A stretch of DNA of 63,344 bases, the filler included, from Octopus bimaculoides (lineage: Eukaryota): NCBI RefSeq assembly GCF_001194135.2. It is 6 parts of 5 records of this genome, joined end to end, with 100 filler letters (N's around TTAATTAATTAA, not from the genome) between each part and the next. Parts side by side here need not be neighbours in the genome. Positions count along the whole stretch, not along the records: positions 1 to 20,667 come from NC_068985.1; 5 more parts are not named here. One strand, given 5' to 3'. The position numbers and the translations under genes were made by a program. The notes beneath the pieces were generated by a model. That model ran no database searches and had not been told where the DNA came from. It saw nothing but the letters and a program-made list of their open reading frames with translations. Of the stretch, positions 1 through 63,344 are shown piece after piece (positions within the stretch are counted from its first letter, which is position 1; the number at the start of each line of letters is the position of its first letter).

Positions 1-14
1 ATATGTATATATAT

Positions 15-306
15 ACAAAAATTAGGGAATAGATCAGATAAAATCCAGGCTACATAAGTTTTATAGCTAGCAGAACCTTGGAAGTAATAAATTATCCGAC
101 GAGATTCAGACCACAAGCTACTCTTCAGGACAAGAATACCTTGATTATATGAAGTTTACATAGTCATTAGAAGGTCCCGTGTTAACTTCTTGGGGATTCG
201 ATTTATCTGCGCCAATAAACCACTATTGTCCCTGAAAATTGTTTTTTATATCTCCTACGGATTGCTTGAAGCTCACTAACTCCCTACACCTTAATCGTTG
301 GATCTT
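15..306. repeat. Dispersed repeat, second copy at ~5895-6132
   Basis: Shared taaaatccaggctacata.gttt..tag.tagcaga ... gaagct.actaact.cctacacct. Confidence 0.75.
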
Positions 307-709
307 ACCTTTAATATACATACATGCATATACTTCGGGGCTTTCTACCAGTTTCCATCAACTAAATTTACTCATAAAGCAATTGTCGTACCGGTGCTAT
401 AGTAGCAGACGCTTGCCTATGGCGACGCACTGTGATATTGAACCCAAATCCACATGGTTATAAAGCGAGTTTCTTAAACAAAACATCTATGCCAACGCCT
501 CTGAGCAATTCTTCTAAACATGAACAAATGAACTGACGATGTTTGATCTAAATGAAATGTAATAATATAGGCTAAGTCAGTGAGAAATTTACTTAAAAAC
601 AGAAATGCTTTAACTAAACTGCAAGTAATCATGAATTAGCAATGAATGAGGCCATGTAAAAGCAATTAAAAACCAGGGGGAAATCTGCACTATAATTAAT
701 GTTCCCGTA

Positions 710-1787
710 TCAGTTTCTAAATTAAGCTTTTCATTTTATGCATCGTTATGGACGTCCGGTAAGACGGATTTCTGAATGTCCACTTGATTCAAAAGTTTGC
801 TTTCAAATACGAATTTTTAATAATGCTTTTATACAATTCAAGCATTTTAGAAGAAAAGATTAAGTTCTGGCAAGATAAATATAATTTTATTTGACTTTGT
901 TGAATAAAAACCATTTTATTTTATTTATATTACTTATAACCGTAGAAACAGAACGAGTGTCAGAACATTCCATATTTTCTCTTCCTCTTCTAAAAGCAAA
1001 AGACCAGAGGTTAGTCAAAAGAAAACTATCGTTGTATTTGTCTTGTAGGATCTCACAGTTAGACAGTTTTGTTGGGTCAGAATGTTCGATTAGTTGAGAT
1101 TATCCAAACATTTAGAAAAGTCGCTTTCTACGGCGTTTTCAAACTATAGAAACAAGAACCAAAGAAGATAACGGCAATCATATTAATTAATGGAATTTTT
1201 AAAATTAAAATGTAAATTGCATTTGGAAATGCTTCATTCTAGTCTACATAAGTTCTAAACATAAATAAAACAATAAAGAGCATGTATAAAAAAGAAATTT
1301 CCTTTTTTTATTTGGAAGTGGTTCTAAGAAATTTGAAATGTACAACTAGCAGTTGAAAACTATGTTTTCCTTGAAGAAATCACTGCTAAAAAAAGTAATG
1401 GTGTAAATTTGAATTTAAAATTTATGGTCACTTACCTTTTTATATAATTTATCTTGATCAGACTGGATATTCTAACATGCTACCTGCTGCCCTCAAACCA
1501 GATTAATGAGAGATTTCTTACCAAATGCCGCATTTACACGCACACACCCACATATATATATATACATAAGTCAGTATGATAAACAAATATATGTATAAAT
1601 ATACGTCTGTACAAGTGTGTATGCGTGTATAAGGGTATGCGTACTATATGTATTTGCATGAGTGTGTGTATGTATAAGTAAATACATGTGTGGGGGATGC
1701 GTCTACGTGTGTATCACTGCATGTGTTTGTGTGCATATATACATATATATGTACATATATATATATGTATATGTATATGTGTATGTG

Positions 1788-1864
<77 letters not shown>

Positions 1865-1891
1865 NNNNNNNNNNNNNNNNNNNNNNNNNNN

Positions 1892-1932
<41 letters not shown>

Positions 1933-4380
1933 CTATTTACATAAGTATGTGAAAACATTCATGATTATATTTTTGTGTTTACATTTTTAACCAACATGAA
2001 TTACATGAAATGTCCAAACAACAGTAATGAGATGAAATGTTAGACCATTTTCAATCGTTAGAAATTGTGCAACGTTTGATATTCTCATCACGGAATTAAT
2101 AAACATAACTGTTCATTTGAAAATTTTAAATTCCTACTGGACAAAATCGCTTTTTTTATATGAGTCGTTTTTTTACTGATTTTACTTTTGATATTTAAAT
2201 ATTGAATCCGCCATTGTCTGAACTATATAAATATGATACTTTTATGGTCGACCGAGCTATAAGATGACGGAACTTATAAGTGATATTAAAGTGGAGGAAA
2301 GCATACTTGAAACGAACTCTTGTTTCTGGCAGATACGTTTACCAAAGAAACTTGGCTTCAATTATCAACTGCTATGAATTCATGAGTTTTCTTCCTCAAA
2401 ACCAGACTACAAAATCTTCTTGTTATAGTCTAAAATTCACATTTGCACTAATCAAAAGTACATTATTCGAATGTTTCCAAATATTCAAGTATTTGCAGTA
2501 TCTATTGCTACTTCAATAAACTATTTGGCTTATGAATATCAAAGTCGATTATTTTGTGTTTAAATGGCCCAACATATTTTGTCGTTCATTTAATCAATAA
2601 GTATCTAATGATAATATGAGTAATTCCTTAATTAAACAAAGTTTATAGCGTAAACTTACACAAAAACTACTGTGAGCATATGAGTGGCATGCCGTGAAGT
2701 GACCATACAATTTTAAATGCTGCTGTAACTGTTATCTTAGAAACCGAATATTCTTCGATACGCTTGTTACAATCTTTTACTCGTCTTGAATATATGAATA
2801 TATGAATATATGAATAAGATGATGAAAGCGAACTTTAAATGATTCTCGATAATTCAAATAAAGTTCTGGGCACATTGCTGTTGCGGTGCTTGTTTTAAAA
2901 ACAGAGTATTATAGAATTCTAAGGATTATTACTGTTAAAAAAATAATTGACTCTATGCATTTGCAAGTAGAAGATACTATACTGTTGCATTTGAAAAGTT
3001 TTTTTGTTTTGTTTTTTTATTTAGTAAAATTATTGTAGAAACTTGCTATTTCGTTACAATCAAAACAGTTTACCTTAATGGAATGTCTTTTAAGAATATT
3101 TTCGGAGTTATATTTCATCAAATTAAGGAAATTACAGTTACCTTACACTCCCATAATTTAAACTGAAACATGGGTTACCCCAAAGCTGTTTCTGAGCTAT
3201 TACTTTTCAAGTTAAGCTCCAATTTTATCTAAAAGTTACATTACATTAGTATTTCAAGTATTCAGTTGATAAGACTAAGAATCAGCATATACACTTAAAA
3301 ATAAACTTTAAAAATTATTAAGCTTAATGGCTGATTCAAGCAACCGTATATTTTCTATGTAATTGAATATTCAGAAAACATGGAATATTAATCTCAATGC
3401 CTCTAAATTTCAAGATTTTAAGGATACTTAATAAGCGCAAGCTATTTCCATTGCCCCATTAGATTTATACATACACGCAATTAATGGGGCCCCTTTTTAC
3501 ATTTTTGCATAAATACACATATTTTTTAGAATCAAATTCGTAAGCTGTTGTCCAACCTAATATAACGTTTTGCCTAATTTAACTTTACTACGCTAAACTT
3601 CAACAGCAAAGTATTTCTTGTTTTTCAAGCAATGATTAAAGTGTCGTGTTATATGAGTCCTCTTTTTCATATCATCAAACCACTGTTCGTTATAAGAAAA
3701 GAAGCGTCTGTGAGTCATAAGCTCATGATGCAGGACCCTATCGCAGGATTAGTCATTTTTGCCAGCTGAATGGAATGAAACAACGTAAAATTATGTGTTT
3801 TGCTTCAAGAACACAGCGCATCACCGGATCCAGGAATCCACGCAACAACCTTACGATCAAGAGTGAAACGCCCGAACCACTAAGCCTCGTGCCTCCACAC
3901 TGTTCGATATGATATTCAAATATATTAATCATATTAATCATACCGATTTGTCAAGCTTCAGCCTTCAATACATTATACATTTTTTGGGAGCGACGGTTAT
4001 TTCTTCTCAAAACGAAGATCTCAGTTGAACGCTTGTAACAAAGGGATCTCCACTAAAGACATCCGAGGATCAGATGGTGGCACTTGCAGCTGCATTTAAA
4101 AGCGCGTGGCATAGTAATTAAGGCGTTGAATTCACGATCATTAGATCATGGGTTCTCGAAGTGGGTAGCACATTGTGTCTTCGGGGAAAGCACTTCATTT
4201 TATGTTTCTCCTGTATATTCAGCTAGAAATGAATGCTAGTTGCACCTATCGGTTAGCACTGTGACGTACTCGTATCCCATTTGAGTGGAAGGCTCACATT
4301 CTCATCTTAAATGCTCTGAAAATCCGATAAAATTCCGGTTCTCATGAAATCTTTAGGTTCGAGATGGACTTTTGATTAGA
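710..4380. repeat. Left arm of a large inverted segmental duplication
   Basis: Reverse complements of the right arm: 711-782~16447-16520; 1145-1720~15865-16450; 2190-2710~14228-14975; 3160-4380~12655-13915. The blocks are collinear and include non-TE unique sequence. Confidence 0.92.
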
Positions 4381-4762
4381 CAGCAGTTTTATAAGAAGGT
4401 GCAAGACTTGTGCAAGGATTCAACTTTGTTTTCAGAAGCAGAGCTACGTCCACATCAAACTCACACTCTCGGCCTTACACGATATGGCTAACTGCAAAAT
4501 ATTTACACAGTTTAGCCCATATAAGAATAAAGAAGATTACCAAAAATAGATAAAGGAATCTCTAGCTCAAAGATTGCCGTCAGACTACATGTATGTGGAG
4601 ACCATTAAACATCATGTCAGATGTTTGCTGTGCACCATGTCTTGCTTTTTAACCTCGCATGAAAGGTATTATCTCTCTTATCATCCACAAACATATGCAT
4701 ACAAGTGCATATGTGCATAATATCTGTTGCCCATCGACTTTTCAGAGTTCATACATGTATAT

Positions 4763-4824
<62 letters not shown>

Positions 4825-5071
4825 GTGTGTGTGTGTGTGCTTTCTGCTAAAGATAAAAAGTCTGAAATTTTGGGGTTAGCATGGGTGAAGAGCCAGTTGA
4901 TTATCTCGCCCCCAGTACTTGATTTGCACTCTAATTCATGGAGCCCGAAAAGAAGAAGAGCAAAATCGAATTCGGCGGAAATTGAACTCAGTATGTAAAT
5001 TTGGATGAAATGCTGCCAAGTGTTTTGTCCGGTGTGCTAACGATTTTGCCATTTCACCACCTCATATATAT

Positions 5072-5200
5072 AAACAATCTCTTCTTATTGGTCAGACCAT
5101 ATAGGTCAACATCTAGCATATAAGAGGGATGACCACTAAGTGGACATCCAATATGCTATATGTACACCCATATGGTCTGACCACTAAGAAAAGATTGTTT
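5072..5200. repeat. ~129-bp imperfect palindrome (MITE-like)
   Basis: aaacaatctcttcttattggtcagaccatat.. pairs with ..atatggtctgaccactaagaaaagattgttt; the inner part (ggatg-accact/agtgg-acatcc) is also self-complementary. Confidence 0.85.
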
Positions 5201-5279
5201 AAATTGGTTTTTAAATTGATATTAATCAAATTAATATTCAATTTTTCACCCTTATTATTGTTATATATATATATATATA

Positions 5280-5594
5280 CCGTAAATCCTCGAGTATAGT
5301 CCGCCCTTGAGTATAATACGCAGGGGATTTTTAGGGGGCTGTACCTCTGAAAAACCTAAGCCTTGTGTATAATACGCACCCCTTTTCTAACTTGAGTCAA
5401 GGAGGTCTATATAAAGTCCTTGGTTTGTAAGCATATATACGGTAACGTCCTTTATTATTATTGTATATATAACATAATGCAAACGTGTAGCTTTTTTGTG
5501 CACTTTGTTTGTAGAAAATAAAGAAATAACAGTAATAACGTCAGTGAAAAATAAATATTAAGTAAATTGCCTTTACATAATTATCACTATCAGT
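5280..5594 (+). mobile_element. Tc2/pogo-like DNA transposon end, truncated by a gap
   Basis: TA-ccgtaaatcctcgagtatagtccgc with internally repeated gtataatacgca subterminal motifs. Confidence 0.5.
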
Positions 5595-6190
5595 NNNNNN
5601 NNNNNNNNNNNNNNNNNNNNNNNNNNNNNNNNNNNNNNNNNNNNNNNNNNNNNNNNNNNNNNNNNNNNNNNNNNNNNNNNNNNNNNNNNNNNNNNNNNNN
5701 NNNNNNNNNNNNNNNNNNNNNNNNNNNNNNNNNNNNNNNNNNNNNNNNNNNNNNNNNNNNNNNNNNNNNNNNNNNNNNNNNNNNNNNNNNNNNNNNNNNN
5801 NNNNNNNNNNNNNNNNNNNNNNNNNNNNNNNNNNNNNNNNNNNNNNNNNNNNNNNNNNNNNNNNNNNNNNNNNNNNNNNNNNNNNNTATATATATATCCA
5901 AATTCAGGGAGTGGTACAGGTAAAATCCAGGCTACATATGTTTCCTAGTTAGCAGATACTCGGGAGTAATAACTACCCTAGTTGCTAACCGTGGACTATG
6001 AAAAAGCTTCAATATGTGAAAAGCTTACAACTTTCGACGTTGATAAACTACTATTGTTCTTGAACGTTGTTTATTATACCTACCATGGACTGCTCGAAGC
6101 TTACTAACTTCCTACACCTAGATCCTTGGACATACAATTACATATCAGTATGTGCGTGCGTGCGTGTGTGCGTGCGTTTGTGTGTGTGTA

Positions 6191-6227
<37 letters not shown>

Positions 6228-6312
6228 ACACATACAGAGAAAATGAGAGTGAGAGAGAGAGAGAGAGAGAGAAGAAAAGCGGGAGGTGAAAACGAGAAAA
6301 TGAAACATCTTA

Positions 6313-6395
6313 AGTAGGGGGTTAGCAAAGGAGCAATGGTTTAGCAGAGGTAGTAGGGGGTTAGCAAAGGAGCAATGGTTTAGCAGAGGTAGTAG
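6313..6395. repeat. Perfect 39-bp tandem duplication (2.1 copies)
   Basis: agtagggggttagcaaaggagcaatggtttagcagaggt occurs twice. Confidence 0.95.
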
Positions 6396-6962
6396 AGCAT
6401 CATGAAAGAAGCGTTGTGTTGTTTTGTTATCTTTCTGTGTCCTGAGTTTCAAAACTCGCTGGAGTCGACTTTACTTTTGGTCATTGCAACGTTGAGGTAT
6501 CCAATGGCAGCTAAGCCTTTGACCGATAAATTGACTAGCCACCCATGATATATGTGTCCTTGTGCCTATGAGAGATAACAATAACAGACAACGCTGACAT
6601 TTGTTTGTATTTCAAATGTCAAACAAATTTTGCGTAAAAATTTACATGAAGAATAACAGAGAAATTATGGATAAACGTATTCATCGCTACATATACATAT
6701 ATGTATGCACCTTCGTGTGTCTGTGTATGACAATAAAAATCCTTAAATAAACAGAAAATCGTGTGTGTATGTGTGTGTCTGTGTAAGTGTGTGTGTGTAT
6801 ACATATACAAATACATACATATGCAACTATACATATATATCAATATGTATGTATAGTTACATATTTATATAAACATATGTATACAAAAAAACAGGAGCAA
6901 GTTTGACAGAATGATAGATATTTCGTTCAATATCTCACCCTCTCTCTCACTCTCTCTCTCTC

Positions 6963-7020
<58 letters not shown>

Positions 7021-8010
7021 NNNNNNNNNNNNNNNNNNNNNNNNNNNNNNNNNNNNNNNNNNNNNNNNNNNNNNNNNNNNNNNNNNNNNNNNNNNNNNNN
7101 NNNNNNNNNNNNNNNNNNNNNNNNNNNNNNNNNNNNNNNNNNNNNNNNNNNNNNNNNNNNNNNNNNNNNNNNNNNNNNNNNNNNNNNNNNNNNNNNNNNN
7201 NNNNNNNNNNNNNNNNNNNNNNNNNNNNNNNNNNNNNNNNNNNNNNNNNNNNNNNNNNNNNNNNNNNNNNNNNNNNNNNNNNNNNNNNNNNNNNNNNNNN
7301 NNNNNNNNNNNNNNNNNNNNNNNNNNNNNNNNNNNNNNNNNNNNNNNNNNNNNNNNNNNNNNNNNNNNNNNNNNNNNNNNNNNNNNNNNNNNNNNNNNNN
7401 NNNNNNNNNNNNNNNNNNNNNNNNNNNNNNNNNNNNNNNNNNNNNNNNNNNNNNNNNNNNNNNNNNNNNNNNNNNNNNNNNNNNNNNNNNNNNNNNNNNN
7501 NNNNNNNNNNNNNNNNNNNNNNNNNNNNNNNNNNNNNNNNNNNNNNNNNNNNNNNNNNNNNNNNNNNNNNNNNNNNNNNNNNNNNNNNNNNNNNNNNNNN
7601 NNNNNNNNNNNNNNNNNNNNNNNNNNNNNNNNNNNNNNNNNNNNNNNNNNNNNNNNNNNNNNNNNNNNNNNNNNNNNNNNNNNNNNNNNNNNNNNNNNNN
7701 NNNNNNNNNNNNNNNNNNNNNNNNNNNNNNNNNNNNNNNNNNNNNNNNNNNNNNNNNNNNNNNNNNNNNNNNNNNNNNNNNNNNNNNNNNNNNNNNNNNN
7801 NNNNNNNNNNNNNNNNNNNNNNNNNNNNNNNNNNNNNNNNNNNNNNNNNNNNNNNNNNNNNNNNNNNNNNNNNNNNNNNNNNNNNNNNNNNNNNNNNNNN
7901 NNNNNNNNNNNNNNNNNNNNNNATATATATATATATATATATACATATATATATACGTGCGTGAGTCGTCCAAGAGAGTTCACCGGTATATACATATATA
8001 TACGCGATCT

Positions 8011-8950
8011 TTAGGTTAGTTCAAAAATGTTTGTGACATATTTTAATTTGTAAAGGAAATTCACTACAGTTACGGGGGGAGAAAAATTTCACTCTTATGG
8101 TAAAAGATGTAAAACCACCATATTTTTCTAGTGTTGGCCACTGTCGGATTCCCAGACGCAAGATTTCTAGCTCTTTAATCGTTATCAATGGGAAATACCA
8201 AAGAGAGGTTACTTTGGACGGATCTAAAGTCGTACCTTTAACTAAAACACAGTTAGCAACATTCACTGAGTTGCGCTATTAGACCGCCAAGTCGGGCAAA
8301 ATTCAGTAGTATTTAAGCTTAAGCGGACTTTAGGTTAGTTAAAACATGTTTGTAAATTATTTCAGATTCTAAAGGCAAATTCACTGCCGCTACAGTGGAG
8401 AAAAATCCCCTCATAAGGTTAAAGGTGTAAATACACCATACCTGCCCAGTATTGCCCTGTGTCGAAATATATCATGGTCGACAGGCCTGCTTGGGAGATT
8501 CAAAGCCTGGATTTACTAACTTGCTGTCTCAAGTCTCATAGCCTCTGCTGACTCACACAACAGTACTGCCTTTCGAAAGTAAGATCAAGTAATTTTTCTG
8601 CCAGTGGTTGCTGTTTCCCGTAGCTTGCGTAATGCAGCACTATAGAGGACCAATAATATTTTGATGCTCCTCTTTTCAGTGGCGTCACTAACGAATTTAT
8701 GTTCACAACAGAAAGAAAAGATTTACAGTACGGGAGTTCCAAGGGTCAGAAGGTTTCATCAGCGAACATCTAAGTGTGAACACAGAGGAAATGGTATCGA
8801 TAGAAAGCAATGCAAATAGGAGCCCGCTTGAGGCAAAAGTAGTTGATCGGTATCTTGGTAACTGGCAGAGCAGGTTTAGAAAAACTTCCCAAAGACCACT
8901 CTATTTGAAAGAACGAGTAATTCAGTTAGTTGTACAACTGAATACTCAAT
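8011..8950. repeat. Unclassified repeat with a diverged ~140-bp direct repeat (8011-8150 and 8330-8470)
   Basis: Both units begin ttaggttagtt.aaa.atgtttgt.a and continue collinearly. Confidence 0.65.
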
Positions 8951-9189
8951 ATACATACATACATACATACATAATACATACATACATACACACACACACA
9001 TACATACATACATACATACATACATACATACATACACACACACACATACACACACACATACATACATACATACATACATACATACATACATACATACATA
9101 CATCCGTCCAGTTTCGTATAATCGCTCTCAAACAGCGCTTAGTAAACAGCATCAAAAATAAATACATTAACTTAGTGCAAAAAAAATGA

Positions 9190-9895
9190 AGAGAATAGTA
9201 TCCTACAAACCGACAGGAAGCTCCTCGGGAAACATTCTCTTCCTGAGGACCGCTCATGCAACCCCAAACCAGCCGGTTTAACGTACGTCCAGGATGACAT
9301 GGGTTTGTAATGTTCAGCATTCCCAAAGCAGACCATGCTTGTATTTGTCTTCCGAAGACTCGAAGAAGACACTAATATTGACGTGAAGCAAATCTTGGAT
9401 TCGTGGCCGCTATATTGCATCACATTCGGAGGCTATGCATTTGCAATCCAAGATCAGGAGATTATTATAAAATACCTGATAAACAAAAGAAACAATGAAG
9501 ACCTTGCAGTGCCAAGATGCAACCGGAAATGTAGATTATGTCATATTTCTATGCAAAACATCAAAAATGTGATTAGCAGCAACCCAAAAATGTCATCAGG
9601 GTACTGCCTCTCTATGCGACATGACGTTGTCTCAAAACAACATACAATGCCTTCCGGTGAAAAAGCCCGTCCTGGAATAGAGAATACCCCTGTTATTGAA
9701 TACGTACACAAACATCAACAAACAGAATACTGCTGGAACATTCCCATCAAAACATCTGTCAAGTGTAAGCATAACAGGCCGGATATTGTCGTTTGGGACA
9801 ACAAAGCAAAAGTGTGTGCCGTCATAGAAGTCAGCTGTCCCGCTCCTGTGAATATCTCTTTGAAAATCAAAGAAAAGGAGATTAACTATGGACAA
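9190..9895 (+). mobile_element. 3' fragment of an RLE-clade non-LTR retrotransposon (R4/Dong-like): zinc knuckle plus restriction-like endonuclease
   Basis: ORF 9335.. contains FAIQDQ, CRLC, RHD and HNRPDIVVWD...IEVSCP...KEK (PD..D/E endonuclease). The remainder of the ORF is (ACAT)n microsatellite. Confidence 0.85.
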
Positions 9896-10154
9896 CATAC
9901 ATACATAAGCACACACGCGCGCATGCGCGCATACATACACACACACATACATACATACATACATACATATATAAAGACATACATACATACATACATACAT
10001 ACGTACATACATGCATACATACATACATACATACATACATACATACATACATACATACATACTTACGTATGTAAGGCAGAAAAGATCACAAAGCAGATTT
10101 AAAATAATTGTAATGAGGAAAAGTCGCTGTTAATTTTATTGCTAATATTACTAA

Positions 10155-10390
10155 AAGGCGGTGAGCTGACAGAGTAGTTATCCCGCCGGGCAAAATGCTT
10201 AGCGGTATTTCGTCTGCCGCTACGTTCTGAGTTCAAATTCCGCCGAGGTCGACTTTGCCTTTCATCCTTTCGGGGTCGATTAAATAAGTACCAGTTATGC
10301 ACTGGGGTCGATATAATCGACTTAATCTGTTTGTCTGTCCTTGTTTGTCCCCTCTGTGTATAACCCCTTGTGGGCAGTAAAGAAATAAGT
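10155..10390 (+). mobile_element. tRNA-derived SINE family B
   Basis: aaggcggtgagctg.cag...ctgagttcaaattccgccgaggtcgactttgcctttcatcc. Other copies at ~4900-5060(-), 10395-10540, 21675-21790, 30715-30870(-), 31925-32135, 34800-34935, 38825-39020(-), 44590-44930(-), 56895-57065, 57070-57190(-), 58205-58345(-), 58690-58840(-), 59655-59850. Confidence 0.85.
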
Positions 10391-10540
10391 ATTTCGTCCG
10401 TCTTTATGTTCTGAGTTCAAATTCCGACGAGGTCTCCTTTACCTTTCATCTTTTCAGGGTTGATAAAATAAGTACCAGTTGACTACTGGGATCGATCCCT
10501 GAAACTGCTCTTTTTGTGTCAAACTTTGAAGTCAACATTA

Positions 10541-11774
10541 TCAGGTCTTTAATAAGGAAATGTCAGATTTTAAACTGCAACTTTATTTTACTTTATCTCA
10601 ACAAAAAGCAATGCTGTTAATCAAAATATGCACTTAAATTATCAACACAATTTTGCCATTTTATCAGTAGCTTATTTTTGCCGGCAGCGAAGAATTCTGG
10701 AGAGCAAGAGATGATGAAATCACGAAATGCTGTTCTTGCATCTTCTTCAGAATTTAAGTGTTTTCCTTGCAAACATTTGTCTAATGCCTGGAAAAAGTGA
10801 TAGTCAGTTGGTGCAAGGTCTGATGAATATGATGGATGACAGAGTACTTCCAAGTTCAGTTCCTGTAACTTGAGTAGCGTTCTTTGTGCAACATGTGATT
10901 GAGTATTGTCTTGCAAGAGAATCGTCCTGTCTCTGTTGACCAGTCTCGGTTGTTTAATTTTAAGTTCACACATCATTTCATTCAATTGGTTGGTGCATAC
11001 ATCCGCTGTAATTGACTTACCAGGTCTCATCAAGCTGTAGTTGATGACACCAGCGCTGGATCACCAAACAGAAATCATTAGATTTTTCTGGTGAAAATTC
11101 TTTTTAGGATTGTATTTTGGCATCTCGTCCCTATCCAACCACCGTGCAGAATGATTGCTATTGTTGAAAAGAATCCATTTTTCATCACTCGTAAAAATAC
11201 GATGCAAAAATGGTCCGCAGTAATGCCGTGACAGCAACGAGCAGCAAGTTTCAAGACGACGTGTCATTTGATGCTCGTTCTGTTCGTGTGGTACCTACTT
11301 GTCCAGCTTCTTTACCTTACCGGTTTGTTTCAGATGGCCCAATACAGTTGGGATCAAAACATCAATCCTAGCTGCTAACTCACGCGTAGTTTCAGATATA
11401 TCCGCTTCCACTACAGCTTCCAGCTCATCCTTATTCACCTTGGTCTCACGTCTACCATCGACGTACAGTGCGCTCGTTCGTCACATCTTCACAAAACACT
11501 TCATTGATGTTTCGAGCTGTCTGAGATGCATCGGTTCCACGACGAAAGTCCTATTATGAAGAACACGAATTTTTTATCTATCCATGGGTTCACAAAAATT
11601 GATTCACAACAGAAAACTCATAATAAAATGAAACACCATGAATTGCATCTCGAAAAGTGAAAATGTAACTCTTCAATATTGTAAAACAAAGAATTGTCAG
11701 GGAAAAACATTAGATTTAACGTCTGTCAAGCTTGGTGCATAAGAAAATCGGACATTTTATTCTGAATGACCTGA
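10541..11774 (-). mobile_element. Full-length but degenerate mariner (Tc1/mariner, DD34D) DNA transposon, ~1.23 kb
   Basis: Minus-strand ORF pieces 11061-11267 (FLHRIFTSDEKWIL...QKNLMISVW) and 10617-11033 (ILLQDNTQSHVA...HPSYSSDLAPTDYHFF...YFD) carry mariner catalytic motifs. Imperfect ~32-bp TIRs: tcaggtctttaataaggaaatgtcagatttt versus revcomp tcaggtcattcagaataaaatgtccgatttt. TA on the left, CA (mutated TA) on the right. Confidence 0.92.
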
Positions 11775-12654
11775 CACTATAATCATTCCGACAATTACGG
11801 GAAACAATTCCCAGCGTATGTTGACATTATTAAACTTCCTCAGTCAATCATATTTACCGAAGTACTGACTAAATAGATGCACAATAATGAAAGGGATAGG
11901 CGTGAAAATTACCATATTTAAGAAAATATAATAGATGCCATCCACGTAATAAAACAATTATATAGTTTTAACATCTAAATCACAATCAGAAAGTTATTTA
12001 AAAGCAAATATGTAATGGAGAAAAGAGAAGCTTAGTTCTTTAACAAACATTATTATTTTAATCATTTCGACTTGTACAAACATTACATTAATATTTGTCA
12101 TTGAGTCCTCTAACTACGTAGGAAATAATTCATATTACGTGATGTATTGAAGTTACTTATTAAAAGTTATCAAGAATGGAAAGGAAATGTGATGCATGTA
12201 GCTATGTTTATGGTGAACCTGGCGTTTTATTTCACAGATGTTTTGACATATAGCCTGACTATTTGAATTTGTTATGCATGTCAAGGTTTCCATATTCATG
12301 AATTTAATTATCAATATCCCCGTATGATTTTATTTTCATTATATTTTGCTTTGAAATATTTATTTTTCTTCTAATGACATCTGCATAAAGTAACATATCT
12401 CAAGAAAATACATAAAGATATACCAGCTGTATTTTGGGTATTTCGTATTTCGGGACACATTAAAAATTATCAACGCTGCTGTACTCTTTCACCACAACTT
12501 TCTCTCAATCTTTCTCTCAATATTTCGAAGGGTCAGCCTGTCATACTCTATGTCATGCTAAATCTCCCCAAGAACTACGTTAAGGGTACACGTGGCTGTG
12601 GAAATCTCAGCCACTTACACGCTAATTTCACGAGCAGGCTGTTCCGTTGATCAA

Positions 12655-15199
12655 AAGTCCATCTCAAGTCTAAAGATTTCATGAGAACCAGAATTCAGGG
12701 CATTTAAGATGAGAGTGTGACCCTCTCATTTGAACTGGACACGTGCGCGTCACAGTGCTAACCGACAGATGCAACTGGCATTCATTTCCAGCTGAATATA
12801 CAGTAGAAGCAAAAAATGAAGTACCTTCCTCAGAGACACAATGTGCTACCCACTTCGAGAATCGAATTCATGATGTAACGATCGTGAATTCAACACCTTA
12901 ACTACAATGCCGTGCGCTTTTAAATGCAGTTGCTTGTGCAAGCATCTGATCCTCGGTGTCTTTGGTGGAAATCACTTTGTTATAAACATTCAATTTAGAT
13001 CTTCGTTTGAGAAGAAATAACTGTCTCCGTTCCTCTCACCGGTGTCAGAGGTCACAGGTGTTATCTGTCTCTCTCTGACTATGCTCTTACTATACAAATG
13101 TATCATTTATTGGAAAATGAAACTTTGCAAACCAACATATTAATATATTTGAATATCATAACGAACAGTATGGAGCCGCAGAGCTTAGTGGTTCAGGTGT
13201 TTCATTCTTGATCTTAAGATTGTTGCTTCTATTCTAGAACCGGGCAATGTTTTTTTTATTCAAAAGCAAAACACATAATTTTACGTTGTTTCATTCCATT
13301 CAGCTGGCAAAAATGACTAATCCTGCGATAGGGTCCTGCATCATGAGCTTATGACTCACAGACGCTTCTTTTCTTATAACGAACAGTGGTTTGATGATAT
13401 GAAAAAGAGGACTCATATAACACGACACTTTAATCATTGCTTGAAAAATAAGAAATACATTGCTGTTGAAGTTTAGCGTAGTAAAGTTAAATTAGGCAAA
13501 ACGTTATATTAGGTTGGACAACAGCTTATGAATTTTACATTTTTGCTTAAATATGTGTATTTAAGCAAAAATGTAAAAAGAGGCCCCATTAATTGCGTGT
13601 ATGCATAGATCTAACGGAGCAATGAGCTTATTAAGTATCTTTAAAATCTTGCAAATTGGAGGCATTGAGATTAATATTCTATGTTTTCTGAATATTCATC
13701 TACATAGAATATATATTGTTGCTTGAATCAGCCATTAAGCTCAATCATTTTTAAATAGATTATTTTTAAGCGTATATGCTGATTGTTAGTCTTATCAACC
13801 GAATACTTGAAATAATATTGTAAGATACCTTTTAGATAAGATTGGAGGTAAAATTGAAAAGTAATAGCTCAGAAACAGCTTTTTGGGTACCCCAACTTTC
13901 AGTTTAAACTACGGGCACATNNNNNNNNNNNNNNNNNNNNNNNNNNNNNNNNNNNNNNNNNNNNNNNNNNNNNNNNNNNNNNNNNNNNNNNNNNNNNNNN
14001 NNNNNNNNNNNNNNNNNNNNNNNNNNNNNNNNNNNNNNNNNNNNNNNNNNNNNNNNNNNNNNNNNNNNNNNNNNNNNNNNNNNNNNNNNNNNNNNNNNNN
14101 NNNNNNNNNNNNNNNNNNNNNNNNNNNNNNNNNNNNNNNNNNNNNNNNNNNNNNNNNNNNNNNNNNNNNNNNNNNNNNNNNNNNNNNNNNNNNNNNNNNN
14201 NNNNNNNNNNNNNNNNNNNNNNNNNNNGTATGGTCACTTCACGGCATGCCATTCATGTGCTCATAGCAGTTTTTGTTTAAGTTTACGCTTTAAATTTTGT
14301 TTAGTTAAGGAATTACTTATATTACTTTTAGACACTTATTGTTACGACAAAATATGTTACGCCAATTTAAACAAAACATTTTTCATTTTGATATTACATG
14401 GTCAAAAACCAAATGGTTTATTGAAGTAGCCATATACAGGGTGTCCACAAGGTCTGGGTACATGGAGTAAATAAAATCATAACATAAACAATTAAATATA
14501 AGAAATAATAATTTCTTAAAGTATGCGTAAATCCCCATGTGGGTACATGGAGCAAATAAAATCATAATATAAACAATTAAATATAAGAAATAATAACTTC
14601 TTAAAGTAGGTGTTAATCCCCATGTACCCAGACTTTGTGGACACCCTGTATAATACATATACTTGAATATCTGGAAAAATTCGAATAATGTACTTTTCAT
14701 TAGTACACCTATGAATTTTAGACTATAACAAGAAATCTTTTAATCTGATTCGAAGAAAATAAACAAACGGGCAAAATGTGAGGCAGAAAACTTATGAATT
14801 CATGGCAGTTGATTATTGAAGTCAAGCTTCTTTGATAAACGTATCTGCCAGTAACTAGAGTTCGTTCCAAGTATGCTTTCCTCTAGTTTAAAATCAGTAA
14901 CTAATTCCGTCATCATATAGCCATGTCGACCATAAAACTATTGTATTTGTATAGTTTAGACAAAGGCAAATTCAACTCTTTTAGTACTCTTTTACTCTTT
15001 TACCTGTTTCAGTCATTTGCCTGTGGCCATGCTGGAGCACCGCCTTTAGTCAAGCAAATCTACCCCAGGACTTATTCTTTGTAAGCCTAGTACTTATTCT
15101 ATCGTTCTCTTTTGCCGAACCGCTAAGTTACGGGACGTAAACACACCAGCATCGGTTGTCAAGCGATTTTGTGGGGGACAAACAGACACACAAAGATAT

Positions 15200-15248
<49 letters not shown>

Positions 15249-16520
15249 NNNNNNNNNNNNNNNNNNNNNNNNNNNNNNNNNNNNNNNNNNNNNNNNNNNN
15301 NNNNNNNNNNNNNNNNNNNNNNNNNNNNNNNNNNNNNNNNNNNNNNNNNNNNNNNNNNNNNNNNNNNNNNNNNNNNNNNNNNNNNNNNNNNNNNNNNNNN
15401 NNNNNNNNNNNNNNNNNNNNNNNNNNNNNNNNNNNNNNNNNNNNNNNNNNNNNNNNNNNNNNNNNNNNNNNNNNNNNNNNNNNNNNNNNNNNNNNNNNNN
15501 NNNNNNNNNNNNNNNNNNNNNNNNNNNNNNNNNNNNNNNNNNNNNNNNNNNNNNNNNNNNNNNNNNNNNNNNNNNNNNNNNNNNNNNNNNNNNNNNNNNN
15601 NNNNNNNNNNNNNNNNNNNNNNNNNNNNNNNNNNNNNNNNNNNNNNNNNNNNNNNNNNNNNNNNNNNNNNNNNNNNNNNNNNNNNNNNNNNNNNNNNNNN
15701 NNNNNNNNNNNNNNNNNNNNNNNNNNNNNNNNNNNNNNNNNNNNNNNNNNNNNNNNNNNNNNNNNNNNNNNNNNNNNNNNNNNNNNNNNNNNNNNNNNNN
15801 NNNNNNNNNNNNNNNNNNNNNNNNNNNNNNNNNNNNNNNNNNNNNNNNNNTATATATATATATATATATATGCACACAATCACATACATTAATACCCACA
15901 TTGTCGCATGCAACGCATACATAAAAAACATACATGTATATCTAGACACACTCATACAAATGCATATAGTACGCATACTCATATACACTTATACACACAG
16001 CAGTACAGACATTTATAATTATACGTGTATATATATGCAGGGTGGCATGTGCGTGTAAATACGGCATTTGGCCGGAAATTTCTCACTAATAAGCTTTCAG
16101 GACAACAGCTGGCATGTGAAAATATCCACTCTGATCAAGATAAATAATATAAAAAGGTAAATTACCATAAATTTTGAATTCAAATTTACACAATTACTTT
16201 TTTAAGCAAACCTTTCTCCGTGGAAAATATAGTCTTCAACTGCTTGTTCTACATTTTAAATTTCATTTCAAAATAGAACGATTTCCAAATAAGAAAGAGC
16301 TTACTTTTTATACATAGTTTTTGCATTTATATATAGAATTTATGTAGCCTAGAACGAAACATTTCCAAAATATAATTTGTATCTTTATTTTTTTAATTCC
16401 ATTAATTTATATTATTGCCGTTATCTTCTTTGATTCCGGTTTCTACTGTTTCAGCACTCAGAATTCCGTCTTATCAGACGTCCGTAGCAATTCATAAAAT
16501 GAAAAGCTGACAGGAAACCT
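12655..16520. repeat. Right arm of the inverted segmental duplication (immediately upstream of the Kunitz signal exon)
   Basis: Example: gtatggtcacttcacggcatgcc (14228) is the reverse complement of ggcatgccgtgaagtgaccatac (~2686-2708). The arm is interrupted by N gaps, a MITE and a SINE. Confidence 0.92.
14437..14648. mobile_element. Tc1/mariner MITE with TA target-site duplication and an internal ~80-bp tandem duplication
   Basis: TA-cagggtgtccacaaggtctgggtac ... gtacccagactttgtggacaccctg-TA. Absent from the orthologous position in the left duplication arm. Confidence 0.9.
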
Positions 16521-17143
16521 GGTCTGATTATGTCTCCGTAATTCAGGTGGTTCGGCAAAAGAAAATGGCAGAATAAGAACCAGGCTTAAAAATAAATAAG
16601 TACTGGAATTGTTCGATTAATCCCTTTATGGCGGTGCTCCAGTACGATCGAGGTCCAACAAATGAAACAAAGCAAAAGTAAAAGATAAGAAAAAGTAAAA
16701 TCTAACCATCAAATCTCTCTCAGACCTATCTCGGCTTTTGTCTACCACATTGTCCAGCTTCCTGGATTGTGCCCCTCATGGAATATGTGCAAAATTATCT
16801 GAAGCGGAACTCTGCTATAATAAAAATGTCTTTCCTTTGCACAAGATAGGTTTGGTTACATTAATAGCTTCTGATTTAGGCGCAAAGCCAGTGACTTTGA
16901 GGGGAGCATGTAGATCGATGTCATCAATCCCAGTACTTAACCGATACTTTATTTTATTAAGTTCGATTTCAGCTCTGAAAATAAAGAACAGGAACAAAAG
17001 TGACAAGGAATTTTCTCCGACGCTCTACCGATTCTGCCAACTGTTACAATAATATGAAATTTACGAGAATACAAAGGAAATAATAGTTTTCCATGTAAAA
17101 TTACTTCATTGCTTAACATTTCTATTTACCTTTTCAGACAAAC

Positions 17144-17231
17144 ATGCTAAGGCTCATTCATTGGCTCTTTCTCATATGTGTAGGACTCGGGGTGAGAGCT
17201 GGCCCCCCATATTATTATAGAACACCAATCG
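17144..17231 (+). CDS. First coding exon (signal peptide) of a secreted Kunitz/BPTI-domain protein: MLRLIHWLFLICVGLGVRA-GPPYYYRTPI(E)
   Basis: Pyrimidine tract and acceptor tttaccttttcAG at 17137; exon starts at 17138; ATG at 17144; hydrophobic h-region with G-V-R-A cleavage-like end; strong donor G|gtaagt at 17231/17232; phase 1, joining in frame (G+AG=Glu) to the exon at 19399. Confidence 0.85.
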
Positions 17232-17479
17232 GTAAGTGATCTTGATGAAAGGAAAATTCTTTTTATATCCCTCCCTATAATGCACGACTTCAGTCTTTAG
17301 ATGAATTACACTCATTTCAAGCACACACACACACACACACACACACATAGACATGTATATGTCTGTTTAGTGAAGAAGGAGTAGTGAATACCAGAGTAGA
17401 AATTAATATTTGTTATTTTGGTCGAGTCAGTAATAACTTGCTTGAAGCCCAGAGTAGCAAGAGGCTGAGTCGACCAACA

Positions 17480-17831
<352 letters not shown>

Positions 17832-18755
17832 TTCTTTATCATCCACTCAGGGCTTAAATGAATAAAAACAATAAGGACGGTACAAACGGTACAGGATGGT
17901 ACAGAGTGGGTTTTGGCGTGTAAAATTCATAAGAAATATAAGAACAAATGCGGAAAAAGTAAATTCCTCAATAGGAGGGCGTACTTCCGAGGGTCACACA
18001 TAGAGAAAGACCACAAAAATTCACGATCACTCGGACCGCCAAGGTCAGTGCCCTCTCACAGTCTTCTCCCTCCAATCTACAGGCGCATACTCAGAGCAGG
18101 CCCATTAATTCGGGTGGTGCTCGTCTCTCTCAGCAAACTGCGTGGAAGGCAGCACTTCCCTCTCTACCTTGATTTTTTCCTCTTCAAGTGAAACCTGAAA
18201 AAGTTAATCAGGTCTTCGCTGATAAGGAAAGTGCTGGCCTTCACTCCTTTCAGACTGGGATGCGGCGGGTAAATTTTCGCAATGGACTCAGCCGATAGCG
18301 GGAACCTTCCTACATGTGATTGCAAGTGTTCGGCATAAACACACAAGTCAACAATGTTCAGACACTGGACGAGGGCGTTCAGGACTGTTTCGTCACCCTA
18401 CGCGCAGCTTGGACAAGCTCGACTGACGGCACGTCCATACCTGTAGAGTCTATCTCGAACTGGCTGTGCTTTCCCGTAGCACTGCCAGGCTAGGGATTTC
18501 TGGAAGTTATCTATGGGCCCTGGACCGAAAGTCCTCCGGAACAGACTGGCCAGTTGATTCTTGTTGACACCCATAGTCACCCAGTGAACGCCATCGCTTT
18601 TGTCTTCCACTAACCTTCTTTGGAACGCCAAGGTGGAGCTTCCACTGATCGTTCTGCCCAACTGGTTGAGGCCTGTAATCGCTTGAAGACATTCCAGTTT
18701 CCAAGTGCTTCCTCTCGATTTTCGTTTGACCCAGGACTGTGGCTCCGACAAGGAT
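17832..18755 (-). mobile_element. L1/Tx1-clade LINE 3' fragment, antisense in the first coding intron of the Kunitz gene
   Basis: Minus ORFs: KSLAWQCYGKAQPVRDRLYRYG...ACPSC (zf-RVT-like) and LINFFRFHLKRK. The 3' end (...gataaagaaat) runs into an (att)n tail. Confidence 0.75.
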
Positions 18756-18853
18756 AACGTATGTCTCTCATTGTCTGTCTGTCTGTCTCTCTCTCTTTCT
18801 GTCTGTCTGTCTCTCTTTCCCTCTCTCTCTCCCTCTCATTCTCTCACTCTCTC

Positions 18854-18887
<34 letters not shown>

Positions 18888-19010
18888 GCTCTCTCACCCT
18901 CTCTCTCGCTCGCTCGCGCTCTCTATTCTTTATATTCTTTATATTATTATGCATAACCATAATTGTTTTCTCGAATGACAGTTCTAAAATACAAACGTAT
19001 TTGCGTGTGG

Positions 19011-19060
<50 letters not shown>

Positions 19061-19398
19061 GCATAGGTATGTATGTGTGTCTCTCTCTCTCTCTTTCTTT
19101 CTCTTTCCCTCTCGCTTTTTCCTCTCACTCTTTCTCTCTCTCTCTCTCTCTGTTACTCTCTCTCTCTCTCTCTCGTCATCTATCTATCTATCTATCTATT
19201 CTTTATTTGTATATATATTATTATGCAGAAGCGCGATTTTTTTCTCGTTCGAATGATGATAGTAGTTCGGATCCTGATTTTTATCATCTTAATTTAGACA
19301 CACATGGATTGAAAATATCAAATTATATTAGTAAGAAGTAAATACAAGTAAATACCAATTTGAAACGAATAAAGAATTTTAATGCTTTGAATTTTTAG

Positions 19399-19609
19399 AG
19401 TGTGGATTACCAAAGGATGGGGGATCCTGCACACTCCCATCCAGTTTACGCTGGTATTTCGATACAAAATCCAGAACATGTAAGACGTTTCAATTTACAT
19501 GTGGAGGAAATGGAAATAATTTCCGGTCTTACGATGAATGCATTGGAGTGTGTACAAATATCTGTTTTTTGCCTATAGGATATGGAACAGGTTGGCAATC
19601 TATTAATAG
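19399..19609 (+). CDS. Exon encoding a complete Kunitz domain plus the N-terminal part of a second Kunitz domain: (E)CGLPKDGGSCTLPSSLRWYFDTKSRTCKTFQFTCGGNGNNFRSYDECIGVC-TNICFLPIGYGTGWQSIN(R)
   Basis: Manual translation from acceptor atttttAG|AG (19398) to donor AG|gtaaag (19609/19610). Six cysteines, RWYFD and CGGNGNNF motifs and the final C-x3-C match the BPTI/Kunitz signature. C-x2-P-x3-G restarts a second domain at 19563. Confidence 0.92.
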
Positions 19610-20321
19610 GTAAAGCATTTTCTTTTAAATTCAATCCGTTCGTTTCTCGTTTTTATTTGTTATTCATTTTAAAATGCTTTTGTGGTTATCTATATCGATA
19701 AAATTCAAAGTATATGTAAACTTGGAGGGTCCAATATAATTAAACGTTTGTTTTTTTTTTTGTTTGTTTTTTTTTTTTGTTTTTTTAAGAATATTTTGGT
19801 ATAACATCTCGCAACAATTTTCATGAAACATCAAATTGCTAATGCTTCGAAATTATGCAAAAATATCCTTTCCTTTTATTATGACTCAAACATCACAGGA
19901 TATTTTTTAACTACTTTCTAATTGAATGCAAACATACAAACGACCAGGAAATAATTTTTAAAAATCGACGGAAGTAAAACTCTGTGCCAATGAAATAATT
20001 TCTTCTTCAGTTTTTCTTCAGATTTTAAATAAAACATGCAAGTGAAGGACGAGTGCAAACTGGCGTGTTAATTAAAATTCAACATAGTTTAACATATTAT
20101 TAGTAATTAATGTTATAGGAAACGATGAAAAGGGCTGACACGATAGAGTGCCAGATTACAAATTTTGTGGCATTTAGCCGTAAGATTAGCCATATTCTGA
20201 GCTTAATTCAAGTTGAATTTATTTTAAAGTGGTCCGGCGACTGGTAAAATAAGTTCCAGTTACAGTACTGTTGTTGATTCAGTAGCGTGTACTTATTCTC
20301 TAAAAGTTGAGTCATTTAGAG

Positions 20322-20618
20322 CAGGGGTTTTCAAACTTTTTGACTTGCGGACCCCTTTATATTTCAGGCTTTACCTTAGGGACCCCCTTATAAACGCTTA
20401 TGAAATTTATACATAAATATTTGCTTAAAATAACATATATTTTTACATCTATTTATTTAACAGTATTTAACAAATAGGTTTATTGTCAATTAAAAGATTT
20501 CGATTAAAAACCATATATAAAATCAAATTGCCCATAAAAAGTATTTGCTGTCCACGGACCCCCTGTCTTGTCCTGGCGGACCCCCTGTGGTTCGCGGATC
20601 ACAGTTTGAAAACCCCTG
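20322..20618. mobile_element. hAT (Charlie/Buster-type) MITE
   Basis: 16-bp TIRs caggggttttcaaact / agtttgaaaacccctg; 8-bp TSD atttagag / atttagaa. Confidence 0.88.
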
Positions 20619-20711
20619 ATTTAGAACACAACATCCTTCAAAGGCGTAGTCAATATGAATTGCAGAANNNNNNNNNNNNNNNNNNNNNNNNNNNNNNNNN
20701 NNNNNNNNNNN

Positions 20712-20723
20712 TTAATTAATTAA
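20712..20723. other. Artificial contig spacer N44-TTAATTAATTAA-N44 (also at 30464, 37781, 52872, 56613)
   Basis: Identical 12-mer (stops in all six frames) centred in 100-bp gaps, five times. Confidence 0.95.
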
Positions 20724-20767
20724 NNNNNNNNNNNNNNNNNNNNNNNNNNNNNNNNNNNNNNNNNNNN

Positions 20768-20816
<49 letters not shown>

Positions 20817-21452
20817 TTATATTAAATGTATGTATATAATGTACGTGTGTAAGAATAGATTTAATATTCGTACTAGCAACTATTGCGCTCTGGACGTAGA
20901 TTCTCCGCTAAGCGTTTCTCCTCAATAAACCCTGTTCAGAAGCCAGGATCGGGGCTATACACTTCCTCAACAAATGTTATATTTTACTCTTTAATCAATA
21001 TCGAGCCTTTTAGTCATTCCATATTTTAATGTCCTCACCGACAGCCAGGACTGCTTCGCTATAAAACAAGTAATTATGCGCGCACGCGCATGTGTATGTG
21101 TGTGTGAATATGGCTGGAAAAAGATGCTTATAAATGTTCATATATGTACATATATATATGTAATTGTTTATATATATATGTATATACATATGCATTTTTG
21201 TTTATAATATATATATATATATGTGTGTGTGTATGTATGTATGTGTGCCTATATATGTGTATATATACATATGTATGTATATATATGTATTATATATATT
21301 TACGTATATACAGGGTGTCCACAAGGTCTGGGTACATAGAGTAAATAAAATCNNNNNNNNNNNNNNNNNNNNNNNNNNNNNNNNNNNNNNNNNNNNNNNN
21401 NNNNNNNNNNNNNNNNNNNNNNNNNNNNNNNNNNNNNNNNNNNNNNNNNNNN

Positions 21453-21489
<37 letters not shown>

Positions 21490-21506
21490 CTCTTGAACAA
21501 AAATTT

Positions 21507-21585
21507 TATTGACAGTGATTTCGAAGTCTCGGCCAGTTAAGTCATCGTTGGACTGCTGGCCAAAACTTCGAAGTCACTGTTAATA
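21507..21585 (+). repeat. 79-nt hairpin (30-bp stem, 19-nt loop) downstream of the Kunitz exon 2 donor
   Basis: tattgacagtgatttcgaagtctcggccag pairs with ctggccaaaacttcgaagtcactgttaata, with 2 G-U wobbles and 2 mismatches. Confidence 0.85.
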
Positions 21586-22289
21586 CTATTCTTGTTAAAA
21601 AAATAATATTCTACAAGCTTATAGAGTAAACCATTAGATTGATACAAAATTGTTTTTGTTATAACTGAACAAAGGGCGGTGAGCTGGCACAATCGTGAGC
21701 ACGCCGAAGGAAAATGCTTACTGGCATTTCGTCCGTCTTTAAGTTCTGAGTTCAAATTTCGCCGAGGTTGCTGGCCTTGTGTTAAAATTTGAAACCATTA
21801 TAACTGAACGTAAAAAACAAACACTATATATACAATGGGTTCAGAATTTTGCTTCGCCATCATGTGGTGTGGGGCAGGTTCAATCTCACCGAGTAACACC
21901 TTGAGTGACAGACTTCTTTTATAACCATTGGACAGATCATGCTATTTGAATGGATTTGAGGGACAGCAGTGTGTAGGGGAGGACCGTCGAGTGTGTGTGT
22001 GTGTGTACTAAATATTGTACGTGTAAAATATTCTCATCGAAGTGAAATTTGTATTTTAAGTTGAAGAAAGATAGAAAAAAAGAAATCAAATGACAATGAA
22101 AAGAAACTCCCGATGGGACGGGGAGAAAAGGGGATTTGATTTCAAGAAATTTCGAATTCATTTCACTCTCATGACGCCCTGAATTCGATCCCTCAGTCTG
22201 TCTGTCTACCTGTCTGTCCGTCAATCAATTCACACAAACACAACAAGGAAGATTATGCCGGAAGAATAAGACAAAGAAAGAATTAACAT

Positions 22290-22650
22290 AATATCCATCC
22301 ATCCATCTTCTCCGTGCACAATTCCTGGGCAGGTCGTAGGGGTAAAGTCCTCAGGCACCCCTTCCATAGAGTCCTATCAGAAACAACCGTCAGTAAACTT
22401 TCTAGCTGGATTCTCAAGTGTGACTAACTGAAACTATGGATATTATCTCTTTCTTCGTCTACCCTAGGTCTCCTGCCGATTGATTTAGCTTGAAGAATCT
22501 ATCTTGCGATTCTTTCATGTGACATTCTAATCACATGTCCGTAGTACCAGAGCTCTGACCTCTAAATGCAGGGAAGAATCGGCTCAACCCGGAGCCGGAC
22601 ATGTTCTCTTGCAGTAAACCAGATTGAGCCACGTCCTTCATCTCCGGGCT
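22290..22650 (-). mobile_element. RTE-clade LINE 3' end with (GGAT)n tail
   Basis: Minus translation resembles ..SELWYYGHVIRMS..RIARQIL..K..GRRP. catccatccatc tail at ~22293; homologous to 60900-61320. Confidence 0.7.
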
Positions 22651-22701
22651 AAGATACCTTATAGTGTAACATATTTTTACACGCACACGCACACACTTAC
22701 A

Positions 22702-22898
22702 CAGGGTGTCCACAAAGACTGGGTACATGGAGTAGATAAAATCATAACATAAACAATTAAATATAAGAAATAATAATTTCTTAAAGTATGTGTTAATCCC
22801 CATGTGGGTACATGGAGTAAATAAAATCATAACATAAACAATTAAATATAAGAAAGTATGTGTTAATCCCCATATACCTAGACTTTGTGGACACCCTG
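22702..22898. mobile_element. Second copy of the same MITE (a third, gap-truncated copy is at 21311-21352)
   Basis: Same TIRs (cagggtgtccacaaag / ctttgtggacaccctg) and same internal repeat. Confidence 0.88.
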
Positions 22899-24995
22899 TA
22901 TATATATATATATATATATATTTTAATATTTTTTTATATTTTATTTTTTATTTTATTTATTTTTTTATTTTTCATTTTATTTTATTTTAAGTTTTATTTT
23001 TATTTTAAGTTTATTCTTACTTTTTTACATGGATATCTGTGTATGTCTTTTTATGGTATTGTATTGTTCGTAACCACCAACTTAACACTACACACTGAAT
23101 CGTCGCAAGGTATGGAAGGTTTTCGAAGGACCGGAGAGATTATGTCTGGGTGGAGCGTTATAACAGATATAGTACTATACAAAATACCGAAAGGATCTTC
23201 ACCTCTTACATCACACATTTCCTCTTACTTCAACGTCGAGATGGTATAATTTCCTGGGAGAGAGATAATTTTGCGGCTGAAGATAGCTTTACATTGTAGA
23301 TTATACACATATTATATTATGTTATATTATATTATGTTATATTATATTATACACATGTAGAGCTTGAAACACGTGTACCGCGGAATCCTTTGTAGTTTTG
23401 TTAATTNNNNNNNNNNNNNNNNNNNNNNNNNNNNNNNNNNNNNNNNNNNNNNNNNNNNNNNNNNNNNNNNNNNNNNNNNNNNNNNNNNNNNNNNNNNNNN
23501 NNNNNNNNNNNNNNNNNNNNNNNNNNNNNNNNNNNNNNNNNNNNNNNNNNNNNNNNNNNNNNNNNNNNNNNNNNNNNNNNNNNNNNNNNNNNNNNNNNNN
23601 NNNNNNNNNNNNNNNNNNNNNNNNNNNNNNNNNNNNNNNTATAGCATAATTAATATAATAATATAGGACAATTATAGAATATTTAATACAATAATGTTAT
23701 GTAATGTTACGATTAATTCAAATATCTCCACACACACACACACACGCACACACACACACGCACACACACACACGCACACACACACACACACCTACGTTCT
23801 CGGCAGTGATCGCCACCAGCAACGATAACAACATGTTAACCTCGGTTGGCATTTCAAAGTCTGGTTGTAGGGCGGTGAGATAGATCCGGCTTAAATTTAT
23901 TAGTAAAAATGATTAGTAAGATGAATTCGATATAGATTGCTGTAATTGCTGCTGCTGCTGCTGTAGGTGGTGTCGGTGTTACCCTTGTTGAAGTCACCAC
24001 CACTACTAATACTACTACTACTAGCCTACGGGGGAGCTTCTTCGTGGTTCTTCGACATGCTAGAAACAACAGCTAAACGAAAAACTCTGCCTCACGTCAC
24101 ATTCTACCGTCTTAGAGAAAGAAAAATTGTATAATCTACCCCTAGATACATAATGCCTGAAAATTGTTATTGTTATTGTTGTTGTTGGTGATGTTTTACT
24201 CCCGGTCAACCTTGATTTAGCAGACATATGATCAAAGATATCCCAGCAGTGACCATCCTGTCTTTCGTCTGTGCATGTCTAAATTGGTCAAAGTGGCCCT
24301 TCGTTTTTTAGACGACAGGGTGAGATTTGAGGGAATTTGGTGGCTATTTCGCGGAGGTCGAGTGACATGGTTGGCTCGCATCAATTGTAGATGGTGTGGG
24401 GAGGGAGAGAGGGAGAGAGGGAGAGTGGGGTAGAGTTAGTGGGTAGGATGGTGACGACCACCACTACCGAATGGAACGACTGGTAAAGCCTAAGAAAGTG
24501 AATGGCGAGAAAAGTGTAGGAAAGGACGAAAACAAAGTCGAAGAGGAGGAGGAGGTGAAGAAGATTGTTTTTGCTGGTTGGCTCCAAGTTGTCCCTGACC
24601 AGCATACTTATGGCATACCTATTATCGAAGCGTTCTAGGCGTGACCATCCCGTCATCTTTTACGTAAACGCACATGACGGCAAGGCGAAGAGAGCGAAGG
24701 ATAAGAATGATGAAAATTCGGAACGATGTAAGGGGAAAGGTCAGATTTCCGTACCACCACCACCACCACCATTGCTACTACAACCATCATCAACAACAAC
24801 ACGAAGATGAAAACAAAGCAATGCTGTGTTATTTTGTAGCGAAATCTGCTGATCTTTTCATGTGGTGAAAATCTCAAATGATTTCGTTAACGTTTGATGG
24901 ACAGCTGGTGATCAGTAAATATAGGGGATTAATCAGGCTTAAATTAATGTCGTCACGCTGATCAATCATCAGTCAATCCTGCAAACTGGATCAGG

Positions 24996-25067
<72 letters not shown>

Positions 25068-39459: not shown

Positions 39460-41250
39460 ATGGAAAATGTCACTGGGTTTGTGATAAATGTAATTCAAAG
39501 TATCAAAGCAGATCTGAAGATGCTTGAACGAATTATTCATAAGATATTCAATGACAACCTACTGATCGGAAGACAAGTAGCTGATTGGAAGAAGATTAAC
39601 GACAAAGCTGCTGGAAGGAATCATTCAGAGATGTTCCGATATTCAGAGATATTCTAATGTTCAAGTGATACAGGACTAAGAGAAGGTGATCAACAAAGAA
39701 AAATGAAGGTAGTTTTGGGAAGATTATAAAATACGTACACAGAAATATTATTTCAGAATGTCGTCTTGAACGGAAATGAAAAAGCATATATGAATAAGTA
39801 CTGAATGAAATAAGTTAAGTAGAAAATGATTTCGTTCTATTAAAATAAATTCAAAAGAATTGGGGAAAATGCGAAAAATTTGGTAATGAAGAGACCAGAA
39901 TGTGTGGTGCAATCATGAATAATGTTAAGAAGAAACTTTGTAAAATAAGAACTAAATCTAAAGTAGCATAAACATAAATTTCTAGAGTGAGATCTTAGAT
40001 TTCAAAAAATATCAATGACTGAACTATTATTTGATTGCTTGAAGAATTCTTCCTGTACGTTAATAATGAAACAAACAGAAACAAATAAATGGCAAAATTA
40101 AGAGTGCTAGAATTGATATTAAATTTGTCAAGGATAATAGAGAAACACTCCATTATTTAGGAAAGTATATGTTAAGAACCATAATTATGCTAAAAGACAT
40201 AGCAATTCATTAATTATTTTCGATATAAATTCTATAATAGATCTTCAAATAATTTTTTTCATACACATCTAAATATACAATACACGAAAGGCTTTCCCAA
40301 CGTATTTACGTTATTTTTCTGAATATCATTACAATATTTTTGTAACAACTGTAATATATCTTAGGTCAATATTTGTCATATATCATTTGTAATACACAAT
40401 GTAGCTTCATATGTAATCATTTTATTACGTTTAATAACGTATTTACATGTCATTCAAACTTCATTGATAACTTTATTCACGGAAACACGCCTAATCGTGA
40501 TTGAATAAATAAGAAACTTTCATTTTTTAAATACTAATTTTGGATTGGCTTCAGAATAACATTTACTTAATAATAAGTTCAATAAATTATCATAACAGTC
40601 CAGGAGAAAAATATCAGCACAAAACACATTCATGTAATGAAAAACATTAAGGTCGAAAATACCAAGAATGAAAATATCATGTCCGACTTAATTGATAAAG
40701 TAGGGCCAATGACTCTCTGTAAACAAATAATTGGCCAACAAAATACGCAAACATACAATGCATCTTTGAATAAAGTCACTATAAAGTGAAAAACGACGAG
40801 TAATATAATAGTTTTAGAGTGTGGAAGCAAAAAAGACTCTGTAACAGAGAGAAAAGTTGAATTAAAAGTGAAATCTTGTATTATAGAAAGAAAAAAAATG
40901 AATTTATCGATATCTCTTGTCAGCAATCTAATGAGACGAGTCAAAGTAATAATAGTGTTTCACAGATGTACAAATAGATTATATAAAGCGAGTTATCCTC
41001 AAACAAACTTCAACTACTAACTGTTCTCTACTCAATCAAGATTCAGATCCTGATAAAGTACTTAAATTGAAACATCCACTAGATCAATATGCAAACAAAA
41101 ATACTGTAGTTAAATTGATTATAACATTGATGCAAACATGGGAGATGTGAATCGGAGAATAAAGGATTGGATGGAAATATCGTATAAAAAGTAAAAACAT
41201 TGGATCTGAATTACTGGATGGTTACCCACATGCAGCTGGAAAGAACCTTG
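39460..41250 (+). pseudogene. Possible decayed coding sequence of unknown identity
   Basis: Purine-rich + strand. The frame from 39460 has one stop in ~106 codons and the frame from 40631 has one stop in ~129 codons, in ~70% AT DNA. No motif recognised. Confidence 0.3.
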
Positions 41251-43353
41251 CCCAATAGTATGTATAACATCCAAAACTTACATTAAACCGGTCGCATTTT
41301 ATAGAACAATAATTTGAACTGAGTAACACGTTTGGATTTAAACTATTTTAGACTAAAACGAAACCAGATATCAAATGCAATTTAATTAAAAATTCTTTTC
41401 TTTCATTCCTTGTGATTTTTATATTCTGTATTTTAGAGACTTGCTACATAAGTTGGTATCATCTTATACAACTTTTCAGTTCATAAACAAATTGAATATG
41501 TAGTTTATTGCGTAACTGTAGAACTGACACTTGAAAACACTCTTTTGCAAAAATGTTACTTAACTCGCTTTGTAACAATAAGGTTCAGCCCCATGCACGG
41601 CACTTTGGGCAAATGTATTCTACTATAACCCCGGGCCAGCCAAAGCTTTGTGAGTGAATTGGATTAAAAGAAACTGTGTTGAAACCCGTCACATGAATGT
41701 GCATGTGTGCGTGTATGCGCGCGCGCGTGTGAATGTGTATGTGTGTGCGTATGCTTGTGTGTGTGTGTGTGTGTCTGTGTGTATGCGCTCGCGTGCGTGC
41801 TTTTGAGTCTGTGTTCGTCTCTTCCTATGCCGCTTGAGAACCGGTATTGGTTTGTTTTTATGTTCCTGAGACTTAACGGCCTGGTAAAAAAATAAATGAT
41901 AGAATAAGTACCAGACTTTAAAATAAGTACTAGAGTCGATCTGCTTGACTAAAACCACACTTCAAGGTGGTGCCCCAGCATGGACGCAGTCTAATGACAA
42001 AACCAAGTAAAAGATAAGATATACATATGTAGAGATTGTTGAAAATGACCAACTTCAGCTACTTAATATAGGTCTAATCTATTATTAACCAGGTTGCTCT
42101 TGTCCATATACTTAAAAGTGTCTTACGTTTCCATAGAGCACAGATCGCACCCGTATTAACTATCTCTATAAGGCTGTGCTTTCCTTATAATATCCCATTT
42201 AAGGCTAAATTCGATTCTGCTTTCCTTCAGCTCCCAAATCTTGCTAGATAAGGACGTACAATTGGCCTTATATTTGAGCCTAAAAGATGAAAAAGGGTCA
42301 TTAATACGTTTTTTCATATTTATTGAACATCCTGTATATACAAAGTTACCAGCTACAGTTGTGATAGATTATGTTTTGGGTTAGACATTGGCCTAATAAA
42401 AGACAGTGAGATTTAAACCTACAATTGCAACTAGGAGAATTACTACTATTAATATTATTGATATCAGACACAATAAGATATATGCTTCAACACACGAATT
42501 CACATAGGGAACTACTCGTATACTTGTGTGCAGCTAATATACTTCTCTCCATAACTTTCTGCAACTTTGCGTAGGCCTCTGAGCAGGTATCACCATGAGA
42601 ACTTTCTCTGCCATGGTCAATACGACGATCACACGCTATACACCTTTCTTCCAAGCACTACTGTAAACACTGGAAGTGAGCTACAACGTAAAAAACTTAG
42701 TGCGCATACACAGCAGAGTTCACGGTCAACCTGTGCCAAATAGCTTTATTCTGCGTACTTTATCTTCGTTACTATGACAATAGTCCTGACACTTATTTAT
42801 CAGACTCGTATCGAACTGTACGTATATGAGTGCTCAACACCGCATTAGTGGATAAATATTCTTTATTTGTGGTTTAACCAGACTACTATTGGTTTCATGA
42901 TGAGAGAGATATCTCCCAGCAATTATTCAAGTTTGCCACATGGGACATTGCTATTCGTCTCCATCTTGGGTGAAAACAAAGCAGGTGATGGGTCCTGCAT
43001 GAAATTTCGGAATGTGAAGAGGTTTTATCCCTAATATTTAAAATGCTCGCTTTTGATGTAATAATGTTTAATTTTTCAGTGATGCAAAGTTCGTGTTTTC
43101 TGCCCTGTCCCCTGTATTTGTTGGCCTTTTCGAAAATGCTCCTGGTTATCTTGGGGTTGTTCATATGATTTTGTTGTGCTCTCATTCAAGACAGAGACGA
43201 ACACTAGCGTGTCATGTGGCTCACTCTTGAATAATTGTATAGTTGTGGAGAGTTACCTTTCTCAACATGAAATCATGAAACGAATAACTTGTGTGTGTGT
43301 GTATGTATTCTCTTTCTCTCTCTCGCTCTCTCTCTCTCACTCTCACACACACA

Positions 43354-43476
<123 letters not shown>

Positions 43477-43949
43477 GTTTGTGCGTGTTTATGTATGTGC
43501 TTGGGAGTCAGTGAATGCTGTACGTGTGTGTAAATATACTTGTGTGATCGTCTGTGCAGGAATATCTGTATTAAAAGCTGTAAAATCATTACTCAAGTAT
43601 GCAATACATGTTGACTGTGGAGAGAAGAGTTGCATCAAAAGTGTAATGCAATCGAGATACAACCGAGAAGAGAGCAGTGATCGATAGAAGAAAATTCTTA
43701 CTTCATTGAGAATATGAGACAACTATAATTAAGACGAGTAAGTTAAAAGTAGACGCTGGAGAAAAAGCATCTTAACTCAGTTAAGAACAGCAAATACCAC
43801 CTGACAGACCATAAATCAATAGACATTTGCCTAGGAAAGACAGAGAATTTGTTCCATTAGATCAACAGCTTTAAACTGATAAACCGGACGTATTATAAAT
43901 GATGTTATGACAAAAGAGTGCTCTAATCTCCTTTGTGATCTTTCTTCAG

Positions 43950-44110
43950 TTACTGAAATGTGCTGGGGCAGAATGGCTGAACTTTCAGCCAACTAACAGC
44001 ATTTAATCGAAAAGATACTACAAAATAACAATCCAAAAATCTTATGAAGACGTAATATTGAGGTAGTTGACACCAAAACAAATAAATACGTCTTGAAGTT
44101 GCTATACAAG
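43950..44110 (+). pseudogene. Exon-like segment with two in-frame stops: MAELSAN*QHLIEKILQNNNPKIL*RRNIEVVDTKTNKYVLKLLYK
   Basis: Acceptor tctttcttcAG (43949) and consensus donor AAG|gtaagt (44110/44111). The two stops are each one substitution from a sense codon. Confidence 0.35.
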
Positions 44111-44934
44111 GTAAGTATATTTGCTGTAAATGGTACTGGGAATTATTGATATATTATTAAATCTGAGTTCGATGTTCTTAAGAAGGATTGTAAGTATATT
44201 AACAATAATATTTGGAGTATCTTAGTTCAATTTCTTAAAACAATCCAATAAATCCGCAATTACAAATACGCTGAAAACATTCACATCATATCGAAGTTAT
44301 CATCCATTATGTGTAAGTATTAAGCTGAGGTCTTAGGTTTGCCACGGGTCCTAAGTCTCATAAGGCCAAGACAAATCTTGGTTTCAATGGCGAATAAGTG
44401 ACTGAGATTACATTAACGTTGGTCCGTTACAGTAAACAATATGTACACGAAATTTCATTCACATTTTAGGCTCACGAGAAAGGAATATTATTATATCCTC
44501 CATTTTCCCATGAGTCCACAAAGGGTAACAATAATAACAACAACAACAACAAAATCAACAATTCTCTCTACTGTAAGCACAATACTGAAATTCTGAGTGC
44601 AGGGAGAAGTCGATTACATCAACCCCAGTGTTCGTCTAGTACTAGTTCTTATTTTTATAGACTCGAAAGGATGGAAACCAAATTCGTCCTCAGCAGTATT
44701 TAAATCAACAAAAACAACAATCCTTTTTCCAGCAGGCACAGGACCTGAAATTACGAGAAAGGGAACTAGTGTATTGCATTGACCCCCGTGGTTTGACTGG
44801 TACAATTTTATCGATCCTGATGAAAGGCAAAGTTAATAACGGCGGGATTTAAACTCAGAAAGCAGAAAAACGAATGAAATATCGCTAAGCATTTTGTCTG
44901 ACGTACTTATGACACCAGTGCAAAAAGATTCTGC

Positions 44935-45480
44935 TAGGTCGCTCCTCTGGAACTTCACCATTCAAACTGACAGAAAGATAGATATATTGAAAGATTTCAG
45001 ACAAAAATCATGCCACCTCATTGATATGACTATCTCAATCGACATAAATGTATCTGTCAAGACCTACCAAATACTGAGCAAGTATAATGAACTTGAAATA
45101 GAAATTGACAAAATGTGGAACCTCAAGACTAAAACTATACCTGTTGTCATAGGTGCCCTAGGAATGATAGCAAAAAGGGCTTATTCTTACCTAGCTCAGA
45201 TACCAGGAAACCCCAAAATGGCAGAAATTCAAAAGATAGTGCTCATGGGAACTGTCCTTATCTTACGTAAAATACTGTGTATGTAATCTCAAATTTTAAA
45301 ACAAACTCATAATATTCTTGTTTTCTTAAACGTTCTCTAAGACAATACTATGTGCAAAACCAAATATATGGCAAAACACCAACATGAACTTCTAACTTGT
45401 TGTCTGTTGAGGTCTCTGGGTGCGACTTGGAGTCAACTTGTACAAATACAAAGCAAAAGTCAAACATACTCCTACGTAAA
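44935..45480 (+). mobile_element. R4/Dong-like LINE 3' end
   Basis: LWNFTIQTDRKI...LIDMTISIDINVSVKTYQILSKYNEL...IPVVIGALG...ILRKIL, followed by a 3' UTR shared with the copy at 51280-51830. Confidence 0.88.
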
Positions 45481-45509
45481 ATCAACGTAAATTAAGAGCT
45501 TAGCTGAAA

Positions 45510-47050
45510 AAGAACGGACCTCGTCTCAACCACCTTCTGTCCATGGATGATTTAAAACTGCTTGCAAATATAGTAACTGAAATGGAGAGGCGGGTTGAGA
45601 GTGTGCAAATGTGCAGCAAGGATATAGGGATGGAATTCGGTATCTCGAAGTGTGCAGTGCTTACTTTGAAGTGGGGGGGGACAGTAAATTGTAGGGGCAT
45701 AGAATTGCCAAACGGTGAGAGAATGGAAGACCCGGATGATGATGGGTACAAGTACCTCGGGATCTTGGAGCTGGACAATATTTTGCACAGAAAAATGAAA
45801 GACAAGGACAACAATGCATATTTGAAGCACCTCAAACTTCTCTTGAAATCAAAGCTCAACTCAAGGAACTTCGTAACTGCCATCAACATGTTGCTGTAGT
45901 TCGCTATTGTGCACCCACCCTGAGATAGACACAAGCAGATATTGACCAATTCGATCACACTTACCCGCAAGACAATGACAATGTATGGTGCCCTCCACAA
46001 TAAGGCAAATATACACAGGCTCTACATAGGGAGATAGGGAGAGGTAAGGGTGGATGTAGGCTAATTAGCGTACGGGAGTGCAGCAACAGTGAAAGAAGAA
46101 ACATGGCAGAATATTTGGTAAACAGTAAACAAGACCTGCTACAGTATGCTACTAGTGCAGGAATTAACAAAAATTGTCTTTCGAGTAGTGCTCATGAATT
46201 CCGATCAAGAACAGCCAACGAGAAAGAAAAAACCCTACTCTGTTTGGAATTACATGGTCAGTTCCACTGCGAAACCAACAAATTAAAAGACCAGGAAGCA
46301 TCATCGTGGTGGCTCAACAAGGGTGACCTAAAAAAAAAGAATACTGAAAGCCTAATCATCACCAGGCATTGAATACCAATTCAGCGAAAAAGAATATATA
46401 CCACACAAGTGCATCGGGCCTCTGCAGAATGTGTGGGAAGTGGGTCGAAAGTGCGACTCACATATTTAGTGCTTGTGAAAATCTAGCGCAGAAAGAGTAC
46501 AAGTGTAGACACGACAAAGCCTCCACATGCCGTAAGTATGGATATGAGGCCACAGGTGCTTGGTGCCAACATACACCGGAAAAAGTAATGGACGAAAAGG
46601 GGAAGGCAAAAATCTTCTGGGACTTAGATTTCCAGACAGGCCGGATATAGTAATATTTAGGAGGGAAAAACAAGAGTGCCTAATAATCGACGTAGCAGTG
46701 ACAGGAGATCAACATATTATCATGAAAGAAAGAAAAAATATTGATAAATATGGAGACCTGACAATTGAAATCGCTAAGATGTGGCAGCTACGAGAGTCGA
46801 ACATAAAGGTTATCCCTATTGTCATCGGAGCATTGGGTTCAATACCACCCATTCTGAAAAAAAACATCTGAGTACCTTAAAGATACCCTACAATCTAGAT
46901 GTATTGCAAAAGTCGGCATTATTTGGAACAACATGCATATTGCGTAAAGTACTGACTGTCTGAGGTCCTTGTTGTGACTTGACAAACGGTACAAACCCCC
47001 GGTAGACACAATATCTTCAATCAATAACCTCACGATATTGTATACTGTAC
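45510..47050 (+). mobile_element. 5'-truncated R4/Dong-like LINE (RT C-terminus, zinc knuckle, RLE, 3' UTR), frameshifted
   Basis: NHLLSMDDLKLLA...FGISKCA...YKYLGILE; CRMCGKWVESATHIFSAC...RHDK; RPDIVIF...IIDVAVTGD...IPIVIGALG. Followed by (TAA)n at ~47056-47138. Confidence 0.9.
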
Positions 47051-47053
47051 GAC

Positions 47054-47137
<84 letters not shown>

Positions 47138-47142
47138 CATAA

Positions 47143-47560
47143 GGTGCGGGAGTGGCTGTGTGGTAAGTAGCTTGCTTACCAAACCACATGGTTCTGGGTT
47201 CAGTCCCACTGCGTGGCACCTTGGGCAAGTGTCTTCTACTATAGCCTCGGGCCGACCAAAGCCTTGTGAGTGGATTTGGTAGACGGAAACTGAAAGAAGC
47301 CCGTCGTATATATGTGTATATATATATGTATGTGTATATGTTTATATGTCTGTGTTTGTCCCCCCAACATCGCTTGGCAACCGATGCTGGTGTGTTTATG
47401 TCCCCGTAACTTAGCGGTTCAGCAAAAGAGACCGATAGAATAAGTACTAGGCTTCCAAAGAATAAGTCCTGGGGTCGATTTGGTCGACTAAAAGCGGTGC
47501 TCCAGCATGGCCACAGTCAAATGACTGAAACAAGTAAAAGAGTAAAAGAGAGTAAAAGAG
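47143..47560 (+). mobile_element. Complete composite tRNA-derived SINE (family A, octopus-type)
   Basis: tRNA-like head with box A (tggctgtgtggtaag) and box B (gggttcagtccc), central (TA/TG) microsatellite, tail ending in (agtaaaag)n; many copies in the window. Confidence 0.9.
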
Positions 47561-47643
47561 TAATAATAATAATAATAATAATGAAGAAGAAGAAGAAGAA
47601 GAAGAAGAAGAAGAAGAAGAAGAAGAAGAAGAAGAAGAAGAAG

Positions 47644-47695
<52 letters not shown>

Positions 47696-48518
47696 GCAAC
47701 AACAACATCACCACCAACAACAACAGTATATTAGAAAAATATAGGCAGAAAGCTTGGAATTTGTGGGGAACGGGACGAATCGATTACATTGTTCCTGGTT
47801 TTCAATTGCTACTTATTTCATTGACCCCAAAAATATGAAGGGCAAGGTAAAAGAGAAGGAAAAGTTTCGAAAACCTTTTCATTTGTTTTAAGTTGTCTGA
47901 CAAATACTGACTGGATTTCTAAAATATACCAGGGCTGACATAAAACAACCACAGCGAGTTATCTAGACAGTATCTAGATAGGGCTTTAGTTAGGTCACAG
48001 TTAGGTCACTCGTCATTTACACAATCAGTGAGAGAGTGACTTGTTAAGAACGATTACATTGGGGTTGATATCGTTGACCATAAAGCTAGCGTTGGAGACA
48101 AATAAACTGCAGTGAGAGTTAGTAACCTAGAAGAAAAGATTAGTAAAACATCGCAATCGACGTGCTAACGGTGAGCTCGGCCCTTGATCATTTCTTCAAT
48201 GCGAAATTCCAAGTAGGTGGAGTGAGAGCATGGACTCTTGCACTAAAACACGAGAAAACAAAATCTGGGCGATGGTCCTGACTGGAGGAGGTACAACGTG
48301 GTACAGAACCACGACTCGGTCTTTAATTAAGCACTGATGATTCAGCTTTCACGTTGGTTACCGGAAAACTTTTGAAAACACTTTGTGGAAATTCTTTCCA
48401 AAAGTCCCAACGTCACTGTTTCTTTATATTTTTCTGTACCATTCGGCCTTTTTGTGGATAATAAAGAAAAAACTTTCCTGCTGTTGTTGTTGTCAGTATT
48501 ATTATTTTTATTATTATT

Positions 48519-48553
<35 letters not shown>

Positions 48554-48589
48554 TGTTCAGTAGTCTTATTTTTATAACGTGCTTTCACT

Positions 48590-48806
48590 TCACTACCGAG
48601 CGCAGCTCTGTGCGCCTTGGGTATGTGCTGTGGTTTGCTGTGGTGCTCTTATGTTTACTGTATTGAAAGTGCTTTGCGTAGAATGTGTGCAGTACCCAGT
48701 AGTGCAATTTTCTGTATGTTATATATATTTGTAAGTCCTGGTATTTTTGTTATGTATTTGTCTGAATATTTTTTTATTATACCTAAGGCACCTACTATGA
48801 TAGGAA

Positions 48807-48810
<4 letters not shown>
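48590..48810 (-). mobile_element. Short R4/Dong-like LINE 3' fragment embedded in (TTA)n
   Basis: Minus ORF IPIIVGALGIIKKYSDKYITKIPG...QKIALLGTAHILRKAL; (tta)n tracts lie on both sides. Confidence 0.85.
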
Positions 48811-48874
<64 letters not shown>

Positions 48875-49023
48875 TCCAACAATCGTCTTATCAAAATTCT
48901 GACAAATACTGTAATCTATAATTCAGTCTTGAGTTACAGTTACGTGACATGGTAAACTCACAAGACGCAAACGAGTCATAGAGAATAATCTCAGAAATAT
49001 AATGTGTGTATGTTTCTGCGTGC

Positions 49024-49054
<31 letters not shown>

Positions 49055-49390
49055 TGTATGTGTGCGTATTTATTTGTGGGTGGGTGGTTTGTGGTTTGTG
49101 TATCAGGTATTGTTTCCTTTTTTTTTGAGGGCATATTTATATTTGTACGAATGTATATATATATATGTGTGTTTTATAGTTAATCACTCACTTCAAATAG
49201 TTGGTCATCTTGATCATCAAAGGGGTATCCATCGAGTCGGTTCACCACTTCCGCTACTCCTGAAAAAATATATTTAAATTAGTTCGCATAAATTAAGCAT
49301 TTACTGAAATGGTTGCAGCTCAATATTTGTTCTCTTACTGGGATAAAAATATAGTAAATACGTTTTCATTTAACTCACGGACATACACAC

Positions 49391-49449
<59 letters not shown>

Positions 49450-49874
49450 NNNNNNNNNNNNNNNNNNNNNNNNNNNNNNNNNNNNNNNNNNNNNNNNNNN
49501 NNNNNNNNNNNNNNNNNNNNNNNNNNNNNNNNNNNNNNNNNNNNNNNNNNNNNNNNNNNNNNNNNNNNNNNNNNNNNNNNNNNNNNNNNNNNNNNNNNNN
49601 NNNNNNNNNNNNNNNNNNNNNNNNNNNNNNNNNNNNNNNNNNNNNNNNNNNNNNNNNNNNNNNNNNNNNNNNNNNNNNNNNNNNNNNNNNNNNNNNNNNN
49701 NNNNNNNNNNNNNNNNNNNNNNNNNNNNNNNNNNNNNNNNNNNNNNNNNNNNNNNNNNNNNNNNNNNNNNNNNNNNNNNNNNNNNNNNNNNNNNNNNNNN
49801 NNNNNNNNNNNNNNNNNNNNNNNNNNNNNNNNNNNNNNNNNNNNNNNNNNNNNNNNNNNNNNNNNNNNNNNNNN

Positions 49875-49916
<42 letters not shown>

Positions 49917-49923
49917 CTGTCTG

Positions 49924-49949
<26 letters not shown>

Positions 49950-49958
<9 letters not shown>

Positions 49959-50810
49959 AAAGGAAACTTGGTATCAAATTTTCGACCTATAACCTGTCTA
50001 CCACTAATGTAGAAGTTTATGACCGGTGTCTTGACGGAAGCGTTATACACCCATCTGGAAAGAAATAATCTACTTCCGAAGAACAAAAAGGATGCAGGAA
50101 ACAAAGTAGGGCCGCAAAAGATCACTTATTAGTTGATAAAATGATAATTAGAAATTGCAGATGCAGATTGATGGGACTGGAAGTAGCATGGCTAGATTAC
50201 AAAAAAAGCATATGACATGGTACCACACAGTTGGATAAGTAAAACAATGAGCAAAAATAATGGAGAAAACGGCTTAATTAAAGTATGAAACTTTGGAATA
50301 CTGAATTGATCGAAGGAAAACAAAACTCAGGAAAGTGAACATCAGACATGGAATATTCCAAGGTGATAACTTGGAATTAGTATTAGTATTGGCCATGACA
50401 GCGCTTACTATGATACTACGAAAAATTAAAATTGCTTACGATTTGGGAAAAGGAAATGATCAGATAAATCATCTCTTTTTCATGGATGGTATAAAGGTTT
50501 ATGCGAAAAATGAGAAACAGCTTGAAAGTCTTGTACGTACTATCCGCATTTTCTCAAATGAGGTAGGTATGGAGCTTGGGAGAGAAAATTCCGCTACATT
50601 GAAAATGAAATGAGGAAGATTTGAAAGAAACCAGGGAACTGAAATGCCAAGTGGACAAACGATGAGAGCGGTCGAGAAAGGAGAGAGATATAATTACTTG
50701 GGAATACTGAAAACAAACGGGATAAAAAAAAATGAAACAATGAAACAAATTATCAGTACACAAGGAGAGTCAGAAAATTATAGTAGTCAAAGCTGAATTA
50801 CAAAAATCTT
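49950..50810 (+). mobile_element. R4/Dong-like reverse transcriptase fragment
   Basis: FRPITCLPLM...EQKGCRKQSR...AWLDYKKAYDMVPHSWI; RHGIFQGDNL; INHLFFMDGIKVYA (frameshifted). Confidence 0.88.
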
Positions 50811-51830
50811 ATTCTTTTGTACTCTAGGCACAAGGCCAGAATACCTGATGCCTTAGGTATTCTTACTGATAAATTGCAAGAAAAACCTCTGATTGGCAAA
50901 TACCCAAAGAGAGTTAATAGTGCCGACGTTGACAAAGACCTTAAACATCAATGGTTAATGGCTTCTGGCTTAAAATCTGAAACAGAAGGGTTTGTCATAG
51001 CAGCCCAAGATCAATGCTTACCTACAAGGAACTACCAGGCCAACATATTAAAGAATGGCAGTAGCCCAACATGTCGTGTATGTAAACAACAAAATGAAAC
51101 CATTGATTAAGTTGTCTCCATGTGCAGTCTTTTTGCGCTTACAGAGTATCTCAACAGGCATGATAGAGCAGCACAATATATTCACTGGGTAATTTACAAA
51201 AACCTGGACCTGCCCCATGATAAAAACTGGTGGGAACACAAACCATCTTCAGTGCTTGAAAATGATCACATGTTACACCTCTGGAACCTCACCATTCAAA
51301 CTGACAGAAAAAAACAGATGCGAATAGGCCAAATATTATACTGAAATATTTCAGACAAAAATCATGCTTCCTCATCGATATGACTGTCCCAATCGACATA
51401 AATGTATTTGTCAAGACCGACCAAAAACTGAGCAAGTATAAAGAACTTGAAACAGAAATTGACAAAATGTGGAGCCTCAAGACTAAAACAATACCTGTTG
51501 TAATAGGTGCCTTATGAAAGATAGCAAATTGAGCTAATTCCTACCTAACTCAGATACCAGGAAACCCGGAAATGGCAGAAATTCAAAAGATAGTGCGCGT
51601 GGGAACTGTCCATATCCTATGTAAAATACTGTCTATGTAATCTCAAATTTTAAATCAAACTCAGAATTTTCTCATGTTTTCTTAAACATTTTCTAGAACA
51701 ATACTATTTGCAAAATCAAGTATATGACACCGTGGGCATAGCACCAACATGAACTTATAAGCTTTTATCTCTTGAGGTCTCTGGGTGAGACTTGGAGTCA
51801 ACTTGTACAAAAACAAAGTAAAAGTCAGTC
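50810..51830 (+). mobile_element. R4/Dong-like LINE 3' part (zinc knuckle, RLE, 3' UTR)
   Basis: WLMASGLKSETEGFVIAAQDQCLPTRNY...CRVCKQQNETID; RHDRAAQYIHW; LWNLTIQTDRK. Followed directly by an (AAT)n/(AAC)n tract. Confidence 0.9.
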
Positions 51831-51841
51831 ATATTATAATG

Positions 51842-51890
<49 letters not shown>

Positions 51891-51897
51891 CAATATT

Positions 51898-51930
<33 letters not shown>

Positions 51931-52049
51931 AATGATGATGATAATGATTTCATTTATTTTCTACAAGGGCGAAAGATGTGGGGAACAATACTTAGATAGG
52001 CATAAAGTATGGGTGTTTACATATAATTAAATGATAAAAGAAAGGAAAG

Positions 52050-52575
52050 AAATAAAGTAAGTATATACGGTATAAACTGAAAAAGAATGGAAATATGCTT
52101 AGCGTTCAAAGGGTTTAAAAGAGGGTAGGGAGGATGATAGAGATGTGACTCCCCTGAGACAGGAAGGCTTATAGGGATACAGGAGGAAACCTACTGTCCG
52201 AGATTTCCCTGAAACCCCAGGAGCAATTGTCGTCTTTAATTCCTTTTCTCTGACTCACAGGTCTATACTTAGATAGCTACCATTCACTCTTGCCATTTTC
52301 GCAACTTACATCCACCTTTCAATAAACTCACTTGAGGACAGCACTTTCCTCTTCACTTTCAATTTACTTCTCAAGGAAACTCGAAGAAGTCAATGAGAAC
52401 TCTACCAAAGAGGAATGTATCTCTTCTCATGCTTTTCAGCCTTGTCCACCAAACAACCTCTTTCGCCAAAGCCACCAGGCAAAGGAAAACTGCCATGCCT
52501 GCTCAATTGAAGGAGGGCAGCGGTGCGATCATCACTACAGACTTGCCCTGCAGACGGATCCGTCCCAGTACTGCT
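52050..52575 (-). mobile_element. Second L1/Tx1-clade 3' fragment, related to 17832-18755
   Basis: Minus-strand translation RIRLQGKSVVMIAPLPSF...FLCLVALAKEVVWWTRLK...LIDFFEF..RSKLKVKRKVLSSSEFIERW parallels the intronic copy. Confidence 0.65.
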
Positions 52576-52712
52576 GCTGTAGTCTTCCTTAGAGTGATTT
52601 AGAAATATTAATATTTCTATTTTTGAAAACCAGTGGGTGTGTTCCACTGAATGTATATAAATAAAACTACGAACAGACAGTCAGTAGCGACGTCTGCTGG
52701 GTTCGGCTACTC

Positions 52713-52751
52713 CACATTGAAAAGGGGAAAATACCCCGAAACTAGTCTGTG
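52713..52751 (+). ncRNA. Minimal type I hammerhead ribozyme motif (core degenerate) in a Penelope-like terminal repeat fragment (~52580-52830)
   Basis: CACA-UUGAAAA-GGGG(AAAAUA)CCCC-GAAA-CUAGUC^UGUG. Stem I is CACA/UGUG, stem II is 4 bp, stem III is the palindrome ACUAGU, and the cleavage site is GUC. The core differs from CUGAnGA at two positions. Confidence 0.7.
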
Positions 52752-52929
52752 TATATTTTAAACCAGCAAGGGGAAGCTGCTGAGCTCCCCTGTTCGCAGG
52801 TTATAATGGACACAGGTTTGTGTGTCANNNNNNNNNNNNNNNNNNNNNNNNNNNNNNNNNNNNNNNNNNNNTTAATTAATTAANNNNNNNNNNNNNNNNN
52901 NNNNNNNNNNNNNNNNNNNNNNNNNNNGT

Positions 52930-53235
52930 CATTACAGTATCGAAATGTGATTGTTTCAGTTAGTGGAATAGTTTCATTTTTAAAGTGAAAGTATTTGACA
53001 TGAGTGTTTTTGTTTCACTTTTGACACGTAATACTTAAATAGTGGAGGAGATATTATGTTGCCGTGGGCTCGAACTCTGCAAGAAGTTAAAAATTTGTTT
53101 TGACTAAAACACAACTGGAACCCTAAGTAAGGCATCTGTAAAATTTGAATGAAATTGGTTGCGTAGTTCTCGAGTTTTAGGGATTCACACACACAGACAG
53201 ACAGACACACATTCTCATTTTTATATATATAGATT
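52930..53235 (+). mobile_element. Non-autonomous Helitron/Helentron-like element (Lep1/DINE-type 3' end)
   Basis: aaatttgaatgaaattggttgcgtagttctcgagttttag + (cacacagacagacag) microsatellite + tttatatatatagat terminus, an architecture typical of this class. Confidence 0.5.
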
Positions 53236-53769
53236 AAGTATATGCCTAATGGCAGGAAGAAAATGATAATGATGAAACAATCTGACACTAATTGGAAATG
53301 AAAAGTGAGAAAGTACATCATAAAATAAAATAAACAACAAATTATCTTACGGCTGTTCTATATATTCGACATAAATCATTATGTCATAGGTGCCCTGTTG
53401 GTTTTATTCGAGGTTACAATAAGCTTTCGAATAAAGCTTACGCAGCAAGATATATATGGAAATACTTATTTTTTTCGTTTCAACTTTCAGTTACTGCTGT
53501 ATTTAGTTAGCGTTGCATGAATTCTACTTTTGAATACTAAGAACGTAATTTATGGAAGTAAGGAGATAGTTGTGAAAATATAAGTGTTACCATTAGTTGG
53601 AATATTCCACTGACATTAAAACTCTTCATATAATTAGAAACGCTAAAAACACTAAATCACTCTAAACTATAGTCGAAGGGTCGAAAACTTCCGAAACCAC
53701 TAAATCCCATCAAAATATCTAAAGACTATACTAAGGAACAAGTTACATGTTTTTGTCAATTGAATTACA

Positions 53770-55110
53770 CTTGACAGTTTGTTCTAGGCACTTTGGATAC
53801 GCTTAGCACGAAATTGACTCAGTTTTGTTCTATTAAGTCCTGATTTTGGAGTTATGATGGTAAGTTTATCATTTCATAAGACTACGTAATTTAGTCACTA
53901 GTATACTGTGACTTGCTTAAATGTAATTGTAACTTAGCTACCTAAACAAAAATTTACAGAAAATGTTTATACGAATCTCAGAACTGAAATAATGTTTGAA
54001 CATATAGAAAAGGCTTTAAATCTTATCAAATATAAGAAGCACGTGTGGAGCATATAACTTTACTTAAATTGGTTAATTTTCGGCTAGGACAGCAAGCAGT
54101 GTATACCTTGCTTACATTGCTTAAAGGACAGCAGAGACAAAGAAGAACATTATCCCAAACTATCTGGCCAGCACAGATATCACTTTCTGTGAGCATAAAA
54201 AAAACGTACTTAGTCCACCTTGAATGACCGCATATAAAATCATATTTCCTCTTCTGCATATCAAACTAGGTCTCATTAAACAATATTTAAAAGCTTTAGA
54301 TATGAACGGCGATTGTTTCAAATACATTGCTTCAGCACTTATAAGTTAAGTTATATGAAAAAATGAAGGCGAGAATTTTCGACCGTCCACAAATAAAAAT
54401 ATTAACTAAAGAGATCAATTTTCCTAATGTCATGAAATAACGTGAAGCGTATGCCTGGTTCGCTGTTGTGGACTTTATACAAAAGTGTTTTAGACAATTA
54501 TAGAGCAGATAACGACGAAGAAATCGTAAAAAAATAACTTTTAACGTACTATAAAGAGTTAGTTTGCAATATGAGCGTAATAATGCATTTTTGAATAGCC
54601 ATCTTGACCACTTTCCAAATAATTTAGGTGCTGTAAGCGACGAACAGGGTGAGAAATTCCAAGATGTCAAAATAACGGAGGAACTGTACCAAGAGTGGTT
54701 GGATACCCACATACTGGATGATTATTGTCGATGCTTGAAAAGAGACGTAACTTCAACAAGCAAATATACTAGAAAGGCCTATAACAGAAACTTTTTGTCA
54801 GAGTGAAAGCTTCGTATCTCTTGATTCTATAGTTTTTTAAAAATATATTTTAAGTCATTTGTATCGTTATAATGTAATTTTATCGTAGTTAGAACTGCTT
54901 GTATTCATAAAATTTGAAAATAAATTTGAACATGAGTTAATATGTTAGTCCTAACTTAAACGATTTGGAAAATGAAACGTAGGCTGTGGCGAAGAATCAG
55001 GATCTGACAGAGCCAAACCGAGTAAAACTTCAGATCTAATCGTATTTAATGAACCCAAATTACTTAGAATCAAGTCTCAGTTATTATTGAATAATATGTG
55101 TTCCGCAGTA
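53770..55110 (+). mobile_element. Decayed DNA transposon, transposase with the (S)DEQGERFHQD motif (tentatively CMC/Chapaev3-like)
   Basis: ..LKALDMNGDCFKYI..; IFDRPQIK; FLNSHLDHFPNNLGAVSDEQGEKFQD...DDYCRCLKRD. Family assignment is from recall and needs an HMM check. Confidence 0.65.
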
Positions 55111-55279
55111 TTATAGGTGCACTGCAATGGAGGCAACCTCTATTCTCATACTTTATCACAAAATTCATGTTTTCCTCAATTTACATTCTCGTCAAAATAT
55201 CTGGATGTTTCCAACTCTTAAAGAACTTTTGTATTTATTTTCTCCCAAAACAGAGACGTTACTATATTCCATGAACATC

Positions 55280-55650
55280 AGATGATACTGAACGCATATA
55301 TTTCTCTTAAGTGTAGACAACTGTTGTTTGGGCCAATTCATTCTCAGACTGATGAAAGCCTGCTATGGCTAATCTTGAAATCCAATATTACGTGCACGCA
55401 GGTGATCCGTCGGAAACAAAACCGACCCCTTAGTGAGTTTCTCCAGTCGGGACGTCTAAATGAGCATCTACAAGAATTAAAATGTAAACAACTCAACAGC
55501 AGGTTGATTCCCATCAGAGCTAGTGAGGGATACGACCAAAGAGGTTTAAGGTTCCATCAAGATCGTCAGGAGCAAAGAAATACCTGAATGGAAGATATTC
55601 CAATTTCGAATTCATTAGAAAGGCAGGTGGCTCTGGTTGTATAACGAAAA
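55280..55650 (+). mobile_element. Second, more decayed copy of the same transposase family
   Basis: ORF 55282-55587: GP....LWLILK...EGYDQRGLRFHQD is a degenerate version of SDEQGERFHQD. Confidence 0.5.
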
Positions 55651-57215
55651 TCGAAGTCCTAGGCTGGTAGAAAATATTGTTAAAAAATTCATGTGACTAA
55701 CGTTAAAAATGATCTGTAATAACGTGATGGATCTGAATGGAATCCAATTGGATTTGTTTACCAAGTATTTATTACTACTTAAACTAGAATAATAGAGCTG
55801 TATTTCTGTTGATCTTACTGTATTGTATTATGCTATTGCACGCTGTCAACTTTATAGGATACGCTGTAAATATACTATTAACGAAGTCTTTAATTTGAAT
55901 TCTAAAGAGAAGTGAAACTTATCTCGATAATGGCTTGGAGTAAAATATGGATACAGTGTCGTCATATGTCTACCTCTTCAACTCAATAAAGGTGATAACT
56001 CGTTGAAAAGCATCAGGGTAGCCGAAAAATAAAATAAAAATTTTACGCGAATAACTGAAGTCATTGCGTCACAAACAGTTCTTGTTTTGCATTATCAAGC
56101 CGAAAAATATTTATTGTTTTCTGCATAAATTCTAAGACGGTTTCTTGGTAAACAAAGCGCACTCTATAGTGGTCCATGAAAAATAGAGATAAGCAAACAT
56201 TCTACTACTTAATTTTTTCAACAATTTTCTTAGAAATGCATCGAAGTCCTGAAACAGAGTAATCTCCTGTGTAGTTGCTAATACAATATGTTAACTGAAT
56301 AATTTTTTTAACCTTATTTGGAGATTATTGTACATTGAGTATATATTCTTGATGGGAAGGCCAAATCCATTTAATTTAAACTCTTGCCAGTATATAACAC
56401 CTCCACTAAAATGCATTCACTGTATGAGATACTATGTTTTTTTTCTATAAATATTGCTGTTGTATCTCGTCACTGAAAATCACTATTCTAACTATTTTTA
56501 ATTTTGTAAGTTATCTCAACACATAATGAAACAGGTCAAGTCGTCATTGACCTGTGCTAATTCATCAGNNNNNNNNNNNNNNNNNNNNNNNNNNNNNNNN
56601 NNNNNNNNNNNNTTAATTAATTAANNNNNNNNNNNNNNNNNNNNNNNNNNNNNNNNNNNNNNNNNNNNAAAAGGAAAAAAAAAAGGTGCCAGCGATAGAT
56701 TGGGGCTTGTGGGGTCGGAGCGTGGCCTGATCATCGCTTCATTTGTGTTGTCTAACGTACTGTTAATATCATTCGATTTTTTATATTTTATATAATTTTT
56801 AAAGTCATATTCTATGTAAACCATTCGCATTACTGATCCCACTCAGTTGTTTTGTACCATTCTATGTTTAGCCCCCTGTGGGCAATAAAGAAATTGGTAT
56901 TTCGTCTGTCTTTACGTTCTGAGTTCAAATTCCGTGGAGGTCGACTTTGCCTTTCTTCCTTTCGGGGGTCTATAAAGTAAGTACCAGTTGCGTACTTGGG
57001 TCGATCTAATCGACTAGTCCCTTCTCCACAAAATTTCGGGCCTTGTGTCTAGAGCAGAAAAGAATTGGTACTTATTTTATCGACCCTGAGAGGATGCAAG
57101 GCAAAGTCAAACACGGCTGAGCTCAAGATGTAAAGACGGACGAAACAACGCTAAGCATTTTGTCCGGCGTGCTAACGATTCTGCCAGCTAGGCCCCCTAG
57201 TTAAGCTTGATATTA

Positions 57216-57454
57216 TTTTAGAAAGTTAAAGAAGTGATTTTAAATTCTCAATCGCAGAATAATGCTAATAATATAGCCTGAACAGGATAAACTATCCCTA
57301 TTTTGCAGAGAAAAGTGTAGGTGGCTAGCTGTAGACCACAGCTAGCCACCTAAAATTTTCTCTGCAAAATAGTGATAGTTTATCCTGTTCAGGCTATATT
57401 ATTAGCATTATTCTGCGATTGAGAATTTAAAATCACATCTTTAACTTTCTAAAA
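57216..57454. repeat. Near-perfect 239-bp palindrome (117-bp arms, 5-nt loop agacc)
   Basis: Arms 57216-57332 and 57338-57454 are reverse complements with 4 mismatches by manual comparison. Confidence 0.95.
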
Positions 57455-57924
57455 GACATCTCAACGCTTCTAAAAGCAAACTTAGTTTGTTTATTTACGT
57501 TTGTCGTAATTTGAATTTAACTTAATATTATTATTATACTAACAGTTTCAAAACATGTCTACACAATTATGCAATTGAAAATATGTTTAGCTTATTGTAC
57601 ACCTTCTATAAACGATCCCTATTAAAGGATAACTCTGTCTTTCCAATATTTACACCCTCCCCTCTAAAACCAATCTCTTCGCCCAGATATACGAAATCTT
57701 TTCTTAATATATAAATATAATTTGAGATTATCCTTATATAATTAAATCTCACCAATTCGCCGAAATACAATGATAAACTTCAAACTAATTTAATAATATG
57801 TAGATAAAAATATTCTCATTTATGACTTGATATCGAAGTAATTGAATTATAAATTGAAAACTTAAGAAACACATAATTTGTATTTTTACATTATACAGGA
57901 GATTACTAATATAATATCCTGTTG

Positions 57925-58842
57925 TATATGTTTTCCTAATCACTGTCGTTACTATTAATTTATTTCTTCATCCAGAGTATTTTAATACGAAATGTTATGA
58001 CGCTAATAAGCACCGTACTTTAGTTATTTCCTTGATTATTACATTATTTTATATTTTCCTTCCTTNNNNNNNNNNNNNNNNNNNNNNNNNNNNNNNNNNN
58101 NNNNNNNNNNNNNNNNNNNNNNNNNNNNNNNNNNNNNNNNNNNNNNNNNNNNNNNNNNNNNNNNNNNNNNNNNNNNNNNNNNNNNNNNNNNNNNNNNNNN
58201 NNNNAAGGCCTGAAATTTTGGGGAAGGGGACTTGTCGATTACATCGACTCCAGTACGCAACTGGTACTTAATTTATCGACTTCGAAAGGATGAAAAGCAA
58301 AGTCGACCTCGGCGGAATTTGAACTCAGAACATAAAGACTGAAGCTTTAGGAAAGAACATCACGTGGCTGTTTTGTAAGAAGCTTGCATCCCAACGACAT
58401 GATTCCGAGTTCAGTCCCACTGCGTGGCACCTTGGGCAAATGTTTTNNNNNNNNNNATGTTTTCCTAATCACTGTCGTTACTATTAATTTATTTCTTCAT
58501 CCAGAGTATTTTAATACGAAATGTTATGACGCTAATAAGCACCGTACTTTAGTTATTTCCTTGATTATTACATTATTTTATATTTTCCTTCCTTCTTCTG
58601 TTTCCGATTCGCAAAATCGAAATGTCTTGGATTCATTACCCTCTAATTTAATTTACCGTTATTTCTGCTTGCGTTTCTCGTTTAAACTTAATCCTTTATT
58701 CTATACGCACAAGGCCTGAAATTTTGGGGAAGGGGACTTGTCGATTACATCGACTCCAGTACGCAACTGGTACTTAATTTATCGACTTCGAAAGGATGAA
58801 AAGCAAAGTCGACCTCGGCGGAATTTGAACTCAGAACATAAN
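57925..58842. other. Duplicated contig ends around gaps (probable assembly or haplotype artefact)
   Basis: 57925-58066 equals 58457-58592, and 58205-58335 equals 58712-58842. Both are identical and abut N runs. Confidence 0.8.
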
Positions 58843-59204
58843 NNNNNNNNNNNNNNNNNNNNNNNNNNNNNNNNNNNNNNNNNNNNNNNNNNNNNNNNNN
58901 NNNNNNNNNNNNNNNNNNNNNNNNNNNNNNNNNNNNNNNNNNNNNNNNNNNNNNNNNNNNNNNNNNNNNNNNNNNNNNNNNNNNNNNNNNNNNNNNNNNN
59001 NNNNNNNNNNNNNNNNNNNNNNNNNNNNNNNNNNNNNNNNNNNNNNNNNNNNNNNNNNNNNNNNNNNNNNNNNNNNNNNNNNNNNNNNNNNNNNNNNNNN
59101 NNNNNNNNNNNNNNNNNNNNNNNNNNNNNNNNNNNNNNNNNNNNNNNNNNNNNNNNNNNNNNNNNNNNNNNNNNNNNNNNNNNNNNNNATATATATATCC
59201 TTTT

Positions 59205-59570
59205 ATTTTTTTTGTTTCAGTTATTTGACTGCGGACATGCTGGAGCACCGCCTTTTCTCGAAAAAAATCGATCCAATGACTTATTGTTTGTAAGTCTAGC
59301 ACTTATTCTATCGGTAGCTTTTGCCGAACCGTTAAGTTTCGGCGACGTAAACACACCAACATCGGTTGTCAAGCGATGGCAGGGGGGATAAACACACACA
59401 CACACACATATACAACAGGCTTCTTTCAGTTTCCGTCTACCAAATCCACCCACATGGCATTGGTCGTCCCGAGGCTCTAGTAGAAGACACTTGCCCAAGG
59501 TGCCGCGCAGTGGGACTGAACCCGGAACCATGCGGTTGCGAAGCTAGCTTCTTACCACACAGCCACTCTG
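59205..59570 (-). mobile_element. SINE family A
   Basis: Reverse complement of the family A consensus seen in this window. Confidence 0.88.
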
Positions 59571-60389
59571 TGCATGTGTTTATACCGGCTCTTTGTCCCA
59601 CACCACCTCTTGATAATCGGTGTTGGTGTGTTTATGTCCCCGTAAAACAGTGGAAACGTTGGCACGCCGGGCAAAATACTTAGCGGTGTTTCGTCCGTTT
59701 CTACGTTCTGAGTTCAAATCCTGCTGGGGTCGACTTTCCCTTTCATTCTTTCGCGGTCGTTAAAATAAGTACCAGTTGAACAGTGGAGGCGATGTAATCG
59801 ATTTCCCCACTCTCCCGAAATTGCTGGCCTTGTACCAAAATTTGGAACCGATACTATTATCCAGAATGGTAAAGTTACCTTTACGACTGACATTTTCGAT
59901 TTAGTCTGCGTATGTTTGTAAACCAGATTTTGATATTAGTACTCAAACAGCTGCTAACAATTGACTGTTTCTCTATGACTTGTTGCTTATTCTGCCGTCG
60001 AAGATAGGAAACAAAAGCGGATGAGGCTTGATTTTTAAGAAACTATATACATTGTTACGTCATAATAGAAACATTTCGACAAAGAAAAACTCGCAGTTCT
60101 TTCCCTTTATGTAAAAGTTCTGACAACTGGACGAATCCAGATCATGCAAAGGTCTATTAGGGAATTATAAACTTTATAGTAAATATATTTTAAAATAATT
60201 AGTCCAGATTCTGGAAAAAAATATTCACAGTTATTATAGTTTAAATTTCTTAAAATAAATTGACGAACGGCTAATTGATTGAAGGAGCAAATAAATATTT
60301 GCTGTATTTAACATAAATATTTTAAAAAAATGTGCTTAATATGGAAAATATTTCACCAATATTATCCAAATGATATCAGTATTATGTTT

Positions 60390-60725
60390 ACAATTCACCC
60401 AAGACTGGTCCCCCGTGCAATGCGTCCCTTACATAAGATCATTGCGACACAGTTTCTTCACTGCAAATGATCCTGCACTTTTCAATGTTATCCCGAAAGA
60501 AATTAAAGTAGAAAAAGACCCCACAACTTTCAGACGGTACCTGGACAAATTCCTCCAGGAAATACCGGATAAACCACCTACTGCTGGATACATCTCAACC
60601 AACAACAACTCTCTGCTTGAGTGGTCCATAGTGTCCCGAAATAATTAATTAAAAGACTTTTCCAGGTGGTGCTATTGAGTTAGTCATAGTTGGGCCGATA
60701 ATGGCCGAAACCAATCTAAGTTATC
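60390..60725 (+). mobile_element. CR1/L2-group LINE 3' end
   Basis: RSLRHSFFTANDPALFNVIPKEI...FRRYLDKFLQEIPDKP...GY...NNSLLEW, then a 3' stem-loop (ggcc..ggccgaaac) and a short repeated tail. Confidence 0.7.
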
Positions 60726-60899
60726 TAAGTTGATATGACGTCATAATGAAATATTTTCCCTCTACTATTATAAAATTTTCAAAATATCTTTATGTTTATA
60801 TGAATAATTATAGATGTTTTCTACCTTGAATGTATATAAGAGGTAGACGATAAGAGAGAGCATTATCATGTGAAAGCAAAGTTCATACTTTCTTACATG

Positions 60900-61320
60900 T
60901 GTATCCATCCATCCATCCATCCATCCATCCATCCATCTTCTCCACCCATTGACAGGGTCGTAGGTGGTGGAGGTAGGTAGAATTCTTAGGTATCTACTCC
61001 ATAGGGTCCTTTTAGAAGCAGCTGTCATTACATTTTCAGTTTAGATTCCCAAGGTTATTATCCAACCATCTCGTTCTTAGTCAGCCCCGCAAGGTCTGGC
61101 GGTTGGCTCGTCTTTAAGAATCTGTCTTGCGATTTCTTCTTGTGACATTCTAATCACCTGTCCATAACACCGGAACTGTGACGTCTCAATGCGGAGAAGT
61201 AGCTGCTCGACCTGCAGGGACCCTCCGATCTCCGAGTTACTCATCCTGTCGAGCGACGTTACTCCAAGACCCTCCAGAGGAACCCTATTTCGGCCGTTTG
61301 TATTCATGATCGTACTCTGT
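60900..61320 (-). mobile_element. RTE-clade LINE 3' end with (GGAT)n tail
   Basis: ORF 61077-61307 LLLRIETSQFRCYGQVIRMSQEEIARQILK..PT.RP; (ccat)n tail at 60903-60937. Confidence 0.75.
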
Positions 61321-61829
61321 CGATGTATAAGGAATGTAAATTAAATATAAAACCCTCAGGCTGGTCTCTCGACCATGATTGAGACTCGACTCAGTGGAAG
61401 TTTTTCTCATGAATTCGTTAAAATACCAGAATATTCTAGGGATTAAATTGCACTGATTTCTTATTTCCACATCTGGTTAGGGAAGGATTTTTGGTCTACT
61501 CAACTCCAGCATTTGGTTGGTGATTATTTTCGTTGAGTCCGAGAATGAGGATAAGTTAAATCGCCTTCGATGGGAATCTGAACTCAGAAAATTGACGGTA
61601 AGAAAAAAAAAAATCTCTGGCTATTTCTTTCTTGAGTCCTAGGAATCAGAGGTCTGGTTACCAGTTTCCCATGACTCATAAGTGACCGAGATTACAACAT
61701 TCTCTTCCCTTCTGAACGGTTTTCTCACGGGTCCGAATATGCTTTAAGCGTATTTGAACTGGTAACAGTTAAAAGATAAAAAATTCTAAATATCATTACA
61801 GTTACGAAATTATGAACTAAAAGTGAACA

Positions 61830-61991
61830 GGCGCAGGAGTGGCTGTGTGGTAAGTACCTCGCTTCCCAACCACAGGGTTCCGGGTGCAGTCCCACTGCGC
61901 AGCACCTTGGGTAAGTGTCTTCTACTATAGCCTCGGGCCGACCAAAGCCTCGTGAATGAATTTGGTAGACGGAAACTGAAAGAAGCCCATC

Positions 61992-62035
<44 letters not shown>

Positions 62036-62595
62036 NNNNNNNNNNNNNNNNNNNNNNNNNNNNNNNNNNNNNNNNNNNNNNNNNNNNNNNNNNNNNNNNN
62101 NNNNNNNNNNNNNNNNNNNNNNNNNNNNNNNNNNNNNNNNNNNNNNNNNNNNNNNNNNNNNNNNNNNNNNNNNNNNNNNNNNNNNNNNNNNNNNNNNNNN
62201 NNNNNNNNNNNNNNNNNNNNNNNNNNNNNNNNNNNNNNNNNNNNNNNNNNNNNNNNNNNNNNNNNNNNNNNNNNNNNNNNNNNNNNNNNNNNNNNNNNNN
62301 NNNNNNNNNNNNNNNNNNNNNNNNNNNNNNNNNNNNNNNNNNNNNNNNNNNTGAAACAAAGAAAAAAATAAACGAATATATATATATGCATGTATTTGTG
62401 TTTGTGTGTTTGTCGCCCCACCATCACTTGACAACCGATGTTGGTGTGTTTACATCTCCGTCACTCAACGGTTGGGCAAAAGAGACCGATAGAATAAGTA
62501 CTAGGCTTGCAAAGAATAAGTCCTGGGGTCGATTTGCTCGACTAAAAGGCGGTGCTCCAGCATGGCCACAGTCAAATGAGTGAAACAAGTAAAGG
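61830..62595 (+). mobile_element. SINE family A (central microsatellite expanded into an N gap)
   Basis: Head ggcgcaggagtggctgtgtggtaag and tail ...tgaaacaagtaaa match 47143-47560. Confidence 0.88.
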
Positions 62596-63307
62596 AGGAA
62601 CCAACTGGTCCTGTGGTCGCTCGGCCTCCTCGGAACAGCATCCAATTCTCGCTTCAATCTTTCCCTACCGTCTTTAAACAGTCAGCTTCAATGAAACTGA
62701 CGACGGACCAATTTTGTATCACTATTGACACCTCTACGTGGTCACTCCCACCGTCCGAAGTAAAGGCACATTCAATAATATAGCATGACATTACTCGTTA
62801 AATCTACATAATGGTTATTAATGATGTTTTTGATATTTAGGTTTGTTCAATCATGCTTGACATAAAACCAAACCAGTCGAAATATCTGTATTTCGGCTGG
62901 TAAATTTAATTGACAACTTTTATAAAAGAGACATGAAATCCAAGAAAAATAACTTCGGTTTTATAAAAGAGTTATTTCCCTTGCATTAAAAGTTCTTATA
63001 TCTGCTTCGCCTGTCTCATTTAACGTGGTGTGGTCATATAATGGAATGAGATCAATAGTTTTCTATTGGAATTATTGCTGTTATCAAACACAATAAACAC
63101 TGTTATATTGTACAGTATTGGACTAATTATGGAAAAGGCTTCTCACGATTCTAAATGTATAATAAACCTTTAACTAATTCAACATAATAGACATATATAT
63201 ATATATACCGGAGTAAGCACACAAATGTGAAACAAGGTGGAGAAAAGAGTACTCAAATACCAGAGGTAGAGTAATATGCTTTATTGAAAAGCAGCAGAAA
63301 TATAACA

Positions 63308-63344
63308 AAAAGCTGTTACTCAGAGTTTCACGTTCCCGTTCGTC
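63308..63344 (-). ncRNA. Minimal type I hammerhead ribozyme motif, cut by the window edge; Penelope-like repeat ~63205-63344
   Basis: Minus strand: (..)GACGA-ACG(GGAA)CGU-GAAA-CUC-U-GAG-UA^ACAGCUUUU. AAUAAA lies ~30 nt downstream (63280-63285). The first two core bases and the 5' strand of stem I are outside the window. Confidence 0.65.

Follow-up and report, generated by a model that had tools for sequence, protein, structure and literature searches.

The window analysed here is a stretch of 63,344 nucleotides (filler included) from the genome of Octopus bimaculoides, of which positions 1 to 20,667 come from NC_068985.1. This piece is draft octopus DNA that is rich in microsatellites and contains several N gaps. 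It carries the first two exons of an annotated three-exon gene on chromosome CM046605.1 (assembly GCA_001194135.2), and matches this chromosomal locus with an offset of 7143 (Table 1). The gene encodes a secreted protein of 194 aa, here called P0014, that begins with a signal peptide and continues with three Kunitz domains, between which lie linkers of three residues. In order, these are D1 (residues 31-81), the linker TNI, D2 (85-135), the linker MSV, and D3 (139-189), followed by a short basic tail. NCBI names this protein 'actinia tenebrosa protease inhibitors [Octopus bimaculoides]'. When 1.84 billion representative proteins were searched exhaustively with the 70-residue exon 2 product, P0014 was the sole protein that covered its residues 1-70, with 100% identity. 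Literature searches for this gene found no paper.

Table 1. Coordinates of the tri-Kunitz gene and its parts. Positions are those of the window except for exon 3.
Feature	Position	Strand	Content	Basis
Exon 1	17144..17231	+	Start codon, signal peptide, short N-terminal stretch; residues 1-29 and first base of codon 30	tblastn of P0014, sequence read, joined-exon translation
Exon 1 donor	GTAAGT at 17232	+		Sequence read
Intron 1, phase 1	17232..19398	+	Microsatellites and AT-rich trinucleotide run inside	
Exon 2, 211 nt	19399..19609	+	Completes codon 30; Kunitz D1, TNI linker, first 16 residues of D2	
Kunitz domain 1 (D1)	19401..19553	+		PDB sequence matches, profile alignment
Kunitz domain 2 (D2) start	19563..19609	+	Cys I, Gly at Cys II, Trp at P1, split Arg codon at end	
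Intron 2 start, phase 2	19610..20667	+	GTAAAG donor; intron extends past end of piece	
Exon 3	L001 15599-15884, ~2.1 kb beyond window end		Rest of D2, D3, stop	

Translation of 19401-19613 gives a complete Kunitz domain, then TNI, and then C-F-L-P-I-G-Y-G-T-G-W-Q-S-I-N-R. The Cys I codon of this second domain (TGT) begins at 19563. The last base of the exon is 19609 and the GT of the donor is at 19610-19611, so that the segment 19563-19609 makes up the first 15 2/3 codons of D2. The exon 2 donor reads AG/GTAAAG and the exon 3 acceptor (...tgtttgcag/G) is pyrimidine-rich. The codon for the Arg at the end of the D2 start is split: its first two bases, AG, belong to exon 2 and its last, G, to exon 3. 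When the three exons are joined at these canonical GT-AG sites, the resulting 585 bases encode exactly P0014. The junction between exons 2 and 3 is based on the NCBI model, on the canonical splice signals, and on conservation in paralogues. A scan of the window found no further Kunitz exons, and the remainder of D2 lies outside the piece.

A paralogue, P0153 (186 aa), is located approximately 10 kb downstream on the opposite strand, in convergent orientation (L002 10001-15428). It is the only other copy that was mapped, and it has the same three-exon structure with an intron at the identical position inside D2. Octopus sinensis contains the copies P0152 and P0012, the latter lying in synteny at the orthologous locus and sharing the signal peptide of P0014. 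In this locus (L003 15000-22000) the piece that carries the D2 start, together with the exon 3 segment, occurs three times in tandem. P0012, which is 451 aa long and called 'papilin-like' by NCBI, reads through all three tandem copies, and this gene model is probably a read-through of tandem duplicates. Its D2 copies have five Cys, with the additional one at core position 31. In one O. sinensis D3 copy, core Cys residues have been lost. Papilins carry, besides Kunitz repeats, an ADAMTS-like cassette that has thrombospondin repeats. We rejected a papilin identity here: P0014 and P0012 consist of a signal peptide and Kunitz domains without thrombospondin repeats, and PF00014 is the sole Pfam family on record for either protein.

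The initial annotation had considered that transcripts might be spliced at a weak donor at 19590/19591, in which case the segment would not begin a Kunitz domain. There is indeed a weak GT at 19591-19592, and the probable read-through in P0012 would be consistent with a gene-model error. The annotated splice, however, uses the strong donor at 19609/19610, and a reading of the sequence indicates that the weak donor would place exon 3 out of frame and lead to a stop 19 codons past the junction. The donor and acceptor described above, the exact and open product of 194 codons, and the occurrence of the same junction in P0153 also argue against an error of this kind. It is thus extremely unlikely that the segment owes its Kunitz reading to a gene-model artefact, whether through another donor or exon or as part of a pseudogene.

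We aligned the D2 start to a profile that represents 1090 canonical Kunitz domains with six Cys. It fills core columns 1-16; the Cys II column holds Gly, and the column that follows, P1, holds Trp. This confirms two claims made in the initial annotation: a second Kunitz domain starts here, and it has Gly for Cys II and Trp at P1. It had also been proposed to check whether Cys IV is replaced. The joined-exon product has Val in the Cys IV column of D2, where D3 and canonical domains carry Cys. The signature of P0014 D2 is CGCVCC, with four Cys versus the six of a canonical PF00014 domain. From this pattern, D2 lacks the II-IV disulfide and is predicted to retain the Cys I-VI and Cys III-V pairs. 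The Cys II-IV disulfide joins the two protease-contact loops of a Kunitz domain and stabilises the binding loop. Since P0014 D2 contains neither Cys II nor Cys IV, no disulfide ties its two protease-contact loops together.

Despite the two missing Cys, the whole of D2 matched the six-Cys profile over columns 1-51 with 47.0 bits (i-E 2.8e-14). This score, together with the presence of the remaining part of D2 in the exon 3 portion of P0014, means that the match of the D2 start is not due to chance. The 18- to 21-residue D2 start alone, a segment too short for such a search, had no match among solved structures. An AlphaFold2 model of P0014, made with a 30-sequence alignment, had a mean pLDDT of 88.3, with the D2 blocks at 88-93. 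In this model D2 is predicted to form a β-hairpin (98-104/109-115) and a helix (128-135), which is the Kunitz fold. By its cysteine pattern and predicted structure, therefore, D2 is a genuine two-disulfide Kunitz domain with an otherwise intact fold. Kunitz domains have typically been defined by three disulfides (I-VI, II-IV, III-V), of which D2 is predicted to form two; this is a recognised variant within PF00014, the family precomputed for P0014, and does not exclude the domain from it. P0014 D2 is also strongly basic, with 7 Lys/Arg versus 1 acidic residue.

The D2 signatures of the Octopus copies are CGCVCC in P0014, CGCECC in P0153, CGCDCC in P0152, and CGCKCC in P0012. Gly is found at Cys II in all D2 copies and P1 is always aromatic, either Trp or Tyr. 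Five D2 copies keep the whole scaffold: four Cys (I, III, V, VI), the Gly residues of core positions 8 and 10, the motif G-x-N-x-N-N-F, and the YYFNKK strand. The net positive charge of D2 is not common to P0153 or P0152. A word-indexed search restricted to D2 returned three Octopus proteins only, and the collection searched contained no close relative of 107-340 aa outside Octopus. Among the matches retrieved, no protein from another mollusc had the two-disulfide variant. The loss of Cys II and Cys IV seen here is apparently confined to Octopus. Between P0014 and P0153, dS was 0.07 in D2 versus 0.4-0.5 in D1 and D3. The low value in D2 hints that gene conversion has acted locally, or else selection.

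The two flanking domains each have six Cys. D1 has the spacing C-8-C-16-C-6-C-12-C-3-C, with Thr at P1 in P0014 and either Thr or Glu in the Octopus copies. This spacing is unusual in that one residue is gained after Cys II and one is lost before Cys IV (F-T-C versus the usual aromatic-G-G-C), and it is common to all Octopus copies. D1 had strong sequence matches in the PDB to boophilin (9e-16), SmCI (7e-15), and collagen VI C5. D3 is fully canonical, has Arg at P1 in most copies, and gave the top profile score of 70 bits.

We compared P0014 with proteins of solved structure. Using Foldseek with the whole model, the top match was SmCI (4bd9_B; E 6e-17, 40% identity over 166 columns covering all three domains), followed by boophilin, bikunin, and ixolaris. 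Sequence searches placed boophilin, SmCI, and TFPI on top, and boophilin, SmCI, TFPI, and ixolaris ranked first when the exon 3 part of D2 was compared with the PDB. SmCI, the tri-Kunitz carboxypeptidase/serine-protease inhibitor of the annelid Sabellastarte magnifica, is thus the best structural match of P0014 and the second-best by sequence, and NCBI names the O. sinensis homologue after it. Both are small secreted proteins with three tandem Kunitz domains and very short linkers. They differ in that SmCI has Cys in the Cys IV column of all three domains whereas octopus D2 has two predicted disulfides, and in the shifted Cys spacing of octopus D1. Carboxypeptidase inhibition by P0014 cannot be inferred from its likeness to SmCI. 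The second Kunitz domain of the tick two-Kunitz anticoagulant ixolaris (PDB 6nan) resembles D2 in being a non-first domain of a secreted multi-Kunitz protein and in having Ile in the Cys IV column. Ixolaris comes from another phylum and has another target, its kinship with D2 is limited to the fold that they share, and it differs from the octopus D2 in P1, which is aromatic in the latter. Ixolaris binds to an exosite of factor X in a non-canonical manner (PMC9865953).

We wished to know how common the two-disulfide variant is. We retrieved 231 multi-Kunitz proteins and cut them into 1505 Kunitz domains; 140 of these domains, found in 33 of the proteins, have neither Cys II nor Cys IV. Gly occupies the Cys II site in 98% of the 134 full-length two-disulfide domains and the Cys IV site is variable. 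Among the carriers are nematode multi-Kunitz proteins (from Trichinella, Steinernema, Trichuris, Strongyloides, filarial nematodes, and C. elegans W01F3.3), a mosquito papilin, a gecko five-Kunitz protein, and an Ixodes protein. The variant also occurs in the middle domain (K2) of TFPI-2 from the fish Brienomyrus. Sister TFPI-2 proteins retain the II-IV bond and therefore the loss of this bond is recurrent. The repeats of the nematode proteins, papilins, and fish TFPI-2 are like D2 in having Gly at Cys II and a variable Cys IV site; they differ from it in that their hosts are mostly very large matrix or cuticle proteins. Two-disulfide domains made up 34 of the best 50 non-octopus matches of D2, an enrichment that the shared Gly and missing Cys in part make inevitable. 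As judged from these sequences, the loss of Cys II and Cys IV recurs across animals and the architecture of D2 is not special. The residue at P1 in the two-disulfide domains outside Octopus is mostly Asn, Thr, Ser, or Lys, and it is aromatic in just 4 of 129. Because an aromatic P1 is this rare elsewhere, analogy is little guide to what D2 would target.

The initial annotation had likened D2 to conkunitzin-S1, a K+ channel blocker from the cone snail Conus striatus (PDB 1y62, 2ca7, 6q6c), and had suggested either convergence or an ancient molluscan module; as an alternative it had noted that Cys II and Cys IV are also lost in some non-toxin Kunitz repeats. The likeness lies in a mollusc origin, the Kunitz fold, and the missing Cys14-Cys38 bond. 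Conkunitzin-S1 does not contain Cys14 (PMC5325619; Dy et al. 2006 as cited in PMC9695905). If D2 were a neuroactive module of this type, whether convergent or homologous, the loss of the II-IV bond would mark a switch from protease inhibition to ion-channel binding. Such a switch would be consistent with the shared disulfide variant, with the strongly basic D2 of P0014, with the presence of Kunitz toxins among the sequence and fold matches, and with fast evolution beneath a frozen signal peptide (see below), as is often found in toxin genes. However, conkunitzin-S1 is a free single-domain venom peptide and octopus D2 is internal, between D1 and D3. There are no dibasic processing sites in the TNI and MSV linkers that flank D2. 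With linkers of three residues and no such sites, D2 is not a releasable peptide of ~60 residues.

The ranking of matches points in the same direction. For the exon 3 part of D2, conkunitzin-S1 ranked only ~19th to 23rd among solved Kunitz domains, behind many inhibitors and with its further entries lower. By fold, with the whole model in Foldseek, its entries ranked 30th to 46th. The net charge of D2 is not conserved in P0153 or P0152, and the two-disulfide variant is common in non-toxin proteins. In addition, conkunitzin-S1 and Cys14-less sequences are known to group artefactually in trees of short Kunitz sequences (PMC5325619), which argues against grouping D2 with conkunitzin-S1 by the missing Cys14. 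Thus, specific kinship with conkunitzins is not supported, given that D2 is internal, has no preferential similarity to them, and shares its variant with unrelated proteins. An ancient molluscan module is not indicated either, as no other mollusc among the matches has the variant. The alternative, a loss of the kind seen in non-toxin Kunitz repeats, fits better. These comparisons do not support a conkunitzin-like, neuroactive reading of D2, and we regard it as very unlikely.

The coding regions of the gene (window 19399-19609 and L001 15599-15884) were compared with the orthologous locus of O. sinensis (L003). The signal peptide had 0 nonsynonymous and 3 synonymous differences. By contrast, dN/dS was ~0.9-1.4 in the mature domains and the 15 codons of the D2 start had 12 nonsynonymous and 0 synonymous differences (Fisher p = 0.04), statistics that come from two or three sequences and short segments, with tandem duplicates in O. 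sinensis, where gene conversion and uncertain orthology can distort substitution counts. The coding exons differed at 83 of 491 sites (16.9%) versus 38 of 547 (6.9%) in the adjacent intron and 3' flank (p = 6e-7). Intron 2, which in O. sinensis has an insertion within its last 400 bases, was compared by blastn blocks. Other intron blocks were 88-91% identical, corresponding to 9-12% divergence. In this small sample the pattern points to a mature protein that evolves at an accelerated rate, as is seen in many inhibitor, immune, and toxin genes. Alternatively, values of dN/dS near 1 could reflect relaxed constraint.

Relaxed constraint would be expected if D2 were decaying or served merely as a structural spacer that has lost its loop-locking disulfide and has no binding function of its own. 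D2 has a dN/dS of ~1 or above in every pairwise comparison, it has lost the disulfide that stabilises the binding loop, and the O. sinensis exon 3 copy with a D3 short of core Cys indicates that decay does occur in this family. Neutral decay alone, however, does not predict that the coding exons diverge more than the flanking intron. Nor does decay sit well with five D2 copies that have kept all of the scaffold residues, an aromatic P1, and an intact reading frame, or with the confident prediction of the D2 fold. On this evidence we consider decay of D2, or a spacer role for it, rather unlikely.

Based on these results, we think it likely that the segment is the start of D2 of an extracellular protease inhibitor with several heads, similar in type to SmCI and TFPI, and that D2 is either a weakened binding head with an aromatic P1 or a head that binds non-canonically. 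The protein as a whole would serve as a multi-headed secreted protease inhibitor. D3, with its canonical pattern and Arg at P1, is likely to be a classical trypsin-type head. The contact loop of D2 would be looser, and with Trp or Tyr as its P1 the domain may function as a weaker, chymotrypsin-type head. A cestode Kunitz protein without Cys14 still inhibits trypsin at ~1e-9 M (PMC5325619), which makes such a role for D2 plausible. Alternatively, D2 could be a non-canonical docking head in the way that the Cys IV-less second domain of ixolaris docks on the factor X exosite. The combination of fast-evolving mature domains and a frozen signal peptide would suit a secreted protein that faces changing target proteases, whether digestive or from prey or pathogens. 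A role in holding digestive proteases in check has been proposed for Kunitz proteins of octopus (PMC12032550).

A more speculative proposal is that this fast-evolving tri-Kunitz family is an offensive or defensive component of saliva or venom, and that D2, with its aromatic P1 and without the loop-locking disulfide, has been retargeted to a partner other than a protease, such as an ion channel. We give this proposal very little chance of being correct; if it were, a cephalopod would have arrived convergently, by way of a multi-domain protein, at a counterpart of conkunitzin-S1. The gene is already annotated and the two-disulfide variant is recurrent and well known, so that the finding is mostly one more independent loss of the II-IV bond. 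Its value is that a secreted protein of compact build, with three heads, has fixed this loss, and that the altered head keeps an unusual aromatic P1. The divergence of the coding exons, faster than that of the intron, together with the frozen signal peptide makes the tri-Kunitz family a candidate for a part in an arms race, whether in digestion, saliva, or immunity. The family is worth including in surveys of cephalopod secretomes.

Several other features were observed in the window. Intron 1 of the tri-Kunitz gene contains a long AT-rich trinucleotide run at 17430-17926, and CT/CA microsatellites occupy 18760-19200, just upstream of exon 2. On the plus strand, 9311-10099 is an open frame of 263 codons that enters a microsatellite at its end. 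Its first 190 residues had no match among solved structures, and it is probably not a gene, or is part of a repeat. On the minus strand at 10620-11480 there is a remnant of a mariner-type transposase (Hsmar1/SETMAR-like), the C-terminal 147 aa of which match SETMAR (E 2.6e-41). The frame of this remnant is split into three open pieces, that is, by at least two interruptions, and a search of it against a phage collection gave no match. A dispersed repeat is present in two inverted copies, at ~3150-4376 and ~12770-13920, that are 82-88% alike and lie ~9 kb apart. These two copies bracket the mariner remnant.
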